In this document: in pieces, positions 1 through 64,000 of the stretch | Layout of the letters: the number at the start of each line of letters is the position of its first letter | Numbering within the stretch: the stretch's first letter is position 1 | Assembly: GCA_029856145.1 (NCBI GenBank) | Contig: JAHQWK010000003.1 | Span: 1-64,000 of the forward strand | Origin: Promethearchaeia archaeon | GTDB lineage: Archaea; Asgardarchaeota; Lokiarchaeia; Sigyniarchaeales; SOKP01 | Length of the DNA stretch: 64,000 nucleotides | Direction: 5' to 3' | Notes under the pieces: model-generated | The model's database searches: none | What the model was told of the DNA's origin: nothing | Seen by the model: the letters and a program-made list of their open reading frames with translations, nothing else | Program-made: the position numbers and the translations under genes

Positions 1-169
1 AGTAAAAAGTTTCTATCCTGATGGAAAACAAAAGTTTTGTGTCATGGGAAATTCACCACTTTTATGTGACAATTGTGGATGTGTCGTGCCAATTGCTGCT
101 TATGCCTTATTTAAGAAATTTGATTCCGGTACAGTTGATAAAACGAGAAAATTGTTTAATTTCATGTAA
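1..169 (+). CDS. 3' end of a probable radical SAM / Fe-S protein (partial, runs off window start)
   Basis: Frame starting at nt 2 reads VKSFYPDGKQKFCVMGNSPLLCDNCGCVVPIAAYALFKKF...FNFM* (TAA 167-169); the C-x8-CxxCxC cluster resembles auxiliary-cluster C-termini of radical SAM proteins. Confidence 0.55.
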   Translation, partial: VKSFYPDGKQKFCVMGNSPLLCDNCGCVVPIAAYALFKKFDSGTVDKTRKLFNFM

Positions 170-358
170 TTTTTGCTATTTTGCAAAATCTTTTTTATTT
201 ATGAGAATCAAACTTCAAACCTGAATTATTAAACTAAGTATCTAATCTTTATTTTTTAAGAATACTTTTATATCTTTATTAATTGATATTTTTGTTAAAA
301 GAAGTCTTTAGTGAAATTCAACAGATTTTAAAAAAAATTTAGATAAAGAGAAATTTAT

Positions 359-814
359 ATGGAAAATAAAGCAATTCAAGATAAATGGCCTGAATTAGGG
401 ACTTATTGTTGGGGTTGTGGAAGGAGTAATGAGCACGGATTGCAAATAAAGAGCTTTTGGGAAGAAGACGAATGTGTTTGTACGTGGAAACCAAAGAGAT
501 ATCATTGTGCATATCCCGGTAGGGGATGCGGAGGGATTATTGCTACAATTCTCGATTGTCATTGTCTTAACACTGCTGCTTCAGCAGCTCACAGAGCAGA
601 AGGTCGAGAGGAAGGTACTGAACCTCCAATTGCATATGCAACCGGTTCTTTATTTGTGAAATTCTTACAACCAACACCTTTGAATAAACCATGGGTCTTT
701 CGAGCAAGAATTAAGGAAGTGAAAGAAAGAAAAACTACTGTATCTTGCTCGGTTTTTGTTAAAGAGAAAGAATATGTAACCGGAGAAATAGTAGCTATAC
801 GAATAAAAATGTAA
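359..814 (+). CDS. PaaI/hotdog-fold thioesterase family protein
   Basis: CWGCG-x-x-NEHGLQI, GGIIATILDCH and TGSLFVKFLQPTPL motifs. Confidence 0.85.
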   Translation: MENKAIQDKWPELGTYCWGCGRSNEHGLQIKSFWEEDECVCTWKPKRYHCAYPGRGCGGIIATILDCHCLNTAASAAHRAEGREEGTEPPIAYATGSLFVKFLQPTPLNKPWVFRARIKEVKERKTTVSCSVFVKEKEYVTGEIVAIRIKM

Positions 815-883
815 TTATAATAATATTTATTTAACTTTTTTTCACCTTTTTTTCAATTGGAACAGAATTTGAATGGAAACTTA

Positions 884-1498
884 TTATTCCAGAATCTTAT
901 ATCCTTTATCTTCCCACGTCTCTCTCATTACTGGATTCTTTTTAAGAAAAGAATCAATAACTTCTTTTTTTACATGATTAAGAGGGCAAGAGAAATTTAA
1001 ACAACTTCCACATCTTTTTATTATTAAAAAGCAAAAAAAAACAATTATTTCGATAATTACAACTATTAACAAGATAAATTGGTTTCCAAGAATCAAAAGA
1101 ACTACGGGGTATCCAACAAGAATTATAAAACCAATCATTAGTTGGATTTTTTCAGATAGATTCATTGGTTCAGGGTGATACTTCCAAATCTTAAGGCTAC
1201 TATAATTAGCAATACAATGTAATGTTCTCCCTTCTTCGGCATAATAAGGACAATGGCTACAAAGAATACTTATTTCCCAAAATTCAAAGAAAAACAACCA
1301 AAACCCAATCCAACCCAATAAAAACCAACCATACCCCGCTAATATTACCCCTACAAAAGAAGTAATAGCAAAAATAAAAAATAATCCAATAAAGCTATAC
1401 AAATATTTTCTATGAAAATGACATATTAGTTCACCATTAATTGGACAGTTATTACACTCAGAAGTATCTTTCCAAGTACAAATATTATAGGGATTCAT
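884..1498 (-). CDS. Cys-rich integral membrane protein of unknown function
   Basis: About 4 hydrophobic segments plus C/H clusters (CNNC, CSHCPYY, CGSCLNFSCPLN). Confidence 0.75.
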   Translation of the reverse strand: MNPYNICTWKDTSECNNCPINGELICHFHRKYLYSFIGLFFIFAITSFVGVILAGYGWFLLGWIGFWLFFFEFWEISILCSHCPYYAEEGRTLHCIANYSSLKIWKYHPEPMNLSEKIQLMIGFIILVGYPVVLLILGNQFILLIVVIIEIIVFFCFLIIKRCGSCLNFSCPLNHVKKEVIDSFLKKNPVMRETWEDKGYKILE

Positions 1499-1731
1499 GA
1501 TAATCTCAATGCTATCAATTTAGAATACATAATTAATTATTATGTAACAAATAAAGAACGCAACAGCATAATAATAATTATTATTAGTTTTTCTTCTAGA
1601 AATCCAGAAATAACATGTATTAATTATTCTATTTTTAATTTTATTCTTTCTTAATTTTTATTAACATAAAAAACCAAAACTTCTAATACGTTTCAATTAT
1701 AGTATTTTTGAATAGAAAGGAAAATTTTGAT

Positions 1732-2100
1732 ATGGTCTCATTTACTTTTGTAGTGTGCGCGGAATCTTATAAATATGAAGCTATGGATACTGTAATTAAT
1801 TTAGGAGAAGCTATTATTAAGAAAGGTCATCAAATCATAGGAATCTTTTTTTATGGAAGTGGGGTATATAACATTAAAGAAAGAAAAATTAAAGACACGT
1901 CTATACGGAATTTATCAGAACGTCTTGAGAAATTTTGTAATAAGCATAACACTGAATTCGCAGCTTGTAGTACTTGGACCAGTTTTACGGGGATCAAATC
2001 TGAAGAATTCGTAGAAGGAGCACATCAAGAAGGTTTAGGAGGACTTTCACTTATGGCGGCAAATTCGGATAAAATAATATTTTTTGGCCCAGGAGGGTGA
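1732..2100 (+). CDS. dsrE: DsrE/TusD-like sulfur relay subunit
   Basis: GHQIIGIFFYGSGVY, conserved Cys in AACS, GLGGL; ATG 1732 preferred over TTG 1708. Confidence 0.8.
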   Translation: MVSFTFVVCAESYKYEAMDTVINLGEAIIKKGHQIIGIFFYGSGVYNIKERKIKDTSIRNLSERLEKFCNKHNTEFAACSTWTSFTGIKSEEFVEGAHQEGLGGLSLMAANSDKIIFFGPGG

Positions 2101-2107
2101 TAAGAAG

Positions 2108-2476
2108 ATGGTGAATTCGATTGTAATTATCTGTGAAGATGGACCATTTGGAAAAAATTCTGTTGTTGAATCAATACGAATGGCTGCGGGATTACTTGCT
2201 GTAGGAGATATTGAAATATGTAAGGTCATTTTACTTCGCGATGCAGTATATTTTTTTAAAAAAACCTTAGAACCAGAAGCTTTAAACGTGGATAATTTTG
2301 GTAATATTATAAGGTTAATAGAACTCTCGGAGTTAGAAATTTACGTTCATAGTCAAGCTTTAGAAATTGCGGGAATAGAAACTAGTGATCTAATTTTACA
2401 AGATAATATTAAGTTTGTAGATATAAAAGAGATTTCTCAACTTATTTTAAATGCTGATGTGAGTTTTAAATATTAA
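2108..2476 (+). CDS. dsrF: DsrF/TusC-like sulfur relay subunit
   Basis: GPFG...ESIRMAAG, VILLRDAVY; GGAGGGTGA SD upstream; operon position. Confidence 0.75.
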   Translation: MVNSIVIICEDGPFGKNSVVESIRMAAGLLAVGDIEICKVILLRDAVYFFKKTLEPEALNVDNFGNIIRLIELSELEIYVHSQALEIAGIETSDLILQDNIKFVDIKEISQLILNADVSFKY

Positions 2477-2480
2477 CTAG

Positions 2481-2831
2481 GTGAAATTTATGGACACAAA
2501 AAATTCTATCTTATATTTATATGGCTTTAGTCCTACAAAAAGTGATAAATCAAGGAGTTTATTAGAAATCTTAAAAGAGCAATTAGAGCAAGACATAAAA
2601 ATTGATATAATTCTGATACATGATGGAGTAATTCGTACCACAAAAAAAGGAGAAATACCTAAATTCTTAGAAAACTTGTTAGATCTACCCGTTACTGTCT
2701 ATGCTATGATACCTGATATTAAAGCTAGAGGAATGGACCCTAAAAATCTCAATAATCAGGTAAAAGGCATTGGTTATGAAGATTTAGTAGATATTTTAGT
2801 AAATACTCAAAAAGTTGTATCGTGGATGTAA
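2481..2831 (+). CDS. dsrH: DsrH/TusB-like sulfur relay subunit
   Basis: ILIHDGV, DIKARG, YEDLVDIL...VVSW motifs. Confidence 0.8.
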   Translation: MKFMDTKNSILYLYGFSPTKSDKSRSLLEILKEQLEQDIKIDIILIHDGVIRTTKKGEIPKFLENLLDLPVTVYAMIPDIKARGMDPKNLNNQVKGIGYEDLVDILVNTQKVVSWM

Positions 2832-2895
2832 GCTTTTTTATATACATTCCACGCTCTTTCATAACCAGTGATTTTCCAAAAAAGAAAAAAAAGAA

Positions 2896-3327
2896 TTATT
2901 TATTTCTAAATTTTAAGTAAAACATGGTTGTATTGATTATTCCTGCGATAATACCGGCATAAAATCCAGTATCAGGCCACCACTCATATGCACCATATGC
3001 CGCGCCAAATACTCCAATCCCTATAATTGCAAAAAGGATTGTAAGTCCAGCTAAACCCATTCCATATACAGCTAAATCCTTTTGAATAAATCTCTTTGGG
3101 AGTAGATCATTTAAGGATACAATTATTTGTATTATTAAAAAGACTAAAATAAGGATTTGTGAAGTTAAATCACCTGGGGTAGCATATTCACAATCTAAGC
3201 AAGAATGGTAATAGTAAGCACCAGACCAAAAACTGGCAAAATATTGAGTAGCGAGTAAAATTATTCCTATGATACTAATTACTAATATTAATGCAGCAAA
3301 AGGATCAATTTTTCTCTCAGATGACAT
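2896..3327 (-). CDS. Four-TM membrane protein of unknown function
   Basis: Four hydrophobic helices, CLDC in a loop. Confidence 0.7.
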   Translation of the reverse strand: MSSERKIDPFAALILVISIIGIILLATQYFASFWSGAYYYHSCLDCEYATPGDLTSQILILVFLIIQIIVSLNDLLPKRFIQKDLAVYGMGLAGLTILFAIIGIGVFGAAYGAYEWWPDTGFYAGIIAGIINTTMFYLKFRNK

Positions 3328-3506
3328 TTTAGACTCCTCTTAAAATTTTAAGGATATTTTTTTAATATTAATTATTTTGGGTTATTGAATTATTTAAATA
3401 TTTATTTTATATTTTTAAAGCTAGTAATTTTAGAGATTACATGCTTCTATAGCGTCTTAAGGCATAATTTGTATTAAACTTTTAATTATAAATAAAAACT
3501 TATGAG

Positions 3507-3908
3507 TTATGACTTCAATTTCTCAAGAATTTGTTTCAATACCTCAAAATTTACAGCTCCTAAAAATTTACGTAAAATGTGTTCTCCTTTTATGAATAGA
3601 GTTGTAGGAATTGATGTAATTCCAAAATACTGTGCTATCATCGGATTTACGTCAACATTGATTTTTACGAAAATAAAATCAATTGAGTACTCCTCATGTG
3701 CTTTTGCAAGAACTGGTGCAAATAATTTACAGGGAGCACACCATTCAGCCCAAAAATCAATAACTATGATTTTATCTGGGAAGTCTTTTAATAATTTATT
3801 AAATTCATCTTCTGTTTTTATATCAATGATTTCCTTAGGCATAGATTGAAGTTTTAATAACCTTTGAGCTTTTCTAAGCCTTATTTTTTCTATTTCGTTA
3901 TCAGACAT
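3507..3908 (-). CDS. trxA: Thioredoxin
   Basis: DFWAEWCAPCK active site, SIPT cis-Pro motif. Confidence 0.95.
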   Translation of the reverse strand: MSDNEIEKIRLRKAQRLLKLQSMPKEIIDIKTEDEFNKLLKDFPDKIIVIDFWAEWCAPCKLFAPVLAKAHEEYSIDFIFVKINVDVNPMIAQYFGITSIPTTLFIKGEHILRKFLGAVNFEVLKQILEKLKS

Positions 3909-4156
3909 TTTTGGTTTAGTTCTTAAGAATTTTCAAAAATTGTATAAAAAACCTTCTTTCATTTCTTATACTTAAGAAATAAAAATTTTTATTTAAACAT
4001 CTGGATTATGAAAATAAATCACGATATTGGAACGGATTTTCCAAATAACCCACAGTTTATATAACTTCTTTTGGAATATGTGATTTGAATAATAACTCTT
4101 AAGATGAATAATTCATAATTTAGAATATTAACTATTTACTAGATATGTGACGTTCA

Positions 4157-4942
4157 ATGAATGTTAGAGATCTTAATGATGTAATCAAGATTATTAATAA
4201 TAGGTGTACAGTGAGAGCTTATGAACCTACTCCCTTATCTCAAGAAGAAATTGAAATAATAATTCATAGCGCTATGCGAGCCCCAACTGCAGGTAACATG
4301 ATGTTTTATTCAATAATTGAAGTCAAGGACCAAGAAAAGAAGGAAAAATTAGTTAAAACCTGTGATAATCAACCTCACATTGCAAAAGCCCCCTTAGTTC
4401 TTATTTTTTTAGCGGATATGCAACGATGGTATGATTATTATGTTGCATCAAGTGTTCCAGAAAGATGTGCAAGTATAAATCAAATGTATCGAACTCCAGA
4501 TGAATCGGATTTATTACTCGCATGTTGTGATGCATTAATTGCAGCACAGAATACTGTAATCACTGCTGAATCAATAGGAATCGGCTCTTGCTATATTGGA
4601 GATATTATAGAAAATATTGAAACTCATCGTGAAATGTTCAATCTTCCAAAATGGGTATTTCCTATCACAATGCTCTGTTATGGATATCCTAAGCAAGATC
4701 CTTCTAAAAGAATAATTAAATCTCGATTCCCAAAGAAATTTATACATTTTATCGATACTTATAAACGATTTAATAAAGAAGAATTCTCGGAGATGTTTCA
4801 AATCTTTGAAAAAGAATTATATGTAGAAAATGCGGAAAATCTTGGGCAAGATTATTATCTCAGAAAAACGGGTTCAGCATTTGCTCAAGAAATGAGTCGT
4901 TCAGTGAAAGTGGCAATTCAAGATTGGATAAAAAAGGAGTAA
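4157..4942 (+). CDS. NfsA/FRP-type nitroreductase / flavin reductase
   Basis: R-x-x-VRAY, RAPTAGNM, AAQN...AESIGIGSCYIG. Confidence 0.9.
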   Translation: MNVRDLNDVIKIINNRCTVRAYEPTPLSQEEIEIIIHSAMRAPTAGNMMFYSIIEVKDQEKKEKLVKTCDNQPHIAKAPLVLIFLADMQRWYDYYVASSVPERCASINQMYRTPDESDLLLACCDALIAAQNTVITAESIGIGSCYIGDIIENIETHREMFNLPKWVFPITMLCYGYPKQDPSKRIIKSRFPKKFIHFIDTYKRFNKEEFSEMFQIFEKELYVENAENLGQDYYLRKTGSAFAQEMSRSVKVAIQDWIKKE

Positions 4943-5173
4943 ATATAAAGAAATTCTATGGAAATTCAAACAATAACCGAGGAGAAAAGATTTTCATAAA
5001 CTAAGAAATTATCTTTATTAAAAGAATGGCATCATTTGAAGAGATTAAATTAGAATTAGAGAATTGTGAGAAAGGATAACAACAGTTTTCTTTTAGATTT
5101 TGTTATATTAAAAATACTTAAAAGAGTGTATTTTTATATTTATGTTTATAAGAGCATTAAGGTATTATTCTAA

Positions 5174-5932
5174 ATGAAGATTCATTCTCTATTTATTTTA
5201 AAGAAAACGGGAGTTTGTATATATAGCCGAAATTTTACAGATGATTTTGAAAATCTGGAGGTTAATTTAATCACACCTTTCTTTTCAGCAATATTCTCAT
5301 TTTCTGAAAATGTAATTTCAAGGAAAACTCCTGAAATTCTTGAAATGAGAGAATTGAGATTTGTTTTTAAGACCCATCAAGATCTTATTTTTTCTCTATT
5401 ATCAGATTCAACGGCAAGTCTTTTATTTGTCAGCACCCGTTTAGAAAGAATTGCTGACGTTTTTTTAGAGGAATATCCAGATACTACTAAAATAAAAGAT
5501 TATCAGGAAATAGAAAACCTGAAATTCGACAAAATAGTTGATTCGATAATCAGAGGAGAAGATGAGATATATATGAGTCAAACGTTTTATAAGAAAGTTA
5601 TTGGTGTTTTTGAGGAATTGATGTATGAAAATGAGCTTCTTGGAGCTGCTCTTTTAACAACTAAGGGAAACACAATTTATACTTCGCTTCCGCATGAAAT
5701 ATTAGTAAACTCTTTGAAAGAGCTTGAAATTAGATATATGATAGGCGCGTTAGACCTTCCAGAAATGTACTACGGATTGAAAAATGGGCAAAAAGTATTT
5801 TCTAAAGTTATAGATATTCCTTGGAAATTAGATCCACTATTAGTTGTTGTCCTTTATGATGCTACCGTGCCTTTAGGAATGTGTGATATGAATTTACAGA
5901 AATTAGCGAATAAGATAACTAATATTATCTAA
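5174..5932 (+). CDS. Longin-like plus roadblock-like domain protein
   Basis: N-terminal IHSLFILKKTGVCIYSR...LITPFFSAIFSFS longin pattern; C-terminal LLGAALLTTKGNTIY roadblock/profilin-like pattern. Confidence 0.6.
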   Translation: MKIHSLFILKKTGVCIYSRNFTDDFENLEVNLITPFFSAIFSFSENVISRKTPEILEMRELRFVFKTHQDLIFSLLSDSTASLLFVSTRLERIADVFLEEYPDTTKIKDYQEIENLKFDKIVDSIIRGEDEIYMSQTFYKKVIGVFEELMYENELLGAALLTTKGNTIYTSLPHEILVNSLKELEIRYMIGALDLPEMYYGLKNGQKVFSKVIDIPWKLDPLLVVVLYDATVPLGMCDMNLQKLANKITNII

Positions 5933-5991
5933 TTAATTAATCCAAAAAATAAAAAAAATAGAAATAAAAAATAAATTTTTAATATTTTATT

Positions 5992-7668
5992 TTAGCCTTG
6001 GAACCAAAAATAAATACAAACTACTCCTAAGATAAATGCTATAACTACCCAAACATACCTAAAAGCTCTTGCATAGTTTCTGTGTCTTGTTCCAGACTCA
6101 GACCATATCGTATCTACTTGAATATATGGGCTTGGACCTCTTCTATACCACCCTTTAATCCGAACATTTTGCCCTATTAACCGTTTCACAGTTCTAAGAG
6201 AGAATATCAAATCTACTATACCAATTCCAAACCGATAATCTACATACATCAAACCTGTATTATCTTGGAAAAACATATCTTCACTGAAGACATATCCTGG
6301 AATACCTCTCCCTACTATTTTTCCTTCTAAAAATGCAGGAATTGTTCTAACTGGAGAAACTTTTACTTTAGTTACAAGGTCTACTACAGTTTTGTCTTCA
6401 AAGCCACCCTTATACATGTACATAGTCTTAAGTATAGACATAAAGCCAATGATATAGAAACCAATAGCCCATACAAGCCACATATTTGCATAAACAGGAG
6501 CGAGAAAAGCAATGTTATAAAAGCCAGCAAGATCAAATATCCATACAATTGTCAAGCCAAGTAGAGCAATAAAAACAAGGGTAGGAAGTGCTTTCATAAA
6601 CATGTCCCACAGAAATTCATCCCACATTGATTTTCCTGCTTGTTCTTCCTTCAATCTTTTTGCATCCGAAAAGTCAATCTCAGGTTGGATACCATAGATT
6701 TCACATAACATATTCAAACGCATAATTCTCTTTGCAGGTAGGGGATGAGTTGAGAACATTTGGAAGTATTTAGCCCAAGGATTATATAAATCCCAAGCAG
6801 CCGCTTTTTGAATTGCTTCCATCGACAAAGTTTGTGTAGTGCCAACACTAATAATACCTAATCCTTTTGCTGTACTTGGATCAAAAATTCCTAAACCTCT
6901 CAGTCCTCGTACTCGTGATTTCTTTCTTTCTTCAACATTACCATCAACTAATAATCCATAAGCTATTTTAACAAGCCCCGTTGCCAAGGCATTAGGATCT
7001 TGTAAAACTTCAGCACTGTGTTCATCAGCGTAATATTCACGGATTCTACTAATTATCAGCGATATTAAATAACTTAGATAATAACTGACGTACGATAAAA
7101 CTGCAACTGCAATTAATGCAAGTCGAAGATAAGAAGCCTCATCACTATCACTTCTACTACTTCTTGAAAATAAACTAGCATAATAAGCCCAACGAGCAAC
7201 TGTTAATAAAAGCAAGGGAATTGCAAATACAACCGTCATCAGTATAAAATCTGAATGAACAACATGTCCTAATTCATGTGAAAATACAGCATTTTGTTCT
7301 TTTTTATTTAAATAGTGTAATATTCCGTCTGTGAGAACAACTCTTGCTGAATTTTTGCTCCATCCGAATGTAAAAGCGTTTGGGTTAAGATCATGTACTA
7401 TACCGAGTCGTGGCATCTTTATACCATTATAAGCAACTACTTTATCAAGAGATTCTGCTAAATGAGGGTACTGAGAAGCAAATTCTTCATATGGTATCCA
7501 ATCTATTCTGTAAAGCCATCCTACAATCAATGGAGATATTGCATATTGAAATAAAATCATCCCGATCGTAATTGAAATCATAATAAGCAAGCCCCATATT
7601 GAAGAAGGTAAAAACCAGACTCCTATCACAAACACAAACGCATAAAGCAGTGCAAATAACGTAGTCAT
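5992..7668 (-). CDS. htpX: HtpX-like M48 zinc metalloprotease with C-terminal membrane/OB-like extension
   Basis: PNAFTFG, HELGH, SRIREYYAD, FSTHP motifs; start may lie at ATA 7698. Confidence 0.9.
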   Translation of the reverse strand: MTTLFALLYAFVFVIGVWFLPSSIWGLLIMISITIGMILFQYAISPLIVGWLYRIDWIPYEEFASQYPHLAESLDKVVAYNGIKMPRLGIVHDLNPNAFTFGWSKNSARVVLTDGILHYLNKKEQNAVFSHELGHVVHSDFILMTVVFAIPLLLLTVARWAYYASLFSRSSRSDSDEASYLRLALIAVAVLSYVSYYLSYLISLIISRIREYYADEHSAEVLQDPNALATGLVKIAYGLLVDGNVEERKKSRVRGLRGLGIFDPSTAKGLGIISVGTTQTLSMEAIQKAAAWDLYNPWAKYFQMFSTHPLPAKRIMRLNMLCEIYGIQPEIDFSDAKRLKEEQAGKSMWDEFLWDMFMKALPTLVFIALLGLTIVWIFDLAGFYNIAFLAPVYANMWLVWAIGFYIIGFMSILKTMYMYKGGFEDKTVVDLVTKVKVSPVRTIPAFLEGKIVGRGIPGYVFSEDMFFQDNTGLMYVDYRFGIGIVDLIFSLRTVKRLIGQNVRIKGWYRRGPSPYIQVDTIWSESGTRHRNYARAFRYVWVVIAFILGVVCIYFWFQG

Positions 7669-7865
7669 AGCGAGCCCCGAAGCTAATCTTAATCCTATAA
7701 TTTACCACCTTTAAGTTTATTTAATTTTTTTTTATTTAGATTTATAAAAAATTTTATTCATGTTATTGTAGAGAGTATACCTATAAAAACTTTTTAACTA
7801 AAAATTAAAAACATTAGATAGATTATAACACATAAATTAGATTCATTTAAGAGAATTGATTAAAC

Positions 7866-9134
7866 ATGTTTGATGTAATTATCATTGGTGCAGGAATTGC
7901 TGGTGCGTCGTTTGCTTCCAAAATTTCAAAATATGCAAAAACACTTCTAATTGAGGCTCAAGATTACCAAAAAGAAATTCCAATAAGAACTAATATATTT
8001 CCCGAACATAATCGACCATTTATCCAAGAAGAAATTGGTTGGGATAACAAAATTATTTTCCCTACGACGCATACCCAATCTAATTATATGAGTGATGAGT
8101 TTAATGGCGTTATTGACTCTAATGAATTTGGTATACCGCTTGGAAATATATGTTACACAGAAAACTTCATTGCAGAACGAATTAAGCAACTTGAAAATCA
8201 AGGGGGTACATTCAGTTCTGGTGAAAGAATATCAAAAGTAACTAGACATAGCGATTATTTAGAATTAATGAATAACAGGGGAGAATCCTATTCAACAAAA
8301 CTATTAACATTAGCAACTGGTTCACGTGGTTTTGAACTGCAACGTTCTTTAGGATTCGGAATCCCTGATTCTTATAGAGGAGTATATCTTCATTTATTTG
8401 GAGAAGAAGATAAGATTAATGAAAACTTAGATTATAATTACACATTCCACATAAATCCTAAGATTTCTCAAAATGGTCCTTTCTTCTTCAATAAAGGAAT
8501 TGATAGAATCTCAGCAGGATATCTCGGTGAGAAGAACCAGTCAAAGGAGGATGTCATTTCTAAATTAAAGAGAATATTGAACAATTATAAACCAATCCAA
8601 CCTATTTTAAATGGCTTATCATATAATCTAGCAACCGCAGTTGTGGGTGATATCTCAAAACATCCAATCAAAAACTTCTCAAATGATCGAGTCCTTGTTC
8701 TTGGTGAAGCCGCAGGAATTGTGACTGCTTTCTTTTACGAAGGATTATTGCCTGGAGTAGCATGTGCTGATATAGCCACTAAAACTTTAAAACCATTATT
8801 AGAAAACGAAAGTAATTTTAGTCGATCAGAATTACACAAATATGATCAAGAAGTTAAGCGCATATTGTTTCCGTATTTCAAGAACGGAAATGCTCTGGAA
8901 TACTTAATATATAACGAAGGTTCCCATGTGAAATCCTTATGGCGTTTATATACAAAACTCCTAAGTGAAGACAGAACTTGTAGAAAATATATCTATGATG
9001 CCTATATAAATCACGATCTTTCTAAGCATAATACTAGTAATGACAGATATGTGGGCGAAAAATGGTTTTCTAAACTTCCAACTCTTTCAAAAATAACATT
9101 AAGTCCAAAATTCTTTAAAGCCTTGCTTATGTGA
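7866..9134 (+). CDS. FAD-dependent oxidoreductase, geranylgeranyl reductase-like
   Basis: GAGIAG Rossmann motif, ATG, LGEAAG...YEG. Confidence 0.8.
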   Translation: MFDVIIIGAGIAGASFASKISKYAKTLLIEAQDYQKEIPIRTNIFPEHNRPFIQEEIGWDNKIIFPTTHTQSNYMSDEFNGVIDSNEFGIPLGNICYTENFIAERIKQLENQGGTFSSGERISKVTRHSDYLELMNNRGESYSTKLLTLATGSRGFELQRSLGFGIPDSYRGVYLHLFGEEDKINENLDYNYTFHINPKISQNGPFFFNKGIDRISAGYLGEKNQSKEDVISKLKRILNNYKPIQPILNGLSYNLATAVVGDISKHPIKNFSNDRVLVLGEAAGIVTAFFYEGLLPGVACADIATKTLKPLLENESNFSRSELHKYDQEVKRILFPYFKNGNALEYLIYNEGSHVKSLWRLYTKLLSEDRTCRKYIYDAYINHDLSKHNTSNDRYVGEKWFSKLPTLSKITLSPKFFKALLM

Positions 9135-9186
9135 GCAATTAATTTAAAATAAGAAAATAATAAAAAATATTACTAAATAAAATTAT

Positions 9187-9375
9187 TTATTCATAAGTTA
9201 GAAGTGGGCAAAGAACCTTTCCACTAGCTTTGAAATCTTCAAGATCTTCCTTAGTAAGAATAGTTTCCTTCAGTTCGCAAGTGGAACAATTCCACTCATA
9301 TTTTGTTCTATCGTCACTATCAATTATAATTCCTGTATCAAAATTATGCTTAACTCCACATGAAAATTTTTGCAA
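9187..9375 (-). CDS. Small Cys-rich (zinc-binding) protein
   Basis: TTG start with GGTGG SD; C-x3-H, CSTC, CPL. Confidence 0.55.
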   Translation of the reverse strand: MQKFSCGVKHNFDTGIIIDSDDRTKYEWNCSTCELKETILTKEDLEDFKASGKVLCPLLTYE

Positions 9376-9656
9376 CTTTTAATGACCACCTGATAATTAT
9401 GTTCAATTTTTTTTTTTACAATTTATTAATAATAATATCTATTCTACCTATTTAAATTTTCCCCTAATTTTCCCACATATGTTAAATGCTCAAAAATAAA
9501 TAAAATCCGACGAAATTTAAAATCTGAATATTAATATTGAACGAATCATCAATCAAGATATCTTTTAATGAAAAGCTTTCAACTTATACTATATTTCAAA
9601 TATAAAGTTATCGAAAGAAAATGAACAAAATTTAAAAACAAGCTGAAAAAAAAAGA

Positions 9657-11999
9657 TTATCTATTAATAAAAGACATGGAAAGGCTCTCATTGAGTTTAT
9701 CAAGATTTATTTTTATGTCTTTAATAAGGGGATTAACATCTTTTGCTAGGTTTGGGTCTATTTTAATCGCTTTTTCAATATTTTGAACAGCATTATTATA
9801 ATCTTTCTTATCAAAATAGGCAATTCCCATAAAGAACCAAGCTTTTGCGAGTTCGGGGTTTACTTCAGTTGCTTTATAATAACTCTCAATTGCTTTATCA
9901 AATTCTTTTCTTAGTTTATACACATTACCTAAATTATACCAACCATCCGCAAAATTAGGGTTAATCTCTACTGAATTTTTTATATTTTTAAGGGCATTAT
10001 CATAATCTTCTTTTGCTTCATACACTAATCCCATCGATTTCCAAGATTCAATATGATTTTTATCAAAATCAACAGCTCTTTGAAGATTTTCAATTGCTAC
10101 GGCATATTTTTTCTTATAGTAGTAAGTGAGACCAATATGATAATAAGCCTCAACAAATATTTCATCCAAATCTAAAGCTCTTTTACATTGTTTGATGGCA
10201 TTATCATAATTTTTATTTTCAATTTCGAATTTTGCCCGATTTATAAGCTCTTTTTTATAGGAGGTTTTTATTAAATCCTTGTTTTTGACATCTGCCGATT
10301 CCATCATTTCATTGATTTTTAAAGCTTTTTCGTAAAATTTAAAGGCATTATCATATTTCTTTAAATCAGCTAGTTGATTTCCTTGCTCAATTAATAATTT
10401 GATTTCTTCTGAATGGACCTCATCAATTAATTTCTTAATTTTCGTCATTTCTGCTACTCTTCGTTCAGGATCATCTATAGATTGAGCATAATCTAATCGT
10501 TTTCTGAGTTTTTCGATTTCTTTTTCTTTTAATTTCTGTTCTTCAGCTAATTCTCCTTTTCCAACTAATTGTTTTATTTCGGTTTCATAAATTAAACTTT
10601 TAATCTTACCAACTTCTTTTTCCATTTCACCTGTTAAATACATTTTATTTGTCATAGTTAATGCTTCATTGTAGGTTTCTATTGCTTTTTGGAATTCTTT
10701 TTGTTCAACCAATTTATTTGCTTTATTTACAACTTCCGTGACTTCAGCGAAATAAACTTTATTAACCAGATTTTTAAGATTTTCGACCTCTGGATTTTTT
10801 TCTTCTGGATATGCCATTCTTTTTGCTAAACTTAAAGCAATATATAAATCGCTTACTGCTTCATCATATTTTTTTTGAACGATATACTGAATTGAATTAT
10901 CTTTAATTACATTTATTCCTGATAGACATGTATTATTAATCAATTCACTAATTTGTTTAACTTGAATATCTTTTCTTTCTGATTGAACCATACTATTTAT
11001 TAAGTCAAAAGCTTGGTGAAATATGTCGATTGCTTCGTTAACATAACTTATAGATTCTTCAAATTTATCCTTTTGTGTTATAACTTTTCCTTTTTCAACT
11101 AATGGTTCAATTCGAGCAATATAAATAGGATTTAAGACTTCAGCAAGAAGACTTAATTCAAGATTTTTTAGATCAGAATCATACATTTTATTTGCTATTG
11201 ATAACGCTTTTGTAAACTCAGAAATGGCTTGTTCGGTTGAATTTTGTTTTAATAAATCCTTTCCCTTTTCAGCTAAGGGTTTAATTTGATTAGAATAAAT
11301 TTCATTAATCAAGTTCTTGATTGTATTGATTTGTGTTTTTTTAGCCTTTAGGTCAAAGTATTTTTCAATTGTTTTTAATGCATCTTCAAATGTTTTAATA
11401 GCATCATCATCTTGTCCATTTTTTTTAAAATTTTTACCCTTTTCTATAATTTCATCAATCTGAGAATCATAAATAAGCGCAATTTCATTTTTAATTCTTA
11501 ATAAGGCCTCAGTTCTAAAATCCGTTTCATAAATCTCCTCTGCAATACTTAGTCCTTTTTTAAACATTTCAACAGCTTCATCTAATTTATCTTTACTTTT
11601 TAACACAAGTCCATTTGTTAATAATTGTTCTATTTCATTTTCGCTAATTAATTTATTAATTTCATCAATTTCAGCAAGTTTAAGGGCAGGATCATCAATA
11701 TTTTCAACTATCTTAATTGCGTTCTGAAATTCCCCTTTAGCTTTATCAAATTTTTTTTGTGCTGTTAAATGTATCCCACCTTGGATTACATTATCAACTT
11801 GGACGGAATATGTTTGATTTATTGCATTCTTTATACTTTCTATTTCAGTATTTTTATCTCCTTCTTCTTTAACTTTTAAATTAATAAAATCTAACGCTTC
11901 CTGGAGCTTTTTAATTGCCTTTGAGAAATTATTTTTATTTTTAAAAGCATTAGCTTCTTCAATTATTAGATTTAATTTTTTCAAAATTGATGCTTTCAT
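9657..11999 (-). CDS. Large TPR-repeat protein
   Basis: Canonical C-terminal TPRs (AYYHIG, GWYNLG, AWFFMG) and divergent helical repeats N-terminally. Confidence 0.9.
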   Translation of the reverse strand: MKASILKKLNLIIEEANAFKNKNNFSKAIKKLQEALDFINLKVKEEGDKNTEIESIKNAINQTYSVQVDNVIQGGIHLTAQKKFDKAKGEFQNAIKIVENIDDPALKLAEIDEINKLISENEIEQLLTNGLVLKSKDKLDEAVEMFKKGLSIAEEIYETDFRTEALLRIKNEIALIYDSQIDEIIEKGKNFKKNGQDDDAIKTFEDALKTIEKYFDLKAKKTQINTIKNLINEIYSNQIKPLAEKGKDLLKQNSTEQAISEFTKALSIANKMYDSDLKNLELSLLAEVLNPIYIARIEPLVEKGKVITQKDKFEESISYVNEAIDIFHQAFDLINSMVQSERKDIQVKQISELINNTCLSGINVIKDNSIQYIVQKKYDEAVSDLYIALSLAKRMAYPEEKNPEVENLKNLVNKVYFAEVTEVVNKANKLVEQKEFQKAIETYNEALTMTNKMYLTGEMEKEVGKIKSLIYETEIKQLVGKGELAEEQKLKEKEIEKLRKRLDYAQSIDDPERRVAEMTKIKKLIDEVHSEEIKLLIEQGNQLADLKKYDNAFKFYEKALKINEMMESADVKNKDLIKTSYKKELINRAKFEIENKNYDNAIKQCKRALDLDEIFVEAYYHIGLTYYYKKKYAVAIENLQRAVDFDKNHIESWKSMGLVYEAKEDYDNALKNIKNSVEINPNFADGWYNLGNVYKLRKEFDKAIESYYKATEVNPELAKAWFFMGIAYFDKKDYNNAVQNIEKAIKIDPNLAKDVNPLIKDIKINLDKLNESLSMSFINR

Positions 12000-12145
12000 T
12001 TTAAAATTTCACATTTTTCCCTAATGATTAATCCTAAGAATTATTTCATATTTTTAATATTTTTCTTATAATCTTTTTATTTTTTAAAATGCTTGTAATA
12101 GATATTAAATTATAAAAAAGAAATATAATTTACAGGTTAAATTAA

Positions 12146-13723
12146 ATGAGTATTTTTTATGGTGGACCGATTATTACTATGAACGAAGAACAACCAACTG
12201 TAGAAGCAGTGGGAATTAAATCTGAGAAAATTGTTGAAATTGGTCCATTAACACAAGTTAAGCATGTTATGGGCAGTGATGTGAAACTAATAGATTTAGA
12301 AGGGAAATCTCTCCTACCTGGTTTTATTGATTGTCATATGCATCCTATATCATTTATTATTTTATTATTGAATATTGACCTCTCTACAGTTAAAAATCTA
12401 AAAGAACTTCAAGGAATATTAAAGGAAGCCGCAGATCATAAACCTACAGGTGAGATGGTTTTTGGATTAAGATTGAAAGAAGAGGAATTTGATATTCCAA
12501 GGTTGCCTACTCGATGGGATTTAGATGAAGTTTGTCCCAATCATCCTGTTTTTATAATTAGATATGATGGGCATATAGGGATTGCTAATACGAAAACCTT
12601 AGAATTAATTGATGTGGATTCAAACACAATTGCTCCTGAAGGCGGAGAAATTAGGAAGAATCAAGAGGGTGAAATAACAGGTATTATATCAGAAAATGCT
12701 TTAGAAATGTTCATTTCTAAACTCCTCAAATACTTACTTCCTAAACTGGGCATATTACAGGAATATTCTGAAAAAGCTTTTAAAGAATTTGCAGCAAATG
12801 GGATAACCTCTATTCATGGGAATTTAGAGGTTGAATCTGGAAGAATTGAAATATACAAATCAATTCAGGATAAAATATATCAAAATTGGTATGCTCTTCT
12901 ATCAACTGATAAACCAAAAAAATTATCGAAATTTAAAAAACCTCCTTTAGATGGTGGGAAGGAAGATAGTAAATTTAAAGTAGGTACTTTGAAACTTTTT
13001 CTTGATGGGACTTTCGGGGCAAAGACAGCATGTATGTGGGAACCATTTTCAGATGCACCGGATTCATACGGATTTTGTGTAGTCGATGAAAATGAGATTT
13101 ACGAGAAAATGAAAGTTGCGCATAACAATGGGTTCCAAATAGCAATTCATGTTATTGGAGATAAAGGTAATAGAATTTGTGTAGATTTATATAAAAAACT
13201 TTTAACTGAATTTCCAAGAGAAAACCATCGGCATCGAATTGAACATGCCTCAATGCTGACTGATGATGTTCTAAATGATATGAAAGATTATAGAATTATT
13301 GCATCATGCCAACCTCCTTTTATTAATTCGGAATATATGTGGTTAGAAAAAAGAATAGGAAAGGAAAGATGCAAATATACCTATCCTATGAAATCTATTA
13401 TTGATGCTGGCATTGTTTTAGTCTCTGGTTCAGATTGTCCAGTTGAAGACCCTAATGTGATTATGGGTTTACACGCTTTAGTTAATCGCAATGGGTTTGT
13501 TCCAGAACAATGTATATCAATGATGGAAGCACTTAAAAGCTATACTATAAATGCTGCTTATGCGGCTTTTGAAGAAAAAATTAAAGGAAGTTTAGAAGTT
13601 GGAAAATTAGCAGATTTAGTAATATTAGACAGAAATCCTCTTGAAGTTCCAACAGATAAAATTAGAGAAATTCAAGTGATAGAGACAATAATAAGAGGAG
13701 AAACTATATTCAAAAAACCTTAG
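12146..13723 (+). CDS. YtcJ-like amidohydrolase (amidohydrolase_3)
   Basis: PGFIDCHMH, KLFLDG, HVIGD, RIEHA, GSDCPV, GSLEVGKLAD. Confidence 0.92.
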   Translation: MSIFYGGPIITMNEEQPTVEAVGIKSEKIVEIGPLTQVKHVMGSDVKLIDLEGKSLLPGFIDCHMHPISFIILLLNIDLSTVKNLKELQGILKEAADHKPTGEMVFGLRLKEEEFDIPRLPTRWDLDEVCPNHPVFIIRYDGHIGIANTKTLELIDVDSNTIAPEGGEIRKNQEGEITGIISENALEMFISKLLKYLLPKLGILQEYSEKAFKEFAANGITSIHGNLEVESGRIEIYKSIQDKIYQNWYALLSTDKPKKLSKFKKPPLDGGKEDSKFKVGTLKLFLDGTFGAKTACMWEPFSDAPDSYGFCVVDENEIYEKMKVAHNNGFQIAIHVIGDKGNRICVDLYKKLLTEFPRENHRHRIEHASMLTDDVLNDMKDYRIIASCQPPFINSEYMWLEKRIGKERCKYTYPMKSIIDAGIVLVSGSDCPVEDPNVIMGLHALVNRNGFVPEQCISMMEALKSYTINAAYAAFEEKIKGSLEVGKLADLVILDRNPLEVPTDKIREIQVIETIIRGETIFKKP

Positions 13724-13774
13724 TTAATACTCATTTTTAATAAAAAAATGAAAAAGTAAAAAATTAATTAAATA

Positions 13775-14983
13775 TCAAGCATTTGCTACACGTCTATCCA
13801 CGATATAATAAAACATATAGAGCACGGCAGCTAAGACACCAATAATAATACTTGAAATTATTATTATCCCTACCCAGGAATAATCGGGTGGTGGTCTATA
13901 AGATCTATGTATCAAATAGACTATATTCTCACTTCCCACGGCAATATATTGACCATTCGAAGAAATTTTTAGAGTGTTAATATAATCCCCTACAGAATAA
14001 CTCCAAATAGGTATTTTTATTGTATTGTTAAAAAGTTTTACTTTGCCATTGTAACTCCCCACAGCAAGATACTGACCATCGGATGAGATGGATACCTCTC
14101 TTACATCTCCACCAATAGAATAGTTGTATAAAGGATTAGGACTAGATCTGTTGAAAAGATATACAATGTTATCCGACCAATGTGCAGCAGCAATATATTG
14201 TCCATCAGATGAAATTGATACTTCTCTTGCTCTACCACCAATAGAATAGGTCCATAAAGGATTAGGAGTGGTTCGGTTGAAAAAATAAACTTTGCGGTCC
14301 CAACTCCCTGCTACAAAGAATTGCCCATCAGATGAGATGGCTACTGTAAGAATATCATCTCCCGCTTTGTAGCTCCATAAAGGGGTAGAGTTTGTTGTTT
14401 CGAAAAAATGGATATTTTCATTGTCTCCTACAACAATATATTGCCCATTCGATGAGATTGTCACAATTGGCCAAGTATCTACTGTTGTGTAGTTCCATAG
14501 AGGCACGTTGCTTGTATTATTCAAAAGATACACATAATTATCCCAGTGTCCCCCTGCAATAATGTACTGTCCATCATCTGAAATAACTGGCGATTGCGCG
14601 TCATAATAATACCATAATGGTGTTGAGTTGCTTTTGTGGAAGAGGTATACTCTTCCATTATAACTTCCCACAGTAATATACTGTCCATTAGACGACATCG
14701 AAACTGTACGTGCTTCCTCCAGTGTATCATATTTCCATAGTGGAGTGCTGCCTGTGTTATTGAAGAGATAGATATAATGATCATCGCTTCCTACAGCAAT
14801 GTATTTTCCATCATATGAAATATCAACAGAATTTATTGAATCTCCTACTTCATACTCCATCACTGTATTAGTATTATTAGCTAAACCATTAAAAATGTAT
14901 AGGTTGGCTCCATTGATAAATAAAATTTCAAAAATAAAAATCCAAATAAGAATATGTTTAAAGAACTTTTTTTTTCGCCTCAT
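13775..14983 (-). CDS. Membrane-anchored WD40/PQQ-like beta-propeller protein
   Basis: About 8 repeats of V-x-ISSDGQY-IAVGS...VYLF...PLW; N-terminal signal/TM and C-terminal TM. Confidence 0.88.
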   Translation of the reverse strand: MRRKKKFFKHILIWIFIFEILFINGANLYIFNGLANNTNTVMEYEVGDSINSVDISYDGKYIAVGSDDHYIYLFNNTGSTPLWKYDTLEEARTVSMSSNGQYITVGSYNGRVYLFHKSNSTPLWYYYDAQSPVISDDGQYIIAGGHWDNYVYLLNNTSNVPLWNYTTVDTWPIVTISSNGQYIVVGDNENIHFFETTNSTPLWSYKAGDDILTVAISSDGQFFVAGSWDRKVYFFNRTTPNPLWTYSIGGRAREVSISSDGQYIAAAHWSDNIVYLFNRSSPNPLYNYSIGGDVREVSISSDGQYLAVGSYNGKVKLFNNTIKIPIWSYSVGDYINTLKISSNGQYIAVGSENIVYLIHRSYRPPPDYSWVGIIIISSIIIGVLAAVLYMFYYIVDRRVANA

Positions 14984-15074
14984 TATTCTCTCTTTTTAGA
15001 ATTTAGAGTATTATTAGTATATAAGAAAAAGCATATATAAATCTTTGAGGTTCAACTTCTCATAGGTATTTTTT

Positions 15075-15164
15075 GTTGAAGATCCAAGTGTTAAAATTAG
15101 AGAAATCTAAATTCTTGACACCATAATTAGATGAAAAACAGAATTTAAAAAAAATTCTACTTAG
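15075..15164 (+). pseudogene. Degenerate copy of the amidohydrolase 3' end
   Basis: Reads VEDPSVKIREI*ILDTIIR*KTEFKK versus parent [26 protein letters not shown]. Confidence 0.7.
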
Positions 15165-15263
15165 GATTTTTAACTCATTTACCAATGTTTAAATTTTATT
15201 TCATTATTTAATAGAATATATAATAATATGAAATCTAATTTAATAACTTGAATTAAGATAGAT

Positions 15264-15788
15264 ATGAATACTTCTGAAATTGAAATAACAGAACAAAAAC
15301 GACTCCGTGTTTATTCAATGATTATATTAACAATCTTCTTCGTTATATTCTTTGTTACATTAGCTTCTATTATTCCTGAGTATGCTGCTTTGTTTATTGG
15401 ATTGGGTCTTCTTGTAATCTGTCCTCTTAGCGCTTTATCCTTTAATGAATATTCTAACAATTTACGGAAAAAATTTAGTATTTCTGTCGAGGAAATCAAG
15501 CTCCAAAAAACCCACAAGTTAATTAAAATAAGATGGGATGATTTTGATATCCTACGAGTTAAGATATTGGGTGAGTTTTCTTCAGATTTCCCATCTATTA
15601 GTGCTGTTTATAGGGATTATACAAAATTTCGAGTCCGTTGTATCGATCAAAAAAGCAATAAGATTATTCAATCATTTAAATTTCGGTTTTATAATCAAAT
15701 GAAAGGAAAGCAGGTTTTAAATCTATTAACTGAGTTTGCTCAAATAAAGAATAAAGAATTAATATTAAAAAAGAAACATATGGACTAA
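15264..15788 (+). CDS. Two-TM membrane protein with a soluble, possibly PH-like, C-terminal domain
   Basis: Two N-terminal TM helices followed by a beta-rich basic domain (IKIRWDDF). Confidence 0.65.
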   Translation: MNTSEIEITEQKRLRVYSMIILTIFFVIFFVTLASIIPEYAALFIGLGLLVICPLSALSFNEYSNNLRKKFSISVEEIKLQKTHKLIKIRWDDFDILRVKILGEFSSDFPSISAVYRDYTKFRVRCIDQKSNKIIQSFKFRFYNQMKGKQVLNLLTEFAQIKNKELILKKKHMD

Positions 15789-15901
15789 TTAAGGGTAAAC
15801 ACCTCTTAGTTAATTGGAGATAGATTTTAGCAACATAAATATAACGCATTTTCCCGAATATTTAGCTAAAGAACTGAAGAAGACCAAAGAGTGGTATTTT
15901 T

Positions 15902-16075
15902 ATGGTGGGAAAAGTTAAAGGAAGTATAGAAGTTGGAAAATTAGCAGATTTTGTAATATTAGGCACAAATCTTCTTGAAGTTCCAATGGATAAAATTAGA
16001 GAAATTCAAGTTCTAGAGACAATAGTAAGGGGAAAGACGGTCTATAAACAATATTCTGATTGCTTACCTATTTAA
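15902..16075 (+). pseudogene. Second, better-preserved copy of the amidohydrolase 3' end
   Basis: [49 protein letters not shown] matches parent [46 protein letters not shown]. Confidence 0.85.
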
Positions 16076-16115
16076 AACACCAAAAAGAAAGATTTGGGGA
16101 TTTAAAGGCTTTATA

Positions 16116-17279
16116 TCAATCTGTGAAATATAAGTGCTCATCAAAGCCCGTTTCAGCAATCAAATCCGTTGCTAGCTTCTGCATCGCTTTTTTAGAAGGA
16201 TTCTGTAAGATACGCCTTATTATATTAATAACCTTTGCTAACTTAGAATCTGGAAACTCTCTTATAATTTGATCATATCGCCCAAAATTAATTCCTGCGG
16301 TATATACGCCTGTACTTCCACGACTAGCAGCACTACTAGTCTGCCAATGTTCAACCTTGACTTCAATATTAGACAACAGATGAGAGCAAAAGAACCATTC
16401 TAAATAAAGAGTCATTCTTTTTGATTTCCTTTTTGTATCCTTCAGCATTTTAAAAGCACGGTTTAATCGATCAGGATGGATCTGGCTAAAGACTCTTTTA
16501 TGACTTTCATTCATGCTATCTCTAGCATGATCTTTTATAAGTTGCATGAGCTCTTCAACTTTTTTAGCCCTTTCTCCAGTTATTTCATGTTCAATTGATC
16601 GAACATGCTGATCAATAGCATTTTGGGTTTGTGGACTACTATCAATAGACGCGGATTGATTTCCTTGAGTTGATTGGGCTCTTGAAGGAGGATTAGCTCT
16701 AGGTCGAATCTCAGCAGGCACACTATAAATCTCTTTAGGCTGCAATGTGAATAAGGCGTCTAATTTTGAAGGGACTTCCCTTACTTCCTTAAATTTATCC
16801 TGTATTTCTTGATTAGAATATCCAATAGATTGTAAGTAGAATGCTGCGCTGGATAATTGGTTCTCTAATGCAGATGGGCCATTTTGAGTACCCCCAAACT
16901 CTTTTTCTATTTGTTCATCTGCTATCTTGCTAATTTTTGCTTCTTTAATCTGATTTAAGTTCAATGAACCTAATTTAGTAAGAATATACTGAATCTGGTT
17001 AGGAGTTAGATAATTTAAATTACCAGTAGGGCCGATCATGAAAGAAATTTTTTCCATCTTCTTAAGTATATCTGCAAGATCTTCTTGAGTTTTCCCTTTT
17101 GAGATTATTAGGAAATGTTCTAAGAAATTTTTATCAAACCCTGCAATAATTCCTAGGTATTTTTCATCATATTTATTAAGATTCCTTTGCAATTGATTTC
17201 CTTGAAGATCTGAAGGTAAATTAATCTGATATACCATGACATTGTCCATAATCATATAAATATAGTCTGATTTTTGCAT
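16116..17279 (-). CDS. Hypothetical protein
   Basis: 387-aa ORF with a low-complexity linker; no recognisable motif. Confidence 0.75.
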   Translation of the reverse strand: MQKSDYIYMIMDNVMVYQINLPSDLQGNQLQRNLNKYDEKYLGIIAGFDKNFLEHFLIISKGKTQEDLADILKKMEKISFMIGPTGNLNYLTPNQIQYILTKLGSLNLNQIKEAKISKIADEQIEKEFGGTQNGPSALENQLSSAAFYLQSIGYSNQEIQDKFKEVREVPSKLDALFTLQPKEIYSVPAEIRPRANPPSRAQSTQGNQSASIDSSPQTQNAIDQHVRSIEHEITGERAKKVEELMQLIKDHARDSMNESHKRVFSQIHPDRLNRAFKMLKDTKRKSKRMTLYLEWFFCSHLLSNIEVKVEHWQTSSAASRGSTGVYTAGINFGRYDQIIREFPDSKLAKVINIIRRILQNPSKKAMQKLATDLIAETGFDEHLYFTD

Positions 17280-17369
17280 AGGTGTCTATAAATATGGGTA
17301 CTTTAACCATCAAAAAATTATATTCTTAATAATAAAATATATTCCAATCTTAAATACTTTCCATTAAAG

Positions 17370-17861
17370 TTATTTTCGATATTTATTAGCTATTTTTCGT
17401 GCTAGTTCCATTTGTTCTTTTGTTTCTAGGCAACAAGGCCGAAGTTTTCGAATCCATTTTACCGGATCCAATCCATCTGGAATATAACCATTTAAAGCTG
17501 CCCATGCTACAACCATTATGCCTGTTCTTCCACACCCCGCTACACAATGTACTACAATTGGATTTCTATTTGTATCAAATCTACCTGTAATTTCTAAAAA
17601 ATTCTTTAATTGAGAGTCTGTAGGAGTTCCAAAATCAGGTATATTTATGTGAAAGTATTGAAAATCTTTTGGAACACCTTTTCTATAATCAAATTCAGAA
17701 CAATTTATAATAACCTTAATTCCTTCTTTTTTATATATTTCAATAACTGAGTTATCTGGCCACCAAGAAGCCGCTAGTTTCTCCTTTATAATCCAAGTAA
17801 ATGGTTCTGTTCGTTCTGGCATTCCATTTTTAGGCCAATATCCCGGCCAAATTGGATTCAA
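17370..17861 (-). CDS. Dual-specificity protein phosphatase (DUSP23/CDC14-like)
   Basis: HCVAGCGRTG P-loop (CX5R); IPDFGTP acid loop. Confidence 0.92.
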   Translation of the reverse strand: MNPIWPGYWPKNGMPERTEPFTWIIKEKLAASWWPDNSVIEIYKKEGIKVIINCSEFDYRKGVPKDFQYFHINIPDFGTPTDSQLKNFLEITGRFDTNRNPIVVHCVAGCGRTGIMVVAWAALNGYIPDGLDPVKWIRKLRPCCLETKEQMELARKIANKYRK

Positions 17862-18049
17862 CTTTAATCTAACCTTAGTATTTAAATTTAGCTTATTTTT
17901 AGAAAAATTTTGTTACTATATTAAATTAGTTATAGGATTTGAAATTTAGTTTTACAGATTTTCCACTACTATTCAAAATAAAATAGTCTATTTTTCACAT
18001 TTCAAATATCTTTAGAATAAAGAACTAAATATAAAAAAAAAATATGTTA

Positions 18050-21000
18050 TTAATTTTTGGTTTTTCTAATTTTACTCTTTGTTAAGAAAACTATTGTTAC
18101 ACCTAGTAGGGCAATGATGAATAACAAATTATATCCTGAAATACCATTATCTGTAGTAGTTGGGTTAAATTCAATATTAGTATTAAAAATTTCAAACGTG
18201 TAATTATATAATCCACCGAAATAGAGAAATATCCCATTTAAAAGAATACCTGTGCTTTTTTCATACCAGGCAATTCCTCCAGGAATAGTTAAATCCTCCA
18301 CAACCCATACGTCTACAAGCCCAAAACCAGTAAGATTATAGGATAGCTCATCTGATACTATGAAATCATGGTCACCTTCTGCATCAACTGCTATAGAGAT
18401 TACATCATTGATTGAAATTGCCGTAAATATCCAAATGGGGGTATGTGTACCAATTCCAAAAGAAAGCCCTCCAAAAGCATTAGACATAATCCTCGTTCGA
18501 GTATCTACATCCCAGTAACCTGTTTGAGGTCCAAATTCATGATGTAATATATAATCAATATGGAAAGTTGCCCCTGAAATATATGAATATAAAAATTCCA
18601 TAGGAGATGTTTGACCAAATAGTGTAAATGAGTAATTAATGAACAAGCCATCAAAAAGATGTAATTCTTGAACCTGGATTAATTCAGATTTCAAATTATC
18701 AATTGTATAAGTTTCTCCTACTATAGGTGGAGCATATGCTGTAAAGTTATATGCACCATAGTCAGTGGGCGTCCATAAATAATCAATGGTTTCATTTGCC
18801 CCAGATTGTAAATAGGAAATATGGATTGAATCTACTATAACATCATCAAGATAAAGGAAGAAATCTATGTTTGTTTCATCATTAGCACCAGTATTAATTA
18901 CAGTAGCAGTAATTGCATAGGTATTATCAATTTCACCATAATTTGGAGTATCTAAAGTGACCCGTAAATCGTGATCATTTATTATCTTAATGAATGGTGC
19001 ATTCGAGCTAGTAAGATCAAAGGAATAGCTATATAATCCACCAGCATAAGGAAAATATCCACTTAATAAAATACCAGTGCTTTTTTCATAGTAGGCAATA
19101 CCACCAGGGAAAGTTAAATCTTCTAATATCCATGCCTCTACAGCACCAAATTCAGGAATTTCATAGATAAATTCTCCTGATACTAAAAAAAGATGATCAA
19201 ATTCACCATCTACAGCAATTGGTACTGTATCCCCCAGATTTACCTCGGTAAATATCCAAATGGGTGTATGCGCACCATCTCCGAAATAAAGATTTCCACC
19301 ACTGTTTTCCATAATACGTGTTTGGGTATTTACATCCCAATAACTCATTATTGGTATTCCCGAGATGACACCATCCCAAATAACATGAAACATAGATTCC
19401 AAAATATGAGTATATGAGACATGAGTAGGTCCAGTATATATAGCTCCCGAAGTAAGCGTGTAAGTGTAATCTATGAACATACCATCAAATAGAATTATCT
19501 CATGAAGTGGTACAATTTCAGTCACTAAGTTATCAAAGGTTAATATTTCACCAGGTACAGAGGGCGCATATGCTGTAAAATTGTATTCTCCATAAGTTAT
19601 AGGCGTCCATAAATAGTTAATTGTTTGGCTTGAACCAGATGGTAAATTCGCTATATTAATCGAATTTACTATTATCTCATTTAAGTAAAGGAAGAGATCT
19701 ACGTTTGATTCATCACTCGTTCCAATATTACTAATCGTTGCATTAACAGTATATGAGTTGGAAATCTCAGGAAAATCAGGAAGTTCTAAAGAAACTCGCA
19801 AATTATGGGGTATTTCTATTCCTGTACCCATAATTGCTATATCATCTACTAACCATCCTCTATAATTATTCATTATACTATCAATAGTATCAAAAGTAAA
19901 CATAATTTGTACTGAGGGATTACCAATGTAAGCAGATATATCCAAAGATACTTCTGCCCATGGTAGGACAGAAGCCTCATCTGATTGGTAAATAAGATCC
20001 CAAGTCATACCATTAATAGAGATATACACAGAGGAAATATCATAACCAAAACCTTCTGCTTGTCGCCAGTGATAAAATTCTAAGAATGCCGCCTCAGCAT
20101 CAGTTAAATTAAAAGGGACAGACACCATCTCACCGTATTCTTGAAATCCTGTAGCATAATCTCCAGTAGATTCATTTCCAAACCACATGGAATGCGTAGG
20201 AGAATGATAAGGATCTGGCCATGCGCTACTATCATCTGTTAAATGCCATAGGCCTGTGATAGATACCCACTGAGATAAGCCGCTTTCAAAGTCATCATAA
20301 AAAATAGGGCCGAGTATATATAATATTTCAGTGTCATAATTGTTTGATAGATATGTTTCACCAGGAACAGGGGTAACGTACGCTGTGAAATTATAAATAT
20401 CATATTCTGTGGGGGTCCATAAATAATTGATTGTAGTATTTGCTCCAATCGGGAGGTTTGGAATTATAATCGAATGAACTGGAACATCGTTAAGTAACAA
20501 ATCAAAATCTACGCTAGTTTCTGGATTAGCTCCATTATTAATAACGAGTGTTTTAATTTGGTATGAATTATGTATTAATGGATTAGTTGGAACCGTTAAT
20601 ACCGTTTTTAATTCATGGGCAAAAGACATAAATGTAGCAATTACATATCCCGGTGTATCTTTAGGAGTATCTGGAGATTCTTGAGAGATCTGCTGGAGGA
20701 TTCCACCAGTATATCTTTCTAGTTTAAACGAAGAAATTGTTCCCGTTGTATCAGATGGACCAACTTCTAAATAAAACAATACATCATTATTCGCAATGTA
20801 ATAAGAATAAAAATCCGAAATATCAAATGCCATAAATTCAGGAAATAAGTTGTTTACATCATTATCATAATGGGGATTTAATATATCTAAAGGACTACTA
20901 TGAGGACCTACTCCTAATGTGATGATATCGCTCATTCTAGTTGGTGCAGAACTAAATTCCCAAGTAGCTATTAAATCAGGATTATAATCAATTCGATCAG

Positions 21001-22096
21001 TTATAAAAAGTATTTGCTGACCCCCGACTGCGCCAAATTCATGAAACGCATCATAGGTTAGCCAGTAAAATCCATCATCCATCCAACTTTCTCCCCATGA
21101 ATTAACTACTCTGAAAGCTCCGACATCACTTCCCTCTGATATGGAATCATCATATCCCACAAAACATTGGGCATGATTTAGGCCAGAAGAATTGTCATAT
21201 TCATCAGAAGATAGCACATAATCTGATAAACCATCATCTAAACCATTATTATACTGATATGCGTCAATTCCAATTGTTACAGGCGTTCCACTGTCGATTA
21301 AGCTTTTAATAACATCGATTGTAGCATAACCAATATATGAAATTAAAGTATAATCAAGAGGTCTATGATAAGGTGCCTCCCGCCATGCAGCTTCACCTCC
21401 CCAACTATCAACATCTGTATCATCATAAGGCATAGTATTTAAAGTTGAAACACCCCACTCTTTTATCAGTTGTGCAGTCTCAGAAGGTACCGAACCATAA
21501 TCATAAGCAGATATTTTATTATATGACCATGCTGGACTTAATAGATATTGTGGATCCCCTGAACTAGCATCCCATCCATAATCTTTCGCCTCTAAATATC
21601 CATAAGCATAATACACATTTGCCCATGAAGTACAAGATCCTTGCATACCTTGATCTCCAACAACAGGAAAGTAGATTTCTGTAGAAATATCTGCTGTGGC
21701 CTTAAATCCATGTTCGTAATCTGGAATTAATTCTAATAATGATATCTCTCCAATCAGGCTTTCCAAGTCCTCTTCTGAAGCACTTGAATATCCAGTACCA
21801 TGACCATCTATAATATGGTCATAATGTCCTTTTGAATCTTCAATTCTAATATCCTTTTTCATATCTTCAACTTCTTCTTCTGTTATATACTTTGCTAAAT
21901 ATCTTTTCCCGTTTAGTGTATAAATAAAAGTATGTCCTGAGCACTCAATGTCAATTATATCTTCTGGATCAGAATTTGAATCTTTTTTGGAAAATAAATA
22001 AAACGTTGTAGTAGTATTTAACGTATAAAATAGTACTGAAAGAATGCTTAAAATTAGAAAAACTGTACTAATCTTTTTTTGATCAATATTTTTCAA
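18050..22096 (-). CDS. Cell-surface papain-like (C1A) cysteine peptidase with CARDB/Ig repeats and C-terminal anchor
   Basis: QGMQGSCTSWA, HAQCFVGYD, NSWG catalytic motifs; three CARDB-like repeats (INYLWTP...YNFTAY); two YEKSTGILL domains; ISGY-TM-KSKIRK tail. Confidence 0.9.
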   Translation of the reverse strand: MKNIDQKKISTVFLILSILSVLFYTLNTTTTFYLFSKKDSNSDPEDIIDIECSGHTFIYTLNGKRYLAKYITEEEVEDMKKDIRIEDSKGHYDHIIDGHGTGYSSASEEDLESLIGEISLLELIPDYEHGFKATADISTEIYFPVVGDQGMQGSCTSWANVYYAYGYLEAKDYGWDASSGDPQYLLSPAWSYNKISAYDYGSVPSETAQLIKEWGVSTLNTMPYDDTDVDSWGGEAAWREAPYHRPLDYTLISYIGYATIDVIKSLIDSGTPVTIGIDAYQYNNGLDDGLSDYVLSSDEYDNSSGLNHAQCFVGYDDSISEGSDVGAFRVVNSWGESWMDDGFYWLTYDAFHEFGAVGGQQILFITDRIDYNPDLIATWEFSSAPTRMSDIITLGVGPHSSPLDILNPHYDNDVNNLFPEFMAFDISDFYSYYIANNDVLFYLEVGPSDTTGTISSFKLERYTGGILQQISQESPDTPKDTPGYVIATFMSFAHELKTVLTVPTNPLIHNSYQIKTLVINNGANPETSVDFDLLLNDVPVHSIIIPNLPIGANTTINYLWTPTEYDIYNFTAYVTPVPGETYLSNNYDTEILYILGPIFYDDFESGLSQWVSITGLWHLTDDSSAWPDPYHSPTHSMWFGNESTGDYATGFQEYGEMVSVPFNLTDAEAAFLEFYHWRQAEGFGYDISSVYISINGMTWDLIYQSDEASVLPWAEVSLDISAYIGNPSVQIMFTFDTIDSIMNNYRGWLVDDIAIMGTGIEIPHNLRVSLELPDFPEISNSYTVNATISNIGTSDESNVDLFLYLNEIIVNSINIANLPSGSSQTINYLWTPITYGEYNFTAYAPSVPGEILTFDNLVTEIVPLHEIILFDGMFIDYTYTLTSGAIYTGPTHVSYTHILESMFHVIWDGVISGIPIMSYWDVNTQTRIMENSGGNLYFGDGAHTPIWIFTEVNLGDTVPIAVDGEFDHLFLVSGEFIYEIPEFGAVEAWILEDLTFPGGIAYYEKSTGILLSGYFPYAGGLYSYSFDLTSSNAPFIKIINDHDLRVTLDTPNYGEIDNTYAITATVINTGANDETNIDFFLYLDDVIVDSIHISYLQSGANETIDYLWTPTDYGAYNFTAYAPPIVGETYTIDNLKSELIQVQELHLFDGLFINYSFTLFGQTSPMEFLYSYISGATFHIDYILHHEFGPQTGYWDVDTRTRIMSNAFGGLSFGIGTHTPIWIFTAISINDVISIAVDAEGDHDFIVSDELSYNLTGFGLVDVWVVEDLTIPGGIAWYEKSTGILLNGIFLYFGGLYNYTFEIFNTNIEFNPTTTDNGISGYNLLFIIALLGVTIVFLTKSKIRKTKN

Positions 22097-22254
22097 ACAA
22101 ATTTCGCCTTGTTTTTTTAAAAAATTGCATTTTAGATATGCTATTTTTGATAGTGTTAATTAACTATTTATGTTTTACTAAAACATCCAAGGTGATTTCG
22201 ATTATTCTGGTTAAGAGATGAAATATATACCAAATCTTTAGAAAATAACTTGTG

Positions 22255-22399
22255 GTAAGAAGAAATACTTAAAAAACATAGTTAAATATAGTTAATTATG
22301 AATCTATGGAAAGATATTCCCTCGGGAGATGATCCTCCAGTTATTTTAAACGCAGTAATTGAAGTTATAAGCGGTTTGAGAGTTTATATTTTAGATTAG
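22255..22399 (+). pseudogene. Truncated copy of the ppa upstream region and 5' end
   Basis: ATG 22298 reads MNLWKDIPSGDDPPVILNAVIEVISGLR then VYILD*; upstream taagaagaaata(c/t)ttaaaaaa is shared with 24610-24737. Confidence 0.88.
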
Positions 22400-22457
22400 A
22401 AGAACACCTGAAATTTTCATAATAGCATGAAAAGAACCTATTGTAACATACTTGAAT

Positions 22458-23966
22458 TTACAAAGCACTTGTTCTTTTGATAGTCTCCCATTGCATAGGA
22501 TATTTTAAATATTGCTCTAATTGACTTAAAATTCTGATTGTGCTAATCATGTATCCGTAGAATAATTTATAAGCGATTATATAAAACAAAATTTTTGGCT
22601 TTTCCCTTACATCCACATATATCGCATACATACTGATAACTATTTCTATTATCAGAAAGAAAAAAAACCAGAAAAAATAAATGTGTGTATATATAAGAAA
22701 TCCAGAAAATGGATTAAATATAAGTATAAAAATCCACATACTTGCGAAAAAGTTAAACCAAGAAAAGATTAATCCATTCAAAGATACCCATGGAAGTATA
22801 AACAATCCTGTAGTTCCATATTTTGGATTAAAAAACATGCCTTTATGTTTAATTATTACTTGTAATAATCCTCTATACCAACGATACCTTTGTTTAAATA
22901 AATCAAAAAGAAATATTGGAGCTTCTGTATATCCGATTGATTTAGGTTCGTATTCTATTTTATATCCTGCTCTTAATATTTTTAAAGTTAAGTCTGCATC
23001 TTCTGCAAATGTATCTCCGGTATAGAAACCCACCTCTTTAATTATAGATTTTCTAAAAGCTCCTAAGGGACCTGGAACTACTGTTATTTTTCTAAAAAAT
23101 GCCTCACTTCTTCTTTGAAGATTCAGATTAGAAATATATTCCAAAGCTTGTAATTTTGTAAGTAACTTATTTCGATTTCCAACTTTTATATTCCCTGCTA
23201 CTGCTCCAACTTTACTATCAATGAAATGATTGACTAATGGCTGTATTGCATTCTTATCCAAAACTGTATCAGCATCTATACATACTATAATATCTGATTT
23301 AGATGATTCTATCCCTTTATTTAGTGCACCCCACTTTCCACCATTCTTTTTTTTTGAAATAACCCTTATTGGATTATTAGTTTCCATCAATTTTGCAATT
23401 TTTAAAGTATCATCCATTGAGCCATCATCCACAACAATAATCTCTTTTTGACTATAACTCAGTTCTAAAACTGATCTTATTGTTTTTTCAATCACTTTGC
23501 CCTCATTAAAGGCGGGTATAATTATCGAAACTGATGGTATATTCCCAGACTCCTTAATATTCGGACGAAACAAGAGTGAAGTAGATAAATTAACAAAAGT
23601 TCTAAAACCAAAAAATATTATTAATGTGATAAATAATATAGAAGTTAATTGATATAATAATTCTTGAGCGAATAGAGACAATATTACCTGGATGATTCCT
23701 AAAATTGTAATTATCGTGAGAATTATTTTAACAGAAGAAAATGTCTTCTTTTTGATTGGTGATGAAAACCTTATTCTCGCGTTTCCATACCAAAATAAAG
23801 TAATAATAATGGTTAAAACACCAATGATAGCAGAGATATAGGTGATCCAATATACCATTGGATAAATATTAAGAAAATTGATAAAAAGAATCATTGGTTC
23901 ACTTGCGAATAGGATTAGTGAAATTATAATAATTATTATAACCACAATACTTTTTTTAAACGTCAT
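22458..23966 (-). CDS. Processive GT2 glycosyltransferase (IcaA/PgaC/cellulose synthase-like)
   Basis: IIPAFNE, DDGS, GKWGALN, DAD, AED, QRYRW motifs with flanking TMs. Confidence 0.92.
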   Translation of the reverse strand: MTFKKSIVVIIIIIISLILFASEPMILFINFLNIYPMVYWITYISAIIGVLTIIITLFWYGNARIRFSSPIKKKTFSSVKIILTIITILGIIQVILSLFAQELLYQLTSILFITLIIFFGFRTFVNLSTSLLFRPNIKESGNIPSVSIIIPAFNEGKVIEKTIRSVLELSYSQKEIIVVDDGSMDDTLKIAKLMETNNPIRVISKKKNGGKWGALNKGIESSKSDIIVCIDADTVLDKNAIQPLVNHFIDSKVGAVAGNIKVGNRNKLLTKLQALEYISNLNLQRRSEAFFRKITVVPGPLGAFRKSIIKEVGFYTGDTFAEDADLTLKILRAGYKIEYEPKSIGYTEAPIFLFDLFKQRYRWYRGLLQVIIKHKGMFFNPKYGTTGLFILPWVSLNGLIFSWFNFFASMWIFILIFNPFSGFLIYTHIYFFWFFFFLIIEIVISMYAIYVDVREKPKILFYIIAYKLFYGYMISTIRILSQLEQYLKYPMQWETIKRTSAL

Positions 23967-24416
23967 ATCATTTTAGGTCGCAGAGATTAGGTTATCTTAA
24001 GAATAACTATTTTTAAGTATTAAGGTATATACTTTTCCCTATTTATTGATCTTATAAAAAAGAAAATCCATGAAATGAATTCATAAAAAAAACAATTGAA
24101 ATTATTTAAAGATCGAGCAGTTTCCAATTTTTAAAACATTTAATTCAATCTCATCAATATGCTTTTGAACACCAGGAACCTCCTCAATAAATTTTTGGAT
24201 CTCTAGAATTTCTTTAATGAATTTTTGAGCTTTTGGGATTTCATTTTGTATATAATTAGCTCTATACTTTATTGGAATATATATATCTTTACTTCTACTA
24301 TTTTCAATTTCCAGACAAAATTATCTCATTATCTAACTTAATAAATTTGTTAATATCAAAGATATGTAAGGCAATAAAAAATGTACGGTCTAAAATATTG
24401 GCACTATATTTTAAAG

Positions 24417-24543
24417 TATACCTCTGCAAATTGGATATACCTTACGACATAAATTACATCTTTTTAGAACATAGCCTTTTTCTTTTTTTAGTAAATTGAA
24501 TGCTGCCTACAAGCTTTTTGGTTCACTGTATTTCCATCTAATT
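24417..24543 (-). pseudogene. Decayed copy of the 3' end of the QueG-like Fe-S gene (27856-28536)
   Basis: LDGNTVNQKACRQHSIY*[frameshift]KGYVLKRCNLCRK versus LDGITVNQKACRQHSIYKTEKGYTLKRCNLCRK. Confidence 0.82.
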
Positions 24544-24652
24544 CTTGGACCAATAGTATGGACGAACCATTAGATCAACACATTTAATAAAAATTAATAA
24601 ATATCTGGGATAAGAAGAAATATTTAAAAAATGTGTTTAAATTTAGATACTT

Positions 24653-25186
24653 ATGAATTTATGGAAAGATATTCCCCCGGGAGATAATCCTCCAGTTATT
24701 TTAAATGCTGTAATTGAAGTTATAAGTGGTTCGAGAGATAAATATGAGTATAAACCCGAATGGGAAGCTTTTTTGTTGGATCGAGTTATCCCTTCCTCAG
24801 TTGTTTTTCCAGTAGAATATGGCTTTATCCCCCAAACATGGTCAGATGATGATGATCCTCTTGATATAATGATATTGAGTTATGAACCCCTCGAAGTGGG
24901 GTGTATTGTAAAAGTTCGAGTTATTGGTGCTCTAATTATTGAAGATGAACATGGAGATGACCCAAAAATTCTTTCTGTTTTAATTAATGATGCTAGATTT
25001 AGCGGATATAATGATATTCAAGACGTACATAAGCATAGGCTTAAGGAAATTCAAGAGTTCTATGAGACATATAAAAGATTAGAACCACACAAATGGGTTA
25101 AATTTAAAGAATGGAAAGACGTTAAGGAAGCTAGAGATATTGTAGAGCACTCAATTAATTTATTTAGAAATTTGAAGTTAGAATAG
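24653..25186 (+). CDS. ppa: Inorganic pyrophosphatase (family I)
   Basis: KYEY, YGFIPQT, DDDPLD, DPKIL motifs. Confidence 0.96.
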   Translation: MNLWKDIPPGDNPPVILNAVIEVISGSRDKYEYKPEWEAFLLDRVIPSSVVFPVEYGFIPQTWSDDDDPLDIMILSYEPLEVGCIVKVRVIGALIIEDEHGDDPKILSVLINDARFSGYNDIQDVHKHRLKEIQEFYETYKRLEPHKWVKFKEWKDVKEARDIVEHSINLFRNLKLE

Positions 25187-25228
25187 ATTAAAAATAAAAA
25201 AAGGTTTTGAATTAAGATAAATATCTTT

Positions 25229-25670
25229 TTAAATTAACTTTCTGCGCTTATATATTACCATTATCAAAGACACTACACCAATAATAATAGCAAATAGAAC
25301 TAGATCATATCCAGGAATCCCTGCTGGAGGCGTATAATATTGAAACAAAGCATTTGTATCAATAAAATCAAGAGTATAATTACTTCCAACTCCCCATATA
25401 AATGTGCCTTTGATAAGAATGCCTGTGCTTTTTTCATACCAGGCTGTAGAGTTAGTGGCTAAATTTTCTAGTATCCACACTTCAATTAAACCAAAACCAA
25501 CTAAATCATAGATGAAATCTCCCTTAATATTAAACATATAATCCCCTACTCCATCCATAGCAATGGGCACAAGATCATTAAGAGTAACGTTAGTATGTAT
25601 CCAAGCAGGCTCGTGAGTTCCAGATCCAAAATGGAGAGCCCCCATAGCGTAGCTTATAATTCTTGTGGAT
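25229..25670 (-). pseudogene. 5'-truncated surface-protein fragment homologous to the C-terminus of the C1A peptidase
   Basis: STRIISYAMGALHFGSGTHEPAWI...WYEKSTGIL...GIPGY-TM-KRRK; homology continues upstream of ATG 25645 then breaks at an A/T run; no signal peptide. Confidence 0.65.
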
Positions 25671-25795
25671 TTTATTTTTTTTTCAAAAATATATTCTTAT
25701 ACGAAAATTATTAGAAATTCAAGTATTTAATTATTATAGATTTTTTATATAAAATTCTTCTTTATATAGAAGTAAAAAAATAATTTTGATGAAGA

Positions 25796-26266
25796 ATGGT
25801 TGAAAGAAAGAGATTAACTGCTTATGATACTAGAAGATATCCGGTCAGACCACATATAGGAGTTGGAATTCTTCTCATTCGAGAAAAAACTCTACTTCTT
25901 GTAAAAAGAAAATATGAACCTGATTTAGGATACTGGAGTATTCCGGGAGGACATTTAGATCTTGGAGAAAAAGTAGAAGTATCAGCAGTAAGGGAAGCTT
26001 TTGAGGAAACGGGGTTTAAGGTTAAGGTTTCAAGATTAGCTGGTATCATAGATAAAATTATGTATGATAATGAAGGAAAAATAGAATACCATTATGTTCT
26101 AATCAATTATTTTGTAGAGCAAATAGAAGGAGATGAAAATCAACCACCCAAGGCAGCAGATGACGCTCTGGATGCTCGTTTTGTACCTTTTGAACAACTT
26201 AAAACTTATAACTTAACTGAATCCTTAATTGAACTTCTAAGGCAATTAAACATTGGATACAATTAA
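25796..26266 (+). CDS. Nudix hydrolase (ADP-ribose pyrophosphatase-like)
   Basis: Nudix box GGHLDLGEKVEVSAVREAFEETG. Confidence 0.93.
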   Translation: MVERKRLTAYDTRRYPVRPHIGVGILLIREKTLLLVKRKYEPDLGYWSIPGGHLDLGEKVEVSAVREAFEETGFKVKVSRLAGIIDKIMYDNEGKIEYHYVLINYFVEQIEGDENQPPKAADDALDARFVPFEQLKTYNLTESLIELLRQLNIGYN

Positions 26267-26524
26267 AGAATTATCAGAATGACTATATTATTCTGATTCT
26301 TTTCTGTTAATAGAAAAGTTTTATAATGAATTTATGGACATAAGGATATGACTTGAAGTGCCTGAATATTAAATTAAATCCTATTTTTTTATTTCTCTTC
26401 AGAATTTAATCTTGATAGAACTTTTAATTGATAAAACAAAAGAATATAATTTTATCATTATTATTTTGTAATAGAGAATACTCTAGAGATTAATTGAAAT
26501 AATATTTGGAGAAGGTTCTAAGAC

Positions 26525-27841
26525 TTGTCTACATTAATGAAAACTGCCAAGAACGGAAATATCACCAAAGAAATGGAGATTGTCGCAAAAAGAGAGCAAG
26601 TTGACGTCGATTTCATAAAGCGGGGCATAGAAAAAGGAAGAATCATTATTCCTAAATCGAATAGAAGAGAGTTAGATCCTCCTATTGGTATTGGAAAGGG
26701 ACTATTAATAAAAATTAATGCGAATGTTGGTTCTTCAAAAACAGTGTGTAATATTAATGAGGAGTTAGAAAAAGCTAAAATCGCAGTCAAATATGGTGCG
26801 GATACAGTAATGGATTTAAGTACTGGTATAACTGAATCAAATGTTCAAACTATTCGAAAGCAAATCCTTGCTGAACTTAAAGTCCCTATAGGAACTGTTC
26901 CTATATATCAATCCGCTTTAAGGGCGATTGAGGCTAAAGGAGCTATAATCCACATGGATGAAGATGACATGTTTAACGTTGTAGAAGAACAAGCAAAGGA
27001 AGGAGTTGATTTCTTTACTATCCATGTGGGTGTGACAAAAGAAATTATAGGTTATTTAGTGGATCATCCTCGAACAATGGGAGTTGTGTCTAGAGGGGGA
27101 ACATTTTTAGCTTCTTGGATATTAGAAAATGAGATGGAAAATCCTTTCAATCGTAGATATGATTATTTACTTGAAATGGCTCAAGAATATGATTTCACAT
27201 TATCTTTAGGAGATGGTATGAGACCAGGTTGTATATTTGATTCCACAGATTATGCTCAAATACAAGAATTGCTTGAAATTTCTAAATTAGTTAAGCGAGC
27301 TTGGAAAGCGAATGTACAAGTTATGGTTGAAGGTCCTGGGCATATACCTGCTAATGAAATAGAGCGCAATGTTAAGCTACAGAAATCATTATGTGATGAA
27401 GCTCCCTTTTATGTTTTAGGACCATTAGTCACTGATATTGCTCCAGGATATGATGATCTTGTAAGCGCAATTGGAGGAACAATTGCTGGTTTAGCTGGAG
27501 CGGATTATTTATGCTATGTAACACCCTCAGAACATCTAGGGCTTCCTACAAAAGAAGAAGTCAAAAGGGGTGTTATTGCATCTAAAATCGCTGCTCATGC
27601 TGTAAATATTGCTAAATATGGTGAAAGAGCTTCAAATTGGGATTATAAGATGGACATTGCCCGAAAAAATTTAGATTGGGAAGGAATGATTAAACATTCT
27701 ATTGATCCAGCTTTAGCAAGAGAAGTTCATTATAGAAATGGAAACGCTATTGATAATGAAGTTTGTAGTATGTGTGGAGAATTCTGTGCCATTAAACTTT
27801 TAAAAGATGCATTAGAAAGTAAGAAAAAGTCTAAAAAGTAG
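26525..27841 (+). CDS. thiC: Phosphomethylpyrimidine synthase ThiC
   Basis: KINANVG, GADTVMDLS, SRGG, EGPGH, CSMCGEFC. Confidence 0.96.
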   Translation: MSTLMKTAKNGNITKEMEIVAKREQVDVDFIKRGIEKGRIIIPKSNRRELDPPIGIGKGLLIKINANVGSSKTVCNINEELEKAKIAVKYGADTVMDLSTGITESNVQTIRKQILAELKVPIGTVPIYQSALRAIEAKGAIIHMDEDDMFNVVEEQAKEGVDFFTIHVGVTKEIIGYLVDHPRTMGVVSRGGTFLASWILENEMENPFNRRYDYLLEMAQEYDFTLSLGDGMRPGCIFDSTDYAQIQELLEISKLVKRAWKANVQVMVEGPGHIPANEIERNVKLQKSLCDEAPFYVLGPLVTDIAPGYDDLVSAIGGTIAGLAGADYLCYVTPSEHLGLPTKEEVKRGVIASKIAAHAVNIAKYGERASNWDYKMDIARKNLDWEGMIKHSIDPALAREVHYRNGNAIDNEVCSMCGEFCAIKLLKDALESKKKSKK

Positions 27842-27855
27842 AGTTAAAATTCTTT

Positions 27856-28536
27856 TTAATTTATACCTAAGGCATTTGGACACAATTTACGACATAAATT
27901 GCATCTTTTTAGAGTATAACCTTTTTCTGTTTTGTAAATAGAATGTTGCCTACATGCTTTTTGGTTGACTGTAATTCCATCCAATGCCCCTTGAGGACAA
28001 GAATCGAGACAAATTTGACAATCTGTTATACATCCTTCATAATCGATAATATTATCTCCATCTAAATTAACATTTACTAATACAGCTCCAAGTTGGATCA
28101 TATTCCCATATTTCTCATTTATTAACAATGTGTTTTTTCCTAAAACTCCCAATCCTGCAAGATAGCCTGCATGTCTTAATGATAAAATCGCTCTACCATA
28201 TGCTCTTTCAGGCTCCCAGTGTTCATAAGGATCATCAGAAGGAATAGGAACGCAACCAATATCAATTTCTTCAAACATCCTCACAATTTTTAATGTTAAA
28301 GCATCTACTTGGTTTATAACTATAGTGTTAAAATGGGAATAAGGTACATAGCTCGTTGCTGATAGGGGTGATCGAGGGATTATTCTAGCAAAAGCAATTA
28401 CTGTTTTGCACTCTTTATATATATCTTGAGGGTGAAAACCACTAGGGGCTTTAGTAAATCTATCAACAGGAGCAAATCCACAAAGATCAGCTCCTAATTC
28501 TTTAATGTTTTCATTAATTGTTAGAGGATCAATCAT
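27856..28536 (-). CDS. Epoxyqueuosine reductase-like 4Fe-4S protein
   Basis: GADLCGFA, SLRHAGYLAGLGVLGKN, CITDCQICLDSCP, CNLCRKLCP. Confidence 0.8.
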   Translation of the reverse strand: MIDPLTINENIKELGADLCGFAPVDRFTKAPSGFHPQDIYKECKTVIAFARIIPRSPLSATSYVPYSHFNTIVINQVDALTLKIVRMFEEIDIGCVPIPSDDPYEHWEPERAYGRAILSLRHAGYLAGLGVLGKNTLLINEKYGNMIQLGAVLVNVNLDGDNIIDYEGCITDCQICLDSCPQGALDGITVNQKACRQHSIYKTEKGYTLKRCNLCRKLCPNALGIN

Positions 28537-28591
28537 GATACATACTAGTTGGTTTTAGTTTCTTATAAAAATAGAGTTCATTTAAATCCAT

Positions 28592-29995
28592 TTAGCTGGA
28601 TATTGCATCAATTATTTTCTTAAGTTTTGTTATTATATCTTTCGAATTTTTACCGAATAACCTCATCATGGGTTCTTTTCCTAAAGCCCCTTTATCCCAA
28701 ACAATATCAGGAATTTTACCAATTTTCTCTATGCTTTTTTTAATTAACCATTGCATTGTAGAAAATTCTTTCATTTTAATTTCTTCAGGTTGATCTTCTC
28801 TAATAATCTCCGCTAACTCCAAATCTGTATTATCTTGAATGAGAACTATCCAATTTGGATTAAATCTTAAATTCATTACAAAATTGATAGAATTATCAAA
28901 CTTTTTCGCAGAAAGAATTAATCTTGCGGTATGATCTGAAACACCAAATCTTATTTCTCCAGAAGCTTTTGGAAACTCATTAATAATTGTGATTCTTCCT
29001 TCTACACTTGCAATATCGTTTTTTCCGGTAGCATTCGGAAGTGAACTAGAGATATTCATTCTCACTTCAGGAATTAATTTACTAAAATCTTTAGATTGAG
29101 AGATCACGTTATAAACTTCTTTTATTTGATTTATAACCTTTAAGCGCTCTTCAGATACAGTTAAATCGATAAATTTGCCTTTATCTGGCAATTCGATAAA
29201 AGATTGAAACTTGTTATCAAAAAAATCTTCTGCTTTAACAATGGAGTTTTCTATAGAATATCCCTTAGCCAAAAATGCTGTAATCGCTGATGAAAAGACA
29301 CAACCCGTCCCATGAACGTTTCCCTCAAAAATAACTTTTTTTTTCTTAAATAGTTGAAACACTCTTTTCATTTGACCATTTATTTCTTTGTTCAATAAAA
29401 CTAAATCTAAAATTTCATTACTTTTACTTCTTGCACTTTTAATAACTACTGCCTTTTCGATTCTCTTGGAATTTTCATTTCTATATAATTTTTTGAGTAA
29501 AATTTCAGCGGCTTCTTTAAGTTCATCAATACTTTCATTTGATAGATTGCTCAAATTTATATTCGAATAGAAGGAAGCTTCTGTTATATTAGGTGTAATT
29601 ATTTTTACATGAGGAAATAGATTTCTCTCAATCTCTGACTCTAATCCTTCACTAGAAAGTCTTCCCCCCGCACTAGCTATCAAAATTGGATCGAGGATAG
29701 CATTTAGATTATAATTTTTAATATTTTGGATAATTATATCTATTGTTTTTACATCGGGAATCATTCCAATTTTCACATATTTTATTGGATAAACTGTTAA
29801 TATTGCGTCTAATTGATTATTTAATTCATCTGAAAGAGATTTATAGCCAATAAATTTCGTAGCTGTTTGGTAAGTAATTGCAGTAATAACAGAAAAAGGA
29901 TGAACTCCACACCTATCAAAAGTTCTAATATCTGCTTGAATTCCTGCTCCAGAAGTAGGATCTGCTCCCGCAATTGTTAAACAAAGGGGTTTCAT
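28592..29995 (-). CDS. thiDN: Bifunctional HMP/HMP-P kinase and thiamine-phosphate synthase (ThiD-ThiN fusion)
   Basis: TIAGADPTSGAGIQAD, HGTGC, then ThiN motifs IPEVRMN, FGVSDH, GKEPM; start at MKPLC (29995) preferred. Confidence 0.92.
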   Translation of the reverse strand: MKPLCLTIAGADPTSGAGIQADIRTFDRCGVHPFSVITAITYQTATKFIGYKSLSDELNNQLDAILTVYPIKYVKIGMIPDVKTIDIIIQNIKNYNLNAILDPILIASAGGRLSSEGLESEIERNLFPHVKIITPNITEASFYSNINLSNLSNESIDELKEAAEILLKKLYRNENSKRIEKAVVIKSARSKSNEILDLVLLNKEINGQMKRVFQLFKKKKVIFEGNVHGTGCVFSSAITAFLAKGYSIENSIVKAEDFFDNKFQSFIELPDKGKFIDLTVSEERLKVINQIKEVYNVISQSKDFSKLIPEVRMNISSSLPNATGKNDIASVEGRITIINEFPKASGEIRFGVSDHTARLILSAKKFDNSINFVMNLRFNPNWIVLIQDNTDLELAEIIREDQPEEIKMKEFSTMQWLIKKSIEKIGKIPDIVWDKGALGKEPMMRLFGKNSKDIITKLKKIIDAISS

Positions 29996-30023
29996 AATAA
30001 TAATAGGTTCAGAAACAATAAAT

Positions 30024-30608
30024 TTATTTACTTTCTTTGATTCGATCATAAGCCCATTGGGCTTTGTCCTTAAGACCTATTTTCTCATATGCTTTACCTA
30101 ATAATAGAAATCCGTCTGGATAATCAAATCTTATTTTAACTAATTTAAATAAAAAGTTTATAGCTAAATCATATCGCCCTTTTAGAAAATTGGCTTTACC
30201 TAATAAAAAAAGAGCATTCAAATTGTTATCATCAATTACAGTTTCACTGTATGAATCTAAAAGTTTATCAATTGCTTCATTATATTTTTCCTCTTCTATT
30301 AGGGTTTCAATAGTTTCAATGAATTTTAGGAATACTATTTTACTAGCAATTTCTTCTACTTTTTTCATTGATTCTTTGTGCAATTCCTTATCTAAGGCAT
30401 CCTGTTTTTCTTTTTCTTTTTTTTCCTTATAATCTTTAAATTGGTCAATTAAACTTTGAGGATATGGTTCACTACATAATGGACAATTTTGTGAATGCAT
30501 TAACCATTCAGCTAGACAGGTTTTGTGAACGAGATGTAAATTTTTACAACTTTTAAAAGAATCTGTGTTTTCATCTATATTCAAATGGCAAATTATACAA
30601 GAGGGCAT
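30024..30608 (-). CDS. RING-H2 finger plus TPR protein (putative E3 ligase)
   Basis: CIIC...C-x3-H-x2-H-x2-C-x3-W...CPLC, coiled coil, two TPR-like repeats. Confidence 0.85.
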   Translation of the reverse strand: MPSCIICHLNIDENTDSFKSCKNLHLVHKTCLAEWLMHSQNCPLCSEPYPQSLIDQFKDYKEKKEKEKQDALDKELHKESMKKVEEIASKIVFLKFIETIETLIEEEKYNEAIDKLLDSYSETVIDDNNLNALFLLGKANFLKGRYDLAINFLFKLVKIRFDYPDGFLLLGKAYEKIGLKDKAQWAYDRIKESK

Positions 30609-30797
30609 TATAATTTATCTGCGTTTTTTTAAAGTTTTCAACTCTATTCACGTAGTATAATAAATTAAAAATACTTACTATTTTTAAGAATATCGAAGTC
30701 GAAACTTCCCTAAAAATAATATATAAAAATAACTATTTTTATTATATGGGTAAATACACTTTTATGCTATTATAGTTTACAAAGGGTAGATAAACTC

Positions 30798-32384
30798 ATG
30801 TCAATAAATAGAAAAGGTCTTTTCAATGAATTGTTCAGCCAATTCTTAGATGTTAATAAAGATGTAGAAGCAGTTATAGTAAGTGATAAGCAAGGTTTAG
30901 TTATTGCCGGTGAAAAAAGAAGCGACGTAGATATGGAAATTGTTTCTGTGTTAACTTCTATAATTAATCCAATCATTGAAAGGATTCGCGATGAATTTAT
31001 GTTCAAAAAATTTGGGACTGCTAGCTTTGACACAGAATTCTATAGACTATTATTTATTTCCTTGGATGAAAAAAGAACTCTAAGTGTCGTTTTAAATAAT
31101 TTAGCATCTGTAGATAAAGCATCTCCATATGCTTATCTACTTGCCGAAAAATCTGTCCAAATCCTTAATGCAATGGAGGGCGATAATATTCAGTTAACAA
31201 TCCCTAACTTCGAATATGAAACAGATGAAACTACTTATTCTGAAAGAGTAAAAAACCAAATTTATCAAATGCGATTAGATCAAGGTGGACTATATCGTTT
31301 CAAATTTGTCATTATTGGAAATCATGAAGTAGGAAAAACTAGTCTTGTCAGACGATTTGTAGAAAATAAATTTTCGCACGATTATCGTGCAACTATAGGA
31401 TTGAATATACTATCTCATTCCATTGAATTTTTTGGAAATAATGTTGTTTACTCGCTCTGGGACGTAGGGGCTCAGCAATATTTCAAGAGATTTCGCCAAA
31501 CTTACTATTTGGGCACACAAGCAGCGTTTATAGTTTTTGATCTCACTAATAGGAAATCTTTAGAAAGCATTAAGGAATGGTATAAAGAATTAGAGGACTT
31601 TATAGGCGGAAGAGGGATTCCAATTATTATTATAGGAAATAAAAAGGACTTAAAAGACCAAAGAGCTATAGATTATGAAGACGGTGTGAAAGTAGTGAAT
31701 GAATTATCTGATAAACCAAATATCAAAATATCTTATATTGAAACTAGTGCTTTAACAGGGGAAAATGTTGAAGATGCGTTTACATTAATTGCATATCATT
31801 ATATTTCAAAAAGTAAAGAAGAAGAAGAGGAAAGAGTTAAGCAAGATTTGGTAGAGGAACTCAATTCTATCCTGAAAGAAAGAAAAGTGATAGGAGAAAT
31901 TTTAGACTCATTATTAACATTGACAATAATATCTGAAAATGAATTCTGGAGCCCTGGTTTACAGATTCTCTCAGAAATCAATGATTTAAATGAATGTGAA
32001 AAACTCAAAGACGATAAAGAAGAAAAATTATATACATTCTCAAATGGAGTAATCTTAAAGAATTATCTTTACCATAATTTTGAACTGTGTGATTCTGATG
32101 GAGTTTTCTGCATTTTTGATGCCCGTGATAAAGATCATATAGATCCAAATTGGAAAGACGTTGTCGTTAAAATCATAAATGACATTAAAAAGAATAAAGT
32201 TGTTTTAATTGGGATTCGGGTTTCAGATAAAAGCGATTGGTCAGCTATTATGGAAGAATTTAATGTTAACGAATTATTAGAACAGAAAATGGTATCTTTA
32301 CTATTCTTCAAACTAGGTCTCGAATATCGATTAGAAATATACGATCAACTAAAAGTTATGTTAAATACAATAAGGTATCTTTAA
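30798..32384 (+). CDS. Roadblock-Rab-like small GTPase fusion with C-terminal GTPase-like domain
   Basis: VEAVIVSDKQGLVIA roadblock; GNHEVGKTS, TIG, WDVGAQ, GNKKD, ETSA. Confidence 0.9.
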   Translation: MSINRKGLFNELFSQFLDVNKDVEAVIVSDKQGLVIAGEKRSDVDMEIVSVLTSIINPIIERIRDEFMFKKFGTASFDTEFYRLLFISLDEKRTLSVVLNNLASVDKASPYAYLLAEKSVQILNAMEGDNIQLTIPNFEYETDETTYSERVKNQIYQMRLDQGGLYRFKFVIIGNHEVGKTSLVRRFVENKFSHDYRATIGLNILSHSIEFFGNNVVYSLWDVGAQQYFKRFRQTYYLGTQAAFIVFDLTNRKSLESIKEWYKELEDFIGGRGIPIIIIGNKKDLKDQRAIDYEDGVKVVNELSDKPNIKISYIETSALTGENVEDAFTLIAYHYISKSKEEEEERVKQDLVEELNSILKERKVIGEILDSLLTLTIISENEFWSPGLQILSEINDLNECEKLKDDKEEKLYTFSNGVILKNYLYHNFELCDSDGVFCIFDARDKDHIDPNWKDVVVKIINDIKKNKVVLIGIRVSDKSDWSAIMEEFNVNELLEQKMVSLLFFKLGLEYRLEIYDQLKVMLNTIRYL

Positions 32385-32502
32385 TTACTCAGTATCTTGA
32401 AAATATACATTCAAAAGAAGATCAGTGGCTATTAATAATCAATAATAAAAATCCCCATAATAAATATAATATAGATATTATAATATCGAATTATAGTATT
32501 AT

Positions 32503-34080
32503 TTGCGAGTAGAGAAACTTTTGCCATTACAAAAAAATAAGCTCTTTAAAGAATTATTTAATAAGTTCTTAGAATCTAACACTGAAGTAGAAGCTATTAT
32601 CATATCAGATGTAGAAGGTTTAATAATTGCGGGAGAAAAAAGGAAGGATATTGATATGGAATTAGTTTCTGTTTTAACTTCAATTATCAATCCTATCTTA
32701 AGTCGTATGCGTAGTGAATTTGAATTTCAAAAATTCGGAAATGCAAGTTTTGATACGGAGGATCATCGCCTATTATTTATCTCTGTTGATGAGGAAAGAA
32801 TTTTAAGCTTAGTTTTAGAAAGCATTGCTTCAATTGAAAGAATGTCACCATATGGACTTTTTCTAGCAGAGAAGACAGCACAAATCCTCACAGCTGACGA
32901 AGAAGATTTAATTCAGGTTGTAATTCCCAATTTTGAATATGAAGCGGGTAATGTTGAACGATTAAAAAATCAACTATACGAAATGCAATTAGGATTAGGT
33001 GGTGAATATCGTTTTAAATTTGTTATTTTAGGTGATCATGAAGTTGGAAAAACCTCAATCATCCGAAGATTTGTTGAAAAAAGATACACAACAGATTATA
33101 GAGCAACTATAGGTCTCAATGTTTTATCTCATGAGTTCGAATTTTTTGGAAATAAAATTGGTGTAACTCTTTACGACATAGGAGCCCAAAAATTCTTTCG
33201 TCGTTTTCGAAAAATCTATTATTTGGGAGCCCAAGCAGCCTTCATCGTATTTGATCTTACGAATCGCGAATCTTTCGAAAACATTAAAAGTTGGTATGAG
33301 GAACTGAAGCTCTTTACTTCTGGAGAAGATATTCCCATTGTAATAGTTGGAAATAAAACAGATTTAACTGAAGAGAGAAAAGTATTTTATCAAGAAGGTG
33401 CAAAATTAGCGAATAATCTATCCCAAAGCGAAAAAATAAAGATTTCATACATTGAAACAAGTGCATTAAATGGTAGCAATGTAGAGGATGCTTTTAACTT
33501 AATTTCGTATCATTATGTAATGAAAAGCAAAGAAATTGAAGAAGAAAGACGTGGTGATATTTTACTTGATATTATTAACTCGATCTTGAAAAAGAAAATT
33601 GTCTTAACTTTATCTTTAATCTCTGAAAACTTACAATGGAGTCCTGGATTACAAATCATAACGAATATTGCAAAATTAGGAGGTAAATCTCTTATAAGAG
33701 ATTATGATGATGAGGAAGTTTATCAGTTTACGAATGGTTTGATTATAAAGCAGCATCAATATTCTGCTATTGATGATATTTCCAGTTCTGATGGAATATT
33801 TTGTATTTTCGATACTCGAACAAAAGGAACAGTAGACCAAAACTGGAAAGAACTCATAATAAAAATCATAGAAAACATAAAAGAGAACGGGGTAATTTTA
33901 ATTGGAATCAGAGCTTCAGAGAGCAGTAATTGGTCTGAGGTAATCGAACAATTAAATGTTGATGAATACCTTGAAAAAAAAGTAGTTGATCTCTTATTCT
34001 TTAGAATTGGCACTGATTTCAGGCTGGATATCTTCGATCAATTGAAAGTAATGCTTTCTGCTATAGATAATAAATATTAA
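32503..34080 (+). CDS. Roadblock-Rab-like small GTPase fusion, tandem paralog
   Basis: Same architecture: GDHEVGKTS, YDIGAQ, GNKTD, ETSA. Confidence 0.9.
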   Translation: MRVEKLLPLQKNKLFKELFNKFLESNTEVEAIIISDVEGLIIAGEKRKDIDMELVSVLTSIINPILSRMRSEFEFQKFGNASFDTEDHRLLFISVDEERILSLVLESIASIERMSPYGLFLAEKTAQILTADEEDLIQVVIPNFEYEAGNVERLKNQLYEMQLGLGGEYRFKFVILGDHEVGKTSIIRRFVEKRYTTDYRATIGLNVLSHEFEFFGNKIGVTLYDIGAQKFFRRFRKIYYLGAQAAFIVFDLTNRESFENIKSWYEELKLFTSGEDIPIVIVGNKTDLTEERKVFYQEGAKLANNLSQSEKIKISYIETSALNGSNVEDAFNLISYHYVMKSKEIEEERRGDILLDIINSILKKKIVLTLSLISENLQWSPGLQIITNIAKLGGKSLIRDYDDEEVYQFTNGLIIKQHQYSAIDDISSSDGIFCIFDTRTKGTVDQNWKELIIKIIENIKENGVILIGIRASESSNWSEVIEQLNVDEYLEKKVVDLLFFRIGTDFRLDIFDQLKVMLSAIDNKY

Positions 34081-34344
34081 TATTTCACCCTTTTAAGAAA
34101 GATCAATTATCTTTACATTAAAGTTAGATAAGATATAAAATATCTACAAAAATATTAGAATTATTAGATCTGGTTAGATAGAGTAATTTTTTAATCATTA
34201 TAATTTAAAAATTTCAAAATTGAAAAAAATCTCAGATCTAAAAGCTCAGAACCATATCCACGAGCTTTTTTCTCAGACATCGCTATTTTGACTTCTGATG
34301 AATTTATTAACCCAAACACATTATTTCGAAAAGCTACCATAATC

Positions 34345-34436
34345 TTTATATATTTGAAAGAAGTAATATACCATAATAAAGTTCATATTGAAAAATTTGG
34401 ACTTTGAGAAATTATATTAAAAATTAAAAGTGGAGG
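34345..34436 (+). promoter_or_regulatory. Candidate TATA box and Shine-Dalgarno for the histone gene
   Basis: TTTATATA at 34345-34352; GGAGG at 34432-34436, 9 nt before ATG 34446. Confidence 0.55.
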
Positions 34437-34445
34437 AATAATAAA

Positions 34446-34687
34446 ATGGCAAAGAAGGTATGTAAAAGCATCTCGCTTAGCACGTCAATTTTGCCTGGTC
34501 TCCTGTCCGAAAGTTGATGAAAGATAACGGCGCTGAGATGGTCGCCCGAGATGCTGTTGATGCCTTAATTGACTACTTAGAAAAGTTAGCCAAAGGTATG
34601 ACAAACAAAGCACTTGAGATGACTAGACATGCTGGTCGAAAGAAACTCACGCTTGACGACATGGGCTTGGCAATGAAAATAATCTAA
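34446..34687 (+). CDS. Archaeal histone (HMf-fold), split: join(34446..34457,34481..34687), 72 aa
   Basis: MAKK + HVNFAWSPVRKLMKDNGAEMVARDAVDALIDYLEKLAKGMTNKALEMTRHAGRKKLTLDDMGLAMKII*; P-x-R-x-x-K, GA-x-x-V and HAGRK histone-fold signatures. Confidence 0.9.
34458..34480 (+). other. Putative 23-nt intron GTATGTAAAAGCATCTCGCTTAG
   Basis: AAG|GTATGT donor and TTAG| acceptor; excision restores the frame from the SD-led ATG; stops TAA and TAG lie in the exon-2 frame. Confidence 0.65.
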
Positions 34688-34721
34688 TCCCAATAACATA
34701 ATTATATTTTTAAAAAATTCT

Positions 34722-34748
34722 ATTTCTTTTTTTTTTCAATTATTTTTA
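34722..34748 (+). terminator. Oligo-T terminator after the histone gene
   Basis: atttcttttttttttcaatttattttt downstream of the TAA. Confidence 0.5.
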
Positions 34749-34832
34749 CTCTACATTCTAAAAATAATATTAAAATGATGAAGAATCATTAAGTTATCTT
34801 AATTTGGAAATATATTTTATAGGGGAAAAATT

Positions 34833-35918
34833 GTGCCTATATTAGATAGATCAAAAATTCGTCCTGATATTCTTAAAAATATAGATGAGAGCCAGAAGAT
34901 TCAATTGAAAGGTGTTTTAGAATATCTTAAACTTGAAGAAAATAAAGGATTCAATCCGCAAACTTATTTGCAAAAAATAACAGAAGGAAATGAGAAATTT
35001 TTTCGAATGTTATCTAAGAACGAAGGAAGCGTAGAAGATTTGTATGGTTTTTTTACTGATGAGGAAATGCGGAAACTTGCAAAATTCTTCCGATATGTTG
35101 TAAATTACTATATACAGACACAAATAAAAATTCATCCATTACCAGAAGACGTTAAAATAGAAGAAATTGATGTTGATGGGGTTCCCGCTGAATGGCAAAT
35201 AGTACCAGAAGCGACAGAAGATAAAATTATTTTGTACTTCCACGGTGGAGGTATGGTTTTAATGTCTCCCAAAACTCATAGAGCGTTAACAATTGAAATT
35301 GCACAACTTACTAAGATGCGTGTGTTAAGTGTTGATTATCGACTAGCACCTGAACATCCTTTTCCAGCACCCTTGGAAGATTGTGTCAATGCATATAAAT
35401 GGCTTCTTTCACAAGGAATAAAAACAGAAAATATTGTCATTGCTGGAGATTCAGCGGGAGGTAATTTAACACTGACAACTCTAATAAAATTAAGAGACGA
35501 AGGAATTCCATTACCCGCGGGAGCAGTAGCATTATCTCCAGGCACCGATTATACAGGTAATAGTAAATCTTTTTATGAAAATGCTAAAACTGATCCGATT
35601 TTAGCAGATAGAGGGGTATTTTGGTGGACGACAGCTTTTTTAGCAGGAGCAGATCCAAATAATCCATTGATTTCACCTGTATTAGCAGATCTAACAGGTT
35701 TACCTCCAATACTAATACAAGTAAGCACAAGTGAAATGCTTTATGACCATTCAACAAGATTTATAGAACGCGCTAAAGCAGCAGGTGTTGGTGCTACATT
35801 ACAAGAATGGAAGGACACAATCCATGTATTTCAAGGTTTTGGATTATACGATTTACCCGAAGCGAAAGAAGCAATAAATAAAATCGGAGAATTTGTCCTA
35901 AACCTTTTTAAAAATTAA
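34833..35918 (+). CDS. Alpha/beta hydrolase, HSL/Aes esterase family
   Basis: HGGG, DYRLAPEH, GDSAGG, HVFQ. Confidence 0.93.
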   Translation: MPILDRSKIRPDILKNIDESQKIQLKGVLEYLKLEENKGFNPQTYLQKITEGNEKFFRMLSKNEGSVEDLYGFFTDEEMRKLAKFFRYVVNYYIQTQIKIHPLPEDVKIEEIDVDGVPAEWQIVPEATEDKIILYFHGGGMVLMSPKTHRALTIEIAQLTKMRVLSVDYRLAPEHPFPAPLEDCVNAYKWLLSQGIKTENIVIAGDSAGGNLTLTTLIKLRDEGIPLPAGAVALSPGTDYTGNSKSFYENAKTDPILADRGVFWWTTAFLAGADPNNPLISPVLADLTGLPPILIQVSTSEMLYDHSTRFIERAKAAGVGATLQEWKDTIHVFQGFGLYDLPEAKEAINKIGEFVLNLFKN

Positions 35919-35950
35919 TCTTATTATTTTTTTAAATCCAATTAGTAATA

Positions 35951-37090
35951 TTAAGGAGGTAATAATTTTATTTTTTCTGCTCTTCTAAACTTATTTAGAA
36001 ATTTTTGAATAATCATCATAAATCCCCCTGTAAACATAAATTTCTTCATATATTTTAATAATTCTTCATTACTTTGTAAATAGTATATACCTTTTCCTAC
36101 ATTATTATTGGTTTGTTTTACGATTTTTCGCATCTTATGAGAATAAATATCAATAGCCGATTCCCTTGGTTTTCCTGTTTTTTCCACTTCAAGTATTGCT
36201 TTTGCAGCTAATCTTCCACTTAAAGCAGCAGCATCCATTCCTAACCCTCTATACATATCAACTAATCCTGCTGCATCACCCACAAATAATATGCATCTCT
36301 CTCCAAGATGGACCCTATTTTCTCCCATATCCATGTTGCTTGAAAAACCTTCCTTTTTAACAACTTCTCCCTTGAGATTGTATTCCTTTTTAACAACCTC
36401 AAAAAATTTCTGTCATATCTTGGAAATATTTTTATCATATCCAGTACCAATAACCCAAAGATCATCCTTTTTATAGATCCAAGCAAACATCATATTGTTA
36501 TATTCTAAATTCCAATATTGATACAAACGATTAGGTTCTAAATCACCCTCACCATCAAAATTATAATTAATAGTAGCCCCAGTCGACTTTTTTTCGAAAT
36601 CTTCGGATCTCATTTTCATTCTTACTGTTGGCATTAATCCAGTTGCATCAATTAAATACTTAACTTCAATCTGTTCTAGATTTTTATCTTTATCTGAAAT
36701 TGTAACAATGATATTTTTCGTTTTTATTTCCCATTCAATAAGTGTACATTCATCTCGAAATTCTGCTCCATTTTTAATTGCTACTTGGTTTAGCCAATCA
36801 TCAAAAACATCGCGGGTAAAATTAAGCATTTTAAATGGAGCTTTTGTTATTTTTCCATCTGGTCTAACGATTGAAACTTTAGATAATTCATTAGTGCAGA
36901 GCTTTTCAGAAGGAATTTTTTCTCCAATAGTTTTTTCCAAATAGGGGAATTGAATTCCTGAACAAGATTTCATTCTTGGAGTCTTATACCTTTCAACAAA
37001 TAAAGTTTTTAAACCTCCCTTCGCAGCAAATTTTGCTGCAACAGATCCAGCAATTCCACCGCCTGCGATAAAAACATCAAATTCTTTCAA
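35951..37090 (-). pseudogene. Geranylgeranyl reductase-like flavoprotein with an in-frame TGA at 36413-36415 (nonsense or recoded)
   Basis: ORFs 36413-37090 and 35951-36334 share a frame: ...NISKI*QKFFEVVKKE...; GGGIAG, DATG, VGDAAG motifs; 379 codons in total. Confidence 0.8.
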
Positions 37091-37364
37091 ATGAATGACT
37101 CCTGAATATAAATATAGTTAAATTGTAAAGAAATTGAAAATTTAAAAATTATCTTATTTTAAAAAATGATTCAAAAGCTTTAATACATAAAAAGTTCAGC
37201 GTTTTCCTCTATTTATACCAAGTTATATTCATAATTTTGATCTTAGTATTTTTTTAATCATTTTCTTAAGAAAAGTCCAAAATATTCCCACATAGCCTAA
37301 ACTTAATACTGAATGGTTTATTTATACAATTATAACTAAAAAAAAATATATAATCAAGCGAAAA

Positions 37365-37928
37365 ATGTCAGAAAAAAAAGAAGATAAGCCTTTACCATTT
37401 TTAGAAGGAGAGAATGTAGCTCTTTGTCCTGCTAATATAGATCATATTAACCTATATGCTGCTTGGATGAATAATCCTAAAACCAGAAAATATGCAAGGT
37501 ATGAAATGCCCCAGACCATTGAAGAAATTAAAAAGCAGTTCGAACCAAAAAAAGAACCTGTAAAAAATGATATATTTTTTGAAATTTGGCATAATAAAGA
37601 CAAAAAACCAATAGGTTTTGCAGGTTTAATTAGGATTCAGTGGTTTACTCGTAATGCGCATATTTATTTTGTAATTGATCCAGAATATTGGGGACGAAAT
37701 ATTGGAACTGAAGCGGGAAGGTTAGTTGTAGATTATGCCTATAAAGAATTAAATTTGCATAAAATAACTGCTCGAATGGCCGCGCCGAATAAGTCTTCTC
37801 ATCGAGTAGCTGAGAAAATAGGTTTTAAACATGAGATAACACTTAAAAAGGAAGTTTACATTGATGGAGAGCATGTGGATGTTATTGAATATGCTATCTT
37901 TAAGGATGATTGGATGAAATCTCATTAA
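37365..37928 (+). CDS. RimJ/RimL-type GNAT N-acetyltransferase (array copy 1)
   Basis: YWGRNIGTEA acetyl-CoA motif; ELNLHK; N-x-x-S-x-RVAEKIGF. Confidence 0.9.
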   Translation: MSEKKEDKPLPFLEGENVALCPANIDHINLYAAWMNNPKTRKYARYEMPQTIEEIKKQFEPKKEPVKNDIFFEIWHNKDKKPIGFAGLIRIQWFTRNAHIYFVIDPEYWGRNIGTEAGRLVVDYAYKELNLHKITARMAAPNKSSHRVAEKIGFKHEITLKKEVYIDGEHVDVIEYAIFKDDWMKSH

Positions 37929-37971
37929 AAGTATAAATTATATTTACGTTGCAACTGGAGAGGTTTAAATC

Positions 37972-38562
37972 TTGGAAAAGAAAGAAAAATCTAATGAAAT
38001 TGAAGAAGTGGAAGCATTTCCTTTCATCAATGGAGAAAATATTGATCTTTGCCCTCGAAATTCAAAATTAGCTAAGGTTTATGTTTGTTGGAAAAATCAT
38101 CCTCGAGTAAGAAAATATGCCCGAAATGTTGTACCTAGGACTATTGAAGATCAAAGTAAGAGGTTTGAAAGAAGAACTGAAGGATTAGTGGATCATATAT
38201 CCTTAGATGTTTGGCATAAGAAAGATAATAAACCTATTGGTCAAATAGGTTTAAGTCGTATAGACTGGATTAACAGTTGGGCAAATACCTTTCTTCAAAT
38301 TGGAGAACCCGATTATTGGAATAAAGATATTGGTACTGAAGCCACAGAACTGCTTGTTGAGTATGCATTTAATGAATTAAATCTAAATAAATTACATGGG
38401 GGAGTTGCTGTTGATAATATTGGTTCATGGAGTGTAGCTGGAAAAATTGGATTTAAACTGGAAGGAGTAAAAAAGCATGAGATGTATGTTGATGGGAAGT
38501 ATGTTGATACTAAGATATTTCAATTATTGAAAGAAGATTGGGTGAAAGGAAAACAAGACTAA
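37972..38562 (+). CDS. RimJ/RimL-type GNAT (copy 2)
   Basis: YWNKDIGTEA, NIGSWSVAGKIGF. Confidence 0.9.
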   Translation: MEKKEKSNEIEEVEAFPFINGENIDLCPRNSKLAKVYVCWKNHPRVRKYARNVVPRTIEDQSKRFERRTEGLVDHISLDVWHKKDNKPIGQIGLSRIDWINSWANTFLQIGEPDYWNKDIGTEATELLVEYAFNELNLNKLHGGVAVDNIGSWSVAGKIGFKLEGVKKHEMYVDGKYVDTKIFQLLKEDWVKGKQD

Positions 38563-38633
38563 AATTATGATTTTCTAGATTTAATAAGCTTAATTTTAAT
38601 CAAATAAAAGAAAAAAGTGAATTGTAAATAAAA

Positions 38634-39203
38634 ATGAATGATAAAAAGAAGGATTTTGCAACACCCTTTTTAGAGGGAATATTAATAAATTTGTGTCCTT
38701 TAAACATAGAGCACGCGAATTTGTATACTAAGTGGAGTAATGATCCTGATATACGTAGATACTCCAGAAACATAATTCCATGGAGTATAGATGAGGTAAA
38801 AAAATGGTCTGAACCAAAGGAAGAAAGAGTTAAAAAAGAAATCATCTTTGAGATATGGCACCGTAAAGATAATAAGCCTATTGGTAGGGCGGGATTTAGT
38901 GATATTAATTGGTTTAACCGTAATGCCAATTTATTTGCTGAAATTGGAGAATCAGATTATTGGGGGCAAGATATTGGACCGGAAGCTAGTAGACTATTAA
39001 TAGACTATGGATTTGAAGAGCTTAATTTTTATAAGATTTATAGTAGAATATTTTCACCAAATAAACAATCATTGCGAGCTGCTGAAAAAATTGGTTTTAA
39101 ACATGAAGGAACATTAAAAGAACACATTTATATTGATGGGGAATTTGTTGATGAATCAAGATTTGCAATTTTTAAGAAAAATTGGTTAAACTCCAAAAAA
39201 TAA
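38634..39203 (+). CDS. RimJ/RimL-type GNAT (copy 3)
   Basis: YWGQDIGPEA, NKQSLRAAEKIGF. Confidence 0.9.
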   Translation: MNDKKKDFATPFLEGILINLCPLNIEHANLYTKWSNDPDIRRYSRNIIPWSIDEVKKWSEPKEERVKKEIIFEIWHRKDNKPIGRAGFSDINWFNRNANLFAEIGESDYWGQDIGPEASRLLIDYGFEELNFYKIYSRIFSPNKQSLRAAEKIGFKHEGTLKEHIYIDGEFVDESRFAIFKKNWLNSKK

Positions 39204-39254
39204 ATTAATATTTAGTAAATAAAATATCAGTAAAATATCGATTTAGTAAGAATT

Positions 39255-39833
39255 ATGGTAGATAAAAAAGAAAAAAGAAATGAAAAAGTTCCAGTCTTTA
39301 TAGACGGAAAAATAATAAGTCTTGTTCCTCAAAATTCAGAGCATATTAATTTATATGTTAAATGGCTGAATAACGAAAAAGTACGAAAATATGCCCGATG
39401 GGAAATGCCTCGCACAGTTGAAGATGTTAAAAGATGGTTTGAACCTCGAGAAGGAAGAGTACCTTGGTTTGTTGGATTTGAAGTTTGGCATAAGAAAGAT
39501 AGTAAACCAATAGGTCAAGTAGGGTTAGCTTGGATAGATTGGGTTAATGGATGGGCTAATGCTTTTGCTTATATCGGGGAACCTGAATATTGGAGTCAAG
39601 GGATTACTACTGAAGCCACAGAAATGCTTGTTGAATATGCATTCAACGAATTAAATCTTAATAAATTACAGGGTGGGGCAGCTGTTGAAAATATAGGGTC
39701 ATGGAGTGTTGCTGAAAAAATTGGCTTTAAATTTGAAGGAATACGAAAACATGAGATGTATGTAGGTGGAAAATATCTTGATGTTAAGACATATCGCATA
39801 TCAAAGGAAGATTGGGTAAAATCCAAAAAATAA
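39255..39833 (+). CDS. RimJ/RimL-type GNAT (copy 4)
   Basis: YWSQGITTEA, NIGSWSVAEKIGF. Confidence 0.9.
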   Translation: MVDKKEKRNEKVPVFIDGKIISLVPQNSEHINLYVKWLNNEKVRKYARWEMPRTVEDVKRWFEPREGRVPWFVGFEVWHKKDSKPIGQVGLAWIDWVNGWANAFAYIGEPEYWSQGITTEATEMLVEYAFNELNLNKLQGGAAVENIGSWSVAEKIGFKFEGIRKHEMYVGGKYLDVKTYRISKEDWVKSKK

Positions 39834-39883
39834 ATTAAATGAAATTATAGAACACCCAAAATTGTCAAGTTTTAATAAATCAT

Positions 39884-40462
39884 ATGAAAGAAAAAGAAGA
39901 GAAAGAAGGAAAAGAAGTTCCAGTTTTTATTGAAGGAGAGACTATATATTTCATACCCCATAATTCTGAATATATCAATTTATATGTAAAATGGTTTAAT
40001 GATCCAAAAGTTCGTAAATATGCTCGAGAGATTGTACCTATTAGAGTTGATGATGCCAAGAAATGGTTTGAAGAAAGCGAGAGGGGAACGCCTAATTATA
40101 TAGGTTTTGTAATATGGCATAAGAAAGATATGAAACCAATTGGCGTAATAGGATTAGGTTTAATAGATTGGGTTAATGGTTGGGCAAATGTTGGTCTTTC
40201 AATCGGGGAGCCCGCCTATTGGAATAAAAATATTGCTACCGAAGCTACAGAATTGCTAATTGAATATGCCTTCAATGAATTAAATCTTAATAAATTACAA
40301 GGATGTGCTGCTGTAGAAAATGTTGGCTCCTGGAGTGTTGCTAAAAAACTTGGCTTCAAATTTGAAGGAATAGGAAAACAAGAGATGTATGTTGATGGAA
40401 AATACTTGGATGAAAAAAGATATTGTTTGCTAAGGGAAGATTGGCTAAATTCAAAAAAATAG
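39884..40462 (+). CDS. RimJ/RimL-type GNAT (copy 5)
   Basis: YWNKNIATEA, NVGSWSVAKKLGF. Confidence 0.9.
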   Translation: MKEKEEKEGKEVPVFIEGETIYFIPHNSEYINLYVKWFNDPKVRKYAREIVPIRVDDAKKWFEESERGTPNYIGFVIWHKKDMKPIGVIGLGLIDWVNGWANVGLSIGEPAYWNKNIATEATELLIEYAFNELNLNKLQGCAAVENVGSWSVAKKLGFKFEGIGKQEMYVDGKYLDEKRYCLLREDWLNSKK

Positions 40463-40510
40463 ATTATTTAAAATAATATTCGAAAAAATATTTAGAAATT
40501 GATAATAAAT

Positions 40511-41077
40511 ATGGAAGAGAAAGAAGAGAAAGAAGTTCCGGTCTTTATTGAAGGAAAAACTATAAGTCTAGTGCCCCAAAATTCAGAGCATATTAATTTA
40601 TATGTAAAATGGCTGAATGACCCAAAAGTGCGTATATATTCTCGAAATGAAACACCAAAACGAGTTGAAGACTTAAAAGATTGGTTTGAACCACATGACA
40701 GGGGAACCCCCGGTTTTATAGGTTTTGAGCTTTGGCATAAAGAAGATAAAAAAGCTATTGGACTTGCTGGTTTAGGATGGATAGATTGGATTAATGGGTG
40801 GACAAATGTAGGTGTTACAATAGGAGAACCAGACTATTGGAATAAGAATATAGCTACTGAAGTAACTGAATTAATTATTGAATATGCTTTCAATGAATTA
40901 AACCTAAATAAATTACATGGCGGGGTTTGTGTTAAAAATATTGGATCATGGAGTGTTGCAGAAAAAATAGGTTTTAAACTAGAAGGAATAAGAGAAAATG
41001 AGTGGTATGTTGATGGAGAATATCTTGGAGTTAAAACTTATTGTTTATTAAAAGAAGATTGGATGGATAGAAGGTAA
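40511..41077 (+). CDS. RimJ/RimL-type GNAT (copy 6)
   Basis: YWNKNIATEV, NIGSWSVAEKIGF; ATG 40511 (MEEKEE) preferred. Confidence 0.9.
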   Translation: MEEKEEKEVPVFIEGKTISLVPQNSEHINLYVKWLNDPKVRIYSRNETPKRVEDLKDWFEPHDRGTPGFIGFELWHKEDKKAIGLAGLGWIDWINGWTNVGVTIGEPDYWNKNIATEVTELIIEYAFNELNLNKLHGGVCVKNIGSWSVAEKIGFKLEGIRENEWYVDGEYLGVKTYCLLKEDWMDRR

Positions 41078-41099
41078 GTAAAATAGAGTTATTTATCGT

Positions 41100-42623
41100 C
41101 TATACATTTTGTACTAGATCTAATTCTGGTAATAAGACTATAAAATTACTTCCTTGAGTAAAATCTCCTTTTACCTTATCCTCGACCCAGATTTTACCGT
41201 TAAAAGTTTTAAGAATTTTTTTAACTAGAGAGAGTCCCAGGCCCATTCCCTTAGCACCTTTTAATTCTCTATTACCACGCTTGAAAATAATTTGTTTTCT
41301 CTCATCTGGTACTCCAATACCGTTATCAATAAATTCAATTTTATTGTAGTTTTTACCACCTATTTGAGTTTTAGAAACGTTTATCATAATCTCTACGTTA
41401 GAATTTTCATTATACTTTACAGCATTAAGTAAAATGTTTTCAAAAACATCCTGTAGAAGCTCATTAGCATTGATAATTACATGATCTTCAGCACATTCAC
41501 TGTTTATATTAATAATTCTGCCGTTATGTGATTTTTTAACAAAATCGATGGCATTTTCCATTAATTTGCAAATTTCAGTAGGTAGGGCATGCATTTCCTC
41601 CTCCTCAAGTTTAGAAAGTGTATGGACATTTGAAACTAATTTAGCAAATCTCTCAACTTGCTTATTAATAATGTTTCCAATATCTTCTATGACTTTAGAT
41701 TTTTCAGAATCCCCCAGATGATAAGAAATAAGTTCTGCTGAAGAACTAATTATATGAAGAATATTGTTTATATCATGTGCAAATAAATCTCTATAGAAAT
41801 GAGCTCTATCATAGGCTTCTCGATAATCTTTTTCAGATCTCTTAAGTTTTTCATCAGCTATCTTACGTTTGGTAATATCTCTAGCAATTAATATTCCTTT
41901 TAAATCTCCTTTATCATTTAGAAACGCTTTTCCCTTTACTTCAAACCAAAGGTAATGACCATCCCTATGTTTTACTCTTATTTCGATTATCCCTTCTTTA
42001 TCTTTAATACCTTCCAATAACGAATTAAGACCCAAAACTTTATCATCAGGATGGATAAAGTCAAGAACGTTTTTTCCTAATAAATTAGCTTTAATGTTAC
42101 CTAATATATTTTTGTGGACTTCTTCGTTGATATATTCAATTTGAAATTTAGAATTTATACCAACAATTATATCATTTATATTTTCTGCGAGAAGTCGATA
42201 TTTTTCTTCCGATTCTTCTAATTTCCTTTGTAGATTGAATTTTTCTGTAATATCAATAAAAGTTCCATCAATTCTAATGGGTTTTCCATCTTCATCTCTA
42301 ATCATATGAGAGTTTAACTCAACAATTATATTTTCGCCATTTTTAGTTAAAGCATGGCAAATATAGTTTTTCGTAAAACCATAATTTAATAAATACTCTA
42401 CATATTCATCCCGATCTTCTGGATTCTGCCAGAAATGTCTTACATTTATAGATTCGAAGTTTTCTGATGGATCATATCCTAAAATAATATTATGAGCCCG
42501 ATTATGGTTTAGCATTTGACCATCTAATGATACTTGATAAAACCCTACATCAATAGTCTCAAGCAAATTACCATATATTAGTTCAGTGTCCTTTGTTTTT
42601 TCAATGGATGTCAAAAAGTTCAC
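41100..42623 (-). CDS. Cytoplasmic PAS-PAS sensor histidine kinase
   Basis: H-box HDINN, N-box NAVKY, DNGIG, GMGLGL. Confidence 0.93.
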   Translation of the reverse strand: MNFLTSIEKTKDTELIYGNLLETIDVGFYQVSLDGQMLNHNRAHNIILGYDPSENFESINVRHFWQNPEDRDEYVEYLLNYGFTKNYICHALTKNGENIIVELNSHMIRDEDGKPIRIDGTFIDITEKFNLQRKLEESEEKYRLLAENINDIIVGINSKFQIEYINEEVHKNILGNIKANLLGKNVLDFIHPDDKVLGLNSLLEGIKDKEGIIEIRVKHRDGHYLWFEVKGKAFLNDKGDLKGILIARDITKRKIADEKLKRSEKDYREAYDRAHFYRDLFAHDINNILHIISSSAELISYHLGDSEKSKVIEDIGNIINKQVERFAKLVSNVHTLSKLEEEEMHALPTEICKLMENAIDFVKKSHNGRIININSECAEDHVIINANELLQDVFENILLNAVKYNENSNVEIMINVSKTQIGGKNYNKIEFIDNGIGVPDERKQIIFKRGNRELKGAKGMGLGLSLVKKILKTFNGKIWVEDKVKGDFTQGSNFIVLLPELDLVQNV

Positions 42624-42811
42624 CCTCTCTTTAAAAAATATTTCATTTTTCTTCCGTATGGAAGTTTTCTTTAATCTCCAAAATATATAATCTAATAAAT
42701 ATACAAATTTTAATGTATAAGATATCTGTATAAATAATTATTTAAAAAAAGTCCTAAAAATTATAATTGAACGTTCTTTCCTCAAAAACAAATGAAATTA
42801 ATTGAATAAAT

Positions 42812-45697
42812 TTAGTTTATTAAAGGTAATAATATATTGAAATTGCTTCCTTTAGTATAGTCTCCCTTTACTCTATCCTCAACCCGAATTTTCCCATTAA
42901 ATATGGTTAAAATCTTACTAACTAACGAAAGACCTAGTCCCATTCCTTTAGAACCCTTTAGTTCTCTGTAGCCTCGTTTAAATATTAGTTCTTTTCTACT
43001 ATCTGCAACACCTATTCCATTATCAATAAATTCAATTTTGATATAATTATTCATATCTATTTTTTGTTTAGAAATCTTAATAGAGATTTCCACCTCTAGA
43101 TTCTCATTATATTTTACAGCATTAATTAAAATATTTTCAAAAACGTCCTCAAGAAGTTCATTCGCATTAGTAAGGATTGCTCCCTTAATTTTATCAATTG
43201 AAATAGTTATTTGCCTTTCACTGTACGCCTTTTTAATAAAATTTATAGAATTTTCTAAAAATGCACTAACCTCAGTCTGTTTTGTGGTTACCTCTCCTTC
43301 TTCAATCTCCGAAAGAGTTCTCACATTAGAAATTAATTTTGAACCCCTTTCTATTTGAGTCTGTATCATATTTGACATATTACCTATATATTTAGACTTT
43401 TCAGAGTCTACAAGCTGAAAAGAAATAAGTTCTGCTGAAGAATTTATTATTTGAAGAATATTATTCATATCATGAGTAAAGAGATCTTTGTAAAAGTTTG
43501 CGTTATCAAAAGCTTCTCGATATTTAGTTTCTGATTTTTTTAATTTTTCTTCTGCTGCTTTTCGTTCGGTCATATCTCTTCCAACTGAGACAATTAATAA
43601 TTTACCATCAGAGCTCTTAAATGTTGTACCCCTATACTCATATGGGACTCTCCTACCATCCTTAGTAATAAGAGACATTTCAACAGTAGTTTCTCCTTCC
43701 TTTAGTACTTGCTTTGAAGCTTCTGAAGCACGTTTTAAATCCTCCACACTATAATATGAATCAGGGACTTTCATTGAAGAAATTTCTTCATTAGAATAAC
43801 CAGTTACAATATTAAAAACATTATTCCATCTTACGGCCCGACCAGTTTCTGGTTCAAAAACGAAAATAGTGTCAACTGAAGAATTAAGTATATCCTCGGT
43901 AAATTTTTTTTCTACTTTGAGGGCTAACTCTGAGTTCTTTTTTTCCGTAATATCTTGTCCATAAATATTAGCATACCCTTCTTGTTGTACTGATGCTATA
44001 TTAAATAAATATATTTTATCCTCAATATTAACTTCAGAAATTTTCGTTGTATTATCATCGAGTGCTTTAATTATTTTCTCTTCTAATAGATATGGGATAT
44101 TACTCCCTTCAGTCATATCAAACAAATCTCTACCTGCTAGATTAATATACAGTATCTTCTCTTTATTCACCCTTAATACTGGATTTGGATTTTCTGAAGG
44201 AAACTTCGCTAAGTCAGAAATTTCTTTTTCTATCCTTTTTCTTTCCGTAATATCTCGAATAAAACAAGAAACTCTATTTTTAGAAAGATAAAAATATCTA
44301 GCTTCATAAAAATGGATCTTATCTTGTATACGTAATTCATATTCCAAGCTCTGAGGTTGCTTCGTAATAATAGTTTTCTCAACTAAACTCTTTGTCTGTT
44401 CCCCGATATAAGGTGGTAAGAGGTCTACAACTTTTTTCCCCATAAATTTTTCGGGGTTAACATATAATTCATGCTTTTTCCCTCGATAATCTAATATTGT
44501 AGTGTCTTCAGACAGTAAAAAATATAAATCTGGAATAGCCTCAAAGATAGTTCTAAAATTCGATTCGGAATCTTTTAGTTTTTGTTCTGATTCTATTCTT
44601 TTAGTTATATCTATTATTACTTCTGCAACTTTTTCTATTATTCCAGTTGGGTTTGGCAATGGAACAGCTAATACTTCGTAAGTATGATTATTGGGAGCAT
44701 TAATAATTGCCCTTTCAAATTTTCTGTTTTGAATGGCTTTCATCATCTGGCAGTCATCGCAGCAGTCTTCTCTTCCTAAATAAAAGTCAAAACATTGTCT
44801 ATTTTGGTGTTCACCAAATTGATCTTTTAAAAATTGATTTTGATAAATTATATTATAATTAGAATCAAGAACGTCAATTCCTATTCCTGTCTGGGACAAT
44901 CCTTCAGTTAGAGAACGATACAATTGTTCAGATTCTCGTAAAGATTCTTCAGATTTTCTCCACTCGGTCACATTTCGATTAATTGCTACAGCTCCTTTAG
45001 GATTTCCCTTAATATCTTTAATCAACGAAACTGATGCTAAGATATTAATAGGTGTACCATCTTTATGGTTTTGGATGACTTCTCCTTTCCAAAAACCTTC
45101 TTCAAAGAATTGCTTTAGAACAACTTCTTGATCATCATAAGGGTATTCTACAGGAATTATATCATTTAAGCTTTTTCCGATTGTTTTTTCTGCTTTCCAT
45201 CCATATATAAGTTCTGCGGCTTTATTCCATGTTATAATTTTAAAGTCTAAGTCAGTAGAGATTATTGCATCTGAAACATCTTCAACAAGTTTAGCTTGAT
45301 ATTGAACATTTTCCTCCGCACTCTTACGTTCTGTGATATCTTCTGTATGAACTAAGACCAAATCTGGAGGTATAAAACTATATTTTACTAGAAGATATTT
45401 TTCTTGTTGTAAAACGTTAAAATAATATTTAATTTCCCGATCTATATTAATCTTTTCATCAAAACACCTGTTCAAATCATCTATAATATCCAGTCTATCT
45501 CTATACATCTTGGAGGCTTTAAATCCTAAATAGTTTTTAATAGTTCCTCGAGTAATTTTATCAGCAGCATTATTATAATCAACTAAGTTAAACGAATCTC
45601 CTATTTTTTGCCAAGCATAGGTAGGAACTGGACTTCCTTTAAATAATGCTTTAAATCTTTCTTCAGATTCTTTAAGTTTCTTTTCTGCTAATGTCAT
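42812..45697 (-). CDS. Multi-PAS sensor histidine kinase
   Basis: Repeated PAS/PAC ends (DITERK); HDMNN, NAVKY, DNGIG, GMGLGL. Confidence 0.93.
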   Translation of the reverse strand: MTLAEKKLKESEERFKALFKGSPVPTYAWQKIGDSFNLVDYNNAADKITRGTIKNYLGFKASKMYRDRLDIIDDLNRCFDEKINIDREIKYYFNVLQQEKYLLVKYSFIPPDLVLVHTEDITERKSAEENVQYQAKLVEDVSDAIISTDLDFKIITWNKAAELIYGWKAEKTIGKSLNDIIPVEYPYDDQEVVLKQFFEEGFWKGEVIQNHKDGTPINILASVSLIKDIKGNPKGAVAINRNVTEWRKSEESLRESEQLYRSLTEGLSQTGIGIDVLDSNYNIIYQNQFLKDQFGEHQNRQCFDFYLGREDCCDDCQMMKAIQNRKFERAIINAPNNHTYEVLAVPLPNPTGIIEKVAEVIIDITKRIESEQKLKDSESNFRTIFEAIPDLYFLLSEDTTILDYRGKKHELYVNPEKFMGKKVVDLLPPYIGEQTKSLVEKTIITKQPQSLEYELRIQDKIHFYEARYFYLSKNRVSCFIRDITERKRIEKEISDLAKFPSENPNPVLRVNKEKILYINLAGRDLFDMTEGSNIPYLLEEKIIKALDDNTTKISEVNIEDKIYLFNIASVQQEGYANIYGQDITEKKNSELALKVEKKFTEDILNSSVDTIFVFEPETGRAVRWNNVFNIVTGYSNEEISSMKVPDSYYSVEDLKRASEASKQVLKEGETTVEMSLITKDGRRVPYEYRGTTFKSSDGKLLIVSVGRDMTERKAAEEKLKKSETKYREAFDNANFYKDLFTHDMNNILQIINSSAELISFQLVDSEKSKYIGNMSNMIQTQIERGSKLISNVRTLSEIEEGEVTTKQTEVSAFLENSINFIKKAYSERQITISIDKIKGAILTNANELLEDVFENILINAVKYNENLEVEISIKISKQKIDMNNYIKIEFIDNGIGVADSRKELIFKRGYRELKGSKGMGLGLSLVSKILTIFNGKIRVEDRVKGDYTKGSNFNILLPLIN

Positions 45698-46007
45698 GAT
45701 TAAAGATTCCCTTTAAATTCTAATATTTCAAAAATATTCAAAAAAATAGTTAAGTTATTTGTTAATATCAAAAGTATAATTTTAGGTTTCATCTAATATT
45801 CTATGAAATAAGCCTTAATTTCGTGTTGTTAGAACGAATAAATAATACTACTCCGTATTTATAAACTAATTGCAATTGAAAGAATATATAATCCAGTTGC
45901 CTCTTGATTTTTAAATTGATGAACTTATGAAAACCATAACTTCGACTTAGGCAAATTTATATTTTATAAAAAAAAGAAAAAAAAAGAAAATTAGTATTTA
46001 AGACGGT

Positions 46008-46253
46008 TTAACCACCACCTATGGGAGGAAAAATTGAGATTAAATCTCCATTTTTAAGAATTGTCTCAAGATTTTTGTGTGGTCTTCCATTAATTAAAAT
46101 TATTGCTCTTCTCTCATCCTTTGGAATATTATATTTATCAAAGAGCAACTTTACTTTACTATGTTCGGGAATCGTTAAAACTTCTTTAGTTGGCCCATAT
46201 TGTCTGAGTGTCGCAAAAAATTTTACAGTTACTGAAATCGTTGTTCTATTCAT
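46008..46253 (-). CDS. MoaD/ThiS/SAMP ubiquitin-like sulfur carrier
   Basis: VKFFATLR, ILING, FPPIGGG C-terminus. Confidence 0.9.
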   Translation of the reverse strand: MNRTTISVTVKFFATLRQYGPTKEVLTIPEHSKVKLLFDKYNIPKDERRAIILINGRPHKNLETILKNGDLISIFPPIGGG

Positions 46254-46530
46254 CCTCTTCTCGCTTAAAATACCACTTATAAAGCAGACTCATATTTCGG
46301 GGAAATAATGAAACAGTATCTCCACTTTTAACCTTTTTTTTAAGTCCTGCATACCTCCCATTTACGAAAATATGGCTAACCTCATCATCTTCAATAGAAA
46401 ATTTTCTAAGAATATCTACTATCCATATTATTCCTGAATCATCAATCTTTAATCGTAATGGTAAGGTACCCGATACTTTTGGATCTGCTTTTTTTCTTAA
46501 ATCTCCGAATATTTTTAAATCAATTGTCAT
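46246..46530 (-). CDS. MoaD/ThiS-like protein lacking the C-terminal GG
   Basis: LKIFGDLR, IFVNG, GDTVSLFP followed by RNMSLLYKWYFKREEDE. Confidence 0.75.
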   Translation of the reverse strand: MTIDLKIFGDLRKKADPKVSGTLPLRLKIDDSGIIWIVDILRKFSIEDDEVSHIFVNGRYAGLKKKVKSGDTVSLFPRNMSLLYKWYFKREEDE

Positions 46531-46549
46531 CTTTCACTTATCTTTCTAA

Positions 46550-48280
46550 TTAAAATACACTATCTAAATCATCATCTGGAACATCGAACACCGTATTATG
46601 TGGAGGAAGTTTCTCTTCAATAAAAAATTCTGGAAGTCTATCATGTATTGGTGTAAATCCTGCTCTTTTATTGAACTCAAGTTCAATGTCAATAATTGAT
46701 TTCCCGATTGGTGCTACATCAGCAACAGTTAGGTTTGCTCCTAACACACCATTTAATGATTCAACAACGCCTTCTAATCCTTCTGGAATATCAAGTATCG
46801 CAAAAGCAATGAAAAGACAATATCCTGTTGCGTCAACAGCGGCGGTAGCTATTTGTAGATTACGAGAAACTTCTGCTTTTTTAGGATCAAGTGGATCTAA
46901 CTTTCCGCTAACACCTAATATTTCTGGAGCAATTGCATACCCTGCTGTATGATCAGCACCCATAGGTGTAGTTGCATAGGTAACTCCAATCCCTTTTATT
47001 GCTCGTGGATCATAAGCGGGCAATCCTTGACCTTTTACTGTAGGAATCCTTGTCACTCCAAAGACTTTACCTGTAATTTCTGTTCCGTTAGCAAGTATTT
47101 TTCCTGTTGGTGTTTTATTTCGAATTTCATCCATAAGCTTTAAAGCTCCTTTTCCATCTCCGAATTTAATTAATCCTCCTTCCATTGCTACGGCGAGTGT
47201 ATCTCCTGCTTCAATTGTATCTAATCCTAAATCATTGCAAGCTCTGTTTAACTCACCAATGTCATCCAAATTATAGATTGAACAATTGGGTCCAAGGGCC
47301 CATACACTTTCATATTCGAGAACTCCAACAGGATCTTTTCCACCGGGTTTGCACCATACTTCAGAACATTGTATGATACAACCGGGATTACAAAAGTGGG
47401 GTCTAACACCTCCCCGTTTCTTGATTTCTTCTGCCTTTGCTTCACCAGAAACTTGTTCAGCTCGTTCATCTTGACCACTAGAGAAATTTCTCTGAGGTAA
47501 ACCTCCTGCTTCATTAATAATATTTACTAAAACGGCCGTACCATAGGAATTGAGCGCACCTCCTGGTTTTGTAACATCATGAGATGTAAGTGCATCAATT
47601 AATTTTTTGATACCTGCTTTGAAAACATCCTGATTCGCAATTTCTACTCCTGGGGCGCCTGTTTCATCAATAATGATGAATTTCAAACCTTTAGATGCCA
47701 TAACGGCTCCCATACCACCTCGTCCTGCATATCTACTGGGTAATCCCTCAGGATCGCTAAAACACACACCTGAATTACTTCCAAGAAGCTCAGCAGCTAT
47801 TCCAATCCCACATATCCCGACTTTATCACCATATTCTTTAAAAAGATCCTTATATGCATCATATAATCCTTTTCCAACCCATTTATTAGCATTTATGAAT
47901 TCTGTACCATCCATAGTAATTTTTAAAAGATAGTAATCATCTCCAGCATGTTTACCTTCTACAATTATTGCTCCAATACGCATTTTCGCTAACATCTGGG
48001 CGAATGGAGTGCCAGCATTAGCTTCTTTAATACCTCCTGTTAAAGGAGACTTTCCACCTACAGAAAGTCTTCCACTTGAGGGGGCTTTAGTACCAGTGAC
48101 AATTCCCGGAGCAAGCACCAATTTATTATGAAGTCCTAATGGATTACAAGTTGGAGGAACCTCTTTTGCAACAATAGTCGATGTCATACCTCGTCCACCT
48201 AATGCTGCGTAATCTCCCGGTAAATCTTCAAATTTAGCCTCTAGGTTATTCATATTAACTCTTAATATTCTTTTTGGCAA
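46550..48280 (-). CDS. aor: Tungsten-dependent aldehyde:ferredoxin oxidoreductase
   Basis: KSPLTGGIKEANAG, AGRGGMGAVM, CNPGCIIQC, EYES, GLDTIE; TTG start (LPKRIL) after GAGGTG SD. Confidence 0.93.
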   Translation of the reverse strand: MPKRILRVNMNNLEAKFEDLPGDYAALGGRGMTSTIVAKEVPPTCNPLGLHNKLVLAPGIVTGTKAPSSGRLSVGGKSPLTGGIKEANAGTPFAQMLAKMRIGAIIVEGKHAGDDYYLLKITMDGTEFINANKWVGKGLYDAYKDLFKEYGDKVGICGIGIAAELLGSNSGVCFSDPEGLPSRYAGRGGMGAVMASKGLKFIIIDETGAPGVEIANQDVFKAGIKKLIDALTSHDVTKPGGALNSYGTAVLVNIINEAGGLPQRNFSSGQDERAEQVSGEAKAEEIKKRGGVRPHFCNPGCIIQCSEVWCKPGGKDPVGVLEYESVWALGPNCSIYNLDDIGELNRACNDLGLDTIEAGDTLAVAMEGGLIKFGDGKGALKLMDEIRNKTPTGKILANGTEITGKVFGVTRIPTVKGQGLPAYDPRAIKGIGVTYATTPMGADHTAGYAIAPEILGVSGKLDPLDPKKAEVSRNLQIATAAVDATGYCLFIAFAILDIPEGLEGVVESLNGVLGANLTVADVAPIGKSIIDIELEFNKRAGFTPIHDRLPEFFIEEKLPPHNTVFDVPDDDLDSVF

Positions 48281-48475
48281 ATTTTTCACCTCTAATTTTT
48301 TAGGCGAGTTATAATAGTGTTTCAATTTTATTTAAACGGTTCGTTATGTACTGACTGAAATAACGAAATATTAGACTTCTTATCGGGTTTAACAATTTAG
48401 TCTAATTTCTAAAGCAATAAAATTTTAGAGAATAAGGATTTAATACGAATCTAATTTTATATCTTTTTGAGACAT

Positions 48476-48754
48476 ATGGCTTACTCAAATAATAAAGTTA
48501 ATGAGTTTTTATCTTTTAAGATTATTCAGGGTGGGGAAACAATTAAAGTTAAATTATCTACAGTTAATTTGAGAAAAAAATTTGATGAGATATATGGTTC
48601 ATTATTAAAGGAATTGAAATTAAAACAAAAAGATACATATCTAAGCAACGAAGAGGGAATGATGATAGGAGATCTTGATTTAAACTTATATTTAGAAGAT
48701 ATTATCAAAAAATTCGGTACTAAGTTAAAATTATATTATGAAAAAGTATTCTAA
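48476..48754 (+). CDS. Small hypothetical protein, possibly beta-grasp fold
   Basis: 92-aa ORF with a beta-beta-alpha-beta-like pattern. Confidence 0.6.
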   Translation: MAYSNNKVNEFLSFKIIQGGETIKVKLSTVNLRKKFDEIYGSLLKELKLKQKDTYLSNEEGMMIGDLDLNLYLEDIIKKFGTKLKLYYEKVF

Positions 48755-48775
48755 ATAGCTTAGTTCTAAGTTCTT

Positions 48776-50722
48776 TTATTTAAAAACAGGTATAATAAGA
48801 TGACTTGGAAACTCTTTTGAGTGATAAATTTTTTGCTTAGCAACAACATAGTCTCCTGGCTTACCCTCTCCTCCTAAATTTGAGTTAATATCAAATCTTG
48901 GAAAATTACTTGATGTTAATTCTATTCTTAATTGATGGCCTTTCCTATAATAATTTGAGGTGTTTCCTAATTCTATCTCATACTGATATATTTTACCTGG
49001 TTCTATAAGAGAAGGGTTATTATCACCATTTCTGAACCTTGCTCTAATTCCAGCATCCAAGATATTAATCGCTTTTCCTCGAGGATACACATCTACTAAT
49101 TTGACCATAAAATCTGTGTCTATTGCTGATGAGGTAGCATATATTACCATCTTCACTGGACCAGTTATCTCTATTCCTTTCTCTAACGGCTTAGTTGAGT
49201 ATACTAATACATCATTTCTTTTTTCAGCATCTTTCTGATTATGAGCTCCTTTCATGATACCTAAATTTCTCCCTCCTATTGTAATAACAGGATTCATTGG
49301 ATCAAAAATATACATGTCTTCTACCTCATTACTAGGTTCTTCAAGATTTAATATACCATCTCCCTTAATACTATTTGCGCTTCCTCCTGAATGGATGTAT
49401 AATCTCCTATATTCTATATTTTCTGGGGGCCAGTCCTCGGTATATCTCCAAGTATTCTTTCCCATAATCCAGTACTTAATAGAAGGTTTATTAATATCTG
49501 GAAATACATGTTTTTCATCCTTTAACCAGTAACGATTCCAATTGAGATTTATAAATTCTTTGTAAAAACGTGGTAACCCCGCATTCCATATCTTACTTTC
49601 AGGATGACCTATAGCAGCATGAGCCCACGATCCAATAAGCAACTTTGAATACTTTTTTGCATCTCCAGTAGCATTCTCTTTAATTTCTAAAAAATCTTGT
49701 AATTGTTGCTCAAAAAACATGTCCTGCCAACCAGCTAACATAAAAGCAGGTTGCAAGAACTTTTCAGAATCCATTTCTAAAAACCCAGACATTTTATACG
49801 AATCTTTATCCAAATCTCGCGTTATCAGGAAATCATTTAAAAATTTAAAATAAATTTTGAGATTTCGCTTAGAGGAGTCAAAATTCTTAACATTATAAAA
49901 CGCAACTAATAAATCCTGGACTTCTTTAATGGTTTTATCTTTTAATTGGGATAATTTAATCCCACTTTTCTTTTTAATCGGATCGTTATATAAAGCATAT
50001 TTAGGATTCAAATATCGTTCCTGCATTAAAACTGTTAACGTATTCACTGGAGGAATTTCACGATGCGATGCAATATTGACCATTATCCTATAAATCGAAG
50101 TTGTAAGAGCATGTATTTGTAGACCTCCATTATTAATCCACAAATTCAATGTTGATGTAACAGCGGGGGAAATGCAAGTTAAATACTTGTTATCCCAAGA
50201 TAGAGCAAGCTGAGTTATACCAAAATAACTTGCTCCTGCCATTCCAATTTTACCATTATACCAATATTGTTTGGAAATCCATTCTAATGTTTCCAATCCA
50301 TCCTTTCTTTCTGTGAATAAATAATAATTAAAACCCGTTGAATGACCAGTTCCTCTAATATCTTGAATGATTGTGACAAATCCATGGACAGCATAAGCAT
50401 ATCCTATAAAACTCCAACTATCCTTCCAATAGGGGACTCTTATTAAGATAGTTGGACATTTACTTCTTTTATTAAAAACTCTTTTTGGAACATAGACATC
50501 TGTTGTCAACTGAGTTCCATCTTTTAAAGTTATCACATATTCTGGATATCTTTTTACTCCATTCTTACCAAACCCAAATCCTAATGATTTTCCTAAAATC
50601 TTCACTAAGGGAACAATACCGTGTCGCATTATAAATTTACTTAATCTTCGTACGAACTTAGGAAATCTGGGTTTCACTATTACTTTTAAATCCGATAAGT
50701 TAGTAACATGGTTTTTTTTCAT
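48776..50722 (-). CDS. CocE/NonD family serine hydrolase
   Basis: QDIRGTGHSTG, GASYFG nucleophile, GWQD, SSNFPRFD. Confidence 0.92.
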   Translation of the reverse strand: MKKNHVTNLSDLKVIVKPRFPKFVRRLSKFIMRHGIVPLVKILGKSLGFGFGKNGVKRYPEYVITLKDGTQLTTDVYVPKRVFNKRSKCPTILIRVPYWKDSWSFIGYAYAVHGFVTIIQDIRGTGHSTGFNYYLFTERKDGLETLEWISKQYWYNGKIGMAGASYFGITQLALSWDNKYLTCISPAVTSTLNLWINNGGLQIHALTTSIYRIMVNIASHREIPPVNTLTVLMQERYLNPKYALYNDPIKKKSGIKLSQLKDKTIKEVQDLLVAFYNVKNFDSSKRNLKIYFKFLNDFLITRDLDKDSYKMSGFLEMDSEKFLQPAFMLAGWQDMFFEQQLQDFLEIKENATGDAKKYSKLLIGSWAHAAIGHPESKIWNAGLPRFYKEFINLNWNRYWLKDEKHVFPDINKPSIKYWIMGKNTWRYTEDWPPENIEYRRLYIHSGGSANSIKGDGILNLEEPSNEVEDMYIFDPMNPVITIGGRNLGIMKGAHNQKDAEKRNDVLVYSTKPLEKGIEITGPVKMVIYATSSAIDTDFMVKLVDVYPRGKAINILDAGIRARFRNGDNNPSLIEPGKIYQYEIELGNTSNYYRKGHQLRIELTSSNFPRFDINSNLGGEGKPGDYVVAKQKIYHSKEFPSHLIIPVFK

Positions 50723-50769
50723 TAATTTGAAAAAAAATTAATACCTTATAAAGTTTCAATAATTAAAAA

Positions 50770-50847
50770 TGGCAGGCCCGAGGGGATTTGAACCCCCGAT
50801 CTTCAGCTTAGGAAGCTGCCGCCTTATCCAGACTGGGCCACGGGCCT
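50770..50847 (-). tRNA. tRNA-Arg(CCT), intronless, CCA encoded
   Basis: AGGCCCG/CGGGCCT acceptor stem, anticodon loop TTCCTAA, T-loop TTCAAAT, 3' GCCA. Confidence 0.95.
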
Positions 50848-51086
50848 ATTATCAATATCTTTCTGTATAATCATATAAAAGCATAATGTAATAAAAAGTT
50901 GAATGAATACGAAATAATTAGGTTTCTTTTTCCGCTTGTTCTTCTTTAGACAATTTTATCATTGGATTTTATGTGAGTAATTATGTATAGAACTATAAAA
51001 AGTATAGAAAGGTTTTAATTCATAGGTATTTAAATGTAATTATAAATATTTTTTTATGAATAATTGTTTTTCGAGTTTTATTAATA

Positions 51087-51359
51087 ATGTCACGTGAAAG
51101 TTATTCTAGATCTAATCGTCCTATCGACTATTTAAAATCATCAGTTAATAAGATTATTCTCATTAAGGTTAAACGTAATCGTCTTTTTAGAGGAAAGTTG
51201 TGTGGATTCGATGAGCACTTAAATCTCTATCTTGAAGGTACAAGTCAACTCTTTGAATATCAAGATGATGAGGGTAACATTCGTGAGGAACATGAAAACC
51301 TCGGGAATATCGTCGTACGCGGTGATAATGTTATATTTGTTAATTTATCAAAGGATTAA
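51087..51359 (+). CDS. Sm/Lsm family RNA-binding protein
   Basis: RPIDYL, GKLCGFDEHLNLYL (Sm1), VVRGDNVIFV (Sm2). Confidence 0.95.
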   Translation: MSRESYSRSNRPIDYLKSSVNKIILIKVKRNRLFRGKLCGFDEHLNLYLEGTSQLFEYQDDEGNIREEHENLGNIVVRGDNVIFVNLSKD

Positions 51360-51522
51360 CCCAATTGGATTGATAAAATCAGTTATTTTCAAGGATGCAA
51401 GTACTTTTTATAATATTTAGTTAAATAATTATGTTTATAACCACTGTTATAAAGTAGAGACTTGATTATATTTTTAAATCGTAAAAATATAGTCTTTAAT
51501 ATATTAGAGTAGTTTTTAAAGA

Positions 51523-53577
51523 TTGAACGTGTCAGAAATACAACAAATAAGAAAATCAATTCTAGTTAGTCCAAATTTAGGACGTCCAGTAATTTTACAA
51601 ATAGATCGGAAGTTAAAAAAGAAAAGATTTCAGGCTTCTTTACTTTTTATCAGCGATGTTTCTGATCCAGAGATATTTAAAAATTTTATTCATGATAAAA
51701 TCTCGTTAATTCCTTTATTTGATTATAAATGGTCATATAAAATAGTTTTCGTTAAAAAAACTAAAGGATTTTTTTCAAAGTGGAGAGAGAAAAGAGCTAG
51801 AAAAAAAAGAAAGAAATTCCTAGAAGACAAATTGGAAATTCAAACAGCTAAAGATCTTGATTTAAAGCAGCTGAAAAAATTAAAATCCCGACTCCATAGA
51901 GGGCAGCCGATTTTTCCTAAAGTAACAAGGGTTGAATCCTCTTCAATAACTCCGATACAAAATATATCTAATATAGAAGACTTGAGTCCTCAGGATTTCC
52001 TAATAAAAAATCAAGTATTTGGCAGCTTGAATAAATTCTATAAAGTATTGGTTGATTTCACACCAAATAAGGAAGTTCTAAAGTTTTTAAAGGAACGAAA
52101 CTTTGTTATGTTTGATATCCATTGCCCCTATGATCGAATAAATTATCATTCACTAGTAATCTCCAAACAAAAATGGAAAGATTTTACGTTTGTTCATGCT
52201 ACAGATTTACACTTAGCAGAAAGGAATGACAGACTTTATGAAATTATTAAAAAATGGACAGAATCTTCAATTATAGAGAGCGTAGATGATTTTTTTAAAA
52301 CAGTCAAAAAAAAAATGAAAATTAAGAAGAACAAGCCAACACAAGAAAAAATTTTATCTGAAATCAAAATTCCATTGAGAAAACGTTTAATTAATACTAA
52401 TAATCAATTTCGTAAGTTCACAAAATTAATGAATAATAAAGTTCTAAGAAATGAGCTAGATTTTATTGTGTTAACAGGAGATCTTGTTGATTATACCATA
52501 TTGAGTAAATTTTCACAGAAAAATGATAAACTAAATGAATTTAAATATGAAGACAGTAATTGGTTGATTTTTAAAAGTATACTCCTTAATACCCCCTTAA
52601 AAGAAAAATATAAAGGAGTTATAAGGGGTGAAGAATTAAACTGTCCAATTTTCACTACATTAGGAAACCATGATTATCGGCCATTCCCTTATGATATAAC
52701 TTGGGGAGAAATGTATAAAAAGATTGGTTTGAATGCTTCTGAAGCGATTGCTCTTAATCAGTTATTTTCTGCTTCACCAATTTCTGCGATAACAAAAACT
52801 CAGCTAGCTTTAAAAGGGTATTTTTCTGAAATTAATTCATCATCTGATTTTTCTCTAAAGCTTGGGAACAATTTGTTTATAATTTTAAATACCGGAGCTG
52901 ATTCATTTAGAAACCTTAAGGATTTAATAACAGGTCATCCATCTGTTACGGGTGTTACTTTTAAACAAATAAAGTATTTAGAAAATCTAATAAATAATCA
53001 AATTACTGAAGACACGAATACATATTTATTTCTACATGGTCCTCCATTAAATTCGGAAGATAAAAAATATAGTATTAATTTATTCGAAAAAAAAGGAAGT
53101 CGATTTAAAAGAAAAAAGCTTAGTGAATTTAAGGAATCATTAATTAGGAAATCAGGAAAGCCTTTATCAACCGCACGTATAGATGGAATATTTAATGTTA
53201 AATACGGGTGTGTTTCATCAAATTGGGAAAAACTAATTGAATTTTGTAAGAATTACACTGTACTCACTTTATCTGGTCATACCCATTCAAACCGTGAGTT
53301 TAGATTAGATGATCCTGGACTACAGAAATCAAGTGTATATGATGCACCTCCGTTTAAGTTGAAAAAGATCGAAAATCCAGCAGCAATATTTTACGATAAT
53401 TATTCTGAGATATATAACAACCCAAAAGTTATAAGTGAGAATGGACCATTTGTTGTACAAACCCCTGCGTTAGGATTAGGTAGTTATAGAAATCCACATA
53501 CCGCAGGAGGCTACAGAGAAATAATTGTTAAAGATGGAAAATTAGCTTCTTTTAAAGTAAAGCACATAAACCGTTAA
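51523..53577 (+). CDS. Calcineurin-like metallophosphoesterase with insertions
   Basis: DLH, GDLVD, GNHD, LHGP, GHTH motifs. Confidence 0.88.
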   Translation: MNVSEIQQIRKSILVSPNLGRPVILQIDRKLKKKRFQASLLFISDVSDPEIFKNFIHDKISLIPLFDYKWSYKIVFVKKTKGFFSKWREKRARKKRKKFLEDKLEIQTAKDLDLKQLKKLKSRLHRGQPIFPKVTRVESSSITPIQNISNIEDLSPQDFLIKNQVFGSLNKFYKVLVDFTPNKEVLKFLKERNFVMFDIHCPYDRINYHSLVISKQKWKDFTFVHATDLHLAERNDRLYEIIKKWTESSIIESVDDFFKTVKKKMKIKKNKPTQEKILSEIKIPLRKRLINTNNQFRKFTKLMNNKVLRNELDFIVLTGDLVDYTILSKFSQKNDKLNEFKYEDSNWLIFKSILLNTPLKEKYKGVIRGEELNCPIFTTLGNHDYRPFPYDITWGEMYKKIGLNASEAIALNQLFSASPISAITKTQLALKGYFSEINSSSDFSLKLGNNLFIILNTGADSFRNLKDLITGHPSVTGVTFKQIKYLENLINNQITEDTNTYLFLHGPPLNSEDKKYSINLFEKKGSRFKRKKLSEFKESLIRKSGKPLSTARIDGIFNVKYGCVSSNWEKLIEFCKNYTVLTLSGHTHSNREFRLDDPGLQKSSVYDAPPFKLKKIENPAAIFYDNYSEIYNNPKVISENGPFVVQTPALGLGSYRNPHTAGGYREIIVKDGKLASFKVKHINR

Positions 53578-53592
53578 CAATTGAAGTTATTC

Positions 53593-54948
53593 CTAGGTTT
53601 TGACTTGCTTTAATACTTTTGAATAATATTTTCGAATTGTACTGAGTTCTTTAGAGTTAAATACATCCATTTTATAGTTTTTAAGGAATGTACTAAATTT
53701 TGGAAATTTATTTGGATTGGTTTTTGTCAAAAAGACACAGTTGAGCGCAGTGAATAAAATGCTTAACTTATCATAGTACGTAAATGATTTATTCTTTTCA
53801 AATTCATTATATAATTCATTAGTTATTAATGCATTTTCAATAGGATTTTTAAGACTCTCTTGATAAATTTTCTTTCTCTCCCCCGCAATTGGTTCTGCTT
53901 CTTGAGTTTTTGAAATTATATGACTGATTTGTTCTTGTATCTTATTAACTTCAATATTTTCTTCTACTTGAGTAACGGGAGTAGAAATTTGTTCCTCTGT
54001 GATTATTAAGGATTTATCTGCAACCGGTTCTTCTTCTAATCCGAATAATGTTTCATAACTCAAATCCGTACTTTTGAATAAATTAGCTAATAGCGGATTA
54101 TCTTCGGTACTCATGGCTAAAATTTCTGCGATAATTCGAATCATTTTATTCCGGTTTTCCTTTCTATTCGCCACCATTGGATAAGTTTTTAAGCCAGTAA
54201 GAGTTTCAATTTCTTCTACACTCATCGCATTGGATAAGTCTTGTTTGTTTCCTATAATAGCTGCTCGAGCGTGTGGAACTTCTTTAACTTTTAAATCTAA
54301 GAAGAACTTGCTTTTCTCAACATTTTTGATTGTAGAATCAGTAACTATAAGTACAGCATCACTTTCTTTTATAAATCCTTTCCAGAGAAATTTGAATTGC
54401 TCCTGTCCAGCAAAATCAAATAACCGAAAAAATAATTTCCCTATTTTAATAGTAGCGATTTCCCCTGTAATAGTAGGAATATGTTGAAGGGGAATTTCAT
54501 CCATTTTTATTAGTTTTTTTATAGTTGTTTTTCCAACTCCGGCAAATCCTACTACAGCAATCTTAGGTTTTAGATTTCTATGCATTTCATCAAGTGCTAC
54601 GTTAATTCCTGTAAAATTTAAGTCTTTTAACTGTTTATCCTTTAGGGTATCACCAAATCGGTTTAAGAATATATTCTTGAAATTAATTAGTTGAGTCTTT
54701 ATTGTTCTGTAAAAATCATCGACTAGTCCAGTTGTAAAAATAAAAATTAAATTATAATCAAGCTCAACATCGTATGATATTCTAAATTTTATGAAATCAA
54801 AATATCCCGTTGTTCTCCCAAGAGTTCTTTTTGCTTCTGTGAAAATTCTAAAACTAAGATCTTCAATCTCAGAATCATTTAAAGCATTTCCATAAGATCT
54901 TTTATAGATAATCTCATTTCCTTTGAGTACAAATGCTTCCCGTAGCAT
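53593..54948 (-). CDS. Longin-like domain plus Arf/Rag-like small GTPase
   Basis: GFAGVGKTT, PTI, DFAGQ, NKQD; N-terminal longin-like region. Confidence 0.88.
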   Translation of the reverse strand: MLREAFVLKGNEIIYKRSYGNALNDSEIEDLSFRIFTEAKRTLGRTTGYFDFIKFRISYDVELDYNLIFIFTTGLVDDFYRTIKTQLINFKNIFLNRFGDTLKDKQLKDLNFTGINVALDEMHRNLKPKIAVVGFAGVGKTTIKKLIKMDEIPLQHIPTITGEIATIKIGKLFFRLFDFAGQEQFKFLWKGFIKESDAVLIVTDSTIKNVEKSKFFLDLKVKEVPHARAAIIGNKQDLSNAMSVEEIETLTGLKTYPMVANRKENRNKMIRIIAEILAMSTEDNPLLANLFKSTDLSYETLFGLEEEPVADKSLIITEEQISTPVTQVEENIEVNKIQEQISHIISKTQEAEPIAGERKKIYQESLKNPIENALITNELYNEFEKNKSFTYYDKLSILFTALNCVFLTKTNPNKFPKFSTFLKNYKMDVFNSKELSTIRKYYSKVLKQVKT

Positions 54949-55194
54949 ATTCCTTAATACTTTCTATTGATTAATATTGAGTATAGAACTTAGGTACAAT
55001 ATATTAAACAATTATTTAGTAAAACAAGATATATTTAAACTTCATTAAAAGCAAGAATTTTTTGACAGCGTATCAAACAAAGCAATACGTCTTATACAAA
55101 TAATTTATTAAATTGGAAAGGATTATCTATAAGAAATTAAATGAACTTAATTATTGTTGACATCAAATAAAAGTTAAATTATCCTAATCTCGAA

Positions 55195-56625
55195 GTGTTA
55201 TTGTTGTATATTAAAAATACTTCTGAAATTCTTACAAAAGAATTACCCAATGTTCAATTAACATTAAGACAAATTGGGCTTCAGGCAATTTCAAAAGCTA
55301 TCTCCTCTGTAAAATCTAAAAGATTAATGGAAAAATGTATTAGAGTACTTAATAATAAATTATTTATTGAAAATGATGAGTATGATTTACAAAAGTTCGA
55401 AAAAATATACATTATTGGAGGAGGAAAGGCTACTGCTGAAATGGCATTGACACTTGAAAGAATTCTGTCAAATACGAAAGATATCAGTTATAAAAGTATT
55501 ATTAATGTACCAAAAAACCTTGAAAAACAAGACTTTTTTAAAAAAAGTAAAATCTCTATTAATTTTGCTTCCCATCCTATTCCAAATGAGAGTGGACTTA
55601 AAGGAACTTTATCCATGATGGATCTTATAGAAAATTCGACTGAAAATGATCTTATCGTTTGTTTAATTTCCGGAGGAGGCTCCGCTTTACTTCCATTGCC
55701 AAAAAAAGGCATAAAACTTAAAGATTTACAAGAAATTAATTCTTTACTTTTGTCATTAGGAGCATCAATTCACGAGATTAATACCATAAGAAAACATTTA
55801 TCAGATTTTAAAGGAGGTAATCTGGCAAAGAAATTATATATTTCAAGTGGAGCTACTTTAATCTCTTTAATCATTTCAGATGTTGTTGGAGATGATTTAG
55901 ATTCAATTGCTTCTGGACCTACTGTACCTGATAAAACTACATTTAAGGATGCTTTTAAAATTATGAAGAAGTATGACCTCTTGGGAAAAATTCCTATCTC
56001 TGTAAAGAAACATTTAGAAAAGGGATTATCCGATAAATCTTTAGAAAATCCAAAACCCAATGATTTATGTTTTACAAATGCTCATAATTACTTAATTGGA
56101 AGTGTAACCTCTGCTGCTCGAGAAGTTAAGTCTTACTTAACAAATGAAGGATTTGAAGTCGATTACTTTTCCAATAATATAATTGGTGAAGCTAGAAAAT
56201 TTGGAAAATCTCTTTATGGAATCATATCTCACCAAGTTCAAGAAAGTTTAAATCAAAATAAAGTTGTAAGAAAAGCCTTGATTGGAACTGGTGAATTAAC
56301 TGTTACAATCAGAGGGAAGGGAATTGGGGGAAGGAACCAAGAGATGTTATTAAGTTTCCTAAATAATGTAAAAAATAATAAACTCAATTATCATTTTCTA
56401 ATCATTAGTGTGAATCTTGATGGCATTGAAGGTAATAGTGAAGCGATGGGGGCTTTAATTGATAACTATACGTTTGAACAAATGACTTCAAAAAATATCG
56501 ACCCAGAAAAGTTTCTTGCCAATAATGATTCAAATAGTTTTTTTAAGAAATTAAGAACTGAAATAATCAGTGGACCAACCGGCTGTAATGTAAATGATTT
56601 ACTCTTAATTCTTATTTCAATATAA
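55195..56625 (+). CDS. Glycerate 2-kinase (MOFRL/GckA family)
   Basis: GGGKA, HPIP, LISGGGSAL, SDVVGD, GGRNQE, TGCNVND. Confidence 0.93.
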   Translation: MLLLYIKNTSEILTKELPNVQLTLRQIGLQAISKAISSVKSKRLMEKCIRVLNNKLFIENDEYDLQKFEKIYIIGGGKATAEMALTLERILSNTKDISYKSIINVPKNLEKQDFFKKSKISINFASHPIPNESGLKGTLSMMDLIENSTENDLIVCLISGGGSALLPLPKKGIKLKDLQEINSLLLSLGASIHEINTIRKHLSDFKGGNLAKKLYISSGATLISLIISDVVGDDLDSIASGPTVPDKTTFKDAFKIMKKYDLLGKIPISVKKHLEKGLSDKSLENPKPNDLCFTNAHNYLIGSVTSAAREVKSYLTNEGFEVDYFSNNIIGEARKFGKSLYGIISHQVQESLNQNKVVRKALIGTGELTVTIRGKGIGGRNQEMLLSFLNNVKNNKLNYHFLIISVNLDGIEGNSEAMGALIDNYTFEQMTSKNIDPEKFLANNDSNSFFKKLRTEIISGPTGCNVNDLLLILISI

Positions 56626-56661
56626 ATTTAAATACTTAAGATTATACTAAAAATAACGAAG

Positions 56662-56820
56662 ATGAGTGAAGTATTAATTTGCCCTTTGTGTGGTTTTAGT
56701 TTTAGATATTCAAACTCTAAAACAGAAAAGGAGAAAATTAAATGTCCTATGTGTGGTTATGAATTTAGAAATCCTCGTGTTTCTCCTTTTACTCCAAAAG
56801 AATTTAATAAGAAATTCTAG
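56662..56820 (+). CDS. Small zinc-ribbon protein (52 aa, below ORF track cutoff)
   Basis: MSEVLICPLCGFSF...KIKCPMCGYEF...KKF*; two CPxCG knuckles. Confidence 0.75.
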   Translation: MSEVLICPLCGFSFRYSNSKTEKEKIKCPMCGYEFRNPRVSPFTPKEFNKKF

Positions 56821-57018
56821 TGAATTTTGATATTACAAGTCGAATTGGAGTGAAGAAATTAGATTCACGCATAATTCGATAAAATTCTTTTACACAATAA
56901 TAATTTCTATATTGGAAGATTTTTTAAAGATTGAAGTTGAAATTAGATTACCGATTAATTTTTATTAATTGGTAAATAGTTTTCAATTTAATACAAATTA
57001 AAATCTTGGTAAAAAACA

Positions 57019-59169
57019 ATGGCTAAAAAAGATAAGAAAAAGAAACCATCGGCGCGAACAGCACGAATGGGCTGGGATAAAGCAGAAGCTGAAGAAGAAA
57101 TTATAGCTGAAGCATTGAAACGAAAGGATATGGATACAGGACGCGTCGAATTGCTTGATAGAGATACCTCTACTCCCGTTATTGAGACATATGACGAAGA
57201 TACTGGAAAACTCGAGGGTAGTATCATTTTAAAAGATCGTAATAGGGAAGGTCTTCTATCTTTAGTGAAAATAATTGAAACTGTAGACGTAGAACAGGAT
57301 CATGATGCCAATATTAAATCTTTTGCCCATAGTGGTAAATTTAATATTGAGAATCCAAGTTCTGTTGATAGATTATGGGATATCGATGTATCTCTTGAAA
57401 ACATCGGAAGTACTGATTTGAAATCTAAGAATATATCAATAAGAGAATTAGGTACTGAATCACCAGATAATGTCGATTCAAGAGAATTTAAAATAACTAA
57501 GGATATAAAAAATTTATTGCTTGTTAAAGAATTTATAAGTACACTTCCCAATGCTGACGATGTTTTAAATATCAATGATATTGAAAAAGAGTTATTAAAA
57601 ACAAAAGATAAAACAGGCGAAGTCTCTTCAAAACCACCAACAATCCCAAAATTAGAAGATGAAGAAGAGGAGGAAGAGGAAGAATTAGAAGGTGAAACTT
57701 GGGGTGATGGAGGAACTCTTGTTGAAACTGGACTAGAATCTTTCGGAATATCGATTGATAAAGATAATGTTGTAACTTTTGCTATAGCGATTAGAAGTCT
57801 CTTTGATAAACCTGTATCAAATATTAAAGTCGTAAAAAATATTCCTGATGATTATTCAAATCCAGTAATCAAGGATACGACCGAAGGCAGAGCTGAAATT
57901 CAAGGAAATCAAATAACTTGGACAATTGATAAATTAGCTCCGGAATATACCGCGATGTGCAAATTTACATGCAATATTATGGTAACAGATATCACTAAAA
58001 GAAGAACAGGAACAATTGAAGTTACTTATCAAGCAGCATCTTCTTATGCTGAAGGATTAGCTATAGAGAAATTTGATGCTTATACAAGAAACAAATTTTA
58101 TATTGATACAGTTGAAAGGGATGAGGAACCTGGTATTTTTGATTGTAAGCTTGTATTTGATAATTCCTCAGAATTTATAATTCAACTCTTCAACGCAGAT
58201 GTATATTCCCCGGAAGATGAAACAAAGAAATTTGTAGATATTGATCCTAAAGACGTCCCAATGTTACCAAGTGGTGCACAATGGCATTCGACAAAATGGC
58301 AATATGAGAGTGAAGAATATCCAACCTTTAGAAAGAAGTTAGAGTTTAGAGTAGTGCCAGATTTTCAAACAATTGTTAATGGAACAATGGCCCTATCGGA
58401 TGTTATATTAGAGATTGGAAGTATCTCTGGAGTATTGTCTTATAACTTAACTGAAGTTCCAACTTATCGAACAAAAGATGTTATTGCAACCCTTAAAATG
58501 GTTAATAACGGTTCAGCACCACTTAATGAGGTTACAATCATTCAACAATACTTCTCTGATGAATATCAACCTCCAAAAGCGGATGAAATTAAGTTACTAT
58601 GGGATGGTGAAGAAGTTGAGGTTTCTGCTGGAGCGGTAAGCTTCGAAGATAAAGCTTTCAAAATTGATCTCAAGGATTTGAAAGACAGTAGTACAGGTAT
58701 GTTCAAACCAGACTCATCTTTAGAGTTTAAATATCCTATTCATTGTGTAAACCCAGCACGTGAATCTACTTTTGAATCTGAAATAATTTATCTTGCCAAC
58801 ACTTTTCCAGTAAGTCAAGAGTTAGAGTTCAAACCAGAGGTTCCTGTAGTTCAAGCAATGCACATCAGAAGAAAATTCAGAATAGGAAAAGAAGTTGTTC
58901 CTATTGGAGATTTGGGAAATTACAGAATTATATTAATTCTTGAAAACATCGGAGAATCTAAATTACACAATCTCATCTTACTTGATAAAGTTCCAGATTC
59001 GTTCGAATATGGTTCCTATTCTATGACTCCTGAAATAACAGATGAAGTTGGTCAGGACACATTAAAGTGGGATATCGAACTTTTGGATGTGGGAGATAAA
59101 TTGGAAATCACTTATGAAATAACGGGTACAGGCAAATACAGCCCTTCTGATGCCCAATTAGCGCTTTAA
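57019..59169 (+). CDS. Acidic cytoplasmic beta-sandwich repeat protein (DUF11/mu-homology-like)
   Basis: No signal peptide; motifs VKNIPDDY...GNQITWTIDKL and LDKVPDSF...TLKWDIELL; poly-E tract. Confidence 0.75.
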   Translation: MAKKDKKKKPSARTARMGWDKAEAEEEIIAEALKRKDMDTGRVELLDRDTSTPVIETYDEDTGKLEGSIILKDRNREGLLSLVKIIETVDVEQDHDANIKSFAHSGKFNIENPSSVDRLWDIDVSLENIGSTDLKSKNISIRELGTESPDNVDSREFKITKDIKNLLLVKEFISTLPNADDVLNINDIEKELLKTKDKTGEVSSKPPTIPKLEDEEEEEEEELEGETWGDGGTLVETGLESFGISIDKDNVVTFAIAIRSLFDKPVSNIKVVKNIPDDYSNPVIKDTTEGRAEIQGNQITWTIDKLAPEYTAMCKFTCNIMVTDITKRRTGTIEVTYQAASSYAEGLAIEKFDAYTRNKFYIDTVERDEEPGIFDCKLVFDNSSEFIIQLFNADVYSPEDETKKFVDIDPKDVPMLPSGAQWHSTKWQYESEEYPTFRKKLEFRVVPDFQTIVNGTMALSDVILEIGSISGVLSYNLTEVPTYRTKDVIATLKMVNNGSAPLNEVTIIQQYFSDEYQPPKADEIKLLWDGEEVEVSAGAVSFEDKAFKIDLKDLKDSSTGMFKPDSSLEFKYPIHCVNPARESTFESEIIYLANTFPVSQELEFKPEVPVVQAMHIRRKFRIGKEVVPIGDLGNYRIILILENIGESKLHNLILLDKVPDSFEYGSYSMTPEITDEVGQDTLKWDIELLDVGDKLEITYEITGTGKYSPSDAQLAL

Positions 59170-59312
59170 TATTAATAAGGCATTTTTTATTTTTTTTATT
59201 TTTTATATTTTTTATATTTTCAATAATAGTTTAATAAACGTAGGGATAATTATTAAATGAATAAATAACGAAATTTAATTTAATTACTACTTTTAATAAG
59301 TCTTGAGAAACT

Positions 59313-60983
59313 ATGTTAAGAAAACGTTATCAGCTGAATTGGATGTTTGAATGTCCAGATGCGGTTTTAACTTGCTCAGTATTGAAATGTAAAGATAATA
59401 ATTTTATAGTTTTTGGTGGGCATGATAAAACCCTTTATTTGATGGATGAACAAATGAATATTATTGATGATAGAGCATTTGACGGATGGTGCAGATGCAG
59501 TTATCCAATAGATCTTAATGGAGATGGATGCGATGAGATATTAGTAGGGGCTGGTGACGGTAATTTTATGGTTTTGAAATTAAATGTCGAAAAGAAAAAG
59601 CTCGCAGGTTTGATGCGTTATAAGTCTTCCAAGAGGATTAATTGCTGTATCGCTGGAGATTTAACTCGAGATGGGAATATTGAACTGATCTTTGGAAGTG
59701 ATGATAAAACGCTTAAAATTTTCGACGATATTAAATCAAAAGAGCCCAAATTTATATTGTACTATGACTCTTGGGTCACAACTTGCACATTAGGCTTCTT
59801 AAAATTACCAGATAATGAGGATGCTATTTATGGATTATTAATAGGCACAAAAAATGGGTTAGTTCAATTAGCTCAATTTCAAGATAACATGTTAAATATT
59901 ATTTGGCAGAAAGATTTTTCCACTCAGATCAATGATATCAAAGTTGGAGATGTAACAAATGATGGATTTAATGAAATACTCCTATGCACTGATGATTCCC
60001 TTATTAAAATTTTAACTAGTGAAGGAGAACCCATTAAAGAGATTAATACTGAAGAAGGGCGTCCAATTTCATTATTAATTGAAGATATAGATGGTGATAA
60101 TGCAAAAGAAATTGTTGCAGGATGTGCAGATGGTTCTCTAAAAGTCTTTCATAATCCATCATTAGACTCACATGAATTTGAATTAAAATGGAAGACTAAG
60201 GTATCTACATCTATTAAAAATGTAAGTTACCTTACGGGAAAGGATAAGAATGTAAAGCACATTGTATTTGGAGGGTATGATCGTAAAATTAGAAACGTCA
60301 CTGATTTTGAATGGGGTCAAAAACAATCAATTGAAATCCCTCAAAAAATTAAAACTCATGAAATAAAAGAAAGCAAAAAAAAGGATTTAATTAAGGAAAT
60401 TGCGAAAATAAAAGAAGTTCCAACAAATATAAGAGAAACTATATTCAACCATTTACAAGATCAGGGGCATTTAAAAGATTTAATGAAAGAATTATCAAAA
60501 TTAGGCTATTCCGAGGATGAGATCTTAGATGAATTCGCACTTCTAAAGACACAGAAATCAGTGATTTATGAAAAAGTTACATATCCGGTGTGGAGTTTGC
60601 CTAGTGAAGAAATTGAGAAGAAAATGCCTGAAGAAGTTAAAGCGGAAATCTTAGTTGAAGAACAACCAAAACCTAAGGTGCAACCATTAGTTATTGAAAA
60701 ATCTGTTGCACCTAAAAAAGACAAATTACGAGCAGCTTTAGAAACTGAAACTAAAACAAAAGTCACTGAAGAAAAGGTTAGTGCTGGAGGATCATTAGAA
60801 GATACAATTATTGAATATTTAAAAGAGCAGAAATTAGTGGCAACTAAAGCACAATTCGTTAATAGTATCAAAGAAAGAGGTTTTTCTAATAGTGAAATTG
60901 AAAAAAAAATAAATGAATTAAAGGAGCAGGATAAAATTCAATATTCACGGGCTAAACCAAAAGGTTGGAGTTTAATCGAATAA
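59313..60983 (+). CDS. FG-GAP/WD-type beta-propeller protein with C-terminal winged-helix-like domain
   Basis: DLNGDGCDEILVG, DLTRDGNIELIFG, DVTNDGFNEIL, DIDGDNAKEIVAG repeats; IQYSRAKPKGW C-terminus. Confidence 0.8.
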   Translation: MLRKRYQLNWMFECPDAVLTCSVLKCKDNNFIVFGGHDKTLYLMDEQMNIIDDRAFDGWCRCSYPIDLNGDGCDEILVGAGDGNFMVLKLNVEKKKLAGLMRYKSSKRINCCIAGDLTRDGNIELIFGSDDKTLKIFDDIKSKEPKFILYYDSWVTTCTLGFLKLPDNEDAIYGLLIGTKNGLVQLAQFQDNMLNIIWQKDFSTQINDIKVGDVTNDGFNEILLCTDDSLIKILTSEGEPIKEINTEEGRPISLLIEDIDGDNAKEIVAGCADGSLKVFHNPSLDSHEFELKWKTKVSTSIKNVSYLTGKDKNVKHIVFGGYDRKIRNVTDFEWGQKQSIEIPQKIKTHEIKESKKKDLIKEIAKIKEVPTNIRETIFNHLQDQGHLKDLMKELSKLGYSEDEILDEFALLKTQKSVIYEKVTYPVWSLPSEEIEKKMPEEVKAEILVEEQPKPKVQPLVIEKSVAPKKDKLRAALETETKTKVTEEKVSAGGSLEDTIIEYLKEQKLVATKAQFVNSIKERGFSNSEIEKKINELKEQDKIQYSRAKPKGWSLIE

Positions 60984-61430
60984 TTATTCTTGAGTCTTCT
61001 TTATAAAAAATTCTTGTATTGTTTCTTGAAAAGGTTCAAATTGATTTAATTCTGTGAAATCTGCTTCATTATACTTTTGAATAAATAATTGTAGTACTGG
61101 CTCTACCCTTTCAAAGAATTTTCTAACAAGTTTATCTGATTTTTTTTTTGATTTATCAACCAATCCATATAAAATTATTGGTTCTTTAACACGATTATCT
61201 CCTGATTGGATCTGAGCAATCTTAAAGATAAACAAGATATTCCCTGATTCTAAATATTCCATAGAATTATTTTTAAAAGCAGTATCTACAAATATATTAA
61301 TCGCTGAAATAAATGCCCCTCTAAGATCCTTATTTATACCACTTTCTTTTTGAACTGGAATTTTTTTCATTATATGACTCACAAGGACAAAGCCCCGAAA
61401 TACAAAACCTAACTCGTAAAGTTCCTTCAA
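60984..61430 (-). CDS. Stand-alone longin-like protein
   Basis: ELGFVFRGFVLV...DLRGAFISAINIF...LESGNILFIF pattern. Confidence 0.6.
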   Translation of the reverse strand: MKELYELGFVFRGFVLVSHIMKKIPVQKESGINKDLRGAFISAINIFVDTAFKNNSMEYLESGNILFIFKIAQIQSGDNRVKEPIILYGLVDKSKKKSDKLVRKFFERVEPVLQLFIQKYNEADFTELNQFEPFQETIQEFFIKKTQE

Positions 61431-61557
61431 TTTAGAATCAAATAAATTAATTAATAATTATCTTTCTAAAAATGATTGTTAAAAAATTAATGTTTATTTT
61501 CATATTTAATTTTAGACTAAATGCTTATATATACTATTAAAAAGAACGAGTTATAAT

Positions 61558-62073
61558 ATGATGCTAAACCTTGATAAACGATTTGATGAAAAACTTAAAG
61601 ATTTAAAAAATTCATTACCCAAATTGAAAGTAAATGCTAACTGTGCAGAATTGACTTTAACAAGCGTTCTTGAAATATTAGGAATTGACAATTACATCTT
61701 TCATAATGTTGCGATTCCATTAGCTGGCGGATTTGGTGGTTATAAATCAAAAAAAGGATGGCAAGGAGCTTGTGGGGCTGTTTGTGGTGGATGTTCGGCA
61801 ATGGGGGCAATAATGGGTGGACAGAAAAAAATGGAAAATGAAATGATGTTAAAAGCCTATTTAAAAGCAGCTAAATTTGCTAGTGAGTTTGAAAAGGAAT
61901 TTGGTTCTGTAGTATGTTCAGAACTCTGTGGGTATGATTTTAGTCAACCTGAAGGCATGACAGAATATATCAGAAGTGGAACTTGGAAAAAGAAATGCTA
62001 TCATTATGTAGTGTGGGCAATAGATCAGGTAAGAAAATTCACGCAAAGAGAATTAAAAAACAAATGGAAATAA
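61558..62073 (+). CDS. C_GCAxxG_C_C family putative redox protein
   Basis: NCAE, GFGG, CGAVCGG, FGSVVCSEL, C. Confidence 0.88.
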   Translation: MMLNLDKRFDEKLKDLKNSLPKLKVNANCAELTLTSVLEILGIDNYIFHNVAIPLAGGFGGYKSKKGWQGACGAVCGGCSAMGAIMGGQKKMENEMMLKAYLKAAKFASEFEKEFGSVVCSELCGYDFSQPEGMTEYIRSGTWKKKCYHYVVWAIDQVRKFTQRELKNKWK

Positions 62074-62203
62074 AATAATCTTAAAGCAATCTCTAAATAC
62101 AAATTTTTTAATTTTTTGAAATTAAAAGTTTTTTATACTAATATTTGTTTATTACAATTATTCAAAAAAAAAATATTGATTAATAAGGTTAGGAATTAAT
62201 TTT

Positions 62204-62446
62204 ATGAGTGAAGAAGAGTCTCGTTTTTGTCCTTATTGTGGAGTTGAGCTAGAACACCCTTACTGGGCTCACATTCAAGCAAAACATCCAGAAAAATATA
62301 CCCAAAAAGAAACTTGGATAAAATTATGGCAAGATTATCGAGGTTTAGGGATGGATGAAGAAACATCTTTAATGGTAATATCAGAACTGTTCAATGCAAC
62401 TCAAGAAGAAGTTAAATCTTTCTTAGAAAATGCTAAAGTTCTGTAA
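62204..62446 (+). CDS. Small C2H2-type zinc-finger protein
   Basis: CPYC...H-x4-H. Confidence 0.75.
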   Translation: MSEEESRFCPYCGVELEHPYWAHIQAKHPEKYTQKETWIKLWQDYRGLGMDEETSLMVISELFNATQEEVKSFLENAKVL

Positions 62447-62533
62447 TTTTTGTTTTTTTTTTAGATTTATTTTTAAAAATTAAAATAAATAAAGAAATAG
62501 TTTAAATTTAAATCACTAATATTAAATTTCGAA

Positions 62534-62830
62534 TTAGAATTCTTCTTCTTCTTCGTCTTCTTTTAAGAGTCCTGCTTGTTTTAACAAATCTTCTACGCTA
62601 TCTCGAGCTTTTATTAATTGTTCATTTTCATTTAAATTAAGTTTTTCAATAGCGTCATCGCTGAATTCCATTATTTTCTTAATAGCTTCAGAAGAGAAAT
62701 CTTTGATTTTTTCAGATGTTTCCTCTATGAAATCTTTTCCAGATTCGCCAAAGACATTTCCAAAGAAATCGGTAAAAGATTTATTCAGTTTTTCTATGAA
62801 GTTTTCTTTTTCTTCTCCTTCATCACTCAT
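62534..62830 (-). CDS. Small acidic helical hypothetical protein
   Basis: 98-aa ORF with amphipathic helices and acidic termini. Confidence 0.65.
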   Translation of the reverse strand: MSDEGEEKENFIEKLNKSFTDFFGNVFGESGKDFIEETSEKIKDFSSEAIKKIMEFSDDAIEKLNLNENEQLIKARDSVEDLLKQAGLLKEDEEEEEF

Positions 62831-63021
62831 TTTATTTCACTTATTTTTAGAGTAAATTTATTTAAATAATTTATTAAAGTATTAAAATTCATACTTCTTT
62901 TTCGACTTTATGCGGCAACACTTTTATATTTATCTCTAATATTATAATTTCTTTTATATATCATCATCTACGTGTGTAGGTTTTAAAACCATGTAGTATT
63001 TTTTGATATAAGGGAAAATAT

Positions 63022-64000
63022 ATGAGTGAGAATCACTTTCTACATGGATTTTTAAACCCAAAAAGCGTCGCTATCTATGGAGCTAATAATAAAGGTAATT
63101 CTTTAGCGGGGCTTCAAATAATGAATCTAATTAAGTCTGGTTTCGATGGTACCGTATATCCAATACATCTAAAATTAGAATCTGTAATGGGATTTAAAGC
63201 TTATAAAAACTTTGCTGATCTTCCGGAGGTTCCTGATCTTGTAGTCATTGTTCTTCCAGCTAAACTTGTTCCTCAAATTTTTAAAGAATGTGGAGAAAAG
63301 GGAGTTAATCGGATAGTTTTAATTTCAGGAGGTTTTCGCGAATTAATTGGTGAACGTAAAAATACGCTTACCGAAGAGATCAACGATATAGCTAAAGAAT
63401 ATGGGATAAGATTTATAGGTCCTAATTGTTTGGGAGTTTATAATAATTGGTATGATGCAGAAGAAGAAAAGAAGTCTTTCAATATCTTTATTTGGGAAAA
63501 TCTCAAGAGGAGCAAATTTTCAATCGCATCTCAATCTGGTACTCTTTCATGTCATATTTGGTATGATCCTGATAATTTAGATTTGGGGCTGAGTAGATCT
63601 TTATCTGTTGGGAACGAAGCGAATATAGATATTGTAGATTGTTTAGAATATTATAAAGACGATAAATACACAGAAATAATTGGATTATACCTTGAAGAGA
63701 TAAAAAGAGGGAAAAAATTTTTAGAATTAGCAAAAGAAATTACTCCAAAAAAGCCAATTATCGCAATTTATGTAGGTGGTTCCAAGGCAGGTAATCGAGC
63801 ATTGCAAAGCCATACGGGCTCTCTCGCAGGAAATTCTAAAATATATGAAAGCGTATTCAAAGAAACAGGTATAATAAAAACTGATTATGTTCAAGAATTT
63901 TTAGATATTGCTCTTATTTTTTCAAATGGGATAATACCTAAAGGAAAACGACTTGGTATTATAACAAATTCGGGGGGTCCAGGGGCAATGGTTGCTAATA
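63022..64000 (+). CDS. ADP-forming acyl-CoA synthetase, alpha/CoA-binding subunit (partial, runs off window end)
   Basis: LNPKSVAIYGA, VPDLVVIV, GPNCLG, SQSG, SVGNEA, SHTGSLAG, TNSGGPG. Confidence 0.92.
   Translation, partial: MSENHFLHGFLNPKSVAIYGANNKGNSLAGLQIMNLIKSGFDGTVYPIHLKLESVMGFKAYKNFADLPEVPDLVVIVLPAKLVPQIFKECGEKGVNRIVLISGGFRELIGERKNTLTEEINDIAKEYGIRFIGPNCLGVYNNWYDAEEEKKSFNIFIWENLKRSKFSIASQSGTLSCHIWYDPDNLDLGLSRSLSVGNEANIDIVDCLEYYKDDKYTEIIGLYLEEIKRGKKFLELAKEITPKKPIIAIYVGGSKAGNRALQSHTGSLAGNSKIYESVFKETGIIKTDYVQEFLDIALIFSNGIIPKGKRLGIITNSGGPGAMVAN

What the first reader, a model, noticed from the sequence alone, without database searches (positions are those of the whole stretch)
34446..34687. 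Asgard histone gene interrupted by a 23-nt GT-AG intron with a spliceosomal-type donor (AAG|GTATGT...TTAG|)
Seen in sequence: GGAGG (34432-36) leads to ATG 34446, but that frame gives only a 23-aa peptide (MAKKVCKSISLSTSILPGLLSES*). The histone fold HVNFAWSPVRKLMK...HAGRKKLT...MKII* is in another frame, begins right after an in-frame TAG (34478-80), and has no start before TTG 34514/ATG 34517, which would delete helix 1. Removing exactly 34458-34480 (GTATGTAAAAGCATCTCGCTTAG) gives a clean 72-aa histone, MAKKHVNFAWSP.... Established knowledge: GTATGT is the budding-yeast 5' splice-site consensus, (A/C)AG| is the exonic consensus, YAG is the 3' site, and introns of about 15-30 nt occur in ciliates, microsporidia and nucleomorphs. 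To my knowledge, spliceosomal-type introns are not described in prokaryotes. Inference: this may be an mRNA intron with spliceosome-like signals in the archaeal lineage closest to eukaryotes. No canonical CTRAY branch point is visible.
Basis: partly seen in the sequence, partly recalled or inferred. Interest (0 to 1): 0.96.

Follow-up and report, generated by a model that had tools for sequence, protein, structure and literature searches.

The report
tRNA-type intron in Asgard histone gene
A histone gene of an Asgard archaeon is interrupted by a 29-base intron with the shape cut by the archaeal tRNA-splicing enzyme (not the 23-base spliceosome-type intron first proposed), and a second such intron in relatives explains a published 'truncated' Lokiarchaeum histone.

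Summary
The gene is really interrupted, identically in 10 independent assemblies, so this is no sequencing error. But the GT..AG reading fails. Orthologues read MAKKV-FAWSP (0 of 120 homologues read MAKKHxx), so the insert is 29 nt (34460-34488); the 'GT' is the start of the Val5 codon. 27 different inserts (29-41 nt, all three frames) sit at this site in relatives. Cutting at the canonical BHB positions restores the orthologue exactly. The genome encodes a two-subunit EndA and RtcB, and seven more genes carry BHB-like inserts. A second BHB site near the 3' end of the same histone explains the 'C-terminally truncated' histone HLkE of Lokiarchaeum GC14_75. Verdict: a cbf5-like endonuclease-spliced mRNA intron, not found in the literature searched for Asgard archaea or histones. 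The scan noted this class before on other DNA.

The parts
34345..34352 (+). TATA-like box, about 95 nt upstream of the ATG (inferred promoter)
   Evidence: Seen; a similar AT box lies at the same distance in most orthologues printed. Function not tested.
34432..34436 (+). Shine-Dalgarno GGAGG
   Evidence: present in all same-genus orthologues
34446..34459 (+). Exon 1: codons M-A-K-K plus the first two bases (GT) of Val5
   Evidence: Orthologue comparison
34448..34453 (+). 5' arm of the outer exon-exon helix (pairs with 34490-34495, 6 bp)
   Evidence: Pair probabilities 0.89-1.0; 100% paired in 23 alleles, A-U to G-C change in two
34454..34457 (+). Exon strand of the 4-bp central helix, GAAG
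   Evidence: GAAG.GT in 23 of 23 intron alleles against 1 of 30 intronless alleles
34458..34460 (+). 5' bulge GT|A; predicted EndA cut between 34459 and 34460
   Evidence: BHB rule (cut inside each 3-nt bulge); restores the orthologue
34460..34488 (+). 29-nt bulge-helix-bulge intron
34466..34478 (+). Inner intron hairpin, 4-bp stem capped by a 5-nt loop ending in UC
   Evidence: Pair probabilities 0.8-1.0; G-C-N3-UC-G-C nearly invariant across alleles
34483..34486 (+). Intron strand of the central helix, CGTC (3 of 4 pairs here, one A.G mismatch; CTTT or CTTC, 4 of 4, in most relatives)
34487..34489 (+). 3' bulge AA|T; predicted EndA cut between 34488 and 34489
   Evidence: Intron ends in AA in 22 of 23 alleles
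34489..34687 (+). Exon 2: third base of Val5, then FAWSP... to the stop; spliced product is a 70-aa archaeal histone
   Evidence: 0 amino-acid changes but 15-31 synonymous codon differences against most intronless orthologues over 57 codons
34727..34736 (+). T10 run, terminator-like
   Evidence: Seen; function inferred

Best explanation
The histone pre-mRNA folds at codon 5 into a bulge-helix-bulge: outer exon helix (6 bp), central helix GAAG with CGTC, two 3-nt bulges and an intron hairpin. The two-subunit tRNA splicing endonuclease EndA cuts after the second base of each bulge, releasing 29 nt (34460-34488), and RtcB joins the exons, giving AAG GTT TTT GCC and the conserved 70-aa histone MAKKVFAWSP.... 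Shown: the insert, its boundaries relative to orthologues, the conserved fold with covariation, purifying selection on the protein, and the enzymes' genes. Inferred: that EndA and RtcB actually process this RNA in the cell.
For: Orthologues define a 29-nt insert. 27 distinct inserts at the same site, 29-41 nt, all frames. Central helix 87 of 92 pairs, shuffles 42.7 +/- 4.5, maximum 60 in 10,000; slid registers 38-61. Whole structure 95.9% of cells paired, 6 pairs with changes on both sides, against 26-53% for slid partners; includes a G-C to A-U change in the central helix (L106) and A-U to G-C in the exon helix (L047, L058). Synonymous exon positions are fixed only in intron-bearing alleles (23/23 against 1/30). 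Chance non-histone pattern hits (L041, L053) show no helix. Intron-bearing genes average 19 synonymous to 3.5 non-synonymous codon differences, like intronless ones (19 to 2.7). G000 has no second copy of this histone. EndA alpha with Tyr/His/Lys triad and the K44/R46 loop of A. pernix EndA (PMC3241643), a second EndA paralogue lacking the His, and RtcB are present. Seven more G000 genes have 28-31-nt BHB-like inserts in conserved motifs. A second site in the same histone has a 4/4 central helix in 8 of 8 alleles.
Against: In G000 the central helix has an A.G mismatch and is not in the minimum-energy fold (BHB form -8.7 against -11.5 kcal/mol; pair probabilities near 0.01); RNAalifold picks a different register for the central pairs. 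The alleles are kin, so the counts overstate independence.
Confidence: 0.9

Rival explanations
1. A 23-nt spliceosome-type GT..AG intron (34458-34480).
For: The letters AAG|GTATGT...TTAG are there and removal opens the frame. A paralogous histone reads MAKKKHSFAWSP, so the product does not look absurd.
Against: Product matches 0 of 120 homologues; donor hexamer in 1 of 23 and acceptor AG in 2 of 23 alleles; several alleles have no frame-restoring GT..AG at all; 25% chance rate; no Prp8 domains, U2 or reverse transcriptase found in a 97% complete genome; 5 of 7 other inserts in the genome have no GT..AG register nearby.
Confidence: 0.01
2. The insert is not spliced: the gene is a pseudogene, or makes a 56-57-aa histone from an internal start, or is read by frameshifting or ribosome hopping.
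For: Gene callers annotate the 56-aa form. No RNA evidence. Four other histone paralogues exist in the genome, and G005 has an intronless second copy.
Against: Exon 1, the SD and the protein are fully conserved under strong purifying selection. No SD before the internal starts, and the short form lacks the start of helix 1. Inserts fall in all three frames, some with stops, so one frameshift rule cannot serve. Exon-intron covariation has no reason under this reading.
Confidence: 0.06
3. The BHB is cut by EndA mainly to destroy or tune the message (cleavage without efficient ligation), or this particular allele with the A.G mismatch is spliced only poorly.
For: Relaxed central helix in G000; EndA cleavage of an mRNA leader is known in Haloferax (PMC7714728).
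Against: The same CGTC strand is kept in three other alleles with intact genes; precise restoration of the frame in all alleles only makes sense with ligation.
Confidence: 0.03

Closest known systems
BHB intron in cbf5 pre-mRNA of Desulfurococcales and Sulfolobales (Watanabe 2002; Yokobori 2009, PMC2738675)
   Same: Short intron (16-44 nt there, 29-41 nt here) in a coding sequence, BHB at the boundaries, variable length and sequence, present or absent among relatives, two-subunit EndA in the host.
   Different: Asgard lineage, histone gene, two intron sites in a 70-codon gene, one of at least eight candidate genes in the same genome, shared NNNUC-capped hairpin; splicing was shown experimentally for cbf5 and is only inferred here.
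Non-canonical tRNA introns of Asgard archaea (bioRxiv 10.64898/2026.10.13.758758)
   Same: Same motif and enzyme; the paper reports heavy, repeatedly gained BHB introns and two EndA paralogues in 44 of 60 genomes.
   Different: That study covers tRNA genes only; 'mRNA', 'histone' and 'cbf5' do not occur in it.
Ultra-short spliceosomal introns (ciliates, microsporidia, nucleomorphs; from memory)
   Same: Length range; a GT..AG can be read in this one allele.
   Different: GT is exonic, AG not conserved, no branch point, no spliceosome genes found.
Lokiarchaeum GC14_75 histone HLkE, KKK41979.1 (Henneman 2018, PMC6136690)
   Same: Orthologue of this histone.
   Different: Published as C-terminally truncated with a D59S change; contigs encoding that exact protein carry a 30-nt BHB insert with an in-frame stop, whose removal restores helix 3.

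Membership tests
Archaeal BHB (EndA/RtcB) intron | 4-bp central helix between exon 1 and the intron 3' end | tested here: met
   87 of 92 pairs in 23 alleles; 3 of 4 in this allele (relaxed form)
Archaeal BHB (EndA/RtcB) intron | Two 3-nt bulges on opposite strands, flanked by outer exon and intron helices | tested here: met
   Exon helix 100% paired, first intron pair 100% paired with 6 A-U/U-A swaps
Archaeal BHB (EndA/RtcB) intron | Cuts after the second base of each bulge restore the uninterrupted gene | tested here: met
   Gives MAKKVFAWSP in all histone alleles
Archaeal BHB (EndA/RtcB) intron | Host encodes EndA able to cut relaxed motifs, and RtcB | tested here: met
   (by sequence only)
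Archaeal BHB (EndA/RtcB) intron | Spliced RNA in vivo or EndA cleavage in vitro | not testable with these tools
Spliceosomal (U2-type) intron | Conserved GT donor consensus and YAG acceptor | tested here: not met
   GTATGT 1 of 23, AG 2 of 23
Spliceosomal (U2-type) intron | Removal restores the conserved protein | tested here: not met
   Two extra residues, 0 of 120 homologues
Spliceosomal (U2-type) intron | Branch point | tested here: not met
   None in the sequence or alignment
Spliceosomal (U2-type) intron | Prp8 and snRNAs in the genome | tested here: inconclusive
   No match, but no control genome holds these families
Group I / group II self-splicing intron | Ribozyme core of hundreds of bases; maturase | tested here: not met
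   29 nt; no Rfam match near a gathering score; no RVT_1 in the genome, control rang
Archaeal histone (HMf-like) | Histone fold PF00808 | tested here: met
   E 3.3e-11

The most novel reading that the evidence does not exclude
In this Asgard lineage EndA-dependent mRNA splicing is a regulated layer of gene expression: a shared class of mini-introns with an NNNUC-capped hairpin gates histone, translation and lipid genes, and intron retention yields histone variants (a 10-residue N-terminal insert in stop-free 30-nt alleles, a helix-3-less form such as HLkE), an archaeal parallel of IRE1/RtcB-type regulated splicing.
Probability: 0.15. Interest if true: 0.92.

Novelty: new variant of a known kind. 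Interest (0 to 1): 0.72.

Why it matters
Reviews up to 2020 name cbf5 as the only archaeal coding sequence with a BHB intron (PMC7714728), and my searches of the held library found no report for Asgard mRNAs or for any histone. [quoted passage not shown] It also corrects annotation: 56-aa 'histone-like' calls, histones with a false N-terminal insert, and the published truncated HLkE are probably unspliced readings. The 50-nt substrate makes an in vitro test simple. It does not support spliceosomal introns in archaea.

Tried and rejected
Exact look-ups of both candidate spliced proteins found neither; look-ups of short contigs and of another allele's spliced form led only to intronless relatives with 27-32 differences, not spliced copies. 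Sequencing error rejected. A tree on 171 columns without the splice-site codons was mostly unresolved; intron alleles are scattered among intronless ones, so one gain with many losses cannot be told from repeated gain or recombination. A de novo BHB plus ORF scan of the genome had poor specificity (44 relaxed hits against 34 in a control; 5 against 4 strict); only hits inside known conserved motifs were kept. Rfam gave only chance matches. The sigma-70 promoter scan does not apply to archaea. A loose family-wide pattern mostly hit upstream A-runs. No insert at the site in the 14 histone loci read from other families of the order. Slips.

Full report
Observation. The interruption is letter-for-letter the same in ten independent ENA, JGI and Logan assemblies, so it is not a sequencing error. 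Relatives that carry the same insert site are titled Promethearchaeota archaeon and the orthologues are named Lokiarchaeota or Promethearchaeota histones, which places the genome in Lokiarchaeia.

Boundaries. Same-genus orthologues are 91-98% identical from FAWSP onward, and 28 of the 29 best ones besides the window read MAKKV or MAKKI directly before it. Against them the insert is 29 nt, and the GT taken for a donor is the first two bases of the Val5 codon. The 23-nt removal gives MAKKHVNFAWSP, seen in none of 120 homologues. Three 29-nt registers give the right protein; the one at 34460-34488 is the BHB register and predicts codon 5 as GTT. A close relative without the insert (G036) has exactly that junction.

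Other alleles. Pattern searches found inserts at the same site in 4 of 54 genomes of the genus, one more genus, 18 metagenome contigs and further assemblies: 27 distinct alleles, 29-41 nt, in all three frames. Their middles differ freely. The proposed donor GTATGT is in 1 of 23 and the proposed acceptor AG in 2 of 23. Shuffling the insert gives a frame-restoring GT..AG in 25% of trials.

What is conserved is a bulge-helix-bulge. Exon 1 ends in GAAG plus GT; the four bases six from the intron end pair with GAAG in 87 of 92 cells, against 42.7 +/- 4.5 in shuffles (maximum 60 of 10,000 trials) and 38-61 in shifted registers. On an unfitted MAFFT alignment the named structure is 95.9% paired with six pairs changed on both sides, against 26-53% when slid. 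One allele changes the exon base and its intron partner together (G-C to A-U in the central helix); two change both arms of the exon helix. Synonymous exon positions that are free in intronless genes (GAAG.GT in 1 of 30) are fixed in intron-bearing genes (23 of 23). These alleles are kin, so the numbers are not probabilities. In G000 itself the central helix has one A.G mismatch and is not in the lowest-energy fold, and RNAalifold chose another register for the central pairs; three other alleles share the mismatch.

The gene is alive. Over 57 codons G000 differs from most intronless orthologues by 15-31 synonymous codons and no amino acid, and intron-bearing alleles show the same ratio as intronless ones. 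G000 has no other copy of this histone type; its four paralogues are 43-56% identical. Neither internal start has an SD.

Machinery. G000 encodes two EndA paralogues. One has the catalytic Tyr, His and Lys and its best solved relative is A. pernix EndA, with the loop holding K44 and R46 conserved; that loop confers cleavage of non-canonical introns (PMC3241643). The other lacks the His, as expected of a structural subunit. RtcB is present, and many tRNA genes carry introns. No Prp8 domain, U2 or reverse transcriptase was found; for Prp8 and U2 the prokaryotic controls cannot ring, so this is weak.

Second site. Eight distinct alleles carry a 30-32-nt insert inside HAGRK-K-K-LT with a 4 of 4 central helix in all eight, and two more genomes have it; seven alleles carry both introns. 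Contigs encoding exactly KKK41979.1, histone HLkE of Ca. Lokiarchaeum GC14_75, have this insert with an in-frame stop. Henneman 2018 (PMC6136690) describes HLkE as truncated, lacking helix 3, with D59S; removing the insert restores a full 70-aa histone with the Asp.

Genome context. Following my own scan and earlier notes, I checked seven more G000 genes with 28-31-nt inserts in conserved motifs (rnhB, uL11, mvk, uppS, aIF2-gamma, csp, nifU): central helices 3 or 4 of 4, and no GT..AG register near five of them. I did not compare these with orthologues. All eight inserts cap their hairpin with a 5-nt loop ending in UC (circular for rnhB and uL11, which were found by that loop). What that loop does is unexplained; 3 of 12 intron-bearing tRNA calls have one against 1.2 expected, which shows nothing.

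Mechanism and standing. Most likely EndA cuts after the second base of each bulge and RtcB ligates, as for crenarchaeal cbf5 (PMC2738675). The exon helix covers the G of the start codon before and after splicing, so translation initiation may compete with folding; this is speculation. Literature searches found cbf5 as the only coding-sequence case and a 2026 preprint on Asgard tRNA introns that does not mention mRNA. Earlier notes of this scan describe the same class in other Asgard genes and two-intron histones in other genomes; I formed the BHB reading before seeing them and treat them as leads only.

Verdict. Observation partly confirmed, spliceosomal reading rejected, BHB mRNA intron about 0.9. 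New variant of a known kind; interest 0.72.

Noticed in passing
L109:801-1030 (also L039, L045, L049, L054, L056-L059, L110-L113): Second BHB intron site in the same histone, near the 3' end; explains the 'truncated' HLkE (KKK41979.1) of Ca. Lokiarchaeum GC14_75.
   Followed up: yes
L039, L049, L054, L058, L136; proteins P0066, P0092, P0174: Stop-free 30-nt introns are translated by gene callers into histones with a 10-residue N-terminal insert; some apparent Asgard histone extensions may be unspliced introns.
   Followed up: partly
G000 C18:61155+, C28:14768-, C3:203065+, C3:195615-, C5:34200+, C6:11627-, C10:33334+: BHB-like 28-31-nt inserts in rnhB, uL11, mevalonate kinase, uppS, aIF2-gamma, a cold-shock gene and a NifU-like gene; all cap their hairpin with a loop ending in UC. 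The uL11 case did not appear among the earlier notes shown to me.
   Followed up: partly
L003 (G036) against L065 (G070): Upstream 150 nt differ at one base, yet G036 lacks the intron precisely and differs at several synonymous sites just after the junction; looks like loss by recombination or conversion.
   Followed up: partly
L023 and L072 (G005): One genome holds two copies encoding the same histone protein, one with and one without the intron.
   Followed up: no
window 30798-32384 and 32503-34080: Two tandem genes with an N-terminal roadblock-like domain fused to a Ras-type small GTPase, directly upstream of the histone (Pfam checked for the second).
   Followed up: partly
window 37365-41077: Tandem array of at least six RimJ/RimL-type acetyltransferase genes about 3 kb downstream of the histone; GNAT genes also flank the histone in L109 and L134.
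   Followed up: no
window 35951-37090 (minus strand): An FAD-dependent oxidoreductase (geranylgeranyl reductase-like by eye) appears split into 225-aa and 127-aa frames, the same in other assemblies.
   Followed up: no
window 30024-30608 (minus strand): ORF with an N-terminal RING-like Cys/His pattern followed by TPR-like repeats (by eye).
   Followed up: no
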